Source: an uncultured Acidobacteriota bacterium (lineage in GTDB: Bacteria; Acidobacteriota; Terriglobia; UBA7540). From it: a stretch of DNA of 64,000 nt. The notes under the pieces were generated by a model that worked only from the letters and a program-made list of their open reading frames with translations, was not told the DNA's origin and did not search any database. Where the stretch lies: assembly GCA_963804995.1 (NCBI GenBank), contig CAWDSK010000009.1:32001-96000 (forward strand), in the 5' to 3' direction. This document shows positions 1 through 64,000 of this stretch, piece by piece; within the stretch, counting starts at the first letter, position 1; each line of letters begins with the position of its first letter. The translations under genes were made by a program, and so were the position numbers.

Positions 1-1
1 C

Positions 2-685
2 GATCGCCCGTCTGTGCATGACCCTCTTATCAAATGGATGCGCCGCAACATCCCGGCGCGCCGTCATTTGCTGACCTCCGACGCGGCCATCGCGCTTGCC
101 GCCGCAGTGGGCGACTCACCGGGAATTATTGTAATTGCGGGCACCGGCTCCATTGCCTTCGCGCGCGACGATCGCGGGCGGATTCTGCGCGCCGGGGGCT
201 GGGGCTCTCCTTTCGACAACCTCGGCGCCGGCTACGATCTTGGCCGCCGAGCCGTGACCGCAGCGCTCCAGGCTTTCGATGGGCGCGGCGCGCGCACTCG
301 CCTGCTGACCCAACTCACGCGAGTGCTCGCCCTCAAGGATATTACCGAGGTCGTTTCTAAACACCTCGAACCCCAGCAAATTGCCGCGCTCGCACCCTTG
401 GTGCTCGAGGCAGCCCACCGCGGTGACCTGGTCGCAAGTCATCTGTGCGACGAATCGGCATGCCGTCTGGCCGAATTGGCGACAGCCCTGCTCAAGCGCG
501 CGGGTTGGGTGCGCCGCAGCGTGCCGGTGGTCTGCACCGGCGGCGTGTTCCAGTCCAGCCCACTCATCCAACGTGCTTTTGCGCGCCAACTGCGCCGCTT
601 CGCACCCTTAACACGCGTCGAGTTGCTCAACCGCCCGCCGGTGGAAGGCGCGCTCTTTCTTGCGCGCTCCTTGGGAGGGAAGTAA
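2..685 (+). CDS. BadF/BadG/BcrA/BcrD-type ATPase / N-acetylglucosamine kinase-like, 5' truncated by the window edge
   Basis: Motifs SDA..AL, IAGTGS, GGWG..D.GAGY.LG, TGGVF; frame is open to the start of the window. Confidence 0.85.
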   Translation, partial: DRPSVHDPLIKWMRRNIPARRHLLTSDAAIALAAAVGDSPGIIVIAGTGSIAFARDDRGRILRAGGWGSPFDNLGAGYDLGRRAVTAALQAFDGRGARTRLLTQLTRVLALKDITEVVSKHLEPQQIAALAPLVLEAAHRGDLVASHLCDESACRLAELATALLKRAGWVRRSVPVVCTGGVFQSSPLIQRAFARQLRRFAPLTRVELLNRPPVEGALFLARSLGGK

Positions 686-1270
686 GCGGAAGGCAGAAGG
701 CCGAAAGCAGAAGGCAGAGAGCGGAAGGCAGAAAGCAGAAGGCAGAGAGCGGAAGGCAGAAGGCAGAAAGCAGAAGGCAGCGAGCGTTTTGCGCGAGTCC
801 CGACGAGTCGGGATAAGCAGAAGGCGGAAAGCAGAAAGCAGTAGGCGGTAGGCAGAAGGCAGCGAGCGGTTTGCGCGAGTCCCAACGAAGTTGGAATGCC
901 CAGGCGTCATTTGTGGCGAACAATCGCAAGGCGATGAGCAGGTCTTCATCTGCAGCAGACCAAAGGTCGCCGGGCCGGCATAAGAGCATGGCACCTGCGC
1001 CGGAGTAAGTTCTTCTGCTCGCCGCTTTCCGCATACTGCCTTCTGCTTTCTGCCTTTTGCCTTCCGCCTTCTGCCTTCTGCTTTCTGCATTCTGCTTTTT
1101 TGCTTTCCGCCTGCTGCCTACTGCATTCTGCCTGTTGCTTCTTAGCCTTCCGCCTTCCGCTAACTTCGTACCGCCTACCGCTCGCTGCCTACTGCCTACT
1201 GCCAACTGCCTACTGCCTTCCGCTTTCCGCCTTCTGCTTTCTGCCTACTGCCTTCTGCCTACTGCTTTCC
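686..1270. repeat. Inverted pair of heptamer tandem arrays (GCAGAAR-type left, YTTCTGC/CTGCCTA-type right) around a short unique spacer
   Basis: 7-bp periodicity at 686-863 and complementary 7-mers at about 1035-1270; internal duplication AGCGAGCG.TTTGCGCGAGTCCC at about 779 and about 861. Confidence 0.9.
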
Positions 1271-1317
1271 CCCAATTCCTCCCCCGCAAGTGGCGGACTT
1301 CGGGTATATTCCTACGC

Positions 1318-2118
1318 ATGCAGAATGGCGCTCCAGTTGCCCTCATCACCGGAGCTTCGCGCGGTATCGGTCGTGGAATCTCGATCGAACTCGCGCGCCT
1401 GGGCTTCAGCGTAGCGATCAATTACGCTGCCAACCGTGAGGCCGCGGAGGAATGCGCATCCCTCTGCCGCCAGACAGCGCCCGCAGATTCCCAGGCGCTT
1501 TTTGAGCCGGTCCAAGCGGATATCTCCCGCGCCGACAATCGCGCCCGTTTGCTCGAAGCCGTCCGCGAGCGCTGGGGTTGGATTGACCTGCTGGTGAACA
1601 ACGCGGGAATCGCCCCACGGGTCCGCGCCGATATTCTCCAGGCGACTGAGGAAAGCTTCGACCAGGTCCTGGCGACCAACCTCAAAGGGCCCTACTTTCT
1701 CACGCAGGCGGTGGCCAAGGTCTGGGTCCAAAACCTCCCGAAGCTTCCGCCCGAGCGCCCGAAGCCCAAGATCGTGACGATCTCCTCGGTCTCCGCCTAC
1801 GCCGCCAGCGTGAATCGAGGTGATTACTGCCTGGCCAAAGCCGGTCTCGGCATGATGACCAAGCTCTTTGCACTGCGCCTGGCCGAATACGGCATTCATG
1901 TCTTCGAGCTTCGCCCCGGCATCATCTCTACAGATATGACCTCAGCAGTGAAAGAGGTCTACGACCGCCGGATTTCCGAGGGACTGACGCCCATTCGCCG
2001 CTGGGGTACACCGGAGGACGTCGCGCGCGCCGTCGCCGCCATCGCCGAGGATCGTTTCCCGTTCTCCACAGGTGAAGTCATCAACGTGGACGGCGGATTT
2101 CATCTCGATCGCCTCTAA
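1318..2118 (+). CDS. SDR family oxidoreductase (3-ketoacyl-ACP reductase-like)
   Basis: [12 protein letters not shown], YxxxK (YCLAK). Start set at ATG 1318 because the upstream extension is repeat-derived. Confidence 0.9.
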
Positions 2119-2120
2119 CT

Positions 2121-3491
2121 ATGATTCGACTCAACACAGAATTGACGCTGGAAAGCCTTAAGCCGCGACTCGAACACCTATTCGAACTTTCCGCGGCGAA
2201 AATCCATGCCCTCGCCCAAACCTGGGAACCTTCGCAGGGCGCCCCCGTCGTCACGGTCGAAGGGCGTTACACCTCGCGTGCCTGGACCGAGTGGACGCAG
2301 GGTTTTCAGTTTGGTTCGGCCCTCCTGCAGTTCGATGCCACTGGCGAGCAGCGGTTTCTCAACTACGGCCGCAATAACACCCTCGCGGTCATGGCGCCGC
2401 ACCTCACGCACTTCGGGGTTCACGACCACGGCTTCAACAATGTGAGCACTTACGGAAACCTGTGGCGTCTGGCGAAGGAGGGCAAGGCCCCCGCCGCGGA
2501 TTCCGAAAGGGCCGGCTACGAACTGGCGCTCAAAGTCAGCGGAGCCGTGCAAGCGGCGCGCTGGTCGTTCCTGCGCGATGGCCGCGGTTACATCTATTCT
2601 TTCAACGGTCCCCACTCGCTGTTCGCAGATACCATTCGCTCCTTACGTTCGCTCGCCTTGTCTCACCACCTGGGGCACGTGTTGTGGGGCGAATCCGATC
2701 AGCGCATCCCGCTGCTGGAGCGATTGGTTCATCACGCCTCGGTGAGCGCGGAGTACGCGGTGTTTTACGGTGAAGGCCGCGACCAGTACGATGTGCGGGG
2801 CCGCGTGGCGCATGAGTCGATTTTCAATGTGAATGATGGAACCTATCGCTGCCCGGGTACGCAGCAGGGTTACTCCCCCTTCAGCACCTGGACGCGCGGG
2901 CTGGCGTGGATCATGTTGGGGTTCGCGGAACAGTTGGAGTTTTTTGCCACGCTGGCCGACAACGAACTCGCTCCGCTGGGTGGACGGGACGAAATCGAAG
3001 GCGCCATGCTGCGGGCCGCGGAAGCTGCCTCAGATTTCTATATTGAGAACTCCGCCGCGGACGGCATTCCCTATTGGGACACGGGCGCGCCTAACCTCGG
3101 AAAGCTCGGCGACTACCTTCACCAGCCAAGTGATCCTTACAACGATTTTGAGCCGGTCGACAGTTCCGCCGCCGCGATCGCCGCGCAGGCCCTCTGGAGG
3201 CTCGCAAACTACTTGCAGGCAAAGTCCCCGGAGGAAAGCACGCGCTACCGACAGGCAGCACTGGTGATTGCCGCCACGCTCTTCGAGCGGCCCTACCTTT
3301 CTCACGACCCTGCACACCAGGGACTGATTTTGCATTCCATTTACCATCGTCCCCGCGGCTGGGATCACGTTCCTGCCGGGCGCAAGATCCCTTGTAATGA
3401 ATCCTCCATGTGGGGTGACTACCACGCGCGCGAATTGGCGCTTTTGCTCTTGCGGCAGATGCGCGGCGAACCGTACCTCGTCTTTTTTTGA
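2121..3491 (+). CDS. Glycoside hydrolase family 88-like (unsaturated glucuronyl hydrolase-type)
   Basis: EWTQGF, HDHGF, WTRGLAW, DSSAAAI, WGDY motifs; starts 2 bp after the SDR. Confidence 0.8.
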   Translation: MIRLNTELTLESLKPRLEHLFELSAAKIHALAQTWEPSQGAPVVTVEGRYTSRAWTEWTQGFQFGSALLQFDATGEQRFLNYGRNNTLAVMAPHLTHFGVHDHGFNNVSTYGNLWRLAKEGKAPAADSERAGYELALKVSGAVQAARWSFLRDGRGYIYSFNGPHSLFADTIRSLRSLALSHHLGHVLWGESDQRIPLLERLVHHASVSAEYAVFYGEGRDQYDVRGRVAHESIFNVNDGTYRCPGTQQGYSPFSTWTRGLAWIMLGFAEQLEFFATLADNELAPLGGRDEIEGAMLRAAEAASDFYIENSAADGIPYWDTGAPNLGKLGDYLHQPSDPYNDFEPVDSSAAAIAAQALWRLANYLQAKSPEESTRYRQAALVIAATLFERPYLSHDPAHQGLILHSIYHRPRGWDHVPAGRKIPCNESSMWGDYHARELALLLLRQMRGEPYLVFF

Positions 3492-3614
3492 CCTGTGATC
3501 CGTCTCTTTCCCGTCAAAGTGGATTGCTACTGAAGTTACAACGAGCGGCTGGTAAAATCGGAAACCCGCTTCGATTCCGAAGAACAAGCGCCCCGGCTGC
3601 GGTATACTGAGCAC

Positions 3615-3830
3615 ATGGCCACTATCGACATTGCCAATCTCAGTTTAGAGGAGCGGCTGCGGCTTCTGGATGAGCTTTGGGAGAGTCTCTCGCAAACGGC
3701 TGAGGCGATTCCGCTGACCAGCGCTCAGCGCGAGGAATTGGACCGACGGCTGGACGAGCTTGAGCGCGAAGGCCCCGTCGGCATTCCTTGGGAAGATGTG
3801 CTCCGCCGGATTCGGCGCCGCGCCCAATGA
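3615..3830 (+). CDS. Putative addiction module antitoxin component (TIGR02574-type)
   Basis: LSLEERLRLLDELWESL...ELDRRL...IPWEDV; overlaps the toxin start. Confidence 0.85.
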   Translation: MATIDIANLSLEERLRLLDELWESLSQTAEAIPLTSAQREELDRRLDELEREGPVGIPWEDVLRRIRRRAQ

Positions 3831-4120
3831 CGAGACTGCTCGTCCGCCCTGCTGCGGCTGCCGATATTGAGGAAGCGTATCGGTGGTACGAGCGCCAGCG
3901 GGTGAGCCTGGGCGAAGAGTTTCTGACGGCCGTCGATGCGACCTTACAAGACCTTGCTGCGCATCCCACCGCCTATGCGGTGATCCATCGCGAGACCAGG
4001 CGCGCCCTGCTCCACCGCTTCCCCTATGCCATCTTCTATCGCCTTTACGACGAGACCGTAATCGTCATTGCGTGCATGCACGGACGGCGCGACCCCAAGC
4101 GCTGGAAGGGCCGCGCCTGA
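3827..4120 (+). CDS. RelE/ParE family toxin
   Basis: AAADIEEAYRWYE...LGEEF, RRALLHRFPYAIFY, IACMHGRRDP; ATGA overlap with the antitoxin. Confidence 0.9.
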   Translation: MTRLLVRPAAAADIEEAYRWYERQRVSLGEEFLTAVDATLQDLAAHPTAYAVIHRETRRALLHRFPYAIFYRLYDETVIVIACMHGRRDPKRWKGRA

Positions 4121-4293
4121 CGTGAGGAAACCGGGGCTGGCGCCTCAAAGCAAGATCAGCTCTACGATTCACGTTGCTCTTCTTGTCCCCAGAATTCTCG
4201 AATGATCAACGCCGCATCCAGCCGGACGAAATCGCAGGGCTACGCTCGCCCTGCGCCAGCCTGCCAATTCCGAGACTAACCCGGCGCGGGGCA

Positions 4294-4505
4294 TAGGCGC
4301 TGGAATAACGGGTAGCGGGGTTCGAAAGCCCCGATCGGATCGGGGCGCTGTCATGTGGCCCACGGCGAGCCAGCCGTGGGAAAATGGGCAATCAATTCTT
4401 CAGCCCGCGTAGCGGGCGGGTCGCCGCGGCGACTAGCCCACGGCGAGTCAGCCCTGGGAAAAACGGCCGCCGGAACAAGTTTTTGAGCCCCGCCAGGGGC
4501 GACAT
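4294..4505. repeat. REP-like palindrome cluster; left copy of an ~83-bp inverted repeat
   Basis: GCCCCGATCGGATCGGGGC and CCCACGGCGAGCCAGCCGTGGG hairpins; 4294-4376 matches the reverse complement of 9391-9474. Confidence 0.8.
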
Positions 4506-5070
4506 CGGGTCATTCCGCGTAGCCCCTCCGTCACAGATGATCGCTCTCCCCGGGCTTTCACTCCCCACGGTGCTTAGCCGAATATACCTCCGAAAACCGC
4601 CAACCGATGAGCCGACCGGGGTTAGTCATGCGGAATGGAAATTCTGGTTTAGTGGAATCACACTTCCTCGAAGGTGACTTGCGGGGGCGTCAGGGATTGC
4701 ACATCTACGGGTTATGGCCGTTATACGGCCAAGTGGAGCGGGAGCTTCAACGACAGTGGTTCAGGCGTAATCATGTTTTCTTGTGGTAGGGGCTGCTATC
4801 GACAGATATTGGTAAACCCTTGGCGACAAGGCAGGAGCTATTTCCTCGAACCCCGTATCTGAACAGCCGAACGCATTGACTGGGGAGCCGAACAGCTGCC
4901 CAGGAGGCGGCTGCTTAACCTAATGAGCGCACCGACGGATCCGTGGGGGGTACCGGGCAACCGGTATCCCTACCGCGACCAGCCCTCCAAGCGAGATACT
5001 TCGCTCCGCAATGCCCCGCTCAGGATGGGAGGCTAAGCGGGCCGGTAATACCTATTTCGGATATACGGGG

Positions 5071-5916
5071 CTAGTCGCTCAGGACCACGCTCAAGATGCC
5101 ACTGTTAACCGTCAACGCGCCGCTGCCCGTGTAATCGACAAAGCCCAGTGTGCGGAACTTGTTCATGAAATAACTGACCCGTGACCGGGTGGTGCCGACC
5201 ATTTGGGCCAGGTGTTCCTGATTGATTCCGGGATGGACCGTTTCGGTTCTGCTTTCCTTACCAAAATGCGCCAGCAATAAGAGAATCCGGGCCAGGCGCT
5301 TTTCGCTGGAGTTGAAAAGCTGGTCGACCAGATCCTCTTCGAATCGAATGTTGCGTGAAAGGAGGTGCGTGATGAACAATTCCGAGATTCCGTGCTGCTC
5401 GTGGAGCAGACGCACCATCAGCGATTTCTCGATTCTGTAAAGAGTGCAATCACTCACCGCGATAGCCGTTGCAATGCGCAACGGCTGGCCGGCAAGGCAT
5501 CCCTCACCGAAGAACTCGTTGCCGCCCAGAATGGTGACGATCGCTTCCTTGCCTTGTTGGGAGGTCACCGCGAGTTTCACCTCGCCTTGGTGGAGATAGA
5601 AAATGGAATCCGCAGGGTCTCCCTGCATGAAGATCGTGCGGTTCGCGCCGTATTCTAGAACGGTTTTCCCGCGATCGATTCCTGCGAGGAACGCTGCCCA
5701 ATCGACAGGCTGAGTTTTCTTGTTAGCTGTAGCCAGTGTAGGCTTGCCTTTGCCGTTGGCCATGTCAACCTCAGGCGGGCTCTTCTGTGGCGTCATAACA
5801 ACCTCCGTCTGCTTGCTGAAGATATCGCGGTTCGCGGCGTATTCCAGAACAGTATTCCCGTCGGCGATTCGCGAGAGGGCGGCCTCCCCATCGGCAGGCT
5901 GGCTTTTCTTTGCCAT
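5071..5916 (-). CDS. Crp/Fnr family transcriptional regulator with duplicated N-terminal segment (true start may be 5763)
   Basis: IFMQGDPADSIFY, FFGEGCLAGQPLR, HTH LAQMVGTTRSRVSYFMNKFR. Confidence 0.9.
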   Translation of the reverse strand: MAKKSQPADGEAALSRIADGNTVLEYAANRDIFSKQTEVVMTPQKSPPEVDMANGKGKPTLATANKKTQPVDWAAFLAGIDRGKTVLEYGANRTIFMQGDPADSIFYLHQGEVKLAVTSQQGKEAIVTILGGNEFFGEGCLAGQPLRIATAIAVSDCTLYRIEKSLMVRLLHEQHGISELFITHLLSRNIRFEEDLVDQLFNSSEKRLARILLLLAHFGKESRTETVHPGINQEHLAQMVGTTRSRVSYFMNKFRTLGFVDYTGSGALTVNSGILSVVLSD

Positions 5917-6358
5917 AACACCCCCCCTCTGCTTGCTAAGGGCGCAGCCGTGGTATCAGAAGGAATCGGATTTTGGCGACAACCCGGTATCACCTCGCGG
6001 GACGGACTCGCTCCAGGGCAGCTTCAGGGTGCGAATGGCCTGCTGACTCGTTATCACTCGAATGCTTCGTCATCAACGACCACGATCTTCCGCGACGTAC
6101 GACAGTCCTCGCGGACCGAACGAGTGTATCTTCATAGGAAGAACAGGCACAATTCTACAGATTGAGTATTCGACAGTACGTTGAGGCCCTGAACCTCTAG
6201 GTGTCTCTACAGAATCTACAGTAGAGACAAATGGCAGTGGATTGATCCGTATTGAAGCTTGATTATCGTTAAGAAGTGCGTCAAGATGGGCTCCGCTGCC
6301 CGGTATTTGAGAATCCTGCCCACTCGGTTTCTTACAGAGTCCGAGTGTATTCTCTTGC

Positions 6359-6457
6359 GTGAAGCCGACCGACCGGGAACAGTTTGTCCAGGTTGTGAAG
6401 TCGGTTGAAGATTTTGGGTTGACGATCATGAAACTCCTGCAAGGAAAAACGCCATGA
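6359..6457 (+). pseudogene. C-terminal remnant of an Rcp1-like single-domain response regulator
   Basis: Translates VKPTDREQFVQVVKSVEDFGLTIMKL..*, resembling the KPVDLDQF..VVKSIEDFWLTIVKLP tail; stop overlaps the kinase ATG (ATGA). Confidence 0.6.
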
Positions 6458-8271
6458 CATCCGAGCCGATTAAGGTCTTGTTGGTGGAGGATAATCCGGG
6501 AAATATCCGCCTAATCCGGGAAATGTTGAAGGAAGCGAAGCCCGCGTTGGCTGACCTGGAGGATGCCCCAAGCTTGCTGACGGCGGTCGAGCGGCTGGCG
6601 AAGGGGGGAATCGACGCGGTGTTATTGGATCTCGGGCTCTCAGACAGCCAGGGCATTAGCACTTTTGTGGAGTTACACAATCAATTCCCCGGCACTCCCA
6701 TCGTAGTGCTAACGGGTCTTACCGATGAAAAGCTGGGCCTCCAAGCAGTCCGGGAAGGGGCGCAAGATTACCTCGTCATAGGAAAGGTGAATGGCGAGTG
6801 GCTTTGCCGCGCCATCTTCTATGCCGTTGAGCGGGTGCAAGGGAAGGAAGCGCTCGAGAAAAGCGAGGAGCAGTATCGCCTGCTCTTTGAAAAAAACCTT
6901 GCCGGGGTATACCGCACTGCCCTGGACCGCCGCCTCACGGACTGTAATGAAGCTTTCGTCAAGGTCTTCGGATTTGCCTCTCGCGAAGAGATCTTAGCTC
7001 ATCCCGTGACGGACCTTTACTTTGATCCCCGCGAGCCGGAGGCAATCACCGCCCGCCTGAGGGCGGAAAAGAGCGTCTCGAATTTAGAAATTCGCCTTAA
7101 GCGAAAAGATGGGAAGCCGGTTTGGGTTTTGGCTAACGAGAATCTGATCGAAGGGCAGGCAGGCAGCCCACCGTTCATCTTAGGGACCATCGTCGATATT
7201 ACCCGGCGCAGGGAGGCTGAGGAGGCGCTACGGCAAAGTGAAAGTCACTTGCGTGCCATTATTGAAGCCGAGCCGGAATGTGTTGCGAAAGTCGCGCCCA
7301 ACGGCGACCTCCTTCAAATGAACCCGGCGGGCCTGGCCATGATCGAGGCTGAGAGCTTTGCCGAAGTTAAGGGAAAGTCAGTCCTTCCCTTGATTGCTCC
7401 TGGGCACCAGACTGCGTTCAAAGCTCTCCTGGGGGGAGTTTGCAGCGGCAACAGAGCCAATTTAGAATTCGAGATTGTCGGGCTCAAAGGTGCGCGGCGG
7501 TGGGTGGAGTCTTATGCGGTCCCCATTGCTGATGAGACGGGATCAAGTTGCATGTTGACCGTCATGCGTGACCTCACCGAACGCAAGCAAGGTGAAGAGG
7601 CTCTGCGCGGGCTTTCTACGCGTCTGCTGCAGTTGCAGGATGAGGAGCGGCGGCGCATTGCCCGGGAACTCCACGACGCCATAGGTCAGAACCTCGTCGG
7701 TTTGGTGACGAACCTCACCCTGGCGCACAAGTCGGCTCGTACGCTTAATCCGAAAGCACGCCAAGCTCTATCTGGAAGTCTTGAGGTGGCAGAACGGTCC
7801 CTAAAGGAGATGCGTACCCTCTCCTACTTGTTACACCCGCCACTGCTTGATGAAGATGGCTTGGCTTCAGCCTTGGCTTGGTACGTTAAGGGGTTCGCCG
7901 AGCGGAGCGAAATCAAGGTCGATCTCAAAGTGTCTCCCCGTTTTGGCCGACTGCCCCAGGAGGTAGAGACGACCCTTTTTCGCGTCGTGCAGGAAAGCCT
8001 TACAAACGTCCACCGTCACTCCAAAAGTCCCACAGCCAGCATACGGCTTTCGCGGCGCGCGACTGGGGTGAAGTTAGAGATAACGGACAAAGGCCAGGGG
8101 ATGGCCACGAAGGCCCTCCACTCGGGCAATCAGGATGGCGGACAGCTTGGAGTGGGCATTATGGGCATGCGCGAGCGAGCCAGACAACTCGGGGGTCGGC
8201 TGGAAATCGATTCAAGTGGCCGAGGCACGACCGTCCGAGTGGTGATCCCGCTTCGCGAGGTCGTTCCGTGA
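6454..8271 (+). CDS. Hybrid sensor histidine kinase: receiver + 2 PAS + HisKA_3/HATPase (NarX-type)
   Basis: VLLVEDN/LLDLGL receiver, PAS/PAC repeats, ERRRIARELHD, FRVVQESLTNVHRHS, DKGQG. Confidence 0.92.
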   Translation: MTSEPIKVLLVEDNPGNIRLIREMLKEAKPALADLEDAPSLLTAVERLAKGGIDAVLLDLGLSDSQGISTFVELHNQFPGTPIVVLTGLTDEKLGLQAVREGAQDYLVIGKVNGEWLCRAIFYAVERVQGKEALEKSEEQYRLLFEKNLAGVYRTALDRRLTDCNEAFVKVFGFASREEILAHPVTDLYFDPREPEAITARLRAEKSVSNLEIRLKRKDGKPVWVLANENLIEGQAGSPPFILGTIVDITRRREAEEALRQSESHLRAIIEAEPECVAKVAPNGDLLQMNPAGLAMIEAESFAEVKGKSVLPLIAPGHQTAFKALLGGVCSGNRANLEFEIVGLKGARRWVESYAVPIADETGSSCMLTVMRDLTERKQGEEALRGLSTRLLQLQDEERRRIARELHDAIGQNLVGLVTNLTLAHKSARTLNPKARQALSGSLEVAERSLKEMRTLSYLLHPPLLDEDGLASALAWYVKGFAERSEIKVDLKVSPRFGRLPQEVETTLFRVVQESLTNVHRHSKSPTASIRLSRRATGVKLEITDKGQGMATKALHSGNQDGGQLGVGIMGMRERARQLGGRLEIDSSGRGTTVRVVIPLREVVP

Positions 8272-8924
8272 AGACGCTTCGTATTCTGGTGGCAGATGAT
8301 CACGAGGTCGTGCGGAAGGGAATGCGAGCCCTTTTGGAAGTCTGTCCCGAATGGGAAATCTGCGCGGAGGCGGCCAATGGCCGGGAGGCGGTTGAACGGG
8401 CTAAACAGACGAAGCCTGACGTGGTGGTGATGGATATCAGCATGCCGGAATTGAACGGCTTGGAAGCGACGCGACAAATCCTGAAAGCCCTCCCTAGAAC
8501 CGAGGTGCTTATCCTCACGCTTCATGAGTCCGAACAGTTAATACGCAGGGTGGTCGAATCAGGCGCTCGTGCCTACATCCTGAAGTCCGACGCAGGACGA
8601 AACTTGGTGGAGGGCGTGGCGGCGCTTGGCCGGCACAAAGGTTTTTTCTCATCCAACGTAGCCACAGCTATAGTGGAGAGCCACCTGAAAAATGGTAAGA
8701 CAACCGGCAGAACGAAGCGCAATCGTGACCTCCTGACCCCACGCGAGCGAGAAATTGTCCAGCTTCTGGCAGAAGAGAAGAGTAACAAGGAGATCGCGGC
8801 AACCTTGGGGCTCAGTGTTCACACGGTAGAAACCCACCGAAGCAACATCATGCACAAGCTCGGCACCCATTCCTTGACCGGCGTGATTCGCTACGCCCTG
8901 CGCAATAAGATTGTGCAGTTCTAG
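8268..8924 (+). CDS. NarL/LuxR family response regulator
   Basis: ILVADDHEVVRKG, MDISMPELNG, LTPREREIVQLLA..KSNKEIA HTH; GTGA overlap with the kinase. Confidence 0.93.
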   Translation: MKTLRILVADDHEVVRKGMRALLEVCPEWEICAEAANGREAVERAKQTKPDVVVMDISMPELNGLEATRQILKALPRTEVLILTLHESEQLIRRVVESGARAYILKSDAGRNLVEGVAALGRHKGFFSSNVATAIVESHLKNGKTTGRTKRNRDLLTPREREIVQLLAEEKSNKEIAATLGLSVHTVETHRSNIMHKLGTHSLTGVIRYALRNKIVQF

Positions 8925-9350
8925 AGCGTTCCGAATCCCACAAGGGCAGTTGCCAATCTATAGCTGCTTCGAGTCAGAAAGACGAATTTGGTAGGCGACT
9001 TTCCGCCACTCATCAACTCCTTTCAGATTCATATCCGTGTCGTTCGAACGATGCATGTTACTCGCCTCAAACCTACTCGAAAAAACCCCCAGTGCGGTGC
9101 GGCTCCTCATCTTGCTCTGGTGGTCACTTGGACGTATAGTCGCCGAACCGTAGAAGTGCCTCGGGCATTCAAACTCCCGAGATACGGGGTTCGAGGAAAT
9201 AACTTCCGCCTTGTCGTATCATGTTTGTCGAAGATTCCGGACGAGTGGTCGGACATGTTTTGCAAAACCACATCGGAGGGAAAAAAGCGCTCTTCGAGTC
9301 AATGCCTGACGGCTCGCCTCGCTAGGTTTTTGCCCGGCGCTGCCCGGACG

Positions 9351-9490
9351 CCGCCCCTACCGGGGCTGACGAATCTCGAAGGTCGTCAGGCGGCTGGCTC
9401 GCCGTGAGCTAAATGACAGCGCCCCGATCCGATCGGGGCTTTCGAGCCCCGCTACCCGTTATTCTAGCGCCTATACCCGGCGCGGGGCAG
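9351..9490. repeat. REP-like cluster; right copy of the ~83-bp inverted repeat
   Basis: 9391-9474 is the near-exact reverse complement of 4294-4376. Confidence 0.8.
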
Positions 9491-9618
9491 CCTTGACCCG
9501 ATTTTGTAAGCGGATTTCTGACCCTGGACACTCGCCTTTCATATACGATTGAACTCAGCAAAGTGCCGGAATCCGGCCCGAGCCGAAGCGGGAAGAAGAT
9601 TCCGAGGGAGGGGATTGC

Positions 9619-11732
9619 ATGAGAACTCATAGTATCGATATGGGGCAGGCGTGGAGGCTAGGCCGGCTCGTCGTGAAACTGGCGGCAGTGGCGTTGGCAC
9701 TGGCGGGGATCTTCACTCTATCCACCTTGTTCGCACAAGATGCGCCGCAGGATCCCTTCCTGTTATGGATGGATCAGATCGCTCAGCACGAACTACAAGA
9801 GCGGCAGCGAGCGGTTGATGCCATCCAGACCGTCGCCCAGGCGAATGAGCGGAAGAAAGTGGTCCGGGCGAAGATGCTGGAGGCGTTGGGAGGACTGCCC
9901 GACTACAAGGGGCCGCTGCATGCCCAGGTCACAGGCCAGATCCGGAATGATTCGTACACCATCGAGAAAGTGATTTACGAGAGCTTGCCGGGTCTTTACG
10001 TCACCGCCAACCTCTACCGTCCGAACCAGCCCGGCCGATATCCCGCCGTCCTACTGCAATCCGGCCATACCCAGGAGGGAAAGCCCGAGGACCAGAGAAT
10101 CGCCGCCAACCTGGCCATGAAGGGGTTCGTGGTGCTCACCTTCGATCCCATCGGGCAAGGTGAAAGGGAACAGACCTATAGCCGCCAACTCGAAAGGTCG
10201 CTGGCGGGCTGGTCCGTTCCCGAGCATGCTTTGATGGACGCCCAGGCGCTGATGATTGGTCAGGGATTGGCCCGCTACTTCATTTGGGATGCGATGCGGT
10301 CCATTGACTATCTCACCAGCCGTCCGGATGTGGACGCTTCACGCCTGGGAGCCGCCGGTTGTTCAGGCGGAGGAGCGCTGACGGTCTTTGCGGGCGGTCT
10401 GGACCCGAGACTTAAAGTTGTGGTTCCGGCCTGCTATCCTGCTTCTCTCCAGTTGCTATTCCCCTCGGGCGGCCCTGATTCCGAAATGGTCTTCCCCGGA
10501 CTTTTGGTGAGCGGGCTGGATACGGCCGACTTCGTGGAACTCTCCGCGCCGACTCCCTGGGAGCTCCAGGCAACCGAGCATGATGAATACCACTTTACGC
10601 CCGCTGGGGTGCGACTGGTCTACGAGGAAGCTCGCAATTGGTACGCGCTCTACGGGGCCCAGGACAAAATCGGCTTTTTCGTGGGACCGGGTTCGCACGG
10701 TATGCCCCTCGTCAGCCGGGAAGAGGTCTATAAGTGGATGATCCGCTACCTGAAAGACGGCCAGGGCGATTTCCACGAACAGCCCGTTGAGAAGACGTAC
10801 ACGAGCCTTGAGCTGCAAGCCACCAAGAGCGGCAATGTTGAGGAACTACCGGGCAGCCGAAAAGTGTATCAATTGCTTCGGGATGACTATCACGCCGGGC
10901 GCCAGCCAAAAACCCTCCCCGAGCTGAAGGCTGAACTGGGGAACCTGAAAATTCCCACCGATGGCTCCACGCCCCAGGTGCAAGTCCTGGATGATGGGAG
11001 CGTCCCGGAAGGCCGGCGCGAGCACATCAAGTACGAAAGTGAGCCGGGAATTTGGCTTGAGGCTACCCTCTATGTTCCGCCTTCCCCCGGGCGGAAACCC
11101 GCCGTGCTGGTCGTGAAAAGTGGCAACGCCGGGAGCAGAAGGCCGGCCGTCACGAGGGCCGAACAGATGGCCAAGGGGGGCCAAGTCGTGCTCGAGATGG
11201 AACCGCGTACCTCTCCCCCGAGATCGCGAGCGAAGGCGAAGGCGTATATCCGGGGGATTGGAGGCTCGCCGTTTGGGCTAACCTGATCGGTCGTAACTTG
11301 CCCGCCCTGCGGGCTCATGACATCCTGCGCGGCATTGACCTGTTGGCGGCCCGTTCGGATGTCGACCCGAATGCTATTCACGCTGCCGCCGAGGGCGTCA
11401 GTGGGATCTGGCTTCTGCTTGCGGCGGCGGCGGACCCACGCATCGGAAAAATCTGGCTGGACAAGACTCCCCACAGCCTTCAGGCTGCCTTTGATAATTC
11501 CATGAGTACCGATTTGTGGGATGGCGTCATTCCCCTATTCGTACTGCACTGGGACCTCAATGATCTGGTAAAGGTGATGGGGAACCGGCAGGTCATGTGG
11601 ACGGACCCAACGGACTGGATGGGAAAAATCGTTGCGCTCGGTCCGCCTTTCGAGTACCGGTATGTCCTGGGCGATGCCACGGATTTCAAGGACGCCCAAG
11701 ACGATGCATACATCCAGGAGCTGCTTCGGTAA
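9619..11732 (+). pseudogene. Secreted acetyl-xylan-esterase-like alpha/beta hydrolase (two domains), frameshifted at about 11217
   Basis: IEKVIYESLPGLYVTANLY, GCSGGG nucleophile motif; adding one C to the C5 run 11215-11219 joins ORF 9619 to ORF 11298 (...GDWRLAVWANLIGRNLPALRAHDIL). May be a sequencing error. Confidence 0.75.
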
Positions 11733-11828
11733 TTTGGAACTTCCGAGGGGCGGCGATGTGAAACCGCCGCTCAATGGCGGAGCGTGTGGGTCTTGGGAAT
11801 CTGAAGCTCTCCACGTAGAGGATTAACT

Positions 11829-12293
11829 ATGTTCAAACTTCGCAGATTTGGGATCGTCTTAATTTTAGCAATCTTCGCGGTCCCCTGCTTCGCGGGAGCC
11901 GACAACCCGGAACCGTGGACGAAGGCCGAAATCGTGACCCCGGACGAACTGGCCAGCCAGTTGTCAACCGCACCCGTGGGGAAGATTATCCTCATTCATG
12001 TCGGCTTCCGTGCGCTTTATAACCAGGGGCGTATTCCCGGATCACAGTACGCGGGGCCATGCTCCAGGGCGGAGGGACTCACCGCCCTAAGAAAGCTCGT
12101 CGAGAAGACTCCCCGCAACCAGATGATCGTCATCTATTGCGGCTGCTGTCCGTGGCAGGACTGCCCGAACATTCGGCCCGCCTTTCAAGCGCTGAAGCAA
12201 ATGGGATTCACGAACCTCAAGGCGCTGGAACTTCCCGAAGCGCTGGTATCCGACTGGGCCCGGAAAGGCTACCCCATGACCAGGGGGAATTAG
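11829..12293 (+). CDS. Exported rhodanese-like domain protein (CGCCPW motif)
   Basis: Signal peptide, GRIPGS, IVIYCGCCPW..CPNIRPA, W..KGYP; GAGGA SD. Confidence 0.8.
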   Translation: MFKLRRFGIVLILAIFAVPCFAGADNPEPWTKAEIVTPDELASQLSTAPVGKIILIHVGFRALYNQGRIPGSQYAGPCSRAEGLTALRKLVEKTPRNQMIVIYCGCCPWQDCPNIRPAFQALKQMGFTNLKALELPEALVSDWARKGYPMTRGN

Positions 12294-12333
12294 GAAACCT
12301 CCTTATTTTGCGCGCCCAGTCGCGAGCGTTATA

Positions 12334-12654
12334 TTGCCACCGTTCCGTCGGCCATCGACGGATTGGCCGCCGCAAATCAGTCCGGTCTTCGAGGAGCGTG
12401 CAGGCGTGAATCCGGCAGTTACAACCGATCAACCTTCCGTTGAGGTATCGACCCTCGACGCGCCACAGGGGGGATTTATCCTGCTGACCAATCGCAGTCC
12501 GCAGACCCTGAAGATTATGGTTACCACTACCCTGCCGGTCAAAAAGCTGGCCCGGATCGCCGCCGACGGCCCCCAGCCGCTGCGCCGCGATGGTCAGGGC
12601 TGGAGGCTCAGCCTGAAACCTCACGAAGACGCCATCCTCGAATGGCTGCCGTAG
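12334..12654 (+). pseudogene. Orphan C-terminal fragment resembling a beta-galactosidase/trimerisation-type tail
   Basis: AGVNPAVTTDQPSVEVSTL...ILLTNRS beta-rich tail with no SD or convincing start. Confidence 0.35.
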
Positions 12655-12679
12655 TGTCATGCCTCAGAAGTCGAAGTCA

Positions 12680-12815
12680 CCCCCTCCCCCGGCCCCTCTC
12701 CCCCAAGGGGTCGAGGGAGGAGTTAATTTGAATTTACAACCCTCGCCCCCTTGGGGGAGAGGGTGGACCGCCGCCGGCGTTTTCATCAGCCGGGGCGGGC
12801 CGGGTGAGGGGGTCG
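12680..12815. repeat. CCCTCTCCC/GGGAGAGGG-type palindromic repeat (related copies about 15738-15890 inverted, 25287-25357, partial 13262-13283)
   Basis: Shared GAGAGGGTGGACCGCCGCCGGCGTTTTCATCAGCCGGGGCGGG..GGGTGAGGGG. Confidence 0.8.
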
Positions 12816-12965
12816 CCCCCAAGATAAGTTGAGTGGCCGGCTGGCGCAGGGCGAGCCTAGCCCTGCGATTCTAGTGCGGTCTGATGACGTGAAGCGTAGA
12901 GATGCACTCTGCGCCAGCCGGCCGGTCATAAAGACGCGTCGTTTTCGAATTCGAGCGGGTAGCCC

Positions 12966-13131
12966 GGAGCAGGGTAGCGCAGACTCTCGCCTCTCAGAGA
13001 GTCTGCGGCTTTCCTCGTGCCACGTCCCGCGGTTCTGGGCTTTGATCGCCGTAGCCGCATGTTCACAAAAAAGTGGACGCTTACCATGTTAAGAACCGCA
13101 GACTTTGAACGGCACAAAGTCTGCGCTACCC
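12966..13131. repeat. ~165-bp REPIN/MITE-like element (copies at 62487-62647 and 63895-64000)
   Basis: Ends GGGTAGCGCAGAC / GTCTGCGCTACCC; near-identical interior (TTTGATCGCCGTAGCCGCATGTTCACAAAAAGT) in all three copies. Confidence 0.88.
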
Positions 13132-13369
13132 CGCTCGTTACGAGTTCAGTTCCAGTCATCTCTCGGCGGCCTGGGCCGCAACGCGGTTATTGGGTTTTCA
13201 TTCCTCTGCGCCTCCGCGTCTCTGCGGTAAGAAGGTTTTAGACGATTTTTTCACACCTTCAGAGGGGCCGGGGGTGAGGGGGTTCGCAAATCATCAACGA
13301 ACTTCTGGCTCGGGACACTAGGCTGCCTTTGGTATACTTCCCCCCGATTCTGCATCCCCGGAGGACCCG

Positions 13370-14704
13370 ATGAATTGCAAATTGTGTGTGAGAGTGTCTC
13401 TGCTTTTCTGCCTTTTCCTCACCTTGGTCGAACGTCCGGCAATAACCCCCGCCCAATCCGTCCCGCAAACGCCCAAGGCCGACCAGGTCACCTATGTGCG
13501 TTGCGGAACGCTGATTGACGAGAAATCCGAGGCGCCGCGCCAGAACGTGCTCGTCGAAATCGCTGGAGGCAAATTCCGCGCGGTTACGAATTACCCCTCG
13601 GGATTCGCCAAGCCCGCCGGCGCTGCCTTCCTCGATCTCGCTTCTGAAACTTGCCTGCCCGGTCTCGTGGAATCACACACGCACATTCTGCTGCAAGGCG
13701 ATCAAAGGCCCGGCCAATACGAAGAGCAAATTCTGAAATGGTCGCTTCCCTACCGCACGATCATGGGAACGCAGGCGGCGCGGCGCGCCCTGGAGTACGG
13801 ATTCACGACGCTTCGTGACCTGGAAACGGAAGGCGCCTACTACGCCGACGTGTCGATTCGTGACGCCATCAATCAGGGGGTGATTCCCGGTCCCCGCATG
13901 TTCGTCGTAACGCGCGCGCTCAACGTAACCGGGGCGTACCCGCTGCTCGGCTACGACCCGGCGTTGAAGCTGCCACACGGCGTCCAGATAGTAGATGGAC
14001 CCGATGAGTGCCGCAAGGCGGTGCGTGAACAAATTGGCAACGGGGCGGACTGGATTAAAATCTACGCCGACCAGCGGGTTTCCACCGCCGACGGCATCGT
14101 GCACAGCGTTCCCACCTTCACGCCCGAGGAACTGCACGCCATTGTCGACGAAACCCACCGGGAACACCACAAAGTGGCGGCACACGCCATGGGTTTGGAG
14201 GGATCCCACAACGCGGTGGAAGCAGGCGTGGATACCCTTGAGCACGGCGCTTACATCTCCGACGCCGACATGAAAACCATGGTGGCGCGTGGCATCTGGT
14301 ATGTGCCGACCCTGTACATCTTCATTTACGCTGACGAAATCCACCAGGCAGGCGGCTTCCCGGGATGGAAAGGTGGCTTGGAGATTCACGCGGAGACGTT
14401 TCGGCGGGCGCTTCAGGCGGGTGTGAAGATCGCCTTCGGCACGGACGTGGGCGGCTTCGAGTGGACCATCAATCCCGCGAAAGAGTTTTCACTGATGGTG
14501 AAGTACGGCATGACTCCTGCTCAAGCCTTGCGCTCCGCCACGGTTTCCGGCGCCACGCTGCTCGATCTCGAAAATGAGATTGGAACCGTCGAACCCGGCA
14601 AGCTGGCGGATCTGGTGGCCGTTCCCGGTAACCCCTTGAGCGATGTTAGTGTGCTCGAAAACGTGAACTTCGTAATGAAAGAAGGCGTGGTTTACAAGCA
14701 CTAG
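13370..14704 (+). CDS. Secreted metal-dependent amidohydrolase (Xaa-Pro dipeptidase-like)
   Basis: PGLVESHTH, GFTTLRD, GADWIK, AAHAMG, LEHG, AFGTD, PGKLADLVAV. Confidence 0.92.
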   Translation: MNCKLCVRVSLLFCLFLTLVERPAITPAQSVPQTPKADQVTYVRCGTLIDEKSEAPRQNVLVEIAGGKFRAVTNYPSGFAKPAGAAFLDLASETCLPGLVESHTHILLQGDQRPGQYEEQILKWSLPYRTIMGTQAARRALEYGFTTLRDLETEGAYYADVSIRDAINQGVIPGPRMFVVTRALNVTGAYPLLGYDPALKLPHGVQIVDGPDECRKAVREQIGNGADWIKIYADQRVSTADGIVHSVPTFTPEELHAIVDETHREHHKVAAHAMGLEGSHNAVEAGVDTLEHGAYISDADMKTMVARGIWYVPTLYIFIYADEIHQAGGFPGWKGGLEIHAETFRRALQAGVKIAFGTDVGGFEWTINPAKEFSLMVKYGMTPAQALRSATVSGATLLDLENEIGTVEPGKLADLVAVPGNPLSDVSVLENVNFVMKEGVVYKH

Positions 14705-14786
14705 GGCGCGCCGGACTGATGTTCACGTGACGGGTTTCACTTGATCCCATCCCAATTCGTTCCTGGTTAACCTGCGGACCTGTTTT

Positions 14787-15036
14787 GTAGCGCGGTCCCC
14801 CGTTTTTAGGGTCCGCGGTTCTTCCTTTGGAAATTCCGTCAATCTCCAACCTGAGCTGCTGCGCCACCACGGCCTCTTCGCCACGATAGGTTCGATCAAA
14901 TAGGAGCGTAGCGCGGACCTCCGATTTTGAGGTCCGCGGCTCTTCCTGCGAAAAATCTCAGACCTCCGCTGGTTTCGGATTCGGTAGCGTGAACTTAACG
15001 AAGAACCGCAGACCTCAAAAGCGGAGGTGCGCTACG
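14787..15036. repeat. GTAG-type REP copies / REP doublet
   Basis: GTAGCGCGGTCCCC..GGGTCCGCGG, GTAGCGCGGACCTC..GAGGTCCGCGG and inverted CCGCAGACCTC..GAGGTGCGCTAC. Confidence 0.85.
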
Positions 15037-15403
15037 CGGGCTCCGTCACTCAGCGGTCGAGTGAGAGTGTCGTAAGACGTGTCCACACCATTCGGCCGCG
15101 TCAGGGAAGTCCGCCGCCCCGCAAAGCTCGGGGGTAGGGATTCGGGGGTGGGGATTGGGGGGTGGCGCATACGTGGCGTATTTTGGCATGTATGCGGTCA
15201 CAACGTTCGGTTTATATGCAGCGGTTGCGAAGTGACTCCTCATTCGTTTTTCAGCGCATACCCGTAATTCCCTTATCAGCACCACCCCGGCGCTCAGCCC
15301 CGATCATCAATTTGGAAAGAACGCGCTATCGGGGCTCAGCGCGCCACCCCTCCTCATCTGAGGCGGTCTCACAACTGGCAAATTCACGGTTTTTACAACG
15401 AAT

Positions 15404-15416
15404 AATCAATAACTTA
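15404..15416 (+). promoter_or_regulatory. IHF-binding consensus site
   Basis: AATCAATAACTTA matches WATCAANNNNTTR. Confidence 0.55.
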
Positions 15417-15654
15417 CGCTGTGCAAAAGTCAGAAATACCTAGTTTTGGGACAGCCTCATCTGAGGCGGGGAGTGTTCTTAAGAACTCCCCTCCTGATTC
15501 AGAGCCTGCCCTGAGCCTGTCGAAGGGAGGGGTGGCGCCGTAGGCGACGGGGTGGTTATCCGCGGTCAAGCGTTCTTCGGCGGGCGGTAACACCCCACCC
15601 TATCTGGCCGTAGCGAGAAATACGGCCAAAGGTATTACCGCTCTCCCCACCGCC

Positions 15655-16928
15655 GGGACACACTTCCCCGTTTCGGTTATCGGTGGGTTCGACGCCAGGG
15701 ATGAGACAAATTGAGTGGCCCGTGACAAGCGGCTTGACCCCTCACCCGCCTGCGGGCCGAAGCTGAAGTCGTTTACATCTCCCAGGTGTCCCTTCGGAGG
15801 GCGTAGGCGCGTCCCGCCCCGGCTGGTGAAAACGCCGGCGGCGGTCCACCCTCTTCCGCCACGGCGGACCTCCGGCCCCTCGGAGCGGGCTATGAATTTT
15901 CGCCTGGGGCTGATGAAGCGATCGCCCGATCACCGGATGGCCCGATCTCCCGATTACCTGACCCCGCCGTGACACACTTCCCCGCTTCGGTTATCGGTGG
16001 GTTAGCACCAGAACATGAGCCAAAATTCGGCTCGAAGTTTGACAATCACCAGGTCACCCAATCGCAAAATCAATCAAGGACCCGATGATCCAATGATCCG
16101 ATCGCCAGTTCACCCAATGACTCGATGGCCCAAGTGGAAGATTGCCGCGAGCAAGCTCGGAGCGAGGAAAGCGGCAGTCCGCCGCGGCGGACTGCACTCC
16201 AAAACTTCGCGTGCGGCTTCTCCCTTGCTGCCTTCTGCTCTGCCCACCTGAACCGGCCTGCACACACACCGCCGTATCGGTTATCGGTAAGTTCATGACG
16301 GAAGATGAGCTCAATTCGGCGGCTGCGAAAATGGCAATCACTTGCAGGTCCTTCAATCGACCGATCGCAAGATCACTCAATGGCCCGATGACCCGATGGC
16401 TCGATCATTCGATCACCGGGTTGCCCACCCCCGCCGTGACACACCTCCCCGTATCGGTTAACGGTAGGATCGTACCAGGACATGAGGCCACAGAACGATA
16501 ATCGGGAGGTGGAAGAATCAGGCAATGGAAGTTTATTCGCTGGGCCGGGGGTTCGAGGCCGAAAGGATTACGCCGAGTCCGTCGCCCTCACCGACTTAAC
16601 CACGGCCGTGACACTTCCCCACTTCGGTTATCGGTGGGCTGGCGAGGCAGGATGAGGTTGCAAAAACCGGGCCGAGGGTTCTGGACAGGGAGGATTGAAC
16701 ATTGAGACCCGGCCTGACCGACTTGGCCGTCACCATGACACTCCCCCAAATCGGTTATCGGTGGGTTGGCACGGGAAGATGAACTCAATTCGGCTATTCG
16801 GGGGTAGCCATGATCCGTTGGCCCATGGTTCGATAACCCAATCGCCGGTCAACAGATCTCCCGATGGCCAACCCCGGCCGTGACACTCCCCCAAATCGGT
16901 TATCGGTGGGTTGGCGCCGGAGCATGAG
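15655..16928 (-). repeat. Array of 7 conserved ~50-bp motifs; on the minus strand CTCAT-N17-CCGATAA-CCGA-N3-GGGGAGTG(TG)TCACGG (sigma-28-like promoter + leader)
   Basis: Copies at 15655-15705, 15969-16019, 16259-16309, 16436-16486, 16608-16656, 16735-16783, 16880-16928; spacer is exactly 17 bp in all seven. Confidence 0.85.
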
Positions 16929-17065
16929 CCAGATCTGGCCAATCGAAAGTTGTCAGTAACTTCCTGGTCCGCTGATTTGATCACCCGATCGCTTGATGGC
17001 TAGTGCCCGAAAGACCCTACCCAATTTTGGTTTCCGGTGGATCGGACCACGTATATGGGCTGCAG

Positions 17066-17078
17066 AATCAATGACTTA
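17066..17078 (+). promoter_or_regulatory. IHF-binding consensus site
   Basis: AATCAATGACTTA matches WATCAANNNNTTR. Confidence 0.5.
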
Positions 17079-17515
17079 AATACCATGGTCGTAATCCAGC
17101 GAGGGTGGATCCCCGGGCGAGAACCCTGCCAGACCGATGTGCCGCTTATTAGGTTAGCGGGGCTTCACCCGGGCGGGGCTCGAGGTGGTCTGGCCTCTGC
17201 CGCCCTCTATCTCACTCGTTTGTGGCGCAGACTTCGCGGTTTGGGTAGCCACCTCTATCCTTGGACCTCGTGAGCCCGCCAGAGGTGATCTGGCCATGAA
17301 CCGGACTGGGGAATTCTAACTTGGCGTGACTAAGATGCCCGAACCGGGCAACTTGCCAAGTCCCACCTTAACTCCGAGGCCCCGCTCTTCCCACCCCTGA
17401 TGGAAGAGGCAAAGTCTGGTCAGAAATTCCGAGAGTGAGAATTCTCCAATACTTGGGTAGAGGAGCTTGCGTCGGTGATCGATACAGTATGGAAACAAAT
17501 CTGGTACGAGGGGTT

Positions 17516-17977
17516 TCAATTAAGGTGCGGGGAAATTGGTCTGATTGCTTGGGGAAGATGCGGTTCTGGGAGCTTGACAACCTCTACACAAACCATGGTC
17601 AGCCCAGCGCCCACGAAGCCGAGGGTTTTTGCCGCTGACCAGGAGACATCGATTACACGTTCGGCGGGCCCAGGGCCCCGATCATTGACCTTCAGAAGAG
17701 TGGATTTGAGGTTTGTGAGGTTTGTTACACGAACCATCGTACCCAGCGGTAGCTTCCGATGGGCAGCGGTAAATTTATGTAAATCAAAGGGTTCTCCGCT
17801 GGCTGTGGGTTTGCCTTGCCGCTCGATTCCGTACCAGCTCGCCAAGCCGACCTCACCTTTGGGCAGTGCCCGTAATACCAGCGGCAACGGAGCGAGTGGA
17901 GCCGGAAGTCTTGCTTCGGTCTGCGGTGAAAAGGCCATAATGCCCGCCACCGCGCAACCCATAACCAATTTCCTCAT
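17516..17977 (-). CDS. rlpA: Septal ring lytic transglycosylase RlpA family protein
   Basis: GLASWYG, TASGE.FD, TAAHRKLPLGT.VRVTN, VNDRGP, RVIDVS; GGAGG SD. Confidence 0.92.
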   Translation of the reverse strand: MRKLVMGCAVAGIMAFSPQTEARLPAPLAPLPLVLRALPKGEVGLASWYGIERQGKPTASGEPFDLHKFTAAHRKLPLGTMVRVTNLTNLKSTLLKVNDRGPGPAERVIDVSWSAAKTLGFVGAGLTMVCVEVVKLPEPHLPQAIRPISPHLN

Positions 17978-18292
17978 TCAACCTCCTGTGACTGTTTTCC
18001 CCCTCCCCTCATTGGAGAAAGGTCTCTATAACACAGCCGTGTGATGGATAAGTAACTCCTTAATCCTACGGAATCCTGCAGGATTTGTCAAGGCGTTTAT
18101 AATATGGTTAATAGTCTGAAATGACTATTTTAGGAGGGTTTTTGTCAATTAATAGGCCTGCCAGACTAATAATCAAACAGATGATCTTTGATCGGTTAAA
18201 ATCCCTTCATAGCCCCATATAGCCCCATATAACCCCTCATGGGCTCTTGTAAAGCCCGCGGCACTAGCCCAGCTCGTGGATTCAATCTCGGA

Positions 18293-19921
18293 CTATCGCA
18301 AAGCCGGAATTAGCGGGTGCCCCTCCGCGCCGGAGGGCTGGGTCAATCCCAATACAGCGGCGAGTGTTGCGGCCATATCGATAGGCTGGCACGCATTGGG
18401 GTAGAACCCAGGCCTAAACGCAGATCCCCACAGGATCATGGGGACTTGTGCGTCGTAGCTCCAGGGAAGCCCATGTGAGCTGCCCGTGGTCCCGCGAACC
18501 TGCACGGCATACGGAGCAGGAATCATCAGGACGTTGCCACTCCGTTGCGAATAAAAGCTATGGGCGGCCTTTCTGGCGAGGGGCGAGTTCGGGAGACTGC
18601 CGGTCAGAAACTGCGTTCGCGTAAAGGCTGCCGCTACGTCCGGGAAGGAGGCTAGCGCTTGGGCGGCCACTTCCTCGACCTTCGATTCCATCACCTTTTG
18701 CTTCGTTATGGTGTCGCGATTCAAATAAAGGTAGACTCCGTTCGCGTTCTCAACCCACGGGCCGGGTCCGAAGGCTTCAACCAAGGCCTTTTCCGCAACG
18801 CTGCGGATGGCCGAAGTCTCCGGGGCGTTTCCGGGACCCAGCCTGTGCTCCTGGATAAACGCGGGATTCGGAGCAACACCGTGGTCCGCGGACAAAGTGA
18901 TCCAAACATTCTGCAGACCTACCAGCTTGTCCAAATCGGCAAAGAAGGTAGCTAGGGCTTGGTCGGTTCTCAGGGTTGTGTCCGCAACTTCCGGGCTATA
19001 GGGTCCGAACCGATGCCCAATATAATCGTTGACACTCAGGGAGACAGCCAGGAGATCGGGTTCCGGGCCCTGGCCCAAGTGTTCGCTGCGCACGGCCTGG
19101 GTCGCGAAAGCCAACTCGATTTGATTCATATAGGGCGTGTTATTCAACCAATCCAGGAACTTTTTATCGGGACAAGGCGCGCTGGCGGAGGGCTTGAACT
19201 CTCCGAGAACTTTGCCGGATGCCCCCGGAGTAGCGGGCAGCGCCTGCCATTTTCCGTCACAAAACTGCTTGCTGGGCTGCTGCTGGTTGAACTCATCCGC
19301 CCAAGCAGGCAGAGCCGCTGCATAGTAGGTGCTGGTTACAAAACCGCCCATGGCCTCGTTGTACCAGTAAGCCCCGCTTGGATCGTGACCGCCCATCAGA
19401 ATGGCAGCTCGATCCTTGAGGGAGATGGAGATGACCTTGGACCGAAAGTCAGTAGCGAGGCGCAGTTCGTCGCCCAGCGTGGACCCAATCAGGTTGCGTG
19501 GCGAAAACCCCGGCGTGTCGCTGGCCCCCTGGAGGCTCTCCACAATGCGGGTGCTCGCATCTTCGACGCAATAGACCTCCCGATGCTGTGCCCGGTCGTA
19601 CCATTGGTTCTCGATGATGCCATGCAGATTGGGGTAAGTCCCGGTCAGAAGCGAGGCGTGCCCGGGACCCGTGATGGTGGTTGCATAATCATAACGGCAG
19701 TCCGTGAAGACTGCGCCGTCCAGAAGCCGATTGAACCCACCCTTGCCAAAATAGGGGCGAAAGCGCATCAGGTAGTCGTAGCGGAACTGGTCGATCACCA
19801 GCACCACGACCAGCTTTGGCCGGTTCGGAAAGTTCGGAGTGGCCAACGGGCTGCCAGGGGAGCTCCAGCCGACGAGGACTAAAATGCAGAGCAGGAAACT
19901 GAGTAAGAGTTTCTTAAGCAC
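18293..19921 (-). CDS. Alkaline phosphatase superfamily protein (PafA / nucleotide pyrophosphatase type)
   Basis: PKLVVVLVIDQFR, TITGPGHA, SLKDRAAI, DYIGH.FGP, SADHG, HG.PWSYD; GTG start with AGGAGG SD. Confidence 0.92.
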   Translation of the reverse strand: MLKKLLLSFLLCILVLVGWSSPGSPLATPNFPNRPKLVVVLVIDQFRYDYLMRFRPYFGKGGFNRLLDGAVFTDCRYDYATTITGPGHASLLTGTYPNLHGIIENQWYDRAQHREVYCVEDASTRIVESLQGASDTPGFSPRNLIGSTLGDELRLATDFRSKVISISLKDRAAILMGGHDPSGAYWYNEAMGGFVTSTYYAAALPAWADEFNQQQPSKQFCDGKWQALPATPGASGKVLGEFKPSASAPCPDKKFLDWLNNTPYMNQIELAFATQAVRSEHLGQGPEPDLLAVSLSVNDYIGHRFGPYSPEVADTTLRTDQALATFFADLDKLVGLQNVWITLSADHGVAPNPAFIQEHRLGPGNAPETSAIRSVAEKALVEAFGPGPWVENANGVYLYLNRDTITKQKVMESKVEEVAAQALASFPDVAAAFTRTQFLTGSLPNSPLARKAAHSFYSQRSGNVLMIPAPYAVQVRGTTGSSHGLPWSYDAQVPMILWGSAFRPGFYPNACQPIDMAATLAAVLGLTQPSGAEGHPLIPALR

Positions 19922-20124
19922 CAGGATTCCTCCTGTAAATGAACCGCAAAGTCTACCAGATTGGGCGTGAAGCAAGAAAGCTAGATGAAGTCATCATGAA
20001 ATTATCGGGTCGTTGATTGTCCGACTCGACAGATCAACTCTCCCACCTTGGAACGGGCCCTTGGTTCATCAGACGACGGCGACCCTGAAACAAGCGGGCC
20101 AAGCCACATTCCTGCATCGATAGA

Positions 20125-20513
20125 CTCAACGGGTGCTCGCCCCCGTCGATAACCGAGCTGGGGGAGTGGAGGCGGCCGGGGTGGGGACGATCAGAAAAAG
20201 CTGGAGCGTCGGGCGGGCGTCTGCCGGAGGACCGGGAGCTGTGCCGTCGCACGAAGGTGGGCAAGGGGTAGGCACTGCGGGAGTATTCTTACTCGCTCCC
20301 CTGCCTCCTTCCGCCGGTTACCGGTTGGAGGAGGTGTGGCACGGGCGGGATGGGCAACCCGGTGATCGGATGATCGAGCCCTCTGGCCGTTGAGTGATCT
20401 TGCGAGCGGGCGCTTGAAGGACTCGCAAGTGATTCCCAGTTTCCCAGCGACCGAATTGAGCTCATGTTCCCGTGCCAACCCACCGATAACCGACACGGGG
20501 GAGTGTGTCACGG
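20125..20513 (+). repeat. Three further copies of the sigma-28-like motif in the opposite orientation
   Basis: CTCAA-N16-TCGATAA (20125), CTCGC-N17-CCGGTTA (20292), CTCAT-N17-CCGATAA (20461), each followed by a GG(A/G)G..GTG(TG) leader; linker 20340-20460 is homologous to inverted 16310-16435. Confidence 0.8.
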
Positions 20514-20741
20514 ACGCGGCTAAGTCGGCTCAGTCGGTCAGGTTAGCTGTCATCCCTGCCTCCTTCTGGGATCGAGCCCTCGATTCAGCCTCGACCGCCC
20601 TGCGCCGCGGTGAAGCCTGCTACAACATCCGTTGTTGAGACCGCGGGCCGTCGTTGTTATGATGTGGCTGCCTGTTCCGGACTTGACGCTCCGGGCAGTC
20701 ACCGCGTTACGAACGCGGCGAGACTATCACGAGGAGATACG

Positions 20742-21695
20742 ATGGCAGATCATTGGACTCGAAGGGAGTTTGGGATGGCGCTCGGTGCGCTGAGCGCAGG
20801 CGCGATGCTGGGCGGCGCAGCGCCGGGAAAGGAATCCTTGCCGTTCAAATTAGGTGTCATCACGGATGAAATAACTCAGGATCTCAACAAGGCCCTCGAC
20901 TTTATTGGCAGCTACTCGCTTTCATATTGTGAACTGCGCGAAATTTGGGGCAGGAATCTCATGTCCCTTCCCCAGGCTGACCTGGACCGCGCCAAACAGA
21001 CAATCGACAAGCACCAGATGCACGTCGCAGAAATCGCTTCGCCCCTCTTCAAATACAATCTGCCGGAAATGCCGGCCAAGGGGTCTGAGAAGCGCGACAC
21101 GTTCATGGCCAGTTACACGGATCAGGATACCGAGGGATTGCTGAAGAAGGCCTTCCAGCTTGCGCATTTCTTCGGGACGTCCAAGGTGCGAATTTTCAGC
21201 TATTGGCGCGTCGAAGAACCGGAGAAAGCTTTCCCCCACATTCGCACCCGCCTGGCAAAGGCCGCGGCCATGGCAGCGGAGAACAAGATCACGTTACTGC
21301 TCGAAAACGAACCAACCTGCAATGTCGCCACAGGCAAAGAATTGGGGCGCATGGTTCGCGAGGTCAACTCGCCTGCCCTGCGCGCCATGTGGGATCCCGC
21401 CAACGCCGTGGTTACGGGAGAAGTGCCGTATCCCGACGGTTACCAACACATCCGGGGTCTTTACCAGCACGTGCATGCCAAGGATGTGAAAATGGGTCCT
21501 AAGGCCGGTGATTTTCATTGGCTGCCGGTCGGCGGCGGCGTGGTCGACTGGCATGGACAGTGCCAAGCTCTGATCAAGGACGGCTACCACGGGACGATGT
21601 CACTGGAAACCCATTACCGCCGGCCGGACGGGAATGCTGTCGAGAGCTCGCGCGAGTCGCTGGAAGGGTTGTTGAAGGTTTTGAAGAACGTTTAG
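20742..21695 (+). CDS. Tat-exported sugar phosphate isomerase/epimerase (TIM barrel)
   Basis: TRREF Tat motif, LGVITDEI, VRIFSYW, LLLENE, WDPAN, HVHAKD, SLETH; GAGGAG SD. Confidence 0.88.
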   Translation: MADHWTRREFGMALGALSAGAMLGGAAPGKESLPFKLGVITDEITQDLNKALDFIGSYSLSYCELREIWGRNLMSLPQADLDRAKQTIDKHQMHVAEIASPLFKYNLPEMPAKGSEKRDTFMASYTDQDTEGLLKKAFQLAHFFGTSKVRIFSYWRVEEPEKAFPHIRTRLAKAAAMAAENKITLLLENEPTCNVATGKELGRMVREVNSPALRAMWDPANAVVTGEVPYPDGYQHIRGLYQHVHAKDVKMGPKAGDFHWLPVGGGVVDWHGQCQALIKDGYHGTMSLETHYRRPDGNAVESSRESLEGLLKVLKNV

Positions 21696-21828
21696 ACGTC
21701 AGAAGCCAGGAGACAGTAGATGGCAAACTGCAGCCGGTAACCAGGCGCGAGGTCAAGACCGTCTTTCTGTACCGAGTCCTTGTAGACAACACACCGCCTA
21801 CTGGCTCCTGGCTCCACCTACCACCTCA

Positions 21829-23004
21829 ATGTTCTCATCCCGCACCGGCTGGCCACTTACTCCGAACCGCCTCTCCAAACTCATCGAGGAGCGCCGCTCG
21901 AGCGGCCTGCCATGGCTCGACCTGACGGAATCAAATCCCACGCGCTGCGGTTTCGTGTTCGACGCAGAAGCCATTCTTGCTCCCCTTCACGATGCCCGCG
22001 CGCTCACCTATGAGCCTGACCCGCACGGCCCGCGCGTGGCCAGGGAAGCGGTGGCAGAATACTATTCTGAGCGCGGAGTCCAGCTTCACCCCGACCAGAT
22101 TTTTCTTACCTCCAGCACTAGTGAAGCGTACTCCTTCGTCTTCCGTCTCCTCGCGAACCCGGGCGACAGAATTCTTGCTCCCCAACCGAGTTATCCGCTT
22201 TTCGATTTCCTGGGCGGGCTGAATGACGTGGAAGTTCTCCCCTACCCGCTGGTTTACCACCAAGGCTGGCAATTGGATCTGGAAGCTCTGGTGACGCGAG
22301 CGGAGTCACGCCCTCGCGCGGTGCTGGTGGTCCACCCTAATAACCCCACAGGTTCGTATGTCCAAAGGGCCGAGCTTAAGCAGATCATTGAAACCTGCGG
22401 CCACTCGCAGGCAGCCCTCATCGCCGATGAAGTCTTCGCCGATTATGCCTTCACCTCCGATCCCGATCGAGTCCGGAGCCACGCGCAGGTCTCCGATGGG
22501 CTCACCTTCACTTTCAGCGGGCTGTCCAAAATCTCCGCTTTGCCGCAGATGAAGCTGGCCTGGATTGTGGTGAGCGGGCCGCCGGATCTTCGCGCCGACG
22601 CACAAGCGCGCCTGGAAGTGATCGCGGACACTTACCTATCGGTCAGCACGCCCATTGCGCTTGCCGCGCCCCGGTGGCTCGCCTATCGGCGCGAGATTCA
22701 GCCCCAGATTCTGGAACGGGTGAAATCAAATCTGCGGCAGCTCGATGCCCTTCTATCTCCGCGCTTGCCCGTGAGCCGGCTTCAGGTGGAAGGTGGTTGG
22801 TATGCGATCCTGCGGATTCCTTCGACGCGTAGCGACGGAGATTGGGTGGTAGAACTACTCACCCAGGAAGGTGTGCTGGTACATCCTGGACACTTTTATG
22901 ATTTCCCCTCGGATGGTTTTCTCGTCCTGAGCCTGCTGCCCCCTCTGGAGACCTTTGCGGAAGCCCTTCGCAAGACCATCGCGCACATTTGCTCTCGGAG
23001 CTGA
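21829..23004 (+). CDS. PLP-dependent aminotransferase class I/II
   Basis: PSYPLF, HPNNPTG, IADEVF, SGLSK. Confidence 0.92.
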   Translation: MFSSRTGWPLTPNRLSKLIEERRSSGLPWLDLTESNPTRCGFVFDAEAILAPLHDARALTYEPDPHGPRVAREAVAEYYSERGVQLHPDQIFLTSSTSEAYSFVFRLLANPGDRILAPQPSYPLFDFLGGLNDVEVLPYPLVYHQGWQLDLEALVTRAESRPRAVLVVHPNNPTGSYVQRAELKQIIETCGHSQAALIADEVFADYAFTSDPDRVRSHAQVSDGLTFTFSGLSKISALPQMKLAWIVVSGPPDLRADAQARLEVIADTYLSVSTPIALAAPRWLAYRREIQPQILERVKSNLRQLDALLSPRLPVSRLQVEGGWYAILRIPSTRSDGDWVVELLTQEGVLVHPGHFYDFPSDGFLVLSLLPPLETFAEALRKTIAHICSRS

Positions 23005-23070
23005 ACCTGATAGCAACGTTCCGCATGCGCCATCCCGCCTAAGGGCTTTCGGGCAGGGTGTTCTTCCGCA

Positions 23071-25095
23071 CTAAAACGAACCCTTCCCCGCCGCTTCCAC
23101 AAGTTTGCGAACCGGCGCCACAATCATCAGCAGGAGTTCCGCGCGAGGTTTGGCTGCCAAGCCCAGCAAAACGAGTTGGTCCTTGACCCAGGATTCCGGG
23201 GCGGGCTTGCCGGCGTCGAGATAATCCAACGCCTCCAGCCCGGCGCGCGCCACGGCCGACAGGTCTTCGGCCAAGGGAATATCTTCCCGCAAGAGTGCGG
23301 ACTGCTCAAGCAGGGGTAGCAGCGCCTCACGACTGTCGCGCCATGCGATGAGTTGCCTGCGGACCGCATCTTTATACGCGCTGAGGTGATCCACACTAAC
23401 GGCAAAGACCCGCGCCTTCTCAGAATACGGGGGCACACTGTCAACCAGGCGATTAAGTGGAGTAAAACTGGTATAAGGTTGAGCGTGCGCGCGTCCATAT
23501 CGCTTGACAGGTTCTACGACGCCGGCCAGCGTTTCAAGCGCCTGGGATGATTGCCCCCCTCCCAGGCGCGCGCGCATCAAGGAGAGATGGGTATGATGCG
23601 TCACGCCCACCCAATCGAGTTCGCGGTCGATGACGGCGAGCCGCTGATACAGGGAATCGACGTCCTTCACTTGCTGGGGAGACCAATACCTTTCGGCAAT
23701 AGCCGCGGTGGTGGGCCAGATCCGCGAGTCAATAGTTTCCGAGGTCACGATCTCGCTCCACATACACGCTTCCCCACCCAAAATGTGAGAGGCGTGTTCG
23801 GGCGTCAGGGAGGCAGCCGCGCCTTCCAGGGGATCGACCAGGTAATAGTCCGCGGGCGATAACGCGTAATCGAGGTAATAGCCGTGGGAAAGAATGCTCA
23901 TGTATCCCAGTTGCGCGGCCTTGGCCAGGGACTCCGCCCCGCGCCAGGAGTGCACAACAATGTCCTGCGGAAGGTCGGAGTGAAATATTTCGTCCCACCC
24001 GATCATTTTCTTGCCGTGCTTCTGAACAATCGGCAGCAGGCGCCCATTGAAGTAAAGCTGCAGGTCAGCGTTATTTTTCATCTCGTGGTTTTTCTTGAAC
24101 GCCACGATTTCAGGATTCCTGTTCCACTGTTTCCCGTTGACCTCGTCACCGCCCACGTGCAGGTACTCATCGGGAAAGAGCGCGGCGACCTCACCCAGCA
24201 AACCATCAAGAAAGGTGTAGATTTCATCGCGGGTGGGATCGAGAGTGGGATCGAAAATTCCCCACTTGCGTTCGATCTGATAGGGGCCGGGGGAGCTTGC
24301 GAGCTCTGGGTACCCCACGTACCAACTCGTGGTGTGGCCGGGCATATCAAATTCCGGGATGACGCGAATCCCGCGGTCGCGTGCGTAGGCGATCAGGCCG
24401 GTCATCTGAGCCTGTGTGAAGTAGTGACCGTCTGAGCCCATTTCCTGAAGCTTGGGATACTTCTTGCTCTCCAGGCGAAACCCCTGATCGTCGCTGAGGT
24501 GAAGATGCAAAACATTAAGCTTCACCGCAGCCATGGCATCAAGGTTGCGCTTCAACACCTCTGCGGGCATCCAGTGACGAGCCACGTCAATCATCAAGCC
24601 GCGCCAGGGAAAGCGCGGGTGGTCCACGATGCGCAGCGCCGGCGCGCCGAACCCTTGGGAATCGAGATCGACCAGTTGCAGAAAAGTTTCAATTCCGCGC
24701 AGCACACCGACGGGGGTGGGAGCTGTAAGGCGCGCCAATTGTGTTGTCACCTCGAGTTGATAGGATTCCTCTTCCCTCACCGATTGGATTTTCTCCCCCT
24801 CGTGATCGCAGTGAATCGAGAGCGTCGCTTTGGCAGGGTCCGTTTCGAGCGCGTCGCTCATGGGAATGCCAGTCCGCTGGGAGAGACGCTCGATCAATCG
24901 CGCCGCAGCCGCCTCCAGACGCGGCTCGCGGTATCCCTCGAGGGCCACGCGGAAATTGCCGTCGATTACGAGCCGGCCCGAACCCGGCGTCAATTCCGCC
25001 GGTTGCGGCATCAGGTTAGTGCTTTGAGCTTGAGCGGGAGGAATGCCCAGCACTGCAAACAGAATGAATCCAACCAAGAAAATCACGTCCTTCAT
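23071..25095 (-). CDS. Beta-N-acetylhexosaminidase, glycoside hydrolase family 20
   Basis: DHPRFPWRGLMIDVARH, HLSDDQGFR, EFDMPGH, HVGGDE, GGEACMWSE; signal peptide (alternative start 25125). Confidence 0.95.
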   Translation of the reverse strand: MKDVIFLVGFILFAVLGIPPAQAQSTNLMPQPAELTPGSGRLVIDGNFRVALEGYREPRLEAAAARLIERLSQRTGIPMSDALETDPAKATLSIHCDHEGEKIQSVREEESYQLEVTTQLARLTAPTPVGVLRGIETFLQLVDLDSQGFGAPALRIVDHPRFPWRGLMIDVARHWMPAEVLKRNLDAMAAVKLNVLHLHLSDDQGFRLESKKYPKLQEMGSDGHYFTQAQMTGLIAYARDRGIRVIPEFDMPGHTTSWYVGYPELASSPGPYQIERKWGIFDPTLDPTRDEIYTFLDGLLGEVAALFPDEYLHVGGDEVNGKQWNRNPEIVAFKKNHEMKNNADLQLYFNGRLLPIVQKHGKKMIGWDEIFHSDLPQDIVVHSWRGAESLAKAAQLGYMSILSHGYYLDYALSPADYYLVDPLEGAAASLTPEHASHILGGEACMWSEIVTSETIDSRIWPTTAAIAERYWSPQQVKDVDSLYQRLAVIDRELDWVGVTHHTHLSLMRARLGGGQSSQALETLAGVVEPVKRYGRAHAQPYTSFTPLNRLVDSVPPYSEKARVFAVSVDHLSAYKDAVRRQLIAWRDSREALLPLLEQSALLREDIPLAEDLSAVARAGLEALDYLDAGKPAPESWVKDQLVLLGLAAKPRAELLLMIVAPVRKLVEAAGKGSF

Positions 25096-25478
25096 CCTCA
25101 CCTCAGTCCAATGATCTGGTTTCATTTGGCTGCCGATAAATGTCTTGTCGCGCTAACCCCGGCGACTGGCAGCCATAACGCAGGCAAGACGATAGATGAA
25201 CCGGCCCGCATTTGCAACCGCGGCGGCGAACCTTCGGGTCGAAGCGCTCCGTCACAATCCGGCAATGCTGGAACAAAAGATGCTTAGCCCTCTCCGAGGG
25301 GAGAGGGTGGACCGCCGCCGGCGTTTTCATCAGCCGGGGCGGGACGGGTGAGGGGTCACTTCGCGACTGAAGCACGCATGGCCCTGGGTTTAAGCGGCAC
25401 CCGCGACCTTGGCAGAGCACTGCCTCAATATGATTGCAGCGCGCCAAACAAGCGAGTAGTCTGTAGGTCTGGGAAGAT

Positions 25479-25751
25479 ATGGCCAGAGGCTGGGAAAGCA
25501 AATCGGTGGAATTGCAGATTGAATCCTCGCGGTCCGAGCGCGGGGAACCCCGCAAGAATCAACTCACTCTTGAAATGGCCGAGGCGCGCCGTAAGAAGGA
25601 ATCGTTGCTTCTGGCCCGGACCCACGTGCTACAGCAGATCGAGGCCAGCCAAAACCCCCGCCATCGTGCCATGCTGGAAACCGCCCTCGCTGACCTGGAA
25701 AAGCAAATTGCGAGGCTGGGCGTACCCGCTCAATCACCGGACAGCAGGTAG
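25479..25751 (+). CDS. Small coiled-coil hypothetical protein (MARGWESKSVE...)
   Basis: Protein-like helical composition; N-terminus resembles acidobacterial hypothetical proteins (recalled, not searched). Confidence 0.65.
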   Translation: MARGWESKSVELQIESSRSERGEPRKNQLTLEMAEARRKKESLLLARTHVLQQIEASQNPRHRAMLETALADLEKQIARLGVPAQSPDSR

Positions 25752-25849
25752 CCACGGTCAGTGCATTTCTGACCGTGGGTTCTTCAGTCGTGCAAGCCTT
25801 CAGCTCTCAGCTTTCAGCTACCGCAGGTAGCGCAGCGCGGGCATGTTTC

Positions 25850-26502
25850 GTAGTGCGGTCCCCCGGTTTTGGGGTCCGCGGTTCTTGGTTTGAAAAATTC
25901 GCAAAACCCGCCAATACGTGCGGCCACATTCGCTCAGAGGGCAGACGAAGAGCCGCCCCGATGCATCGGGGCGCTACGAGGTTTGCAGCCTCTGCATAGT
26001 TAGCATCATGCGTAGCGCGGTCCCCCGGTTTTGGGGTCCGCGGTACTTGGTTTGAAAAATTCGCAAAACCCCTCAATACGTGCGGCCACATTCGCTCAGA
26101 GGGCAGACGAAGAGCCGCAGACCTCAACAACGGAGGTCTGCGCTACGAGGTTTGCAGCCTCTGCATAGTTAGCATCATGCGTAGCGCGGTCCCCCGGTTT
26201 TGGGGTCCGCGGTTCTTGGTTTGAAAAATTCGCAAAACCCGCCAATACGTGCGGCCACATTCGCTCAGAGGGCAGACGAAGAGCCGCAGACCTCAACAAC
26301 GGAGGTCTGCGCTACGAGGTTTGCAGCCTCTGCATAGTTAGCATCATGCGTAGCGCGGTCCCCCACTTTTGGGGTCCGCGGTTCTTTGTTTGGAAAACCA
26401 GTAAATCTCCCCCACGAGCGGGTGCGCCACGACTGCTTCTTCCGAACGATACCTTCACTCCATTGACGCACGAAGAACCGCCTCGATGCATCGGGGCGCT
26501 AC
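25850..26502. repeat. Tandem array of 4 GTAG REP-doublet units (BIME-like)
   Basis: Units start at 25850, 26012, 26181, 26350 (periods 162/169/169), each GTAGCGCGGTCCCC...GCGCTAC; lies between convergent genes. Confidence 0.92.
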
Positions 26503-26564
26503 GCCCTTACCCCGTCAGACTTCGTCTTTCGGGCAATACACGATCGACAATCGAAAATCGCCAA

Positions 26565-29258
26565 TCATTCATACCGCAGCGCCACCATGGGATCGACCTT
26601 GGTCGCCCGGCGGGCAGGAAGGTACGCCGCAAGTAGCGTGATCCCGACCACAATTGTTGTTGCGACTGTGAGCGAGATGGGATCGGCGGGCGAGAGGTCA
26701 AACAGCATCTTAGAAACCAGCCGCGACGCACCGAGGGCAACTGGCAGGCCTATGGTCAACCCGATTGCGATCAAGCGCAGCGAGTCTGAGAGGACGAGAC
26801 GCAAAATGCCACTCGGTTCCGCTCCCAGAGCCATGCGCACACCGATCTCGGATGTACGGCCGGCCACCGAATACGACATCAGCCCGTAGAGTCCAATGGC
26901 CACCAAAAGCAGCGCCAGACCGCCGAAAACATCTGAGAGCAACGCTAGAACGCGATCGTATACGAGTGAGTTACTCACAGACTGCGCTAGGGTTTCAGAG
27001 TAGAAGACGTACTCCTGTCCGGAGGCTTCGATCCGCCGACGCGCGACCTCGAGAACCGCCCTCGGATCTCCGTACGTTTTGATTTCAACGTAGGCAGTCA
27101 TGGGATTTGATTGTTGGAAGAAACACAAATAGAACGCCAACGGTCTATGATTTCGAACATAGAAGAGATTGGCATCATTGACCACTCCGACAATTTGAAG
27201 GCGCTGGTTACTGGTTTCGGATGTCACCGTGATCGATTGGCCAACGGCATCGCCTGTGGGAAAGAATCGCTGGGCAAGACTTCGGCTGACGATCACGACT
27301 GCGGGTGCATGCTGGTCATCATGAAAACTGAAGTCGCGCCCCTGAAGCACGCGAATACCCATAGTGCGGAAAAAGTTCGGCGAGATTGAGTGCGCATCCG
27401 CGTCAACGCGGCTGTCCATAGGGTTCACCCCCGAGCCTCGGGAGACCGGCTTTGTCCACTTGACGCTCACCCGCCAGATCGGCTCAAGTTTGGACAGGCC
27501 GACGGATCGGACACCCGGTAGACGACCCAGTTCGTCGATTAAAGTGCGGTAGTAGGTGGCACCATCGAAGTCTTTGTAGCGTCCGGGCTTTGGTTGGAGC
27601 CAGAGACCTAGAACTTTGCCAGGTTCAAAGCCCAGATCGAGCGAACGGAGCCTCGCCAGATTCCTGGTGAAAAGGCTTGCACCCATCATGAGCACTAGCG
27701 ACAACCCCACTTGAGCCCCTATCAGCATCTTGCCAGCTTTCCAGGCCCCACTACCTCTACTGGACAATCCCGCGGGGTGCCGTATGAGGTGGGCTGGGTC
27801 CTGCTGCCGCGCCACCCAAGCTGGCAAAAGGCTGAACAGGCTGCCCGTGAGACACGCCACCACACCCGTAAACAACAGGATTCGCCAATCGGGTCTGAGG
27901 TTAAGGGCAACGGGAAAGAGGCCGGTCCAGACGAAGCGGACCAACACGCCGCTTGCTCCATAGGCAAGTGGCAAACCCAAGATAGCGCCACCCATCGACA
28001 ACATAGCGCCCTCGGTCATGACTTGCCGTGTGAGCCGCCACCGCGTGGCTCCCAGGGCGACCCGGATGCCCATCTCGTGCAGCCGGTTGGCTGCCCGCGC
28101 CACCAGAAGACTGGCCAGGTTCACACAGGCAATGAGAAGAAGCAGTCCGGCACCGGCCATCAACACCCAAAGGGGCCGCTCAAACTGCAACAGCGACGTG
28201 GAGAGGACTCCAGCCGCCGCCGGTTCAACCTGGATGCGCTGCCTCAAGAACTGCTCTCTTTGCTCGCCATTCAACTGCGCGGGAATTGCCGATTGCAGAA
28301 TCGCCGGCCACAGCGCTTCCATCCCGATACGGGCCTTTGCCACACTCACACCGGGTTGGAGCCGGGCGATAAGCCAATAACCCTGGTCTTGGCGGTTCCA
28401 GAGCATTTCCTCAGTCATCAGTGGCGGACCGAGCGGAACCCAAACATCGAAGGATACCCCCACCATCGGGCCGAAGAAGGCCCTTGGGGTGACCCCGACG
28501 ATTGTGTAGGGATGACCGTTGATCTTCAGTGTCTTGCCCAGCACATCGGGGCTCCCACCGTAACGGACTTGCCAGAAGCCATAGCTAATCACCACCGAAT
28601 TCCCAGATGTTGCTGCCCCAGATTTGAAATCTTCCGGGCCGAACAGGCGACCCATCAAAGGTCGAGTGCGAAGAGTCTGAAAGTACTCTGGGGCTACCTC
28701 GCTGACGGCGCCGGGCGCGGACTCCCCGTTGACCTCGAGTGGCACGACAGGACCACTCCACGCAGACACGCTGGAGAACACCTTTGACTCACCGGCGATT
28801 TCAGTGGCCATCGCATACGAGAACAAGCCGCGCTGGTGATTGGGAACGACCGTCCACAACTCAACCAGTTCACCTGGGTTTGACACGGGTAGCGGCCGCA
28901 ATAGCAAAGCGTTAATCAGTCCGAAAATGGCCGCGTTGGCGCCGATGCCGAGCGCGAGCGTCAGCACGGCAACCGCCGTGAAGCCGGGGTTCTTGCGCAA
29001 CTGGCGCACGCCGAAGCGCAAGTCCTGCCAGAGCGTTTCTGCCCAATTCCAGCCCCACATCTCCCTGCTTCTCTCTTGCGCCAAGGTCACGTTGCCGAAC
29101 CGGCGCAACGCGGCATAGTGGGCTTCCTCGGGCGGCATGCCGGATTCCAGGTTCTCCTGCTCCTCCATTTCGAGATGCGAGCGAATCTCTTCCGCGAGAT
29201 CGTCCACCGGCTTCCGAAACAGCGCCCCGAGTTTGGAAAGCTTCCGACGCCAGGTCAT
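26565..29258 (-). CDS. ADOP family duplicated ABC permease (MacB/FtsX-like, acidobacterial)
   Basis: [67 protein letters not shown]. Confidence 0.95.
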
Positions 29259-29365
29259 AGTTAGCTCTCAGTCATCAGCTATCAGCTATCAGCTCTCAGC
29301 GTTCAGCTACCACCCGCCGGGTTGTTCCAAGCACGCCCCACCGAGGATGAAAATGCGCGGCGCGC

Positions 29366-29460
29366 TTTGGAGTGCGGTCGCAGCAGCTACCGCCTTCCGC
29401 CTCCTGTTCATGCGGCGACGGTGCCAGGGAAAGCGGTAGCTGCTGCGACCGCACTCCAAA
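29366..29460. repeat. TGGAGTGCG-type palindromic REP element (related 36860-36975; half copy 16167-16203)
   Basis: 28-bp inverted arms TTTGGAGTGCGGTCGCAGCAGCTACCGC / GCGGTAGCTGCTGCGACCGCACTCCAAA. Confidence 0.85.
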
Positions 29461-29503
29461 GTGCCTGCGGCACAGGTATTCCCCGGACTCGGCGGGCCGC
29501 AGA

Positions 29504-29602
29504 ATGCCCGTGCGTGGGTCCCCAGCGCAAGGTGCGCAGAATCAGCATGTCGAGCGAGCCGTAAACAAGTTCAATGCGGTCTTGGGAGGATTGCTTTGCC
29601 AT
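29504..29602 (-). pseudogene. Truncated acidobacterial PadR-family regulator
   Basis: RIELVYGSLDMLILRTLRWGPTHGH, then similarity stops; usual position upstream of ADOP. Confidence 0.8.
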
Positions 29603-29630
29603 AGTGGCAGGTAATCTACTACTCCGGGTG

Positions 29631-29643
29631 GTAGATTGTCTAC
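29631..29643. promoter_or_regulatory. Putative PadR operator palindrome
   Basis: GTAGA-TTG-TCTAC just upstream of the padR start. Confidence 0.55.
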
Positions 29644-29670
29644 TAAATAAAAGGGGTGGGCAGATTGCCG

Positions 29671-29716
29671 TAGAGGCGGCTTAAAGCCGCCATTGGGCGG
29701 GTAAGCTCGCGGCTAC
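29671..29716. repeat. GTAGAGGCGG-type REP (related about 36752, 48090-48139, 56404-56451, 58124-58149)
   Basis: GTAGAGGCGGCTT..AGCCGCCATT.GGCG.GGTAA.CTCGC.GCTAC. Confidence 0.75.
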
Positions 29717-29723
29717 AACTTTC

Positions 29724-30125
29724 TCACTCGCTCTTGTCGAATTTAAGTGACGCGGAATTAATGCAGTAGCGGAGGTGGGTGGGCGCGGGGCCGTCCTCAA
29801 ACGCGTGCCCCAGATGCGCGTTGCACTTGGAGCACTCGACTTCGGTCCGCCGCATGCCGTAAGTGAGGTCAGTTTCCAGTTGGACATTTTCCTTTGCCAC
29901 CGGCGCATAGAAGCTCGGCCAACCGCTGCCGGAATCGAATTTGGTTTCGGAATCAAAGAGTGGGTTGCCACAGCAGACACAGCGGAACATCCCTTTTTCG
30001 TGCAGGTCCCAGTATTGGCCGGAGAAGGCACGCTCCGTACCCTTGCGGCGCGTCACCTCAAACTCCGCCGGAGTGAGGACTTGCTTCCATTCGGCTTCGG
30101 TCTTCACCACTTTTTCATCGCTCAC
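29724..30125 (-). CDS. msrB: Peptide-methionine (R)-S-oxide reductase
   Basis: GTERAF, KFDSGSGWPSF, HLGHAFEDGP, RYCINSASL. Confidence 0.96.
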   Translation of the reverse strand: MSDEKVVKTEAEWKQVLTPAEFEVTRRKGTERAFSGQYWDLHEKGMFRCVCCGNPLFDSETKFDSGSGWPSFYAPVAKENVQLETDLTYGMRRTEVECSKCNAHLGHAFEDGPAPTHLRYCINSASLKFDKSE

Positions 30126-30479
30126 AATCCCCTCCCTCTGTGGGGGTCGCCGCGGCTGAAAGTTCGCCGATCTTAATCGTGGACAACCGTTCGGCCCGGG
30201 CCAGCGCCGCCCCGGCTGGAGAGTCCGCCGATCTTAATCGTGGACGACCGTTCGGCCCTGGGGCGCAGGGCGCTGGCCCCTACGTTCTTGTTGCGGCCAG
30301 AGGCCGCGCTTCGACCCAATCTGCATTTCCTTCCGGAAATTAGATTTCGCCCTAATTAAGAGATGGATTCGACGCCCAGTTGGTTGCAGATTTTTCCGGT
30401 CCGCTGCGGCCACCCTTCCTGACCCGTGGTGAGAAATCCGCGTTAGCCCTTCGAATCGTGTCACTCGTATTGAAGCAGG

Positions 30480-31601
30480 TCAGCGTGGCCCTGGGCGATC
30501 ACGCGGGTAGACCAGACTATTCGAGGCCTCCCACGAGACGTAGACCTTCTCCCCGCCTGTTTCGAGATTAGCCCGGGATTCTTCCGAAGTGTTGGAATCC
30601 CGCACCACCACGCGCTGCCCACTCGAAATCCGGACTGCCCAGCGACAACTTCCGCCTTCGTAAATGGACTCAACTAGTTCGCCCTCCAGCACATTCAATG
30701 GCGTCCCGCTGTTAGCGGGCGAAAGGTGCGTCAAGCGCAGGTTTTCGGGCCGCACGGCGAGGGTAGCTTCCTGCGGTAGGTCTCGGGAGTTGGACGCCCA
30801 AAAGGTATGCCCGGAAGCCGACTCAAAGCGCGTGCCTTGCGGGGTGTGCGCGACACACTTCACCTCGAAGAAATTCTCGACCCCCATAAATTCCGCCACG
30901 AAATGCGTGCGCGGCCGCTCATAGATTTCTTCGCCGGTCCCCACCTGTTCCAGACGCCCGCGGTTGATCACGGCGACGCGGTCGGACATCACCAGCGCTT
31001 CTTCCTGATCGTGCGTCACGAAAATGAAGGTGATGCCCAGGCGCGCCCGCAGGCGCTTCAATTCCACCTGCATTTGCTGCCGCAGTTTCTGGTCGAGCGC
31101 GCCCAGCGGCTCGTCAAGAAGCAGCACCGCCGGTTCCAGAACCAGCGCGCGCGCCAGGGCCACGCGTTGTTTTTCGCCGCCGCTTAATTGGTGAGGATAG
31201 CGGTCCTCCTTGCCGGGCAATTCCACCATCTCCAGGAGGGTGCGCACTCGCTGTTGAATTGCGGCCAGGGGCAACTTCTTTTCTTCCAGGCCGAAAGCCA
31301 CGTTGCGGAAGACGGTCAAATGCGGGAAGAGGGCGTAATGCTGAAAGACCGTGTTGACGTTGCGATGGTAAGGAGGCAGGGCGGATGCGTCGCGCCCTTC
31401 CAGCAGCACTTGCCCCGCTTGCGGCGTCTCGAATCCGGCCACCAAGCGCAGCAACGTGGTCTTGCCGCTGCCGCTCGGACCGAGCAGCGTCAGAAATTCG
31501 CCACGCCGGATGGCGAGCGAAAAATCTTCCAGGGCAGAATGCTCCCCGTAGCGCTTGCTGACGTTGCGAAGCTCAACGATGCATTCTGGCGAAGCGTCCA
31601 A
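30480..31601 (-). CDS. PotA-like ABC transporter ATP-binding protein
   Basis: [51 protein letters not shown] domain. Confidence 0.9.
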
Positions 31602-31987
31602 TTCTTAAACCTGTCCCGACTTCCTGGATTTGACTGATGCTAGCCCGATCTCGTTGGCTTGACAAGCACCCCTTTGCGAGTGGTAGGGCATGCTAACTGT
31701 GCTCTTCCATTAACAGGCGAACTATGCGCGCGAGGGGGCGGGGAGTTGAGGTATTCTGTCGCTAGGATGCGGGTGACAAAATGCCCAGCGGCCGCCTGGG
31801 GACGGGCGATGCAAGTAAAATACGTGGTGGGACAAGCGGGCGAAATTTGTCCCACATGTTGCTCATAGCGACCTATAGCGACCTATAGCGACCGTCGTCC
31901 CACCAAAAAACTGGGGACACCGCACGGAAATCGCTAGCGCTCAAAAATGCTTCCTGATTTGGCAAGGCCGGAAGGCGAGCAGAATCT

Positions 31988-33070
31988 TCAGGGCTTCAGC
32001 CAAAGGTTCACGGGAACCTCTTCGGGTTTCTGAGGAATTGACGGCCAGTTGATTCGGCGCCCTGATCCGGCAGATTCGTAAGCGGCGTAAATAATTTCGA
32101 GAGTAGCCACGCCGTCTTCTCCCGTCTCGCGCGGAGTCTCATCGTTCAGGACGCACTGGGTGAAATGTCGAAGCTCGTGTGGAAAGCCATAGATGTGCGT
32201 CTCCTCAAACACGGTGAAGGTCCAGCCCTTCGTGGTGTCAGCTTTTTCCACGGCGTATCCGTAACCGTTCCGGCTATAAGTTTCCATGGAGCTGCCGTGC
32301 AGCAGGTCGCAATAAATCACTCCCTCGGTTCCGTGCAGCTCAACGCGATCATCCATACCACCCTGCTTCGCCCAGCTATTTTCGATCACGGCAATACCGC
32401 CGCCCTCGAATTCCAGGATGATGACCGAATTATCTTCGCCCTGCGTACGGGTGTGATGAACGCGTTGGCAATGTGCGGTGACACTCTGAGGTTTCTGTTT
32501 GCCGTACATCCAGCGAGCCCACTCGATGCCATGGCAGCCCATGTCCATGATGGCGCCGCCACCCGAGCGACGGACATCGTAGAACCAGTCGGAATGCGGG
32601 CCGGAATGCTTCTCACCCTGTTTGGCCATGTAGAGTTTTCCGATGGCGCCTTCCTCCACCAGCAGCTTGGCCCGCGCATACTTGGGGCAGAAGCAGAGCG
32701 TCTCCGCGTACATCAACTTGACGCGCTTCTCACGGCAGGCGGCCACCATGGCGCGCCCGTCGGCAAGAGTGTGCGCGAGCGGCTTCTCCACCACGACGTG
32801 CACCCCGGCTTCGGCCGCCGCCGCGGTCACCTCACGATGCAGGTCGTTGGGAATTCCCAGCACCACCATATCGATATCTTTGCGTTCGATAACCTGGCGA
32901 TAGTCTGTGGTGGCGAAGGGGATGTTCCACTTGCGAGCGAAGGCTTCGGCGCCCGCCTGGTCTGCGGCGCAGGCAGCAACTATCAATGCCTCTGGCGTGT
33001 CGCGTAAAGCCTCGGCGTGGATGGAAGAGACAAAGCCACCGCCGATAATGCCTACTCGAACTTTTTCCAT
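31988..33070 (-). CDS. Gfo/Idh/MocA family oxidoreductase
   Basis: VGIIGGG, HVVVEKP, GGGAIMDMGCH. Confidence 0.92.
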   Translation of the reverse strand: MEKVRVGIIGGGFVSSIHAEALRDTPEALIVAACAADQAGAEAFARKWNIPFATTDYRQVIERKDIDMVVLGIPNDLHREVTAAAAEAGVHVVVEKPLAHTLADGRAMVAACREKRVKLMYAETLCFCPKYARAKLLVEEGAIGKLYMAKQGEKHSGPHSDWFYDVRRSGGGAIMDMGCHGIEWARWMYGKQKPQSVTAHCQRVHHTRTQGEDNSVIILEFEGGGIAVIENSWAKQGGMDDRVELHGTEGVIYCDLLHGSSMETYSRNGYGYAVEKADTTKGWTFTVFEETHIYGFPHELRHFTQCVLNDETPRETGEDGVATLEIIYAAYESAGSGRRINWPSIPQKPEEVPVNLWLKP

Positions 33071-33135
33071 GGGCTCTTCCTCCGGGAGACAGCTTTGCTT
33101 AACCGAGAATTTTGACGGCGGGCTTCAGCGCAGCG

Positions 33136-33480
33136 CTAGGGTTTCTTCTTGCTGCTGTCAAAAGAGCGAACGTATTGGACCAGCGACTGGATTTCCTCGT
33201 CCTTGAGCTTCCCGGAGAAAGCCGGCATGGGAGTGCCCTTCTTGCCGTTCTTGATTGCTTCGGTAAGGTCCTTATCCGTCTGGGAAGCTTGCCACTTGGG
33301 ATCGGTAAAATCCGGTGTCTTGAGAGCGGGGAATCCCTTGCCGTCCATCCGATGGCACATCGAGCAATTCTGCTTGAACAGAGCAGAGGCGTCAGATGGA
33401 GGCGCGGCCTGAAGCGCAGAAGCCTCCACGAGCAGGGCAAATCCAAAAACCCGAAGTGCTGGTGATAACAGGAATCGCAT
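33136..33480 (-). CDS. Class I c-type cytochrome
   Basis: Signal peptide, CSMCH, distal Met in GTPMPAF. Confidence 0.9.
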   Translation of the reverse strand: MRFLLSPALRVFGFALLVEASALQAAPPSDASALFKQNCSMCHRMDGKGFPALKTPDFTDPKWQASQTDKDLTEAIKNGKKGTPMPAFSGKLKDEEIQSLVQYVRSFDSSKKKP

Positions 33481-33655
33481 ATGGCTCCTTGAGATTCGTA
33501 GTAGGGTAACGCCCGGGAAAGCTTTCTCCGGCAGGCAAAGTCACATCCCGCGCGCCAGTCTTCCTGCAGAATACTTTCCGTTAGCATGTTATCGACGCGA
33601 GCATTGAAAATCAAGAATCAACGTGCAGGATGAGGTTTTAGGTAGTGCAATCCTT

Positions 33656-33928
33656 TCATTTGGGTGGGACGTAATTGGGCGGGGGCGCTGCGCCTTCACC
33701 GAAGAAGAACCGTTCCATCTGGGTGGCAATGACTTCCTGTGCTTCCTTCGTCGAGGGCACGAGGCGATATTCATTAATCAGCATCCGTAAGTAATCGAGC
33801 CACATTTGCCACGCCTGTTGGGAGACATTGTCGTAGATGCGCTGGCCGAGTTCGCCGACCCACGGAGCCTCCTCAAGACCCGGAAGTTCCTTGTGCAGCT
33901 TTGCACACATCACCATTCGCTGTGCCAT
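33656..33928 (-). CDS. yggX: Fe(II)-trafficking / oxidative damage protection protein
   Basis: RMVMCAKL..E.PGL, GQRIYDNVS..AW..W, MLINEYRL. Confidence 0.92.
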   Translation of the reverse strand: MAQRMVMCAKLHKELPGLEEAPWVGELGQRIYDNVSQQAWQMWLDYLRMLINEYRLVPSTKEAQEVIATQMERFFFGEGAAPPPNYVPPK

Positions 33929-34056
33929 AGAGAAGTTATCCTTCGGAGTCCTGCCTTAAATGCAGGGCGTCCTGGCATTTGCTGGCCGCCCCGCGCGCGG
34001 AAACGACTGGCTGCCCCCGCCTGCAACGCCATTATACAGGAAATCAAAAAACGAAA

Positions 34057-35163
34057 CTCTCTGTGACCTCTGTGTCCTCTGCGTGAATCTGATCTTCGGT
34101 TGAGCATCCTGCTTCTTGTCACCTAAACTCAAAAACCTATTCACCACAGAGATCACAGAGAACACGGAGAAAAGAAGAAGAGCTGGGAGCTAGCAAAAAA
34201 ACATCCTTATTTCTGGTTTCTTCCTCCTGACTTGCTTTTCTCTGTGCCCTCTGTGCCCTCTGTGGTGAATCTGTTCTTGGTTTTTCTCCAAGGTTTCTTC
34301 GTCCTCCCGCGTGGATGCCCCTATATCTTGCCATTGAGGAACCGACGTATACCATCCTTCAATATCGTGACATTGAAATTGATCAACAACGCGACCTTGC
34401 ATCCCGATAACTTAAGGTATGTGATGACTTGAGCCTCGTGGATTGGCGCCACAGCCTCAGCAGACTTAACCTCAACGACCACCGACCCTTCCACGAGGAG
34501 ATCAATCCTGTATCCACAATCGAGCTTAACCTGCTCGTAAATGAGTGGCAGTGGCTTCTGCTGCTCAACTCTGAGATGCCGTTTCCCCAGCTCAAATGCC
34601 AGGCAAGCCTCATACGCGGATTCCAGCAAACCCGGACCCAGGGCCTTGTGCACTTGGATGGCGGCCCCGATAATGCTTTTCGTAATGCCGTTCAGCCGCT
34701 CTCTCTCAGTCATTCGCCAATGCCTTCCACCTCGCTGAGCATCTTGGGTGCTGTCGCCGAGACTCAAGAACAAATTCACCACAGAGATCACAGAGAACAC
34801 GGAGAAAAGAAAAAGGGCCAAGAGTTTGGAGAAAGACAATCTTATTTCTTGCTTCTGACTCCTGACTTGCTTTTCTCTGTGACCTCTGTGTCCTCTGTGG
34901 TGAATCCGTTCTTCCGCGAAGCATCCCGCCTCCGGTCACCGAAACGGAACAACCTATTCACCACAGAGATCACAGAGAACACGGAGAAAAGAAAAAAGCC
35001 AGGACGTTGGAGAAGGACAATCTTATTTCTTGCTTCTGACTCCTGACTTGCTTTTCTCTGTGGCCTCTGTGTCCTCTGTGGTGAATCCGTTCTTCCGCGA
35101 AGCATCCCGCCTCCGGTCACCGAAACGGAACAACCTATTCACCACACAGAGAACACGGAGAAA
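34057..35163. repeat. Array of ~130-bp imperfect palindromes built from 9-mers, flanking the GxxExxY gene
   Basis: TTCACCACAGAGATCACAGAGAACACGGAGAAAAG...CTTTTCTCTGTG.CCTCTGTG.CCTCTGTGGTGAA at 34140-34269, 34775-34904, 34957-35085; half copies at 34057-34087 and 35138-35163. Confidence 0.92.
34321..34713 (-). CDS. GxxExxY family protein (PD-(D/E)XK nuclease-like)
   Basis: IIGAAIQVHKALGPGLLESAYE, GYRIDLLVEG.VVVEVKS, AQVITYLK, LLINFN. Confidence 0.93.
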   Translation of the reverse strand: MTERERLNGITKSIIGAAIQVHKALGPGLLESAYEACLAFELGKRHLRVEQQKPLPLIYEQVKLDCGYRIDLLVEGSVVVEVKSAEAVAPIHEAQVITYLKLSGCKVALLINFNVTILKDGIRRFLNGKI

Positions 35164-35168
35164 CCGAT

Positions 35169-35759
35169 TCATTTCCTCCGGTGAATATCCAAATCGACTT
35201 CTTCGTTCTCAAACAGGGGAAGCTGCGTGTGCGGCTTAAGCACTCCTTTTTGGAACGTGGCGACGGTGCGAAGGGGTTCGGCTGCATTGTCGCTCGGCGC
35301 CGCTTGAGAATGAGCGCGTGTTGCCGGAGGGGGCGGCGTGATGCCGGCCGCCGCGGCATCCAGGGCTTTATTCGCCAGGCGGTCGGCTTCGCGGTTGTGT
35401 TCGCGCAAGACGTGCTGGATGGAAAACGACTCCAGGCGAGCGATCATCGCCTTTGCCTTCTCGTGCAGGGGCTTCAGGTCAGGGCTGCGGACTTTGTAGC
35501 GCCCGGAAATCTGGCGAGCCATCAATTCGGAATCCGTTATCACACGCAGACGAAGATGGCCATGGCTCAGGGCGTATTCCAAGGCCGCCAGCAGCCCCTG
35601 GTATTCCGCAAAATTGTTGGTGGTTTTGCCGATGTATTTCGCAAACCCCGTGACGGATTTACCTTCAGGGGTTTTAACCGTCACGCCATATGCAGCGGGG
35701 CCAGGATTCCCGCGCGATCCTCCGTCGACATGGGCAATGATTTCAGGTGAGGTCGGCAT
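35169..35759 (-). CDS. Ribonuclease HI family protein with C-terminal DUF104-like extension
   Basis: DGGSRGNPGPAA, TNNFAEY, DSELM, REHNREADRLAN. Confidence 0.92.
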   Translation of the reverse strand: MPTSPEIIAHVDGGSRGNPGPAAYGVTVKTPEGKSVTGFAKYIGKTTNNFAEYQGLLAALEYALSHGHLRLRVITDSELMARQISGRYKVRSPDLKPLHEKAKAMIARLESFSIQHVLREHNREADRLANKALDAAAAGITPPPPATRAHSQAAPSDNAAEPLRTVATFQKGVLKPHTQLPLFENEEVDLDIHRRK

Positions 35760-35767
35760 GGTTAGGA

Positions 35768-35840
35768 CAGTGGTTAGTGGCTAGTGGCTAGTGGTTAGAG
35801 AGGAAGGACTAGTGACTAGCCACTGGCAACTAGTCACTGC
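35768..35840. repeat. Small inverted heptamer array
   Basis: (TAGTGGY)n ... ACTAGCC/ACTAGTC complements. Confidence 0.7.
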
Positions 35841-35845
35841 CCTTA

Positions 35846-36604
35846 TCACGCCGTCACCCCCGCGCTCTGGTCACTGCCCTCCCCCTGCTCCTCGGGCGGA
35901 GGCTCGATGTAGTAAATGATCCGGCTACAGTTTTCACAGGTCAGCACGGCGTTGGTGCTCCGGATTTCGTTGTAGACCTGGGGCCGTAACCTGACGTTGC
36001 ACGCGGTGCAAAGGCCGTCGCGGACTTCCGCCACCACCATGCCAGGGCGGTAACTACGGAGGCGTTCATATAGCTTCAAGACATCGTCACTGAGAGCAGC
36101 CTCGAGCTCCTTGCGCCGTGTCTTCAGGCGGTCGCGCTCATCCAAATCGGCCTGCCGCTCGTCCTGCAATCGCTTGATCTCACCCGCCACGCGAGCCTTC
36201 TCGCCTTCAAGGCGAGCCGCCGCATCCTGGACATGCTGCTGAAGGTCTTCCGCCTCGATCATCTTCTCCAGGATTTGATCCTCGATCTTGCGGATGTTGG
36301 TCTCTTCCCCTTCGATTTCCTTCAGCATGGCCTTGTATTGCTCGTTGGTTTTGACCTGGTAAAGCTGATCCTTGTGCTTGGTGATCTTCTCTTGGATGGC
36401 CTTGATATCACCTTCCAGGTCCTTCCTTTCCTTCTGGTTCGCAGTCAAGCGCCGCTTGCGCTCTTCGTGGGCGCGAATGAAATCATCCAATTGGGATTGC
36501 AAGGTTTGAATCTGGGTAGGCAGGGAATCGATCAGCACCGTCACCTCAGCAATCTTCAGGTCAAGCTGCTGAAGTTCAATGACGGCTTTAAGGTCGGGAT
36601 GCAC
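35846..36604 (-). CDS. Coiled-coil + C4 zinc-ribbon protein (CT398/DUF164-type)
   Basis: LQQLD start, VKTNEQYKAM.KEI, CTAC...CENCSRI; usual neighbour of RNase HI. Confidence 0.9.
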   Translation of the reverse strand: MHPDLKAVIELQQLDLKIAEVTVLIDSLPTQIQTLQSQLDDFIRAHEERKRRLTANQKERKDLEGDIKAIQEKITKHKDQLYQVKTNEQYKAMLKEIEGEETNIRKIEDQILEKMIEAEDLQQHVQDAAARLEGEKARVAGEIKRLQDERQADLDERDRLKTRRKELEAALSDDVLKLYERLRSYRPGMVVAEVRDGLCTACNVRLRPQVYNEIRSTNAVLTCENCSRIIYYIEPPPEEQGEGSDQSAGVTA

Positions 36605-37131
36605 TTCCTCTCCTTGATAAAATCGCGTTTACTTGATCGGAAAGCCCGCGCCTGCGCCCAATGCGTCTCAACTTCCCTGGTTGAGCATTCTTACACATCT
36701 TGAGGTAATGCCGCAAGGAAGGGAGATGACGGGGTGGTGTCGAAGTTTGCCGTAGAGGCGGCGGAATTTATCCCGATGCTATCGCGACGCCGCCATTTGG
36801 CAGGGTAAATCCAAGGCCACCCAAATTAGCGAAGTCTCCCCTGGGCATCGGGAGCGAAATTTCGGAGTGCGGGAGCTTGCTCCCGCTCTTGCCACCGCTG
36901 ACTCGTCAGCGGTCGGCGTATCGCCGCATCGAGTTGCGGCGAGGGAAAGCGGCGACGAGCCGCCGCACTCCGAAACGAGAGTCTGCACCAACCCTTCCGA
37001 AAACGGTTGGGATGGCACGAGTGTCTCGGCGGGGCGCCACGCGGCAAGAAAATGAAAAGCCGGCGGGGGGAGGGACGCTCGCCCCCGCAGGCCGTTTGTG
37101 TGGCAACGTCAGACAGTTCTTCAGCAAACTC

Positions 37132-38814
37132 TCAGGACTTCACAAAAGTGACCGCGCCTTCAGAAGCCGAAGAGACTAGTGCCGCGTATTTGGAAAAGAC
37201 TCCGCGCTTGTAACGCGGCTCAGGGGCTTTCCAGCTCGCCATGCGCTTCTGGATATCGGCGTCGGAGACTTCCATATCGAGCCGGCGTTTGTCGATATCG
37301 AAGACGATCGTGTCGCCATCCGCCACGGCGGCGATCGGCCCGCCGCGCGCTGCTTCCGGCGCCACGTGGCCCGCCATAAGGCCGTGTGTCGCGCCACTGA
37401 AGCGGCCGTCGGTCAGCAAGGCGACCGAGTCGCCCAGGCCCTCGCCCACCAGCGCCCCTGTTACGCCCAGCATCTCGCGCATTCCGGGCCCACCCCGCGG
37501 GCCTTCGTAGCGAATCACCACCACGTCTCCGGCCTTGATGCTCTTGCTGGTGACGGCAGTCATGGCGTCCTCTTCGCAGTTGAATACCCGCGCCGGCCCG
37601 CGATGCGTGGTGCGCGCATACCCGGCTACTTTGATGACACAACCCTCAGGCGCCAGATTCCCTCTCAAGATGACCAATCCACCGGTTTTTTTGATGGGGT
37701 CAGAGACCGGCCTGATCACATCCTGGCCCGGCGTTTCCTTGACGAGCGCCGCTTCCTCGGCAATGGTCTTGCCGCTGACCGTAATTTGCGTGCCGTCGAG
37801 CAAACCCGCCTCCAGCAATTTCTTGGCGATAAGCGGAATTCCGCCCGCACGATGCACATCGACTGCCACGTAGCGTCCGCCGGGCTTCAAATCCGCGATG
37901 ATGGGGGTGCGCGAACTGATGGTATCGAAGTCATCGATGGTCAGGGGGACGCCGGCCTCTCGCGCCATGGCGAGCAGGTGCAGCACACCGTTGGTTGAGC
38001 CGCCCGTGGCCGCCACGCTGGCAATGGCATTTTCAAAGGCCTTGCGCGTAAGAATATCGAGCGGTCTTACTCCGCGGCGCAACAAATCCATCACGATTTG
38101 CCCGCACCGGTACGCGACTTCGTCCTTCTTGGGATCGAGAGCCGGGACGCTGTTCGCTCCCATGGGAGACAGGCCGATGAACTCCATCACCGTGGACATG
38201 GTGTTGGCCGTGAACTGCCCACCGCACGCTCCCGCGGCCGGACAGGCGGAGTCTTCCAGTTCTTTCAACTCTGCGTCCGTCATGAGGCCGGCAGCATTCG
38301 CGCCTACGGCTTCGTAAACGTCGCCAACCGTAACGTCGCGTCCCTGGAAGCGTCCCGCGGCAATAGACCCGCCGTAGAGGAGCACGCTTGGGACATTCAG
38401 ACGGATGAGCGCCATGGCTCCGCCGGGAATCGTCTTGTCGCAGCCCACCAGCGCCACCATGGCGTCAAACATATGTCCACGCCCGACCAGTTCGATCGAG
38501 TCGGCCACCACTTCGCGACTGACAAGGGAGGCCTTCATGCCCTCGGTGCCCATCGTTACGCCGTCGGAAATAGCGATGGTATTGAGCTCCATGGGAGTGC
38601 CACCCGCCGCACGCACGCCTGCCTTCACTTTTTCAGCCAGCTTGCGCAGGTGGAAGTTGCACGGCATGGTCTCAATCCAGGTGTTGGCTATGCCGACGAT
38701 CGGCTTGGCCAGATCTTCGTCCGTGAACCCGATGGCTTTGAGCATGGAACGGGCTCCGGCGCGGTCGCGACCGTCCGTGATGATGTGACTACGATGCTTA
38801 AGATTGAATGCCAT
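37132..38814 (-). CDS. ilvD: Dihydroxy-acid dehydratase
   Basis: [53 protein letters not shown]. Confidence 0.97.
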
Positions 38815-38988
38815 TATGGCCTCCCATTGGTAGATGATCACCCTGTTGAAACCAGCCATATTCTCAGATTTGCGCGCAGGGAGCAAGATTACTTTGCACG
38901 AAGTCGCAGTTCATGTGGGAGGGGCGCCCGATTGATCATGAATTCAGCAGCATTGACAACTCAGGGTGCTTGTGTTAACTACGATTCT

Positions 38989-39471
38989 ATGGGCGCTGAG
39001 GAGCTCCAATCCGCGTGGGAACTGCTTAAAGAAGCCTATCAGTACCAGATGGGCGGCGATTACGACATGGCGGTCGAACTCTATAAGCGCTCCCTGGACC
39101 TTCATCCTACGGCGGAAGCTTTTACTTTCCTGGGGTGGACTTACCGCTACCAGGGCAAGATCGAAGACGCTATTGCGGAATGCAAGAAAGCGATCCAGAT
39201 TGATCCGGAGTTTGGAAACCCGTACAACGACATTGGCGCCTATTTGATCGAAAAAGGGGAATATGACGAGGCGATTCCCTGGCTGGAGCGCTCGCTGCAA
39301 TCGCGGCGCTATGAGTCCTACCATTATCCGCACTACAATCTGGGGCGCGTTTATGCCGCCAAGGAAATGTACGGCCAGGCGCGCTATCATTTCAACGAAG
39401 CGTTGAAGCTCTCGCCGGACTACGCACTGGCGAAGGAAGCCCTGGCGAAGATCCGGTACAAGCTTCAGTAG
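38989..39471 (+). CDS. TPR repeat protein
   Basis: Repeated TPR helices (AFTFLGW, GNPYNDIG, PHYNLG); TTGACA at 38953. Confidence 0.88.
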   Translation: MGAEELQSAWELLKEAYQYQMGGDYDMAVELYKRSLDLHPTAEAFTFLGWTYRYQGKIEDAIAECKKAIQIDPEFGNPYNDIGAYLIEKGEYDEAIPWLERSLQSRRYESYHYPHYNLGRVYAAKEMYGQARYHFNEALKLSPDYALAKEALAKIRYKLQ

Positions 39472-39693
39472 TACGGTCTCTCTGCCGGTTAGTCCTGAAC
39501 TGCTTTCCTCTTTCTGATAGAGTCCCCTCTTGATATGATGTCGGTCTAAAATTGTAACCCGCGACTGACTTCGTTTGGGATGCCGCCGACGTTCTTGATC
39601 GGGCAAAGGTAGCTTTTAGCGCGGAATTGTTGGTCCGACGTGCGGCTGAGCAATGCTGGCAAGCGAGCCATATTCGTTCGGGGGTATCCAAGA

Positions 39694-40884
39694 ATGCCAA
39701 AAACGGAATTGCAATACCTTACCGATGAGCTTCAAAAGCTGCGCGAGCAGAAGCTCTATCAAAAGCTGCGCGTCCTGGAAACGGAGCAGCTTCCTGTGTC
39801 GCGCTTCGACGGCCAGGAAGTTATCAACCTCTCGTCCAACAATTACCTGGGCTTGACCACCCACCCGAAGTTGCGGAAGCGCGCGCTGGAAGCCACGGAA
39901 AAATGGGGTGTGGGATCGGGCGCCGTGCGGACCATCGCCGGCACCATGTCGATTCACATGGCGCTGGAGGAAAAAATCGCGCACTTCAAGCACGTGGAAG
40001 CGTCCGTGGTCTTCCAATCAGGCTTCGCCGCCAATGCCGGGACCGTCTCCGCCATTCTCGGCCGCGAGGATTTGATTATTTCCGACGAACTCAACCATGC
40101 CTCGATTATCGATGGCTGCCGGCTGTCGCGCGCTGAAATCAAGGTCTTCCCTCACAAAGACATCGAGGCCTGCGAGAAGGTCCTAAGGGAAATCGCGGAT
40201 CGCAAATGCCATAGGCTCCTGATTACGGACGGGGTGTTTTCCATGGAGGGCGACATCGCCCCCCTGCCGCAACTGGTTGAACTGGCCGAGAAATATAGGT
40301 GCATCATGATGATCGACGACGCCCACTCTTCCGGGGTGCTGGGCCGGAATGGGCGTGGCACGGTCGACCACTTCAACTTGCACGGCCGCGTGGATATCCA
40401 GGTGGGGACGCTTTCGAAGGCCATTGGAGCGCTGGGGGGGTACGTCTGCGCCACGCGCGACACGATCGAATTCCTTTACCATCGGGCGCGGCCCTTCCTC
40501 TTCTCCACCTCCCACCCGCCGTCGGTCGCCGCCACCTGCCTCGCGGCCTTTGAAGTCCTGGAAGAGGAGCCGCAACTGATCGATCAGCTCTGGGCGAACA
40601 CCCGATTCTTCAAAGAAGGACTGATGAAGCTGGGGTTCAATACCGGCATGAGTGAGACCCCCATCACCCCCGTCATCGTCGGAGACGCGGCGCTCGCGCA
40701 TGAATTCTCACGCCAGCTTTTTGCCGCCGGAGTGTTCGCGCAAGGCATCGGGTTCCCGACTGTGCCGCACGGCAAGGCGCGCATCCGCACCATTGTGACC
40801 GCCACGCATACGCGTGAAGAATTGATGCGGGCGCTTGGCATTCTTGCGGAAGTGGGAAGGAAATTGAAGATTATTGAGGGGTGA
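39694..40884 (+). CDS. kbl: Glycine C-acetyltransferase / 8-amino-7-oxononanoate synthase family
   Basis: SNNYLGL, DELNHASIIDG, TDGVFSMEGD, DDAH, GTLSKA. Confidence 0.85.
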   Translation: MPKTELQYLTDELQKLREQKLYQKLRVLETEQLPVSRFDGQEVINLSSNNYLGLTTHPKLRKRALEATEKWGVGSGAVRTIAGTMSIHMALEEKIAHFKHVEASVVFQSGFAANAGTVSAILGREDLIISDELNHASIIDGCRLSRAEIKVFPHKDIEACEKVLREIADRKCHRLLITDGVFSMEGDIAPLPQLVELAEKYRCIMMIDDAHSSGVLGRNGRGTVDHFNLHGRVDIQVGTLSKAIGALGGYVCATRDTIEFLYHRARPFLFSTSHPPSVAATCLAAFEVLEEEPQLIDQLWANTRFFKEGLMKLGFNTGMSETPITPVIVGDAALAHEFSRQLFAAGVFAQGIGFPTVPHGKARIRTIVTATHTREELMRALGILAEVGRKLKIIEG

Positions 40885-40927
40885 GCTGACTCCAAATCCA
40901 GATGTGGGTATCCAGAAGCAGTTTCAA
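40871..40927 (-). pseudogene. VapC/PIN toxin N-terminal remnant (18 codons)
   Basis: TTG-started MKLLLDTHIWIWSQLTPQ*, overlapping the antitoxin stop; LLDTH is the PIN N-terminal motif. Confidence 0.75.
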
Positions 40928-41163
40928 CGGCCTGCCTCCCAGTCACTTTCTTCACTCGCCGGTGAGACAATGTCGCCGAGGATTTTCGCCGTACCCGCCA
41001 TAGACCCCACCCAGCTTTTGGGCCTGGGAGGCCCCGAAGGCGGAACCACCTCCGCCACGGGCTGCCCGAAGCGGGTGATCAACACCGGTTTCTTGGTGCG
41101 GCGGACACCCTCCAGGACCGCAAGGCACCTTGCCTTGAACTTCGATATGGCCATAGTCTCCAT
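40924..41163 (-). CDS. Phd/YefM family antitoxin
   Basis: ISKFKARCLAVLE.V..T..PVLITRFGQPVAEVVP; GAGGAG SD. Confidence 0.9.
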   Translation of the reverse strand: METMAISKFKARCLAVLEGVRRTKKPVLITRFGQPVAEVVPPSGPPRPKSWVGSMAGTAKILGDIVSPASEESDWEAGR

Positions 41164-41185
41164 ATGTGGACTCCTCGCCTAAGTA

Positions 41186-41208
41186 AACCATGGTTAAAGA
41201 CCATGGTC
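41186..41208. promoter_or_regulatory. Twin palindromic operator of the phd/vapC promoter
   Basis: AACCATGGTT and GACCATGGTC downstream of a minus-strand TTGACG. Confidence 0.6.
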
Positions 41209-41341
41209 AGAAGTTCAGTTCCGTCAAGGCAGCTCTTCTCACCTTGGTAATCACAGCATATCTCTTATATGGTCAGGTCGTAACCACCTGAGGCGGCCAA
41301 CTTGAGTGGTGGGCAGCAGAGAATTGTGAGGTATAGCCCGT

Positions 41342-42646
41342 TCACGCCGCGGCCTTCGTGGGCGTGTGGGAGCCCAGCCGCGCCAGTACGTACGGTCCTT
41401 CGGGAATGACGGCGACGCGCGCGTTTCTTTCCAGCGCCGCGGCAAGCGCCGCGACAGCTTCTTCAGCGCTTGGAAAGACCTTCCCCCAGACGCCGGAGTG
41501 GAATTCGCGCGGCAGGCCGGGCACGTAATAGAGAACTTCCGCGCGGGTAGTGACCAGGGCAAGCTTCTCGAGTTGCCACTGGTCCACAGTCACTGGCACA
41601 CCCTCAATCTTCTTCATGAAGGCGCGATCAGAGGAACCCTCTATAAGCATCCGCGCGAACTCAGGCCCGCCTACACCTTCCTCACACGCGGCAAGCAGCA
41701 GGATTTTTCCGCCCGGTTTCACAATATGTGACGCCGCCGTAATGCCTTTTACTGCCTGGTAGAAGGTCAAATCGAGGGGATACCCGGCCGCAGTGGTGAT
41801 CACCGCATCCACAGGTTTGTCGAACGTCTTGAGGATGACGCGCGAGACGAACTCAACCCCCCGCTGGTGCGCGGCGACGGGTTCGCCCGCAAAAACGCCG
41901 GCGATGGGGCGCCGCGGAGTCCCGCGGCCCAGGGCCACATCCACCAGAAAATCGTGGCGCGCGAGGCGGGAGATCTCCAGGAGCTCCTGATGCAGCGGGT
42001 TTTCTTCGATGGAGCCTTCCGCGGCGCGCGGGTCGCGCATGAAGCGGGGACTGTGCAGGACCTTGATGGTTTCTTGCGCGGCCAGGCCCGGGGCAATCAG
42101 CTTGCGCCCGCCGGAATAACCCAGCATTAAGTGCGGTTCGATGAATCCCAAAGTAATGTGGAGGTCTGCGGACATGAAGCGCTCATCGATGTAGACGGGC
42201 GTCCCCCCCGCCGTTTTTCCCAGGGAGCGATGCTCGGAGAGTTCGCGCGCGTGGTGATTCAGCACCCGGTAGCGGGCCGCGGTTTCCGGGCCACAAATCT
42301 CGCGAATCTCCGCCTCGCTGGCCGGCCGGTGGAGCCCCGTAGCGATCAGGATCGTGATGCTCTCGCGTGGAATGCCCGCTGCTTCGAGGCGAGCCAGCAC
42401 GGGAGGAAGCACCTCACGGTTCGGAGCCGGCCGCGTGATATCGCAAACGGAGATGGCGGCTGAGCGCTTACCGCGCGCCAACTCCAGGAGCGGCGGGGAG
42501 GCAATGGGCGCATCCAACGCCTTCTCGAGTGCGCCGGGGGCATCCTTAAGCGGGACAGCCGACCGCGCTTCCAGCACACGGTACTCGAACCCGTCCGGCA
42601 GGTCTAAGGTCAAACCCGATCGTCCAAAAGCGAAGTTTATGTTCAT
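41342..42646 (-). CDS. larA: Nickel-dependent lactate racemase (LarA) family protein
   Basis: CDITRP, IATGLHR, EPHLMLGYSGGRK, GYPLD.TFYQAVKG, DQWQ, IPEG. Confidence 0.88.
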   Translation of the reverse strand: MNINFAFGRSGLTLDLPDGFEYRVLEARSAVPLKDAPGALEKALDAPIASPPLLELARGKRSAAISVCDITRPAPNREVLPPVLARLEAAGIPRESITILIATGLHRPASEAEIREICGPETAARYRVLNHHARELSEHRSLGKTAGGTPVYIDERFMSADLHITLGFIEPHLMLGYSGGRKLIAPGLAAQETIKVLHSPRFMRDPRAAEGSIEENPLHQELLEISRLARHDFLVDVALGRGTPRRPIAGVFAGEPVAAHQRGVEFVSRVILKTFDKPVDAVITTAAGYPLDLTFYQAVKGITAASHIVKPGGKILLLAACEEGVGGPEFARMLIEGSSDRAFMKKIEGVPVTVDQWQLEKLALVTTRAEVLYYVPGLPREFHSGVWGKVFPSAEEAVAALAAALERNARVAVIPEGPYVLARLGSHTPTKAAA

Positions 42647-42859
42647 GATGCCATTGTATCGCGAAGGACCGTTTGCTGCCCGGCAAGTAGGAGATTAAGG
42701 CCCTCACTTTTCCCAATCACCCTGGGGGGCAGTGGACTCGCCAAGGTCGCAGGGTTGGTTGAGAGGATTTCAGGTTTCGTGTATAATGGCGTTCCTCTAT
42801 CGACATCACTCTGGCGGGTTCTGGTGATGCGCGAGGCAAATCACCCCGAGGAGACTTTC

Positions 42860-44269
42860 ATGCGCCGAATCGCCGTAATCCTGGTGGGCTTGGTTCTTGC
42901 CACAGCAGTCTTGCCCCTAGCTCCGAAAGGTTCGCAACCCGATCCGCGTTTAAAGGGAGCCTTTCGCAAGCCCGCGCAGAATGGCTGGACGTTGGTGCAC
43001 CTCGAGGGGACGCCGTCCGAAATCGGGTTCCAACACGGATACCTGCTGGCTAAGGAGATTCTCGACGCGGAAAAGGTCATTGCCCTTGAGCAGATTCATG
43101 ACAGCAACAAGGATTGGAAGTTTTTCCGTGATGCTGCCAAGAACATGATGTGGCCCCACATCGAACCGGAGTATCGAGAGGAGCTGGAAGGCATTGTCGC
43201 TGGCCTGAAAGCCCAAGGTGTAAACCTGGACGTGTGGGATGTGGTGGGGCTGAATGCGGCGATGGAATGGCCCTACTACGTGAAAGAGTATGACAAGCAA
43301 CACGCCGCTTCCCCCTCCTCGTTTCTGACCGTGCCGGAGCATTGCAGCGCCTTTGTCGCCACGGGTAGTTACACGAAGGATGGAAAGGTCATCATCGCGC
43401 ACAACAACTGGACGAGCTACCTGGAGGGCGCCCGCTGGACCTTCATCTTTGACGTCGCTCCCGGCAAGGGCAATCGCTTCCTGATGGACGCCCTGCCCGG
43501 CTTCATTCATAGCGGTGATGATTTTGGGATTAACTCTGCGGGAATAATGATTACGGAGACTACCATCACTCATTTTTCGGGCTACGACCCCAAGGGCATC
43601 CCAGAGTTCGTCCGAGCCCGCAAGGCTATGCAATACTCCTCTTCGATTGATGACTTCGCGCAAATTATGAAGGAAGGCAATAACGGTGGATACGCCAACA
43701 CCTGGCTGGTGGCAGACCGGAAAACCAATGAAATTGCCAGCCTCGAATTGGGACTCAAGAACGTGACTCTGCTCCGCAAGAAAGACGGTTATTTTGTGGG
43801 CTCAAATTTCCCCGCCAACCCGAAACTCATTCAAGAGGAAACGAATTTTGATCCGCAAGACCTGCAACAAAGCTGCCTTGCCCGCCACGTGCGCTGGGAC
43901 CAGTTGATGGCCGAGTACAAGGGAAAGATTGATGTCGCCGCGGCCGAACGCTTCCTGGCAGACCACTATGACACCTTCGACAAGAAAGAGGAGCCGGACG
44001 AGCGCACCCTCGACGGCCACGTCGATCTCTCATCACGTGGCCAGGTTGGGTGGCAGCCGCCCTATGGAACAGCCGGGGCGGTTCAAAACAAGGTCGCGGA
44101 CGCAGCCATGGCCGAACACATGTCCATTAGCGTCGCAGCGGGCCACGCCTGCGGCCTCAATTTCAAAGCCGCCGAGCACCTCGCGAAACATCCCGAATAT
44201 TCGTGGGAGAAGTCCTTGCTGCGCGACATGGATGCATATCCCTGGACGACGTTTTCCATCGCCCATTAA
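42860..44269 (+). CDS. Secreted Ntn-hydrolase (C45 peptidase / phospholipase B-like)
   Basis: Signal peptide, GFQHGYLL, HCSAF (N-terminal Cys nucleophile), HSGDDF, NNGGYAN.W. Confidence 0.85.
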   Translation: MRRIAVILVGLVLATAVLPLAPKGSQPDPRLKGAFRKPAQNGWTLVHLEGTPSEIGFQHGYLLAKEILDAEKVIALEQIHDSNKDWKFFRDAAKNMMWPHIEPEYREELEGIVAGLKAQGVNLDVWDVVGLNAAMEWPYYVKEYDKQHAASPSSFLTVPEHCSAFVATGSYTKDGKVIIAHNNWTSYLEGARWTFIFDVAPGKGNRFLMDALPGFIHSGDDFGINSAGIMITETTITHFSGYDPKGIPEFVRARKAMQYSSSIDDFAQIMKEGNNGGYANTWLVADRKTNEIASLELGLKNVTLLRKKDGYFVGSNFPANPKLIQEETNFDPQDLQQSCLARHVRWDQLMAEYKGKIDVAAAERFLADHYDTFDKKEEPDERTLDGHVDLSSRGQVGWQPPYGTAGAVQNKVADAAMAEHMSISVAAGHACGLNFKAAEHLAKHPEYSWEKSLLRDMDAYPWTTFSIAH

Positions 44270-44365
44270 CAGGGGCAACTGCCCCTTTTTCCCAAACTCC
44301 TGCCCACCTTAGACCCTATCTATCGGGGTGCCCTGTGGTTGGAACGGCCTGCAGGTGATCAAGTT

Positions 44366-45220
44366 TTAGTGTACGGGTTCGGCGATCTCGGGAGAGTGGT
44401 CTGTAACCCGGGCAGGCTGCGTCATGCGATAGAGGTGGTTCAGAGGAAGGTTACCCGGTCCGACCGGGAAGGCCTTGCGGATTGCTTCGGCGACAAATGC
44501 CTTGGCCAGCACCACGGCATCGCGCAATTGGCGCCCCAGGGCGAGGTTTGCTGCCACAGCGGAAGAAAACGTGCATCCCGTTCCATGCGTGTTATCTGGC
44601 TTGATGCGGTCGCCCACAAACGACTCCATCTCGGTGCCATCGAAAAAGACATCGATAGCTTTCTCGAGATGCCCGCCAGTCACCACCACGGCGCGCGCAC
44701 CCATTTCGACCAGTTTGCGCGCTGCAGCCTTCATGCCATCCAGATTATCGACCTGCAGGTCTGTGAGGGCGGCGGCTTCATCCAGATTGGGCGTTACCAG
44801 CGAAACGCGGGAAAGCAGTTTTCGCCGGAGGAACTCCAGGCCCGCCGCATCCAGCAACTCGACTTCATTCCGAGAACGCACGATCGGATCGAGCACGGCA
44901 GGTAGGGTGGGATTGGCGTCAAGAACCTCGCGCACGACTTCGGCCATGGCCGCGTTATAGAGCATGCCGATTTTAAGTGCCTTCACTCGCCCGTCAGCCA
45001 GAAGGGATTGAATCGACTCCCGTAGAACCTTCGGCCCCACGGGGTGGACCGCCGCCACTCCCTGGCTATTCTGAACCGTCAAAGCAGTGATCGCGGCCAC
45101 GCCGTAACAATTGTGGGCGGCGAAGGTTTTGAGGTCCGCGGCGATTCCGGCGCCGGCCGAGGGATCAAATCCGGCGACACTAAGCACTACCGGCCACGCT
45201 GCGTTAAGCGGTTGATTCAT
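44366..45220 (-). CDS. thiD: Hydroxymethylpyrimidine/phosphomethylpyrimidine kinase
   Basis: AGFDPSAGAGIAADLKT, TVQN, KIGML, TPNLDEA, HGTGCTFSS. Confidence 0.93.
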   Translation of the reverse strand: MNQPLNAAWPVVLSVAGFDPSAGAGIAADLKTFAAHNCYGVAAITALTVQNSQGVAAVHPVGPKVLRESIQSLLADGRVKALKIGMLYNAAMAEVVREVLDANPTLPAVLDPIVRSRNEVELLDAAGLEFLRRKLLSRVSLVTPNLDEAAALTDLQVDNLDGMKAAARKLVEMGARAVVVTGGHLEKAIDVFFDGTEMESFVGDRIKPDNTHGTGCTFSSAVAANLALGRQLRDAVVLAKAFVAEAIRKAFPVGPGNLPLNHLYRMTQPARVTDHSPEIAEPVH

Positions 45221-45329
45221 TTCCTTCGTATTTTCCTCTGGCCTGGAGCGAAACTTTCCTCGATTATAGGGGCGCCCGCCTGGTTGTCAACAGTGAATTC
45301 CGGACTCTCCCACCAATGTTACAGGCGTG

Positions 45330-46385
45330 TTACCGGCCATTTCCTTCGACATTCATTTCAGTGTCGGATTGGATTTCGAGTTTAGCCGGCTGCGCGGTGA
45401 GTAGAGGAAGCCCTGACTTCCCCTCCAAGTGCGCGTTAAGTGTCTGGTGCAGCGTTGAGTGATTCTGAAGCACCCTGCCATCATCGAGCGCCACCAGAAC
45501 TCGTCCTTTCCCCTGACCCTTGATCTGAATTTCGAGATGCATTCCCATGGCTTCCAATTGTGGAAGTGCTCCACCCCGGCGCATGCCCGCCAGGGCAGGA
45601 GTGAGCGAATTCTCAAAGTGATACTCCACAATACCCGCCTTCACGCCCTGGTACCGGGTCTTACCGGAAAAGCGCAAGACACTTGTTCCTTGCACCTGGA
45701 ACGGGTAATCCTCCCGGGGGTCGGAGTCGAGCTTCTGGATCCACTCTTCGCCTCGTTTCACGGGGTGGGCAGGATAAAGCGCCTGACCTCCCATCTGCTC
45801 CAGAAAGAGCCTCAGCATCTGGTGGAGGGGTTCTCGAAGTGGGGGATCAAGTTGCTGCAAGAGATCGTCGGCGCCTTCGAACCCCGCAAGCTGGCCCTTG
45901 GAGTCGTAGTGAACCGTCAGCATGTGCCCGGACATCTGCTGGGCAAACTCCTCCTGGGCTTGCTTCGCAGAATTTCGCAACTCTTCCGGGAGGGCCGCAA
46001 GGTCGCTCTGCAATTCAAACCGATCAAAGCGTTGCTGCAAATCCGCGGCGCCATCCGCATGCACGGCAGCGACCGTGACGGTATTCTGCTGGCGCATCGT
46101 TAAGTCCGCGGGGACGGGTGGGAAAAAGTTTTTCAAGGCCGGTGGATTGGAATCGATTTGCGCACGGGTGCGGACTTCCGTGGCGTAGACCATGCTCTGC
46201 CCGGCGCGATATTGGCGAGCCAGCTTGACCTTGCCTCCCCAACCCAGCGCCGCAGAGCCATGGGCAAGGACCCCCAGCACAAGGGCAGCCACCACCAGGC
46301 GCCCGGGAAGACACAGAGGTTTCCGCAGCGGCTGAAAGGGGGACGAAAAGACTTGAGCCCTCACCCGCGCATCAAGAAGCAACAT
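45330..46385 (-). CDS. Hypothetical membrane-anchored/exported protein
   Basis: Long ORF with N-terminal hydrophobic segment and beta-rich body (PVKRGEEW); overlaps the YHS gene end; start uncertain. Confidence 0.65.
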   Translation of the reverse strand: MLLLDARVRAQVFSSPFQPLRKPLCLPGRLVVAALVLGVLAHGSAALGWGGKVKLARQYRAGQSMVYATEVRTRAQIDSNPPALKNFFPPVPADLTMRQQNTVTVAAVHADGAADLQQRFDRFELQSDLAALPEELRNSAKQAQEEFAQQMSGHMLTVHYDSKGQLAGFEGADDLLQQLDPPLREPLHQMLRLFLEQMGGQALYPAHPVKRGEEWIQKLDSDPREDYPFQVQGTSVLRFSGKTRYQGVKAGIVEYHFENSLTPALAGMRRGGALPQLEAMGMHLEIQIKGQGKGRVLVALDDGRVLQNHSTLHQTLNAHLEGKSGLPLLTAQPAKLEIQSDTEMNVEGNGR

Positions 46386-46677
46386 GGGCTGGATCCTTTT
46401 GGTATTGTTCCAAACACTCGCGCGAACAAAAGTGAAGCGTTTCCGAGCCCCGCATGAGTTGGTGGGAAAGTTCGGTGGAAACAAAGATGCCACAAACCGG
46501 GTCGCGCGCCGTGGCACTACGGTGAGCAACCGCGGGTTGGCGCGGTTGTGCCCTGACTCCTGAGGAGCCCACGTGGATCCGGGTAGAACTGAATGCGGAT
46601 CGAATGCTCCGGAACATGGCCTTGAGGAAGAGCACCAGGGCGATAAGCTCAAGAGCGTCCATCAGAAAACTTCCCAT
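46372..46677 (-). CDS. Membrane-anchored YHS domain protein
   Basis: RDPVCG...LHFCSRECLEQY. Confidence 0.82.
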   Translation of the reverse strand: MGSFLMDALELIALVLFLKAMFRSIRSAFSSTRIHVGSSGVRAQPRQPAVAHRSATARDPVCGIFVSTELSHQLMRGSETLHFCSRECLEQYQKDPAHVAS

Positions 46678-46719
46678 AAGGGGTCAGACGGCCTTTCAAG
46701 CCGGGGAGATGCCTGTGAT

Positions 46720-47364
46720 TTAGCGCTGCGGTCCCGCGCCACTGGAGGTGCGGGCCGCGTCAAGCTTCTCTTTCAAACCTGCAAGGGCAGGATGATTGGG
46801 ATTCAATTTGTGCAATTCATCCCAGGCTTTTTGCGCTGCGGCGACATCGTGCGTGCCATCCAGGTTTACGACGATGGTGTTGAGCAGGGTAGGTTCGTGC
46901 TTCGGATCAATCTTCAGCGACTTGCGGTATTCCTGCAAGGCATCCTGGGGCCGCCCGGTGTAGAAAAACGCCGTACCTAAATCCGTCCGTGCGTTTACGT
47001 TGTTCGGTTCGAGCTCCAAAGCACGCTCATACCACTCGATGCTCTGTGTGTATTGCCTTTGATCATACAAAAAGTTGGCGAGCTTCAGGCGGATTTCAGC
47101 GTCCTTAGGATTCTGTGCTGCCATTTCCTGCATCTGTTTGATGACCGCCCCGCTATCGATAGGGGGATGGCCTTCCGGCAAGCTCTGCGCATTCGGCCCC
47201 CCCATGGGCGGAGGGTTCGTGCCGGCAGGGGGCATACCCGGAGCCATGCCGGTTTGCGCCGGCTTTTGGCGGGCGTTCCAGTTCATTTGGTCGTTGGTGA
47301 TATAGCCCGCCAGAAAACCCACCGCCAAAAAGATTACCGCCGTTGCAATCGTTTCCTTTTTCAT
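46720..47364 (-). CDS. Membrane-anchored TPR protein
   Basis: N-terminal TM segment, LPEGHPPI, LANFLYD, ARTDLG TPRs. Confidence 0.85.
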   Translation of the reverse strand: MKKETIATAVIFLAVGFLAGYITNDQMNWNARQKPAQTGMAPGMPPAGTNPPPMGGPNAQSLPEGHPPIDSGAVIKQMQEMAAQNPKDAEIRLKLANFLYDQRQYTQSIEWYERALELEPNNVNARTDLGTAFFYTGRPQDALQEYRKSLKIDPKHEPTLLNTIVVNLDGTHDVAAAQKAWDELHKLNPNHPALAGLKEKLDAARTSSGAGPQR

Positions 47365-47525
47365 TGGCCCCTCTCCCCTGGATAGAGGGAAAGTCTAATG
47401 GACTCATGCAGGAGCGTCAAGTTAATCGGGTCATTTGGCCATCGGGTTATCGAGCCATTGAAAAAATCGGGGCATTTGAAATTGATCAAGGAATCCCTGA
47501 TCTGATGGCCAGATCGCTCAATGAC

Positions 47526-48011
47526 TCAAGGGCCCGATGATCCGATCTTCTTGGGCTTCCACTGCTCGAAGAAACCTCTGATGCTCTCGTAGCTCATATG
47601 ACGGGCGTCGGCGAATTGGCCTTGGTCCATCGCATAGAGGAGGCGCCCACTTGAATCCAACACAGCCAGGGCGGGGACACCGTGTTTGACGGGGACATGG
47701 TATTTCTCCGCCAGGTCCAGGTTCTTATCGTAGCGACCCACGTCTACCTTCACGATGACGAACTTCTCTTCGAGGAGGGAAGCCAACTCAGCTTTATGCA
47801 TATGCGCATCCAGCGCATAACAATCTGGTCACCAGTTGGCGCCGAAGATGAGCACGACATTTTTCCTGCTCTTCGCCGCTTTCGCAATTGCCATCGAGAC
47901 GTCGCGCTGCGCATCCGCCTTCTCGTCATACAGCGCTTCGGTGGCCCCCTTTAGCGCGCCGCTGAAGACCAGCATAGCCAGGATCGGAAGTCCATACCTT
48001 TTGGCATTCAT
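47526..48011 (-). CDS. Exported thioredoxin-family selenoprotein (UPDC active site; in-frame TGA at 47829-47831)
   Basis: ORFs 47829-48035 and 47526-47801 are in frame; readthrough gives VVLIFGANW-U-PDCYALD..., VKVDVG, GVPAL cis-Pro loop; SECIS-like hairpin follows. Confidence 0.8.
47801..47819 (-). promoter_or_regulatory. Bacterial SECIS-like hairpin
   Basis: mRNA UAUGCGC-UGGAU-GCGCAUA: perfect 7-bp stem, loop begins 16 nt after UGA, G at loop position 2. Confidence 0.7.
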
Positions 48012-48241
48012 CCGCGTTCCTCCGCCCTCCATCATATCGCAAGTTTTTCAAAATTCGATGCGGCCGTCGGTGCTGTCCTAATTTCAAACGTAGCGCCGGC
48101 TTCCAGCCGGCATGGAGCCCCGATGAATCGGGGCGCTACGTTCAAATTAGACAGCACCCGGCTGTCGCTCGCTACCCACCGGCGGAGCGGCTGTGATAGC
48201 ATCAGCATACAGGATGAGATAGAAAGGAAGCTGAATCTCCG

Positions 48242-49195
48242 ATGGAATACACCGGACAGGCGGCATCCCGGTTCCACTTTGCCGACATCCTTTACGAGAA
48301 GAAGGATGGCATTGCGCGCATCACGCTGAATCGTGCGGAAGTGTATAACGCCCACTCCTCCGACACCCTCCGCGAGATGACGGAGGCCTTTCACGATGTG
48401 GAGCTGGACGATTCTGTGGGGGTCGTGGTTCTAACGGGCGCCGGCGACAAGGCATTTTGCGCCGGAAGCGACGCCCAGGAATTTTCCCGGGAGTTCCTGC
48501 AACGTCCGCGCAACTTTTGGAAGTATCAGGGATTACTTTCGGAAGCTCTGGATCTGTTTCGCCACTTGGGCAAGCCGACCATCGCGCGCCTGAACGGTGT
48601 GGTGGCGGGCGGCGGAAACGACTGGAATCTGGCTGCAGACCTGGCGATTGCGGCCGACCATGTGCGCTTCATGCAGGTGGGGACGCGCGTCGGGCTGGTG
48701 GACGCCTGGGGAGCCACCCAGTGGCTGCCGCTGGTCATCGGCGAGCGGCGGGCGCGGGAGATGCTTCTGACCTGCGATGAAATCACCGCGGAGCAGGCGC
48801 TCAATTGGGGGCTGGTCAATCAAGTTGTCCCCCTGAAGCAGCTCGACAAAGCGGTGCAGGCTTTGGCCAAGAAGTTGATCCAGAAGTTCCCCGAATGCAC
48901 GCGCTACACGCGCCAGCAGTTGGACACCTGGAAGGATCTGGCGTGGACGCTCACCACGGGCCACGCCCGAGATTGGCTGGCCGTTCACGCCACTTCCCGG
49001 GAGCCTTATGAGGGAATCCAGGCTTTCATCGAAAAGCGCCCTGCTGACACCAAGAACCTTCGGGACCTGGCGGCGGCGGGAAAATCCAGCGAATTCCTTT
49101 GGGGCGCCCCCACGCGGAAGTGCTCGGAGTGCGGGGCCAAGGGTATTCCTGAAAAGTTTGACTATTGCGGCAAATGCGGCGGTAAACTGAAGTAA
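48242..49195 (+). CDS. Crotonase-family ring-opening hydrolase (Oah/BamA- or MenB-like) with C-terminal zinc ribbon
   Basis: ARITLNR, GAGDKAFCAG, LNGVVAGGGN, GATQWLPL.IG.RRAREM, CSECG..CGKCG. Confidence 0.8.
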   Translation: MEYTGQAASRFHFADILYEKKDGIARITLNRAEVYNAHSSDTLREMTEAFHDVELDDSVGVVVLTGAGDKAFCAGSDAQEFSREFLQRPRNFWKYQGLLSEALDLFRHLGKPTIARLNGVVAGGGNDWNLAADLAIAADHVRFMQVGTRVGLVDAWGATQWLPLVIGERRAREMLLTCDEITAEQALNWGLVNQVVPLKQLDKAVQALAKKLIQKFPECTRYTRQQLDTWKDLAWTLTTGHARDWLAVHATSREPYEGIQAFIEKRPADTKNLRDLAAAGKSSEFLWGAPTRKCSECGAKGIPEKFDYCGKCGGKLK

Positions 49196-49197
49196 AG

Positions 49198-49350
49198 TCG
49201 GGACACGGGTTACGGGACACGGGTTACGGGATACGGGTTTAGGGATCAGGAATTCAGGATTCGGGTGAAGGTCCGATTCCTGCACTGCCATCGATCCCGT
49301 GTAAGCCTACAAATCGGTCGCTAACCCGTATCCCGTGTCCCGTATTCTGA
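49198..49350. repeat. Inverted heptamer array
   Basis: (CGGGACA/CGGGTTA)n ... (ACCCGTA/TCCCGTG)n. Confidence 0.75.
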
Positions 49351-49363
49351 ATTGGAGGACGCC

Positions 49364-50194
49364 ATGGCGGACGACCCAGTTGTAGAAAACCTCGAGGGAG
49401 CGAGAATACCGGCGAAGAAAGAATTCAAATTCATCCGCTGGGATGACTCGGGGATAGTGGCGCACCTCACCCTGAATCGGCCCAAGCAAAACATCATGAA
49501 CCTTGAGATGGTCCAGGAAATCGGGATCGCCATTGAAAGCCTCTCCTTCCGCGAGGACGTCCGCATGATCCTCCTGGACGCCGCGCCGGAGTGTGAGGGC
49601 TACTTCTCCCTGGGAGTGGGTGCGGAGGGGTACACCTCGCAGTTGGTCTTTCAGATGATGGACGCATTCCACGGCGTCTTTCGCATTATGAATGAACTAT
49701 CCAAACCCGTGCTCGCCGTCGTGGATGGGGTGGCCTCTGGCGCCGGCGCGGAGTTGGCGACCTTCTGCGACCTGGTGGTTGCCTCCGAGATTGCGCAGTT
49801 TCGCCAGCCTGAAATCAAGCTGGGAGTGTTTCCGCCCATGGGCGCGGTGGTTTACCCGCGCGTCATTGGGCCGCATCGTGCCATGGAACTACTCCTTACC
49901 GGAGAGCCCATCACCGCATCGCAAGCACTCCATATGGGTTTGGTCAATCGCGTAGTGCCGCGCAAGAAACTGAAGGAAACCGTCGATGCCCTGGTAAAGC
50001 GTATCTCCGCTCAAAGCGGTCCGGTGCTAACCTTGCTCAAGCGCGTAATTTTCGAAGGCACGTGGCGGACCTTTGATGAGGCGCTCAAGCGATCTCAGAA
50101 CCTCTACTTGAACCAGTTGTTTGATCTTGAGGATTCCAAGGAAGGCCTGCTGGCACTCGTCCAGAAGCGCAAGCCTGTCTGGAAGAATAAATAG
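49364..50194 (+). CDS. Enoyl-CoA hydratase family (Dch/BadK-like)
   Basis: LTLNRP..N, GAGAELA, QPEIKLGVFPP, LYLNQL...EDSKEG; GGAGG SD. Confidence 0.85.
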   Translation: MADDPVVENLEGARIPAKKEFKFIRWDDSGIVAHLTLNRPKQNIMNLEMVQEIGIAIESLSFREDVRMILLDAAPECEGYFSLGVGAEGYTSQLVFQMMDAFHGVFRIMNELSKPVLAVVDGVASGAGAELATFCDLVVASEIAQFRQPEIKLGVFPPMGAVVYPRVIGPHRAMELLLTGEPITASQALHMGLVNRVVPRKKLKETVDALVKRISAQSGPVLTLLKRVIFEGTWRTFDEALKRSQNLYLNQLFDLEDSKEGLLALVQKRKPVWKNK

Positions 50195-50307
50195 GGCAGT
50201 TACGAGGAACCGAAAACCGATATTCGAAATGCGAAACTCGCAGCGGTTGTCGAGCTTCGAGTTTCAAATTGCGGCCTTTGCCGGCTTGTCACTCCTCACG
50301 AGGGCCG

Positions 50308-51573
50308 TCACGCGGGGCGATCGAAAAAAGCTTCGGTGCGTTTGCGGTATTTGTAGGCGACGCCTTCATCCAGTTCGATTCCCAGACCCGGTTTGTCGGG
50401 CACACGAACATAACCCTTCTCAATCAGCGGTCCGCGACGGCCTTTGATGAGCTCGTCGAAAAACGGAACGCTCGCGGCGTGCCACTCGAGCGCCAGGAAA
50501 TTTGGGATCGCGGCCGCGAGATGCACCGAGGCCATGGTCCCGATCGGCCCCGAGATGTTGTGGGGGGCCAACTGGACGTAATGAACTTCCGCCATGTCTG
50601 CGATGCGTCGCCCCTCCAGCAATCCACCCACTTTCTGGAAATCCGGCGCCAGAATATCCACGGCCTCGCGCTCCAACAACTCGCGAAAGTGATGCCGCTG
50701 GTAATGGTGTTCGCCGGTGGCGATGGGGGTGGAGGTTGCAGAAGTCACTCGTCCAATGGCGTCGTTGTTTTCGGGCGGGACGGGATCTTCCAGCCAGATT
50801 AAGTCATAGGGCTCGCAGGCGCGCGCCAGGCGGATGGCGTCGTTCACACCGTAGTTCCAATGACAGTCAATCGCCAGGTCCACATCCTTGCCCAGCGCCT
50901 TGCGGAGCGTCGCCACCAGCCCCACCATGGTTTCGATCTCACCCCGGGTGAGGGCGCGATTGTAATCGTCGAGTGAGTATTCCGTGGGGACGTCCACATC
51001 AAATTTCAGCGCGGTAAAGCCGCGGCGTTTCATTTCCACGGCACGGCGTGCGAAATCCTGGGGGCGCAACTCCTTGGCCTCGGACTTCTGACCGCCATGG
51101 AATTTCGGGCTGATTTCCGCACGTGCCTGCGACTTTTTCTTTGCCTGGGCCATCCAGGCGGGATGGCGCGGCTGGAGCACGGGTGAGAGGCTGGTAAGGC
51201 CCTTGCCGGCGTGGCAGTCGGCATAGATGCGCACCCGGTCGCGGTACTTGCCTCCCAGGAATTGGTAGATGGGGAGGTTCGAGGCCTTGCCCACAATATC
51301 CCACAGAGCCGTCTCAACTCCACTGATGGCGTGGTAACCCATCCCTGCCGTTCCCGTCGCAATCAGCGCGGTCCGCATGAGCCGGCAGAGGCGATCCACA
51401 TCGCGCGGGTCCTCACCAGGAAGGAAATCGTTGAGCTCACGCATCAGGGCCGTGAGGCCGGGAGCGAAGAAGGCTTCACCCCAGCCGATCAGTCCCTGGT
51501 CGGTATGGACCTTGACAATCGTCCAGTCGAAATTGGCTTCGATGACGGCGGTCTCGATTTTAGTGATGCGCAT
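50308..51573 (-). CDS. Mandelate racemase/muconate lactonizing enzyme family (acid-sugar dehydratase-like)
   Basis: SGVETALWDI.GK, KFD, DCHW, WLEDP, TGE, APHN. Confidence 0.9.
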   Translation of the reverse strand: MRITKIETAVIEANFDWTIVKVHTDQGLIGWGEAFFAPGLTALMRELNDFLPGEDPRDVDRLCRLMRTALIATGTAGMGYHAISGVETALWDIVGKASNLPIYQFLGGKYRDRVRIYADCHAGKGLTSLSPVLQPRHPAWMAQAKKKSQARAEISPKFHGGQKSEAKELRPQDFARRAVEMKRRGFTALKFDVDVPTEYSLDDYNRALTRGEIETMVGLVATLRKALGKDVDLAIDCHWNYGVNDAIRLARACEPYDLIWLEDPVPPENNDAIGRVTSATSTPIATGEHHYQRHHFRELLEREAVDILAPDFQKVGGLLEGRRIADMAEVHYVQLAPHNISGPIGTMASVHLAAAIPNFLALEWHAASVPFFDELIKGRRGPLIEKGYVRVPDKPGLGIELDEGVAYKYRKRTEAFFDRPA

Positions 51574-51692
51574 AAAGGCGGCCTGTCCTCCACCCCTCGC
51601 GGCCACGCACGACACGAGCGCATACTTCCACAGGAAAACGCCGCGGGCCGGTAGAATCAAAGTCAATTATCGGGGCACGAGTGGGAATTCGA

Positions 51693-53033
51693 TCAGAGAC
51701 CACTCAAGGCTTTCTCAATTTCGTCCAAAGCAGTCTTCGGGAGTTCAGCCGGTAACGGGTCTGTCGACCTTCGCGCGTAAACGTGGTCACCGGTTTTCGC
51801 CGCCTCCACGATCTCCGTATTGTTCTTTTCTCCGGACTGAACATTGAAACGATAAGCCGGCTTGGCCAGCCCGTACTGCGCCAGGTCCCCGCCCTTGGGG
51901 AACGAATCCGCGCGCAGGTCACGCAAGCGGGTCAACAGGGTTTCCACTTTGTCGGAGGCCAGGTTCTTGGCGCTGGGAGTCGTCTGCTTCCATTGGTTCT
52001 TCTGCTGCTCGAAGACCCAGTGGCCCTTGGGAGTTTCCAATTCGACTCGCTTCGCGTCGAAGGCGGAGAAGGAAAACAGATCCTTCTCGCGTAAATCATT
52101 CTGGTCCTTCTTGAATTGGGTGACGAATTCGGAGTTGAGGGTGAACACCGGATTGAGGGCGGAGTTCATGGCAAAGTAGCGGTCGCTGTCCTTATCCTTC
52201 TTCCCGACCACAATCGTCTGCTGCCCGCCCGTGCCCGTCAATTGCAGCCGAAGTTCAGGTGAGCCGAACCCGTACTCGCCACCTTTCTTCTTGTCTTCCG
52301 CCGCAATGGTCTGCATGTTCAGGCTCCGCAACTGGCTGAGCAGGCCATCCACCGTAAAGCGGTCAGCACGCACCGAGGGGGGCAACACGAGATCCCACAC
52401 GCCCTCGGGATTCTTTTGCAAGGTCCACTGCGTGCCTTTGTAGTCCACTCCGATTTTCTGCAACTGGTCGGATTCGAGTGTCAGGGCGCGCTTGTCACGC
52501 AGATCGAAGGGTTTCTTCTCGAGAGCGGATTTCACATAAGTCGCGAGGGTGAAGACCCGCGGATTGCCTTCCACCTGCGCATACACTCCGCCACTGGTGG
52601 GCGTATCGTCACCCAGAAGCAGGGTGAGGGATTGCGGTTTGGTATCCGTGGTGACTTCCAGGGTGAAGCTGGGTGGATCAAGGCCAAAATCCTTCAAGCT
52701 GGCCGGATGCGGAGCTACAACATCCTCCACGGTCGCGGTCGTTAGACTATTCAGAACACCCGCGAAGGCGCTAGGGTCCCCCTCTAATTGGCTGGGCGCC
52801 GCGATGATCCACTTCCCGGCTTCACGGCGGCAAGTGGTGGCTTCGCCCTCCCGGGGCTTGAAAGTTATGGTCTGGATGTGCTGGCCGTCGACGGAAAAAA
52901 TCTTCTCCTGTTTGCTCGTTTCGACTTTGGGCGTCTCCTGGCTTTTGCGCTTGTCGTAATAAGTGAAAGCCGCCCACGTCGCGGACAGGATAGCCAGTGC
53001 GAACAATGTATTCAGGTATTTTGGGTTCTTCAT
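51693..53033 (-). CDS. DUF4340 domain protein
   Basis: N-terminal TM; three repeats with FGLDPP/YGFGSP/YGLAKP and DLRDK; ATGA-coupled to GldG-like gene. Confidence 0.85.
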   Translation of the reverse strand: MKNPKYLNTLFALAILSATWAAFTYYDKRKSQETPKVETSKQEKIFSVDGQHIQTITFKPREGEATTCRREAGKWIIAAPSQLEGDPSAFAGVLNSLTTATVEDVVAPHPASLKDFGLDPPSFTLEVTTDTKPQSLTLLLGDDTPTSGGVYAQVEGNPRVFTLATYVKSALEKKPFDLRDKRALTLESDQLQKIGVDYKGTQWTLQKNPEGVWDLVLPPSVRADRFTVDGLLSQLRSLNMQTIAAEDKKKGGEYGFGSPELRLQLTGTGGQQTIVVGKKDKDSDRYFAMNSALNPVFTLNSEFVTQFKKDQNDLREKDLFSFSAFDAKRVELETPKGHWVFEQQKNQWKQTTPSAKNLASDKVETLLTRLRDLRADSFPKGGDLAQYGLAKPAYRFNVQSGEKNNTEIVEAAKTGDHVYARRSTDPLPAELPKTALDEIEKALSGL

Positions 53034-54406
53034 CGCCGTTGCCACCACACCATCACGCCGGCCACGATAATCAAAAACGGGATGCCGAAAACGCCCAGGA
53101 AGAGCACTTGGCGCATCTGCTGTGAATTCATGGTCAGGTGTTGGGAGTCCGGGGGTTTGGCCCGAATGGAGATGAGATCCTCATCCTCCGAAAGCCAGTT
53201 GATGGAATTCATGATGAAATCGCGGTTGCTTTGAAAATTCAGGAAGTTGTTGGCCGCGACTAGGGATGTCCCCAAGGCCACAAAGCGGCCCGAGATCTTT
53301 TTCTCTCCTTCACCTGGAACCGTACCTGCCGCTGCCACGGTGAGGGGGCCTTTCAGGTCCTTGCCCGGCCGGAATTCCACCTTTTCCATTTTAGGATTGA
53401 AGTTCATCACATCGAAGCTCTCCCCGGAAGTGTCGCAGAGAGAATCGGCGGTGCCACCGGCTTTGGGTTCCTTCCCGATTTCAAACGAGCGAGAGAGTGG
53501 GAAAAGCGTGGCGCGCCCCGAAAGGGGTTGCACAATGGGATTCGACCCGTACTTCACAATCAGCGGCATCGCGGGGCTGGTGCCAAAGAGTTGTGCCACA
53601 GGATTCTGGTCGATCACCAGGTCATTGCGGGCCGTCACATTCCATCCGGTTAAGAGCTTGGCCAGGTTGGGCAATTCTACGCCGGCGTCCAGCATGATGA
53701 GGGCGCGTCCCCCGCCTTGGATATATTTCTGCAGGACGTCGATCTCCGGCGGAAGATAATCGTTCTGCGGGCCGGCAATCACCACCATGGTGCAGTCTGG
53801 GGGGATGGCCATCTTCTGCATCAGCGGGACCGACTGCGTCAGGTAATTCTCGTTGCCAAGCTGTTTGCCGAAGTGGTCGTAGCCGTCGCGATCCGTGCTA
53901 TCCAGTTTGCGCTCCCCGTGCCCCTCGATAAAGCAGGCTGACCTTTGGCCCTTCAGGACGCGCACCAAGGCGTTCGTGATCCCCTCCTCGGTGTCACCCT
54001 GAGCCTCCATGTGCCGATCGCCCGCCGACACCACAATCGTTCCGTAGGTGCGGACGGCAAACTCTTTGGCCACGGCCGGCTGGCGATCCGGGTCAACGTA
54101 TTTTACTTTTACGCGGTGCGAGGCGGAAGCATACATGTCGAGCACGTCGCGGCGTTCGCCCATGCTCCGTTCCCGGTCAAATACATAAATAGCCACGTCC
54201 CGGTTCAGTTCCTTCAGGATCTTGCGGGTCTGGTCCGAGAGACTGTACTTCTTGTTGGGCGTCATGTCCCAGCGCTTGTCGTGGTGATTGACAAACCAAT
54301 TCACCAGAACGATCAGCGCCACCACGATCAGTGTGTAGAGAGCAAAGTTTGCGCCCGTGAGAACTTGCTGTCCGCTGCGGCCACTCAAGCGATCTTTCCA
54401 CGCCAT
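53030..54406 (-). CDS. GldG-family ABC transporter auxiliary protein
   Basis: WDMT.NK.YSLS.QT, VDPD, GHGE, IAGP, NSINWL, C-terminal TM. Confidence 0.88.
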   Translation of the reverse strand: MAWKDRLSGRSGQQVLTGANFALYTLIVVALIVLVNWFVNHHDKRWDMTPNKKYSLSDQTRKILKELNRDVAIYVFDRERSMGERRDVLDMYASASHRVKVKYVDPDRQPAVAKEFAVRTYGTIVVSAGDRHMEAQGDTEEGITNALVRVLKGQRSACFIEGHGERKLDSTDRDGYDHFGKQLGNENYLTQSVPLMQKMAIPPDCTMVVIAGPQNDYLPPEIDVLQKYIQGGGRALIMLDAGVELPNLAKLLTGWNVTARNDLVIDQNPVAQLFGTSPAMPLIVKYGSNPIVQPLSGRATLFPLSRSFEIGKEPKAGGTADSLCDTSGESFDVMNFNPKMEKVEFRPGKDLKGPLTVAAAGTVPGEGEKKISGRFVALGTSLVAANNFLNFQSNRDFIMNSINWLSEDEDLISIRAKPPDSQHLTMNSQQMRQVLFLGVFGIPFLIIVAGVMVWWQRR

Positions 54407-54408
54407 GG

Positions 54409-55188
54409 TTACGGCCTCCCTTTCAAGGCTTCCATCGAGCGCGCGGTCAGGAATATTCCCAGGATGATGACCGAGAGGTAATACACAACGTCGCTCAATT
54501 GAATTACACCCTTTGAGAAATTGTCAAAATGGGTGGTTAACGCAAGATAGGACATGACCTGCCCAAATGTACTCTGGGAGTAAGCGCTGACCCAGTCCAG
54601 CAGATAGAGCAACAGGAAAGCTGCCATGCCCACTGCACCGGCGATGATCTGGTTCTTGGTAAAGGTTGAAATCCACATGCCGAGCGCCAGAAGCGCCGAT
54701 CCGTAGAGAAGGATCCCGAGGGCATTCCCAATAAGCGGTTTGACATTGGGATTGCCGTAGATGAACAGAACTATGAAATAAACAAACGTCAACGCTTCCA
54801 GAATCACAAACATGGTCAAAGCGCCGAGAAACTTCCCCAGGATGATTTCCAGATCGGTGAGCGGGAACGTCAGCAAAAGCTCAATCGTTCCGGAGCGCTT
54901 CTCTTCCGCGAAGAGCCGCATGGTAATCAGGGGAATCAAGAACAGCAGCACCACCGTGAGCACCCCGCCCAGAATGGGACGGATGATGTTTTCGTTCAGG
55001 CTCATGGGCGGCGCTCCCATCCCCCCCATGGCCTGCATGCGGAAGGATTGGATAACAAAGAACGCCGTGGAACTATAGAAGACAAAACCGCAAATAGCGG
55101 TGTACACCGTCATCACCAAATAGGCGATGGGCGAGTGAAAGTAAGCTCGCATTTCCTTGCCTGCTACTGCCAGAACATTGCGCAACAT
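54409..55188 (-). CDS. ABC-2 permease (GldF-like)
   Basis: KEMRAYFHSPIAY, PLITMRLFAEEKRSGTIELLLT, TKNQIIA. Confidence 0.9.
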   Translation of the reverse strand: MLRNVLAVAGKEMRAYFHSPIAYLVMTVYTAICGFVFYSSTAFFVIQSFRMQAMGGMGAPPMSLNENIIRPILGGVLTVVLLFLIPLITMRLFAEEKRSGTIELLLTFPLTDLEIILGKFLGALTMFVILEALTFVYFIVLFIYGNPNVKPLIGNALGILLYGSALLALGMWISTFTKNQIIAGAVGMAAFLLLYLLDWVSAYSQSTFGQVMSYLALTTHFDNFSKGVIQLSDVVYYLSVIILGIFLTARSMEALKGRP

Positions 55189-55205
55189 GCGAATCCTCTC
55201 TTAAA

Positions 55206-56181
55206 TCAGTTCGCCGCCTTCGAGGCTTCCGCCGCGGCTTCCTCGCTGACGTCTTTAGTAGTGAGCTGCAAGAAGATCTCTTCCAGGCTTAAGCCACTGG
55301 TCTTCAATTCGAAGAGTTTCCAGCCGGATTCCACCACGACTCGCGCCAACTCAGCGCGCACGTCCTGGTCCTTCTCCGAGTGCACTTCCAAAGTCACCTT
55401 GCCGTCGCTGGAGTCCCGCGGCTCGAACCCAGTTCACGCCGCCCACTCTTTGAAACTTCTCAATGATCTCCGCCGCCGGACCTTCCGCGGTCACCAGCAG
55501 CGTTGAGAACCCCTGCAAGCGCCGCATGAGCTCATCCGGCGTCCCCACCGCCACAATCTGCCCCGCGTTGATCACCACGACGCGCTGGCAGGTCTTCGAA
55601 ACTTCCGGCAGGATGTGGGTACTCAGGATGACCGTGTGCTGTCCAGCCAGTCTCTTGATCAGTTCGCGGGTCTCAATGATCTGCTTGGGATCAAGGCCGG
55701 CCGTCGGTTCGTCCAGCACCAGCACATCGGGATTGTGAATCAGCGCCTGCGCCAATCCCACCCGTTGCCGGTATCCTTTGGAGAGCTTTCCGATCTGGCG
55801 CCGGCGGACGTCGGTGATTGCACACTTTTCATCCACTTCGGCCAGTCGAGCCTTTATATCACGGTGCGATACACCTTTGATTCGCGCCACGAAGGCCAGG
55901 TACTCGTCCACGGTCATGTCCGGATACACCGGAGGAGTTTCCGGCAGATAGCCCGTGCGCCGCTTTGCCTCCAAGGGATCCTCCACCACGTCGTAGCCTG
56001 CGACCAGAACCTTCCCTTGCGTGGGGGGGAGAAACCCCGTGATCACGCGCATGGTCGTGGTCTTCCCGGCGCCGTTGGGGCCGAGAAAACCCAGGATCTC
56101 ACCTTTCTGCACCGTGAAGCTCAGGTCGGAAACGGCCACGGTGGGTCCGTAGCGCTTCGTAAGATTCTCTACTTCGATCAT
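55206..56181 (-). CDS. ABC transporter ATP-binding protein (GldA-like), apparent 1-bp frameshift at about 55427
   Basis: GPNGAGKTT, LSKGYRQRVG, LDEPT; C-terminal ..SLEEIFLQLT lies in another frame; removing one base near 55426-55430 restores it. Confidence 0.85.
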
Positions 56182-56593
56182 GTAAAGCCACCCTTCCTGC
56201 TTCCGAGGATTACCGGATGCCTCAATCTCCCCAGGCAAATCTGTTGACGCTGTTCAAATGAAGATTGCGCAACCAAGCGGATCGTTCCTGCCTAAAGCAG
56301 CCCGGCCCTCTGGGGATATGAACGCGGCCCGAACTAATAAGAATTACCAGAAAACCCGCATGGTTGCCAAGGGGTTTGATGAGGCGTCGTGGGTCAGCTT
56401 GGTGTAGAGGCGGCTTTAGGCCGCCATTTGGCGAGGTAAACTCGCCGCTACAGAAACATCGAACTCAGACCCTACCCAGCCCTGATGAGGGTTGGCGGTT
56501 TGCCCCGGATGCGTTACGATGCTGGGTCCGGTGGGCAGGAGTCCAATCTTCAGCAAAATAGCCAGCCACCGGCACATATGGGGAGGGGGCGAA

Positions 56594-57349
56594 ATGGTAC
56601 TCAGGGGACAAGTGGCTTTAATTACGGGGGCGTCCACGGGGATCGGACGCGCTACGGCAGAAGCGATGGCGCGCGAAGGTGCGCGCGTGGGAGTGAACTA
56701 CCACAAGAGTCAAGCTGCGGCGGAAGAGGCTGTCGCAGCCATCCGCGCCGCAGGCGGCGAAGCTATTGCCATCCACGCGGACGTGACACGCTCCGGCGAC
56801 GTTCAGGAGATGGTGGCAGCGGTCCGTAGGCAGTGGGGGCGTATCGACATCCTGGTGAATAACGCCGGCGACCTGGTGGGACGGCGCTCGCTCGCTGAAA
56901 TGACCGAGGAGTATTGGGACCAGGTTATGAACCTGAACCTGAAAAGCGTCTACTTCTGCGTCAAAGCCGTGTGGGAAGAAATGGTCGCGCGCGAGAGCGG
57001 CTGTATTATCAACCTCACCTCCATCGCCGCCCGCAGTGGCGGGGGCCCCGGCGTCGCAACCTACTCCGCGGCGAAAGGCGGGTTATTGTCGTACACGAAG
57101 GGGCTGGCCAAGGAACTTGCCCCGCACGGAGTTCGCGTGAATTCGGTTTCGCCGGGTGTGATCCTGACCCCGTTCCATGAGCGTCACAGTACGCTTGAAT
57201 TTATGCGAAAAATGGTGGCGACGATTCCTATGGGCCGCGCCGGCATCTCGGAGGAAGTCGCGGACGTGATCGTGTTTCTGGCTTCACCCGCGGCACGGTA
57301 TATCACCGGTGAGACGGTGGAAGTGAACGGCGGACAATTGATGGATTAA
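56594..57349 (+). CDS. SDR family oxidoreductase
   Basis: TGASTGIG, NNAG, YSAAK. Confidence 0.92.
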   Translation: MVLRGQVALITGASTGIGRATAEAMAREGARVGVNYHKSQAAAEEAVAAIRAAGGEAIAIHADVTRSGDVQEMVAAVRRQWGRIDILVNNAGDLVGRRSLAEMTEEYWDQVMNLNLKSVYFCVKAVWEEMVARESGCIINLTSIAARSGGGPGVATYSAAKGGLLSYTKGLAKELAPHGVRVNSVSPGVILTPFHERHSTLEFMRKMVATIPMGRAGISEEVADVIVFLASPAARYITGETVEVNGGQLMD

Positions 57350-57597
57350 GGCAAGTAATCGTAGCGCGGCTTTCCCCTTCGTCCGCAGCGCGAGTTATTG
57401 AGCAGGGCGGAAGACGCCAGGGACACGGCTGGCCAAGCCCGGCGCGCAAACCGTTCAACCCTCCTGCCACCCCGTTCGCAGGAAGATTTTGAAAGTCTGG
57501 TGAAAACGGTTGACTTGGTACAAGCCAATCCTTAACCTGTGCGACGGAGTATAGGTGCGCAGACTGCCCGAGGGCAGTCTTTTAGTTGGCCATCTAG

Positions 57598-57614
57598 TTG
57601 CGACTCAGTCGCAA
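57598..57614. promoter_or_regulatory. Perfect 8-1-8 palindrome, putative Fur-family operator
   Basis: TTGCGACT-C-AGTCGCAA 16 bp upstream of the fur-family start. Confidence 0.65.
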
Positions 57615-57630
57615 GTGTGAGGAAAAAGGA

Positions 57631-58119
57631 ATGAGGCTGATACACCGCAATCCCCTGCTGGAGCAGGTCTCCTCGAGCGGAGTTCGGCTTACCCGCCAAC
57701 GCCGCGTGTTAATTGAAGCACTTCAGGGCGCGGAAGAACACGTCGATGCCGCCGCGCTTCTGGAACTGGCAAGAAAACGCGATCCCCGGATCAATCGCGC
57801 CACGGTCTATCGAACTCTGGACGTGCTCAAGAAGCTCCGTTTAATTGACGAGTTGGATTTGATGCACCTGCAAGGGGAGAAGCACTATTTCGAGCCGCGC
57901 ACCATCCGCGACCACTGTCATCTCGCTTGCTTCCGCTGCGGTTCCATCGTGGAATACGCGAGCCCGGCCTTTGAGGCACTGAAGTCGGAAATCGCGACCG
58001 AGAACAGTTTTCAGGTGGAAGTGATCCGGCTGGAGCTAGGAGGGGTTTGCAGACAATGTCGCGAGGTGGAAAACCGTCGCGGGAAACACCAACCGAAGAT
58101 CGGTGGTGGGTTAATTTGA
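57631..58119 (+). CDS. Fur family transcriptional regulator
   Basis: GVRLTRQRR, RATVYRTL, HCHLACFRCG, GVCRQC. Confidence 0.92.
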   Translation: MRLIHRNPLLEQVSSSGVRLTRQRRVLIEALQGAEEHVDAAALLELARKRDPRINRATVYRTLDVLKKLRLIDELDLMHLQGEKHYFEPRTIRDHCHLACFRCGSIVEYASPAFEALKSEIATENSFQVEVIRLELGGVCRQCREVENRRGKHQPKIGGGLI

Positions 58120-58305
58120 CGTCGTAGCGGCGAGTTTACCTCGCCATTTAAAATTCGAAGAAAAGTAAGTGAAGTAGCACCATGAAGCCGGTCCCCACAG
58201 TGAACCTTTGGCCAAGGGCTGCGGGGACCGGAAATCGACAACCCGGAGGGCTGGCGATACACCCGTATTCTAGGTGCGCCAGCCAGGGTTTATCAAGGAG
58301 ATTGG

Positions 58306-59313
58306 ATGGCTGGACACCGCTTACACTTCTCTCACGTGTTGCTGCCAGTCGGCGCCCCCAGGATCAAGGGATTGCTTTCGGTTTCTTGCCTGGGAACTTC
58401 CAGACTGAGAAAGCTAACGTGGAGCCCCGTCGCCCACACAGGTTTTCTTCTTTCGCTGGTATTTCTGTTCTCTTTCGTTTTCCACGTGCAGGCTTTCGCT
58501 CAGGAAAGCCCTTACATCGTGACCTACGATCATTACCTCGAGGAGCCCGGAAATCTTGAGGTGGAGTATTTCTCCACAGTGGGTACGCAACGCGCCGGCA
58601 ACGGCTTCCATGCCTTCTGGGTTGAACTCGAGTATGGCGCCAGGGCCTGGTGGACTACCGAGTTTTATTTCGACGGACAAACGACCTTGCACGACAGCAC
58701 CCTCTTCACGGGCTTTCGCTGGGAAAACCGCTTTCGTCCGCTCGAACGGGAGCATTTCATCAATCCCGTGATCTATATTGAGTACGAGCAGATCAGCGAG
58801 GCGGACAAGATCATCAAGGAAGTTGAAGGCCACGACGTCGAATCCGATCACGCCGATCCCAACTCCGTCCTACGCCAGGGGCACGACCACGAATTGGAAT
58901 TCAAGCTGCTCCTCTCGAAGACGTTCCAGGGCTGGAATGTTGCCCTGAACCCACTCGCCACCAAAAACCTTTCACCCAGTAATCCCTGGGAATTTGGTTA
59001 TGCCCTGGGTGCAAGCCGTCCACTGGCGCTGAAGGCATCCCCACGCCATTGCAAATTCTGCCGTGAGAATTTCATCGTCGGAGCCGAGTTGTACGGCGGT
59101 CTGGGCGACACCGAAAGTTATGGCCTGCACGACACATCCCATTATCTTGCGCCCGTGGCGGCGTGGAATCTTCCCTCGGGCTGGACCCTTCGCTTGTCGC
59201 CCGGATTCGGGCTGAACGACAACAGTCATCGCTTGCTCTTGCGCTGGAGCGTCTCGCGGGAATTCTCGGGCTTCGGGGAGATGATCAGCCAACTGTTTGG
59301 AGGCCGCCCATGA
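58306..59313 (+). CDS. Hypothetical exported protein, possibly outer-membrane beta-barrel (start uncertain)
   Basis: Signal-like ..VQAFAQ, amphipathic beta strands, ELEYG..WWTTEFY, His/acid-rich loop EGHDVESDH..GHDHELE. Confidence 0.65.
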   Translation: MAGHRLHFSHVLLPVGAPRIKGLLSVSCLGTSRLRKLTWSPVAHTGFLLSLVFLFSFVFHVQAFAQESPYIVTYDHYLEEPGNLEVEYFSTVGTQRAGNGFHAFWVELEYGARAWWTTEFYFDGQTTLHDSTLFTGFRWENRFRPLEREHFINPVIYIEYEQISEADKIIKEVEGHDVESDHADPNSVLRQGHDHELEFKLLLSKTFQGWNVALNPLATKNLSPSNPWEFGYALGASRPLALKASPRHCKFCRENFIVGAELYGGLGDTESYGLHDTSHYLAPVAAWNLPSGWTLRLSPGFGLNDNSHRLLLRWSVSREFSGFGEMISQLFGGRP

Positions 59314-59765
59314 AGATCCATCCTGTATTCCCTCAACCCACCAGATGGATGCCGCGGGTAATGGCAGGTCTATTGATTCTCAATGTGGTACTGGCCTTGG
59401 CCCGGGCTGAAAACCCGGCTGCGCCCAAGACCCCAAGGGGGGATTACACCGTGCTGACGAAAGTTCCTTCGAAAGCGCGGGCCCGGCCGAACCCCCTGGA
59501 AGGCGACCCTGATGCGGTGACCGCAGGCAGAAAGCTCTTCGAGCAGCATTGTTCCGAGTGCCACGGGAAAGATGCTGCGGGCGGGAAGCGAGGTCCAAAG
59601 CTGCGTGGACTGACGGCGCAAGAAGCGACGCCGGGTGCGCTGTTCTTTGTTCTTACAAACGGAGTTGTCCGGCGCGGCATGCCCGACTGGTCGAAGCTGC
59701 CGGAACCGGAGCGCTGGCAGATCGTCAGCTTTCTGGAATCGTTGCGTGAATCGCCGGGGCGATAG
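59310..59765 (+). CDS. Class I c-type cytochrome
   Basis: NPL...GRKLFEQHCSECHG, GMPDW; ATGA overlap with the upstream gene. Confidence 0.88.
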   Translation: MKIHPVFPQPTRWMPRVMAGLLILNVVLALARAENPAAPKTPRGDYTVLTKVPSKARARPNPLEGDPDAVTAGRKLFEQHCSECHGKDAAGGKRGPKLRGLTAQEATPGALFFVLTNGVVRRGMPDWSKLPEPERWQIVSFLESLRESPGR

Positions 59766-59814
59766 TTCCCAGAGCCCGAACGCGACGGAGGCGCTTCCTC
59801 AAGGTGTCTACTTA

Positions 59815-60723
59815 GAGCTTATCCGTAAATACTTATTGAAGTCTGCTGCAATTTGATGCATGATTATGACCCAAGATGCCGCAGATAAAATCTTGGGAAG
59901 TATCCGACGAGTTTTGGGTGAAAGTCGAACCGCTGATTCCGGTTCGACAGCGGTCGAAAGGCCGAAAGTATAGGCGGAAGCCGGGGGGTGGGAGGAAGCC
60001 AATGCCGGCGCGCCGGATCTTCTCGGCCATTGTGTATGTGCTGCGCACGGGATGTCAGTGGAAGGCCTTGCCCAAGGAATTCGGCAGCGCCAGCGCGGTC
60101 CACAAGCATTTTCAACAGTGGCACCGGGCGGGTTTCTTTCTGGCGCTCTGGCGGTCGGGGCTGGCCGAGTACGATGAGCTGGAGGGCATTGCCTGGGACT
60201 GGCAAAGCATCGACGGAGCGATGGTGAAAGCCCCGCTGGCCTTGACTTGTGTGGGACCCAATCCCACCGATCGGGGAAAAAAATGGGCGCAAGCGAAGTT
60301 TGTTAGTCGACGGGCGTGGCGTCCCACTATCGCTCGCCGTCAGCGGAGCCAACCTGCATGATGTGAAGCTGCTGGCCACCACCCTCGACCAGGTGGTGAG
60401 AGCGCGACCGGCACCGCGACCGAGAAAGCCCCAGCACCTTTGCGCCGATGCCGGTTACAAGGGATCCCGCGCTCGGCAAGCGGCCACGAACCGCCACTAC
60501 CGGCCGCATATCAAGCAACAGCGAGAAGAGATGGAAGCAAAACGTATCGTCCCCGGTTACAAGGCTCGCCGATGGGTGGTCGAGCGGACCCATTCCTGGC
60601 TCAACCGATACCGCAAGGTGTTGGTGAGCTTTGAAAAGACCGAGGAAAGCTACGTCGCCCTACTAACCTTAGCCGCGGCCATGATCTGCTGGCGACAGAC
60701 AATTATTATTTACGGATAAGCTC
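59815..60723 (+). mobile_element. IS5-family insertion sequence (909 bp, two-ORF type)
   Basis: Perfect 17-bp IRs GAGCTTATCCGTAAATA / TATTTACGGATAAGCTC; TTA duplication at 59812-59814 and 60724-60726. Confidence 0.95.
59876..60719 (+). CDS. IS5-family DDE transposase split into orfA (59876-60361) and orfB, joined at GGGGAAAAAAAT
   Basis: YVLRTGCQW.ALP, SIDG, GRKRSLLVDGRGVPL, ADAGY, RWVVERTHSWL. Confidence 0.92.
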
Positions 60724-61026
60724 TTAGTGCCCGCTTCCTGACGGCGCGCTGGCGCGTGCAACGCCTTGCCGGACGATCGCCGGAGGGGAGCGGAACGGGT
60801 CGGGGGGAATTTCCTCGCCATCTTTCACCAAGGCCCGGAGGTGGCAGCGAACCGCGTCTTCCGCCATCTCGCGCGCTTCCGCAATGGTCCGGCCATAGGT
60901 CACGATTCCGGGCAGCGCCGGAACAATAACCTGGTACCCGCCCTCCAAGAGCCCTTCGTAGATGACCGTGTACCCGTGCTGGGCAGAAACGACTTGCTTG
61001 CGAAGCTTGGCGTGGGTTCGCGGCAT
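60724..61026 (-). CDS. HicB family antitoxin (no hicA nearby)
   Basis: YTVIYE...GGYQVIVPALPGIVTYGRTIAEAREMAEDA...GEEIP. Confidence 0.85.
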   Translation of the reverse strand: MPRTHAKLRKQVVSAQHGYTVIYEGLLEGGYQVIVPALPGIVTYGRTIAEAREMAEDAVRCHLRALVKDGEEIPPDPFRSPPAIVRQGVARASAPSGSGH

Positions 61027-61250
61027 GGACTTTGGCCCCTCCTCGCGTATTCTAGCACGATGTCAACGTTGGTGCGTGGGCAGGGGAGCCCAGCGGTCTA
61101 TCGGTCGACCGCATCACCCTGCCCGCCGATCCTCGCACGCGGATTTGAGGCGATGCGAAAAGAGGGAAATGCCGAAGGGGAGAGCCGCTGAGGAGCGCAA
61201 AATACGCGCACCTCATCGCTACCCCAACACGACCTCCGCGGTACCCGGTT

Positions 61251-61376
61251 CACATATTCGCGGATCGCTTCCGTCGCCACAAACGAGCGGCTGCGGCGCT
61301 GCGACTTCGCCAAACGGTCCAGCCGTTCCCGCAGTTCAGGCTCCAAGCGTACGGTCACTACCGGGGTGGTCGCCAT
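61251..61376 (-). pseudogene. Truncated CopG/RHH antitoxin
   Basis: VTVRLEPELRERLDRLAKSQRRSRSFVATEAIREYV, then non-homologous read-through; no toxin follows. Confidence 0.65.
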
Positions 61377-61681
61377 GATGCACTCCTAACACAACCGAAT
61401 ACACGTGATTCTACCATGTCCAAAAGAGGCGGGAAAAGGACTTGCGCACCTACCAACTCGTACACTGCCAGCGCCCCTAACTAGGAACTCCCGGTGGATT
61501 CCCCGGCATTGTTAATAAGGAAACGTGGGGACAAGGAAATGGACTGCACCCCAAAACTGAGACAGAGAAAATGGTGAAATAGGTGACTTTCCCCGCTGGT
61601 TCTTAACATTCATCTTTAGGGGAAGGAAATGGTACCTTATACTGTTTCATCCTTGCTAGGCGGGAGGGCGGCACGACGGAC

Positions 61682-61966
61682 ATGGAACCCGTTTTTCGCT
61701 GGCATCCCAAGAAAGCACGGTCCAACTTACGCAAGCACGGTGTTTCGTTTGAGGAGGCCGCCTCGGTGTTTCGAGACACCCTTTCGGTCACGATTGCCGA
61801 CCCTTTGCACTCGGGCGAGGAGGATCGATTTGTGACCATTGGGCAGTCTGCCCGGAACAGGACCTTAGTTGTGGTACATTTAGAAGTTGCGGACCAGATT
61901 CGAATCATCAGCGCAAGAACTGCCACACCACGGGAACGGAGCAACTATGAGGAAGGGTCGCTCTAA
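61682..61966 (+). CDS. BrnT family toxin
   Basis: FRW..KARSNLRKHGVSFEEA, HS..EDRF..IG, IRIISAR.AT..ER..YE. Confidence 0.92.
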   Translation: MEPVFRWHPKKARSNLRKHGVSFEEAASVFRDTLSVTIADPLHSGEEDRFVTIGQSARNRTLVVVHLEVADQIRIISARTATPRERSNYEEGSL

Positions 61967-62186
61967 TCGGAATTCCGAAGAGATGTTGCCGGAATATGAC
62001 TTTTCCCGCGGGGTACGCGGGAAATATGCCGACCGGTTTACAAAAGAGACGATCATGGTGGTACTTGACCCTGACGTAGCCGCGATATTTCCCGACCGGA
62101 AGTCGGTCAACACGGCCCTGAGGGCTCTCGGCCAGGTCGTCCGCGACCGCCAACGGGCTTCGGCACGCCGCCGCGCCACCGGGTGA
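61947..62186 (+). CDS. BrnA-like antitoxin
   Basis: EMLPEYDFS.GVRGKY, VVLDPDVA..FP..KSVNTALR; overlaps brnT. Confidence 0.85.
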   Translation: MRKGRSNRNSEEMLPEYDFSRGVRGKYADRFTKETIMVVLDPDVAAIFPDRKSVNTALRALGQVVRDRQRASARRRATG

Positions 62187-62486
62187 GGGCAAAAGCGCGA
62201 GACGCAAGCTGGTCGGCAGCTCCTGGCCCGAGCGCTGGGAGTTCATTCCCACCAGCTCTTCTCTTGAATCTTGAATCGCTCTCCACTCCCTCGGGGCTCT
62301 TCCAGCTTTTGCCAAAGGTTTTGATGGATTATGGCGCTGGCTGGGGAAATCGCACGAACCGTGACGGCACTACTCCGCCGGTTCTTAACATTCATCTTGG
62401 GGAGAAGAACGGTACCGGATACCGATTCATCCCCCGGAACTAATTCAAGGCTTAATGCAAACGGATTTCCCATGGATGTCAGTCAA

Positions 62487-62647
62487 GAGCAGGGTAGCGC
62501 AGACTCTCGCATCTCAGAGAGCGGCTTTCCCCCTGCCACGACCCGCGGTTCTCGGCTTTGATCGCCGTAGCCGCATGTTCACAAAAAGTGGGCGTTTACC
62601 ATGTTAAGAACCGCAGACTTTGAACGGCACAAAGTATGCGCCACCCC
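62487..62647. repeat. REPIN/MITE-like element (copy of 12966-13131)
   Basis: Near-identical sequence with slightly degenerate ends. Confidence 0.85.
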
Positions 62648-62651
62648 GCTG

Positions 62652-62861
62652 TCAGCCATTGGCACGCTTGGCAACCTTGATCGTTGATCGTAACGAGCCA
62701 ATTGTGTCAGACGGTTTGGCGCGTTGACCATCCGCTCGGAAAAATGCAATACTGCCAGGGTCAATGCCTAAAACGTCTTCCTCTAGCCATTTTGCTGCTC
62801 TTCCCAACTTCAATGTTCCGCTTCGAAGACGGGGTTCCTTATCTCCTAATGGGGTCTTCAT
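62652..62861 (-). CDS. Small hypothetical protein
   Basis: GGAGG SD upstream; protein-like 69-aa ORF. Confidence 0.45.
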   Translation of the reverse strand: MKTPLGDKEPRLRSGTLKLGRAAKWLEEDVLGIDPGSIAFFRADGQRAKPSDTIGSLRSTIKVAKRANG

Positions 62862-63014
62862 ATCACCCTCCTTTACCCGGAAATATTATCGCTTCCTAAG
62901 GTGGTTTGATAAGAAGCAGAAAACCGGGACAGTTCGTAGCGCGGACCGCCCCGATCTGATCGGGGTCCGCGTCTTTTCTCGCCATGATGTTACAGACTAT
63001 TGTAGTGTAGCGCC

Positions 63015-63250
63015 GTGTCCAAGTTGCGGCGTCCTTTTCCCCGATATTTCTTCATCACCGTGCTCCTGCTTCCTCGGCGTACAAAGTTGATGGAGGAAAA
63101 ACCGCGGACCGCAACCCCGGCGGTCCGCGCTACCCTTCAGGCTGTTGGCCCGCGCCTTCAACCGAGCCGGCGCTTTGCACCGTTTCTATTTGACGGCCTG
63201 GGTTTTTCTCCCCGGCCACGGGCATTGTATCGTTGCGCCACAGTACCCGG
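63015..63250 (+). pseudogene. Degraded REP-associated tyrosine transposase (RAYT, HUH/Y1) with a REP inside it
   Basis: SKLRRPF..YFFITV...TKL, then REP arm 63101-63133, then LARAFNRA..FYLTAWVFLPGHGHCI (degenerate LPDHxH); second REP at 62937-62971. Confidence 0.7.
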
Positions 63251-63310
63251 TTGACACCCTTTCCCGCAGGGCCTATCATTTACTTCAGGAAGTCATGAAT
63301 TCCGACTTCC
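63251..63310 (+). promoter_or_regulatory. Sigma-70 promoter and operator of the AbrB/RelE operon
   Basis: TTGACA-N17-TATCAT followed by the GGAAGTC-N9-GACTTCC palindrome. Confidence 0.75.
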
Positions 63311-63324
63311 CGACACCCATCACC

Positions 63325-63648
63325 ATGAGCACCATCGTTAGAGTACAGCGCAAGGGCCAGGTTACCATCCCCAAGCGCCTCCGCGCCCAAGTAGGCTTGG
63401 TTGACGGCGACCTCGTAGAAGCCAGGGCGCACCGGGGCAAAATTGTTCTTACCCCGAAGTCAGTCGTTGACCGCGAAAACACGCCAGCCCAACGCCGGGC
63501 CATCGACGCCCGCCTCGCGGAAGGCTTGGCAGATATCAAGGCCGGCCGCACCTTCGGACCCTTCAACAGCGCCGACGAGATGATCGCGCATATGGAAGCC
63601 CGCACGGCGAAGAAACCGACCGCTCAGAGGCGGAAACGCTCTCGATGA
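63325..63648 (+). CDS. AbrB/MazE/SpoVT family antitoxin
   Basis: VRVQRKGQVTIPKRLR..VGL..GDLVE, GLADIKAGRTFGPF. Confidence 0.9.
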   Translation: MSTIVRVQRKGQVTIPKRLRAQVGLVDGDLVEARAHRGKIVLTPKSVVDRENTPAQRRAIDARLAEGLADIKAGRTFGPFNSADEMIAHMEARTAKKPTAQRRKRSR

Positions 63649-63890
63649 AGGTTGACTATTCCGAACGCGCCGGCAGAACCTTGGACGGCCTCACGCCTCA
63701 GTTGCGCAGGGCCGTTTATAAACAGGTGAAGCTTTTGGAGCAGAACCTCCGCCACCCGTCGCTCCGAGCGAAGAAATACGACGAATCACGGAACATCTGG
63801 CAGGCCCGCGTCAACAAGGATTGGCGCTTTTATTTTCTTATCCAAGACGATGTCTACTACATCATCGACATTATCCCTCACCCCAAGTAA
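63645..63890 (+). CDS. RelE/ParE superfamily toxin
   Basis: LEQNLRHPSLRAKK, IWQARVNKDWRFYF, IIPHPK; ATGA overlap. Confidence 0.85.
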   Translation: MKVDYSERAGRTLDGLTPQLRRAVYKQVKLLEQNLRHPSLRAKKYDESRNIWQARVNKDWRFYFLIQDDVYYIIDIIPHPK

Positions 63891-63894
63891 TCCC

Positions 63895-64000
63895 GAGCAG
63901 GGCGCAGACTCTCGCCTCTCAGAGAGTCTGCGGCTTTCCCCCGGCCACAACCCGCAGTTCTGGGTTTTGATCGCCGCAGCCGCCTGTTCACAAAAAGTTG
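63895..64000. repeat. REPIN/MITE-like element copy, cut by the window end
   Basis: GAGCAGGG..CGCAGACTCTCGCCTCTCAGAGAGTCTGCGGCTTTCC matches 12966. Confidence 0.85.

Follow-up and report, generated by a model that had tools for sequence, protein, structure and literature searches.

Head-to-tail arrays of predicted sigma-28 promoters in a Terriglobia genome: a candidate selfish promoter cassette

The seven motif copies at positions 15655–16928 of the window (the 64,000-nt stretch analysed here, G000:C9:32001–96000, where G000 is the genome studied, of the class Terriglobia, a label that homologues of one of its proteins carry) form one of 88 arrays in this genome, which together hold 202 units at one to seven units per array. 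The reading of each unit as a promoter for FliA-family (sigma-28) RNA polymerase holds on comparison of sequences, and a native promoter of the flagellar cluster belongs to the same class. The units behave as mobile cassettes that are present or absent between species, and their joints with other DNA cluster at the predicted transcription start. We favour, with a little better than even confidence, a sigma-28 promoter cassette that is selfish and non-autonomous and whose copying is coupled to the initiation of transcription.

The array in the window and its family

The seven copies are spaced with start-to-start distances of 314, 290, 177, 170, 127 and 145 bp, in a stretch with no credible protein gene, as described in the first-pass annotation. 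The variants recorded there are likewise present, with TTCAT in copy 6, CCGTTAA in copy 4 and, in copy 3, a degenerate leader. A search for the two boxes at exactly 17 free bases apart gives eight matches in the window and none in 100 shuffles; the eight are the seven of the array and one at 20462–20492 on the opposite strand. The spacer is variable in sequence, its 13 free bases being 54% identical among the seven copies. The features of the window are as follows.

13370..14704, plus strand: amidohydrolase gene (PF01979), convergent; a neighbour, outside the element
14740..15640, no strand: non-coding island made up of further repeat families, REP-like hairpins among them; the array is directed into it
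15655..15705, minus strand: unit 1; -35 box 15698–15705, -10 box 15677–15684, predicted +1 15669, G-rich leader 15669–15655
15706..15964, no strand: cassette body of type d1; REP-like hairpin repeat 15740–15890, CCGAT-containing 8-mer repeats 15923–15957
15965..16019, minus strand: unit 2; -35 box 16012–16019, -10 box 15991–15998, predicted +1 15983
16020..16255, no strand: cassette body of type d4; 7-/8-mer simple repeats 16045–16132
16256..16309, minus strand: unit 3, with degenerate leader; -35 box 16302–16309, -10 box 16281–16288, predicted +1 16273
16432..16486, minus strand: unit 4, with one -10 change; -35 box 16479–16486, -10 box 16458–16465, predicted +1 16450
16604..16656, minus strand: unit 5; -35 box 16649–16656, -10 box 16628–16635, predicted +1 16620
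16731..16783, minus strand: unit 6; -35 box 16776–16783, -10 box 16755–16762, predicted +1 16747
16876..16928, minus strand: unit 7; -35 box 16921–16928, -10 box 16900–16907, predicted +1 16892
20125..20175, plus strand: unit 10, degenerate; -35 box 20125–20132, -10 box 20145–20152, predicted +1 20160
20290..20345, plus strand: unit 9, degenerate; -35 and -10 boxes decayed, leader recognisable
20461..20515, plus strand: unit 8, of the second array; -35 box 20461–20468, -10 box 20482–20489, predicted +1 20497

The nearest gene in the direction of the promoters is the amidohydrolase, whose 3′ end (14704) is ~950 bp downstream of unit 1; that is, the array aims at the 3′ end of a convergent gene, as had been noted. 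Part of the island between them (15030–15564) is 83% identical to G000:C2:332910–333453. Units 8, 9 and 10 make up a second, three-unit array, in which unit 8 aims at a xylose-isomerase-like gene ~240 bp away and unit 10 has a spacer one base shorter, equal to that of the flagellin-type promoter described below. The first array is surrounded and interrupted by several families of REP-like hairpins that number tens to hundreds of copies genome-wide (14787–15032, 15273–15560 and 15740–15890, the last having up to 286 BLAST matches elsewhere in the genome). Degenerate runs of 7-/8-base repeats fill the cassettes (15923–15957, 16045–16132 and 16361–16417), and such runs are also found genome-wide and beside other mobile-looking genes. 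Upstream of the array is an RlpA-like lytic transglycosylase gene (PF03330; 17516–17977), which adjoins a phosphodiesterase-family gene across the genus; the amidohydrolase lies elsewhere in the relatives.

A weight-matrix scan finds 187 copies in the genome and none in the reversed genome, and with added variants the whole-genome count is the 202 given above. None of the 202 lies within a gene by our own gene calls, in a genome that is 70% coding, and all 114 pairs of neighbouring units are on one strand, head to tail. Cassettes are 105–551 bp long, with a median of 172. A strict pattern is present in 20 of the 28 other genomes of the genus and in none of 32 outside it; a relaxed pattern is present in 24 of the 28, at 0–181 copies each, and outside the genus gives single matches, at control level, in three of the 32. 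The arrays of the relatives reach 17 and 11 units. Two are highly regular, L123 (G017:C24) with 17 units mostly at a 97-bp period and L126 (G018:C25) with 11 units at ~175 bp. Among the matches listed from a scan of all genomes most are single chance matches, and full units are found in nine of 13 Acidobacteria-labelled loci; the viral contigs searched gave no match. A literature search (the main texts of mainly open-access papers) found no description of such a repeat family, nor of any sigma-28 promoter repeat family, and we class it as a new member of the promoter-bearing non-autonomous repeats.

The unit as a predicted sigma-28 promoter

The first-pass annotation had proposed a sigma-28-type promoter on the minus strand, with a spacing 1 bp longer than canonical. 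A gene for a sigma-28-family factor was sought in the genome, and fliA is present inside the flagellar cluster, between flhA and fliM; FliA was also identified in 25 of 28 relatives. In 20 of 22 loci of the genus the flagellin promoter comprises TTAAG, 14 bases and a GCCGATAR-like box (one locus has 15 bases). In the units TCATS is followed by 15 bases, so that the spacer is one longer. The conserved promoter of an HDOD gene that lies beside motAB in the flagellar cluster comprises a CTCATGTT-like box, 13 bases and a GCCGATAA-like box in 22 of the 23 orthologues with upstream DNA, the remaining one having a 12-base spacer. This promoter agrees with the units in both boxes and in spacer length, and because a conserved native promoter has the same -35 box and spacing, the extra base is no defect.

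A matrix trained on 21 HDOD promoters of other genomes, its training set free of units, finds 106 sites in G000 with a score of at least 19; 99 of these are units and seven are other intergenic sites, with none in genes. At a score of 15 or more it finds 157 units, 21 intergenic sites and 21 genic sites. The -10 box is GCCGATAA in 85 of the 202 units and ACCGATAA in 66, most of the others having one or two changes; the changes (A, G or T as the last base; GTCGATAA) largely match those at native sites. Among 169 cores, 148 have the exact spacer length and five deviate by one base; no -35 box was found in the other 16.

By the numbering of the P. aeruginosa FliA structure (as given in the part of PMC12784957 that covers it) the transcription start would be the first G of the GGGGAG leader. 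A pyrimidine precedes this predicted +1 in 174 of the 202 units, and the leader is as conserved as the boxes. The first 40 bases beyond it are G-rich (G fraction 0.44–0.62), with a return to background level beyond +60, and 78% of units have a G4Hunter score of at least 1.2 over the G-rich start region, compared with 3.5% of intergenic control sequences. Of the 59 arrays for which a call could be made (a further 29 gave none), 39 have their promoters on the G-rich strand (p 0.018).

The units share with FliA promoters (P. aeruginosa fliC being the one compared, from the fliC passages of PMC12784957) a -10 box GCCGATAA at -15 to -8, a -35 box at fixed distance and a free spacer; the -35 spacing is that of native promoters of the host, and a cognate sigma factor is encoded in the genome. 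They differ in that some 200 related copies exist, with a common leader and arranged head to tail in arrays. With respect to the flagellin type they have a variant -35 box and a spacing one base longer, in both of which they are identical to the native HDOD-gene promoter. These comparisons bear out the minus-strand proposal and suggest that the units fire as promoters. Four FliA-like factors could read them, and core FliA is the most likely reader. The other three FliA/WhiG-like sigma genes lie outside the flagellar cluster (G000:C9:163205, C4:210160 and C6:5354), two of them in mobile-looking regions. Native sigma-28 promoters with the longer spacing occur at G000:C2:719819, C1:636949, C4:55620, C9:31421 and other sites; they precede the HDOD gene and, as judged by eye from where the proteins start, glucan phosphorylase-like, large sensor and GalT-like genes, and are a possible second tier of the FliA regulon. 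Together the units and the HDOD promoters define a second sigma-28 promoter class in a poorly studied group of Acidobacteria.

The same sequence could be read in the opposite sense, as ECF-type promoters of the plus strand that drive micro-ORFs starting with ATGA, or else as a site for a site-specific recombinase unrelated to transcription. We consider this pair of readings highly improbable, the plus-strand reading being largely refuted. The triplet at the ATG position is indeed ATG in 148 of 187 units, and otherwise mostly GTG, CTG or TTG, and cassettes are shuffled at the motif; however, the ORFs are short (median 28 aa, with a range of 11–78 aa) and mutually unrelated, the core has no synonymous variation and neither inverted symmetry nor a hairpin, and ATGA is the reverse of the -35 box conserved in the native promoter. 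The micro-ORFs were therefore rejected as candidates.

A same-sense gene lies within 300 bp of only four of 87 arrays and a convergent one of another four; 79 aim into longer non-coding islands. The unit promoters do not serve genes. It had been suggested that they might yield a series of small RNAs, possibly a sponge for CsrA-like proteins, or that the DNA itself might titrate the sigma factor. In a wider form, the host would have selected a device in which the promoters titrate sigma-28 holoenzyme, or in which short RNAs that share their 5′ end act on a protein or RNA of the host, spread having occurred through ordinary duplication and recombination. This we judge unlikely. At the strict matrix score units exceed native sites of the same class by ~14:1 (99 against seven), which makes a decoy arithmetically plausible, though nothing shows that this is the function. 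The conservation of the leader would also suit such a device, GGA being present in 172 of the 202 leaders, one per leader, as would the existence of sigma-28-dependent sRNAs in E. coli; the sections of PMC10578931 that concern the latter describe four, at single sites unlike the units. On the other hand, CsrA (PF02599) was not found in G000, which is 92% complete (controls matched in 3/14), no terminator was found on the minus (promoter) strand between 14600 and 17600, and the sequences past ~+40 are unrelated repeats. RNAalifold gave no consensus pairs for 159 non-redundant units on either strand, a fold shuffle test on 60 units gave mean z of 0.26 and 0.03 for the two strands, and nothing covaries on either strand of the units. 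In the window there is no Rfam match at the gathering score, and one match has 17.5 bits against a gathering score of 84. Also against a host device are the copy number, which ranges from 0 to 181 among genomes mostly sharing FliA, the position of the units in repeat islands and the frequency of degenerate copies. A leader-core hairpin, suspected at first, is unsupported by the fold analyses. The Csr/Rsm sponge was discarded as a candidate, there being no CsrA found, no conserved hairpins, no terminator in the window array and no Rfam match, and the proposal of discrete structured sRNAs is unsupported, given the same absence of terminator, fold and Rfam match.

Promoters that serve no gene have a parallel in E. 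coli, in which many FliA sites drive no mRNA (PMC4183435, in the portion dealing with such sites). The orphan sites described in that portion are 30 single intragenic sites, with no repeat family among them.

Joints, cassettes and possible routes of copying

Three common cassette bodies recur in varied order and number (for example d2-d1-d0, d2-d0-d0-d0-d0 and d0-d1-d0-d1), and the downstream flanks of 82 of the 202 units are singletons. One pair of arrays, with 94% identity across 1.1 kb, differs in unit number, two against four. The linkage between upstream and downstream flanks breaks within the conserved core; the positions flanking the core fall into two linkage groups, one upstream and one downstream, and the three bases before the predicted +1 belong to neither. 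The alkaline-phosphatase-family gene at 18293–19975 has an upstream unit in two of 14 relatives, with flanks that differ from those in G000, and a remnant in one. A search for empty sites at 27 loci of relatives found no exact one; it gave a single syntenic gap, too diverged for its boundaries to be placed.

To find joints, loci were sought in which the transcribed side of a unit is matched and the promoter is missing. Of 137 such promoter-free homologous loci, 27 stop matching at predicted positions -2 to +8 and none in the next 10 positions, which span the discriminator and -10 box. A further 10 stop upstream of this, in the spacer or beyond, mostly at units with a damaged -35 box, and the other 100 stop earlier, mostly as simple-repeat matches. 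By eye the 27 joints represent ~12 independent families, one of them a decayed unit. At several the promoter meets foreign sequence through 3–6 shared bases, for example inside the tail of another element, and the microhomology of the joints is spread over ~10 bases. Three of the joints consist of a leader that has no promoter and lies outermost in its array, the appearance that a copied RNA 5′ end would have. In five relatives 83 of 94 leaders have a promoter and 11 break off at +4 to +7; the pattern used for this count forces a match to +7, seven of the 11 breaks belong to one family and a control gave six matches, so up to a few of the remaining joints in the relatives may be due to chance. 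At G000:C6:452057 the -35 box of a unit is supplied by the 3′ end of the uncharacterised multi-copy gene described below, joined within the spacer with the spacing kept.

The favoured reading, of a selfish promoter cassette copied with transcription initiation, can be set out as follows. A cassette would consist of a leader, 105–550 bp of repeat-rich filler and the next promoter, the units being the joints between cassettes. New joints would form at or just after the transcription start through short homology, so that only copies that still bind polymerase and open as promoters would be copied; the boxes and spacer length would stay intact while the remainder drifts because only working promoters are copied. 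Given the intact boxes, the joints at +1 and the swinging copy number, the most economical explanation is that a promoter must work in order to be copied, and we infer on this basis that copying depends on transcription. Host selection could likewise conserve the boxes. Titration of FliA (sigma-28) and antisense transcription would be by-products.

Two routes of copying carry about equal weight. On the DNA route, microhomology template switching would follow once the G-rich start had formed an open complex or R-loop, the pilE G4 and the ColE1 primer being precedents. By the RNA route a transcript that runs from one start to just past the next promoter would be terminally redundant, with a leader at both ends, and one of the 49 reverse transcriptases of the genome could paste it. 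Of the 49 genes 38 are of one near-identical family, and 23 of 24 callable reverse transcriptase (intron) genes are on the G-rich strand, a stronger bias than that of the units. Across 29 genomes the number of units correlates with that of reverse transcriptases (rho 0.58), and because this is confounded by assembly quality and kinship the genus-wide correlation leaves the mechanism undecided; in the 10 best assemblies p is 0.09. Three unit-bearing genomes have no reverse transcriptase match.

A more specific version of the RNA route, which is speculative and which we hold to be rather doubtful, is a bacterial 'promoter retroposon', in which a sigma-28 transcript spanning the next promoter is pasted by group II intron reverse transcriptases. 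Polymerase started at one unit would be caught again by the next -10 box through sigma-dependent pausing and would release its RNA, which would carry a whole promoter between two leader copies and could be pasted, by a few paired bases, into other leaders or new sites. Such an element would encode nothing and be defined solely by recognition by a host sigma factor, and the flood of FliA sites would retune motility. Sigma-dependent pausing at promoter-like sites is known, with a scrunched-state consensus of T-N-Y-G in the passages of PMC9191641 on this subject. This consensus is found at -3 to +1 in 110 of the 202 units, and YG in 174; the YG may, however, represent no more than the initiator, and to ascribe such pausing to sigma-28 is to extrapolate from those passages. 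Group II intron reverse transcriptases switch templates and join by microhomology, according to the relevant part of bioRxiv 10.1101/2022.03.14.484287.

If copying does depend on promoter function, promoters can multiply as selfish DNA, and the binding sites of a regulon can outnumber its genes more than tenfold. The family bears on genomic decoys that titrate sigma factors, and on the copying by bacterial reverse transcriptases of RNA other than introns into chromosomes. The usual small repeats of bacteria are hairpins or inverted ends read by a transposase, whereas here the recognition would be that of an alternative sigma factor.

Known repeats and a neighbouring multi-copy gene

The first-pass annotation had raised the possibility that the motif is the end of a known MITE or IS, scattered with no conservation of spacer length. 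The units are indeed scattered and mobile, but spacer length is conserved and they are not the end of any known MITE or IS. Neisseria Correia elements and MITEAba12 are reportedly MITEs that carry promoters. Such elements are like the units in being short, non-coding, non-autonomous, intergenic and lineage-specific, with a copy number that varies between relatives. Unlike them the units have no terminal inverted repeats and no fixed length, their conserved part is the promoter itself and uses an alternative sigma factor, the joints are at the predicted start site, and the arrays are tandem, of shuffled cassettes. Among the longest 25 of 79 pairs none was an inverted pair bracketing a unit or cassette, and there is no consensus stem.

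REP/BIME arrays, which are mobilised by RAYT transposases, also have hundreds of intergenic copies, mosaic arrays and families of linkers. The units differ in having no palindrome or hairpin and a strict one-strand polarity, and RAYT genes are mostly far from them, only two of 14 lying within 1 kb of a unit. No mobilising gene was found to travel with the arrays, no recombinase recurs in a clustering of the neighbours of the units, and none of 15 four-helix-bundle genes lies within 2.5 kb of a unit. The cassette arrays of integrons are similar in that variable cassettes are joined at a conserved repeat and shuffled in order; in contrast to these, the cassettes here hold no genes, the repeat is a promoter without an attC fold and the 88 arrays are scattered.

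A working likeness for the RNA route is with Drosophila HeT-A and terminally redundant retroelements, in which the next copy is started from a promoter that lies at the 3′ end of the one before. A non-autonomous retroelement would be expected to have ends that coincide with RNA ends; the promoter-free copies here begin at predicted positions -2 to +8. The units differ in having no reverse transcriptase in or beside the element, and their RNA intermediate is hypothetical. In the literature searched (again the main texts of mainly open-access papers) no bacterial element of this kind was found. For the group II intron reverse transcriptases the likeness is the joining by few paired bases (bioRxiv 10.1101/2022.03.14.484287, in the part cited above).

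A multi-copy gene for an uncharacterised helical protein is found near some arrays, and the unit might be the right end of a mobile element that encodes it, the arrays being piled ends and the likeness to a promoter incidental or secondary. Upstream of 37 of the 88 arrays, on the same strand, is the left-end palindrome of the element or its 3′ repeats (background 1.4%), and for 23 of 62 left-end records a unit on the same strand lies no more than 3 kb away, where chance would give 1.6%. We nevertheless give this reading little credence. Unit and gene counts correlate across the genus with rho 0.70, but this falls to 0.25 in the 10 best assemblies; 51 of the 88 arrays, including that of the window, have no element body; of 24 full-length genes with enough downstream DNA only that of G000 itself has a unit; and the helical protein matches no transposase or recombinase. 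There are also promoter-free tails of the element, and these diverge from the unit-bearing ones at the predicted start site; units therefore look to have been added to the tails.

In every case in which an array has an element body beside it, the promoter is directed into that body, antisense to the gene. This would suit a host silencing device, in which sigma-28 promoters recruited to the 3′ ends of these mobile genes and of other repeats make antisense RNA; yet the bodies found next to units are mostly truncated, the full genes of relatives have no units, and most arrays, that of the window among them, have no such body. We think a silencing device very unlikely.

The uncharacterised gene itself looks like an undescribed mobile element. 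Copies include G000:C3:26908–27876 (L010) and C4:37243–38394 (L009), and there are ~55 left ends genome-wide. The protein has 322–383 aa, with 16,374 clusters at E ≤ 0.001, and in the Atlas it falls in unnamed clusters only. No match was found in Pfam or NCBIfam, nor a useful one in PHROG, and its all-helical model (pLDDT 70.7) has no fold match at E ≤ 0.001 in the PDB or viral libraries; no description of its motifs was found in the main texts of mainly open-access papers. Ahead of the gene are a 16-bp palindrome and a sigma-70-type promoter, and at its end are short repeats rich in A and T. Two copies share 98% of their sequence over 1.4 kb but not their flanks, and many copies carry internal deletions. 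A second short motif is located ~18 bp outside the left-end palindrome at a near-constant distance; read outward it resembles an ECF-type promoter.

What the first reader, a model, noticed from the sequence alone, without database searches (positions are those of the whole stretch)
47526..48011. Hidden selenoprotein: exported thioredoxin with UPDC active site and SECIS hairpin
Seen: two short ORFs in the same frame are separated by one TGA (47829-47831) exactly at the first Cys position of the thioredoxin WCxxC motif (GANW-TGA-PDC). The mRNA then forms UAUGCGC-UGGAU-GCGCAUA, with the loop 16 nt after UGA and G at loop position 2. Known: this fits bacterial SECIS geometry, and UxxC is the typical selenoprotein redox motif. 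Readthrough gives 161 aa with a signal peptide. Inference: an exported Sec-thioredoxin that standard callers split, implying selABCD elsewhere in the genome.
Basis: partly seen in the sequence, partly recalled or inferred. Interest (0 to 1): 0.82.

Follow-up and report, generated by a model that had tools for sequence, protein, structure and literature searches.

The report
Exported selenocysteine thioredoxin in soil Acidobacteria
The apparent stop codon inside this thioredoxin-fold gene very likely encodes selenocysteine: 27 related genes keep the same UGA and the same small RNA hairpin where other relatives have cysteine, so this is likely an exported redox selenoprotein that gene callers cut in half, a new member of a known kind.

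Summary
Confirmed. The gene lies on the minus strand (48011-47526). Reading TGA 47831-47829 as Sec gives 161 aa with a W-U-P-D-C site and a hydrophobic N-terminus. Of 87 distinct close homologues, 27 have TGA at this codon and 60 have TGC/TGT. All 27 TGA genes keep an open, purifying-selected frame and the same 5-bp hairpin 16 nt downstream; 7 of 60 Cys genes do. Synonymous divergence in the hairpin is 0.06 against 0.61 in Cys genes. The genome has selA, selB, selC and a TGA-bearing selD, plus at least eight more Sec-type redox genes. selA and selB each carry one extra base, which matches a motif-linked assembly error seen in control genes; raw reads were not available. The fold matches PDB 3FK8. 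Sec likely arose within one Terriglobia family and reverted to Cys several times. The likely role is an envelope disulfide reductant fed by CcdA (inferred, about 50%). Trx-fold UxxC selenoproteins are well known; this 3FK8-like subfamily has no entry of its own in the 2026 catalogue. Earlier scan notes report other exported Sec-thioredoxins in Terriglobia, none matching this sequence.

The parts
47526..48011 (-). Full coding sequence, 161 aa with Sec at residue 61; thioredoxin fold of the 3FK8 / Thioredoxin_7 type
   Evidence: PF13899 55.5 bits, PF00085 32.2; 3FK8 E 8e-13, rmsd 1.7, 41% identity
48018..48023 (-). Shine-Dalgarno-like GGAGGA 6 nt before ATG 48011 (favours this start over ATG 48035)
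   Evidence: sequence; homologue starts align with this Met (M9 nearly invariant)
47934..48011 (-). Predicted export signal or membrane anchor, residues 1 to about 26 (basic start, hydrophobic core); no lipobox Cys in this copy; cleavage site uncertain
   Evidence: mean hydropathy 2.46 over the best 10 residues; 50 of 50 homologues with an intact N-terminus have such a stretch; lipobox-like motif in 10 of 14 TGA and 7 of 36 Cys genes. No signal-peptide predictor was available.
47829..47831 (-). In-frame UGA at the attacking position of the CxxC motif (Sec61)
   Evidence: 27 TGA / 60 TGC or TGT among 87 distinct close homologues
47820..47822 (-). Resolving Cys64 (TGT) of U-P-D-C
   Evidence: invariant in 53 aligned proteins
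47801..47819 (-). bSECIS-type hairpin: 7-bp stem, UGGAU loop (47812-47808); conserved 5-bp core 47817-47803
47673..47675 (-). Pro of G-V-P-A-L just before a beta strand, the position of the thioredoxin cis-proline (cis state not checked)
   Evidence: invariant P121 in P0001 numbering; strand 122-126 in the model; role recalled from general knowledge

Best explanation
This gene very likely encodes a 161-residue thioredoxin-fold selenoprotein, predicted to be exported, whose UGA is decoded as selenocysteine with the help of the hairpin 16 nt downstream, and which likely works as a disulfide reductant in the cell envelope. Mechanism: SelB with Sec-tRNA would bind the UGGAU hairpin and deliver Sec at codon 61 (inferred from the standard bacterial mechanism). 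The N-terminal signal would send the chain out of the cytoplasm (predicted). The Sec61 selenolate would attack a substrate disulfide, Cys64 would resolve the mixed bond, and the resulting Se-S bond would be re-reduced by the genome's single CcdA-type membrane electron carrier (inferred). Candidate substrates are the exported Sec-type peroxiredoxins of the same genome or oxidised envelope proteins (speculative). Sec appears to have replaced Cys within one Terriglobia family and to have reverted to Cys repeatedly, with some revertants still keeping the hairpin. Confidence is about 0.95 for the selenoprotein and about 0.5 for the CcdA-fed reductant role.
For: Codon exchange: 15 of 53 distinct genes TGA in the first set, 12 more in a second set; 27 of 105 family genomes with the gene carry TGA at the site, in six genera. 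Every residue seen at the site is TGA, TGC or TGT. The frame stays open for 94-102 codons after TGA in all 27; median dN/dS after the hairpin is 0.10 in the TGA group (87 usable of 105 pairs). Hairpin: 15 of 15 against 2 of 38 in the set where it was defined, then 12 of 12 against 5 of 22 in new genes; all five core pairs hold in 27 of 27, with two G-C to G-U changes. Synonymous divergence at codons +4..+9 is 0.059 in TGA genes and 0.611 in Cys genes, while downstream both are about 0.64. Among genes that encode the same ALDA peptide, Ala+5 is GCG in 25 of 25 TGA and 18 of 30 Cys genes. Machinery: selA, selB, tRNA-Sec(UCA), selD with its own TGA; selA found in 25 of the 26 other TGA-bearing genomes, and the exception (75% complete) has a TGA-bearing selD. 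Nine of 15 other readthrough candidates scanned match redox families with TGA at a Cys-motif position. Fold: 3FK8, thioredoxins and DsbD-gamma. One CcdA-type gene, and a separate VKOR-DsbA-like-rhodanese fusion that could supply the oxidative pathway. Precedent for a carrier-thioredoxin-peroxiredoxin chain in the envelope: PMC3322552.
Against: No protein, RNA or raw-read evidence for this organism. selA and selB each have one extra base in this assembly; at the average control rate (6 of 107 orthologue pairs, about 136 kb) both being hit has a chance of only about 0.5% by hand estimate. The shared error signature softens but does not remove this. No two-sided compensatory change is seen in the hairpin, and the peptide ALDA itself favours it. 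The tree gives only 1-2 independent Sec/Cys pairs on well-supported branches, too few for a test, so the counts overstate independence. No neighbour gene with a redox role is conserved: neighbours differ between families, so substrate and direction of catalysis are not shown. The 3FK8 label 'disulphide isomerase' has no functional paper in the library.
Confidence: 0.9

Rival explanations
1. The family is a true selenoprotein family, but this strain has lost Sec decoding (real frameshifts in selA and selB), so the gene is no longer read through here.
For: One extra base in selA (C9 near 299164) and in selB (C5 near 338952) against two to four relatives; both genes being hit is unlikely at the average rate.
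Against: All 8 breaks examined are single-base insertions, and 7 of 8 lie within 30 nt of CTCGA/TCGAG, including 5 of the 6 control genes, against 12.9% of random 60-mers. Both halves of selA and selB are 75-86% identical to relatives with no further lesion in the alignments. selD, tRNA-Sec and nine other TGA-bearing redox genes are intact.
Confidence: 0.05
2. The TGA is a nonsense mutation or a sequencing error in a Cys gene.
For: The assembly has errors. One other in-frame TGA in this genome, in a hydrolase-like gene, is not shared by any of 8 other matches, so such stops occur.
Against: 26 other genomes have TGA at the same codon, never TAA or TAG, with open frames and constrained hairpin codons. 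Contigs of related strains from three public runs (two studies) span the codon and no base change is listed there.
Confidence: 0.02
3. UGA is read through by another route (general recoding to Trp or Cys, or leaky termination) rather than as Sec.
For: None specific.
Against: TGA ends 1015 long ORFs in the genome and ends this gene itself; the site aligns only with Cys; tRNA-Sec(UCA) is present.
Confidence: 0.01
4. It is a selenoprotein, but it acts as an envelope disulfide isomerase or oxidase (DsbC/DsbA-like) rather than as a plain reductant.
For: The closest structure is deposited as 'disulphide isomerase', and JGI names many homologues 'protein disulfide-isomerase'. The envelope is oxidising.
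Against: No DsbA helical insert or DsbC dimerisation domain in the model (domain roles recalled). The genome has a separate VKOR-DsbA-like fusion. The names are automatic or structural-genomics labels.
Confidence: 0.3
5. It is a selenoprotein with TRP14-like specificity, reducing small disulfides, cystine or persulfides at the cell surface rather than peroxiredoxins.
For: All 27 Sec genes have U-P-D-C; WCPDC is the TRP14-type motif, and such proteins reduce typical Trx substrates poorly (PMC8945050 passages); weak PF06110 hit, below cut-off.
Against: CGDC and other dipeptides are common in the Cys members; the TRP14 similarity is below the family cut-off; no sulfur-metabolism neighbours.
Confidence: 0.15

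Closest known systems
PDB 3FK8, 'disulphide isomerase' of Xylella fastidiosa Temecula1 (Cys form)
   Same: Same subfamily by sequence (E 1.3e-30) and fold (rmsd 1.7, 41% identity); same FGANW-C-x-D-C and G-I/V-P motifs.
   Different: Cys-Thr-Asp-Cys instead of Sec-Pro-Asp-Cys; no function paper found.
[quoted passage not shown]
   Same: Trx fold, Sec at the first position of UxxC, in-ORF SECIS; this protein passes both Pfam cut-offs (32.2 vs 23.5 and 27.5 vs 27 bits).
   Different: Best Pfam is Thioredoxin_7 (55.5 bits); far below the TrxA equivalog cut-off; N-terminal export signal. The catalogue's representative sequences could not be compared directly.
Trx7/PDZ (seleno)protein NF041199 and rhodanese/DsbD fusion TsoB NF045694
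   Same: Related thioredoxin domain (19.1 and 43.7 bits); both are listed selenoprotein families.
   Different: Far below the cut-offs (300 and 805); those are multidomain proteins with CxxU and UxxxxU motifs; this is a single domain with UxxC.
ScsB-TlpA-PprX envelope peroxide-reduction pathway of Caulobacter (PMC3322552)
   Same: Model for how an exported thioredoxin-like protein could work between a membrane electron carrier and an exported peroxiredoxin.
   Different: Cys-based; TlpA is a different subfamily; this genome has CcdA rather than ScsB, and a TlpA/ResA-like candidate of its own that may fill that role.

Membership tests
Bacterial selenoprotein (UGA + bSECIS + SelABCD) | In-frame UGA aligned with a conserved Cys of homologues | tested here: met
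   27 TGA / 60 Cys close homologues and 28 of 28 distant homologues Cys
Bacterial selenoprotein (UGA + bSECIS + SelABCD) | Hairpin fitting the bSECIS model (loop 3-9 nt, stem 4-16 bp, G in first two loop positions, 16-37 nt from UGA, MFE <= -7.5) | tested here: met
   5-nt loop, 7 bp, G at position 2, 16 nt, -11.8 kcal/mol; bSECISearch itself was not available
Bacterial selenoprotein (UGA + bSECIS + SelABCD) | Hairpin conserved with the UGA | tested here: met
   27 of 27 vs 7 of 60; pS 0.06 vs 0.61; no compensatory pairs; too few independent tree pairs for a formal test
Bacterial selenoprotein (UGA + bSECIS + SelABCD) | Coding sequence conserved on both sides of the UGA | tested here: met
   open frames, dN/dS about 0.10
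Bacterial selenoprotein (UGA + bSECIS + SelABCD) | selA, selB, selC, selD present | tested here: met
Bacterial selenoprotein (UGA + bSECIS + SelABCD) | selA and selB intact in this strain | tested here: inconclusive
   one extra base in each, with an error-like signature; raw reads not available
Bacterial selenoprotein (UGA + bSECIS + SelABCD) | Selenium shown in the protein | not testable with these tools
   needs 75Se labelling or mass spectrometry
Thioredoxin fold, 3FK8-like / PF13899 | Trx fold with CxxC/UxxC at the start of the active-site helix and a conserved Pro before the following strand | tested here: met
   cis geometry not checked
Canonical thioredoxin TrxA (TIGR01068) | Score above the equivalog cut-off; WCGPC-type site; cytoplasmic | tested here: not met
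   24.6 vs 96.8 bits; UPDC site; hydrophobic N-terminus
Trx7/PDZ selenoprotein (NF041199) | PDZ domain, CxxU motif, score above 300 | tested here: not met
   19.1 bits, single domain, UxxC
TsoB (NF045694) | Rhodanese/DsbD-like fusion, score above 805 | tested here: not met
   43.7 bits over the last domain only
TRP14 / TXNDC17-like (PF06110) | WCPDC motif and score above cut-off | tested here: inconclusive
   motif present as WUPDC, but 20.2 vs 23.1 bits
Catalogued 'thiol:disulfide interchange protein' (PF13098) or 'thiol-disulfide isomerase-like' (cd02966) selenoproteins | Orthology to the catalogue's representative sequences | not tested
   representatives and BSepDB entries could not be retrieved; only Table S1 of the BSepDB supplement was held, cut
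Exported (Sec-pathway) protein | N-terminal signal peptide, cleaved or anchoring | tested here: inconclusive
   hydrophobic stretch in 50 of 50 intact N-termini, lipobox-like in 17 of 50; no predictor or localisation data

The most novel reading that the evidence does not exclude
This is an uncatalogued selenoprotein subfamily that marks a selenium-based reducing network in the envelope of soil and peat Terriglobia (CcdA to Sec-thioredoxin to Sec-peroxiredoxins), selected because Sec stays ionised in an acidic periplasm. It also records a recent Cys-to-Sec gain on a peptide (ALDA) whose codons pre-form a SECIS, with repeated reversions that leave vestigial hairpins, a natural series for testing why Sec is gained and lost.
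Probability: 0.3. Interest if true: 0.68.

Novelty: new member of a known kind. Interest (0 to 1): 0.42.

Why it matters
It corrects a systematic annotation gap: the Sec form sits in databases as an 85-91 aa fragment without its active site (144 short clusters). It shows Sec use in Terriglobia well beyond the 3 selenoproteins listed for the one Acidobacteriota test genome in deep-Sep (PMC12013277); this genome has at least 10 candidates, about half with hydrophobic N-termini. The family also offers closely related Sec and Cys versions in genomes that all keep the Sec machinery, which makes the old question of why some enzymes switch to Sec directly testable. The kind of protein, a UxxC thioredoxin-fold selenoprotein, is well known.

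Tried and rejected
Hairpin stability as evidence on its own: rejected (z -0.38 to -1.92; loose model met by 36% of control codons; my loose script model also passed 13 of 38 Cys genes). Single origin with no reversions: the Sec genes as one clade are rejected (AU p 0.0012, 15 vs 36 rows); gains cannot be told from losses by counts, and support is low. Phylogenetically independent test of Sec against hairpin: only 1-2 pairs on starred branches, no verdict. Reversion to Cys caused by loss of the machinery: not supported, selA is present in 36 of 36 family genomes, Cys-type ones included, and in 5 of 7 Cys-type genomes. Gene context as a clue to function: TPR, YHS, ThiD-like and enoyl-CoA hydratase neighbours are shared only among close relatives, and other families have other neighbours. 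Fused longer forms: none among 1784 candidates, weak evidence. Expression: no RNA holder listed. Raw reads of this organism: not available; only contigs of related strains. Promoter and terminator scan: chance level. A hydrolase-like gene with an in-frame TGA as a possible new selenoprotein: rejected, no TGA in 8 other matches. Sec-type formate dehydrogenase: two molybdopterin hits, neither with a stop. DsbB: not found in this 92% complete genome. The exact-sequence cluster look-up and the protein-atlas search gave no result, so how NCBI annotates these genes stays unchecked. Literature searches that found no report of this subfamily as a selenoprotein.

Full report
Observation. The gene is on the minus strand. 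Table 11 gives two same-frame ORFs, 47829..48035 and 47526..47801. With TGA read as U the frame runs on to TGA 47528-47526. ATG 48011 has GGAGGA 6 nt upstream and gives 161 aa with U61 in FGANW-U-PDC. It fits the four constraints of the bSECIS model as given in PMC13188914 (Fig. 2 legend). Taken alone it is weak: z-scores are -0.38 to -1.92, and a loose stem of at least 5 bp follows 36% of both Cys codons (4456 of 12,400) and true TGA stops (365 of 1015) in this genome. The exact geometry follows 34 of 12,400 Cys codons and 0 of 1015 stops.

Organism and distribution. The named relatives are Terriglobia / Acidobacteriota MAGs. The gene is found in 105 of 133 genomes of the window's family and in 27 of 301 genomes drawn from the phylum, the window's included. 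Cys-form homologues also occur in Chromobacterium and Xylella (PDB 3FK8).

UGA and Cys alternate at one codon. The 73 loci collapse to 53 distinct genes: 15 TGA (this one included), 31 TGC, 7 TGT. I then fetched 40 more loci, chosen as 14 flagged with one TGA and 26 without a stop. Six were duplicates; the rest gave 12 TGA and 22 Cys genes. Of the 28 rows with one TGA, 27 have it at the active site, across six genera; the other lies upstream. All 28 more distant loci from the phylum search have Cys. All 27 TGA genes read U-P-D-C and stay open for 94-102 codons. Median dN/dS downstream of the hairpin is 0.10 for TGA genes (87 usable of 105 pairs) and 0.165 for Cys genes (396 of 528; three distant and two truncated Cys genes left out). 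Contigs of related strains in three public runs span the codon with no change listed there, while other contigs stop matching at that codon; these are not reads of this organism.

The hairpin travels with the UGA. I defined the test as at least 5 contiguous pairs closing a UGG loop at position 17. It is met by 15 of 15 TGA and 2 of 38 Cys genes in the first set, and by 12 of 12 and 5 of 22 in the second. Those five Cys genes sit among Sec genes on the tree, as recent revertants would. All five core pairs hold in 27 of 27 TGA genes, with two G-C to G-U changes and no two-sided change. Synonymous divergence over codons +4 to +9 is 0.059 in TGA genes and 0.611 in Cys genes; downstream both are about 0.64, and no other six-codon window in the TGA group falls below 0.42. 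Among genes coding the same ALDA peptide, Ala+5 is GCG in 25 of 25 TGA and 18 of 30 Cys genes, and base 12 is T in 25 of 25 and 14 of 30. These genes are related, and the trees give only one or two independent Sec/Cys pairs on well-supported branches, so no formal test was possible.

Machinery. The genome has selA (C9), selB (C5), selD with an in-frame TGA in AG-U-AAK (C2) and tRNA-Sec with anticodon UCA (C3). selA and selB each carry one extra base compared with relatives. As a control, 6 of 107 orthologue pairs (kept from 261 ORFs of a same-genus genome) were also frameshifted. At that average rate, both genes being hit has a chance of about 0.5% (hand estimate), which counts against a simple dismissal. 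However, all 8 breaks are single-base insertions and 7 of 8 lie within 30 nt of CTCGA/TCGAG, against 12.9% of random 60-mers. I noticed the motif on selA and selB first; among the six controls alone 5 carry it (about 2e-4 by hand binomial). A motif-linked long-read error is the simplest reading; the link to DNA methylation is recalled, and the passages seen in PMC11649196 only show that indels in nanopore assemblies split genes. selA is found in 25 of the 26 other TGA-bearing genomes, and selD has one TGA in 30 of the 31 genomes with a match among 35 searched.

A wider selenoproteome. A script scan of 223,009 TGA codons kept 1769 with coding-like flanks, 390 with a loose hairpin and 158 with a loose motif; this gene ranked fourth. 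Of 15 other candidates picked by eye and scanned, nine match redox families with TGA at a Cys-motif position: SelD, a protein disulfide oxidoreductase (TIGR02187, over cut-off), a TlpA/ResA-TPR protein, two TxxU peroxiredoxins, two UxxC peroxiredoxin-like proteins, a DedA-rhodanese fusion and an OsmC-like protein. Five of these have hydrophobic N-termini by eye. One candidate, a hydrolase-like gene, has no TGA in 8 other matches and is treated as an ordinary stop or error. The remaining five are one pair of adjacent pilin-type genes and four frames with no family match.

Annotation. Full-length relatives in the protein set are all Cys forms (120 listed of 641). A search of shorter proteins returns 144 clusters; of the 120 listed, 118 start with Met, nearly all at the MHK-type Met ten codons after the site, and none contains the active-site motif. 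This fits routine splitting, though their DNA was not checked one by one and records that bear U cannot be found by these tools.

Protein and likely mechanism. Pfam gives Thioredoxin_7 first (55.5 bits), then Thioredoxin and Thioredoxin_2 just over their cut-offs; no NCBIfam model is passed. The model (mean pLDDT 76, core mostly 80-95) matches 3FK8 best (E 8e-13, rmsd 1.7), then thioredoxins and the DsbD C-terminal domain. All 50 homologues with an intact N-terminus have a hydrophobic stretch; a lipobox-like motif is in 10 of 14 TGA and 7 of 36 Cys genes, not in this one. The genome has one CcdA-type protein, no DsbB hit and a VKOR-DsbA-like-rhodanese fusion. I therefore infer a reducing role fed by CcdA, by analogy with ScsB-TlpA-PprX (PMC3322552, abstract and passages). 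This is an inference at about even odds; an isomerase role or a TRP14-like small-disulfide role (PMC8945050 passages) remain open. The lower pKa of Sec (5.2 against 8.3, PMC10779653 passages) would keep the nucleophile ionised in an acidic envelope; that is a hypothesis, and peat MAG titles include both Sec and Cys forms.

Evolution. With Cys outgroups, the Sec genes are nested inside the family. They do not form one clade (7 changes on the careful tree, AU p 0.0012; 13 changes with 91 rows). One gain with several reversions fits the identical hairpin in all 27 and the leftover hairpins in nested Cys genes. Repeated gains on a pre-formed hairpin cannot be excluded, since a Chromobacterium Cys gene has the same core codons.

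Comparison with what is known. PMC13188914 (read: the first two of ten parts, section 7 parts 1-2 with Table 1, and passages) lists 119 families, many with a Trx fold and UxxC. None is a stand-alone Thioredoxin_7 / 3FK8-like protein, and the main text does not mention Acidobacteria. Its PF00085 and PF13098 entries are broad enough that BSepDB (PMC13326102; read part 2 of 6, passages, and a search of the one cut supplement, which lists 114 Terriglobia rows) may already hold these genes under one of those names. I could not check this. Passages were also read in PMC1794560, PMC12013277, PMC1088965, PMC6196236 and bioRxiv 2022.07.06.499078 without finding this subfamily. Earlier notes of this scan describe other exported Sec-thioredoxin-like genes in soil Acidobacteria with different motifs; none matched this protein by sequence.

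Verdict. A real selenoprotein gene with high confidence, a new member of a known kind, probably an unlisted subfamily. The function beyond thiol-disulfide exchange outside the cytoplasm is inferred. Interest 0.42.

Noticed in passing
G000: C6:1783390-1784118 (-), C5:478744-479676 (+), C2:656443-657078 (-), C2:655828-656355 (-), C3:1729233-1729910 (+), C2:437799-438458 (+), C6:188705-189589 (+), C6:863888-864403 (+) (L124-L127, L129, L130, L133, L134): Eight further candidate selenoprotein genes besides selD: PDO-type (UPHC), TlpA/ResA-TPR (WUMC), two tandem TxxU peroxiredoxins, two YWUP[YF]C peroxiredoxin-like, DedA-rhodanese (YCTU), OsmC-like. Conservation in relatives was not checked.
   Followed up: partly
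G000 C9 near 299164 (selA), C5 near 338952 (selB), and six control genes: Single-base insertions clustered at CTCGA/TCGAG, a likely systematic assembly error; frameshift findings elsewhere in this genome should be treated with suspicion.
   Followed up: yes
window 55206-56238 (-): ABC transporter ATPase whose C-terminal part continues in another frame (ORFs 55351..56238 and 55206..55397); the break region contains TCGAG, so probably the same artefact.
   Followed up: partly
window 48060-48159: A 100-nt palindromic element (-57.5 kcal/mol) upstream of the gene with 44 blast hits in the genome; one related contig lacks 98 nt here. Looks like a MITE/REP-type insertion.
   Followed up: partly
window 47420-47500: A shorter repeated intergenic element (10 hits in the genome) between this gene and the TPR gene.
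   Followed up: no
G000:C3, L148 244..1890 (-): VKOR fused to a DsbA-like domain (CPAC) and a rhodanese-like C-terminal domain, an apparently self-contained disulfide-forming protein; domains after VKOR judged by eye.
   Followed up: no
G000:C5:1304904-1309125: A dense array of 26 tRNA genes within about 4.2 kb.
   Followed up: no
G000:C8, L140 2352..2939 (-): A distant paralogue with a signal-like N-terminus and only one Cys in the motif (GGDWDMWC).
   Followed up: no
G000:C4:24735-26840 (-), L132: Hydrolase-like gene (weak AXE1 hit) with one in-frame TGA not shared by 8 other matches; nonsense mutation or error.
   Followed up: yes
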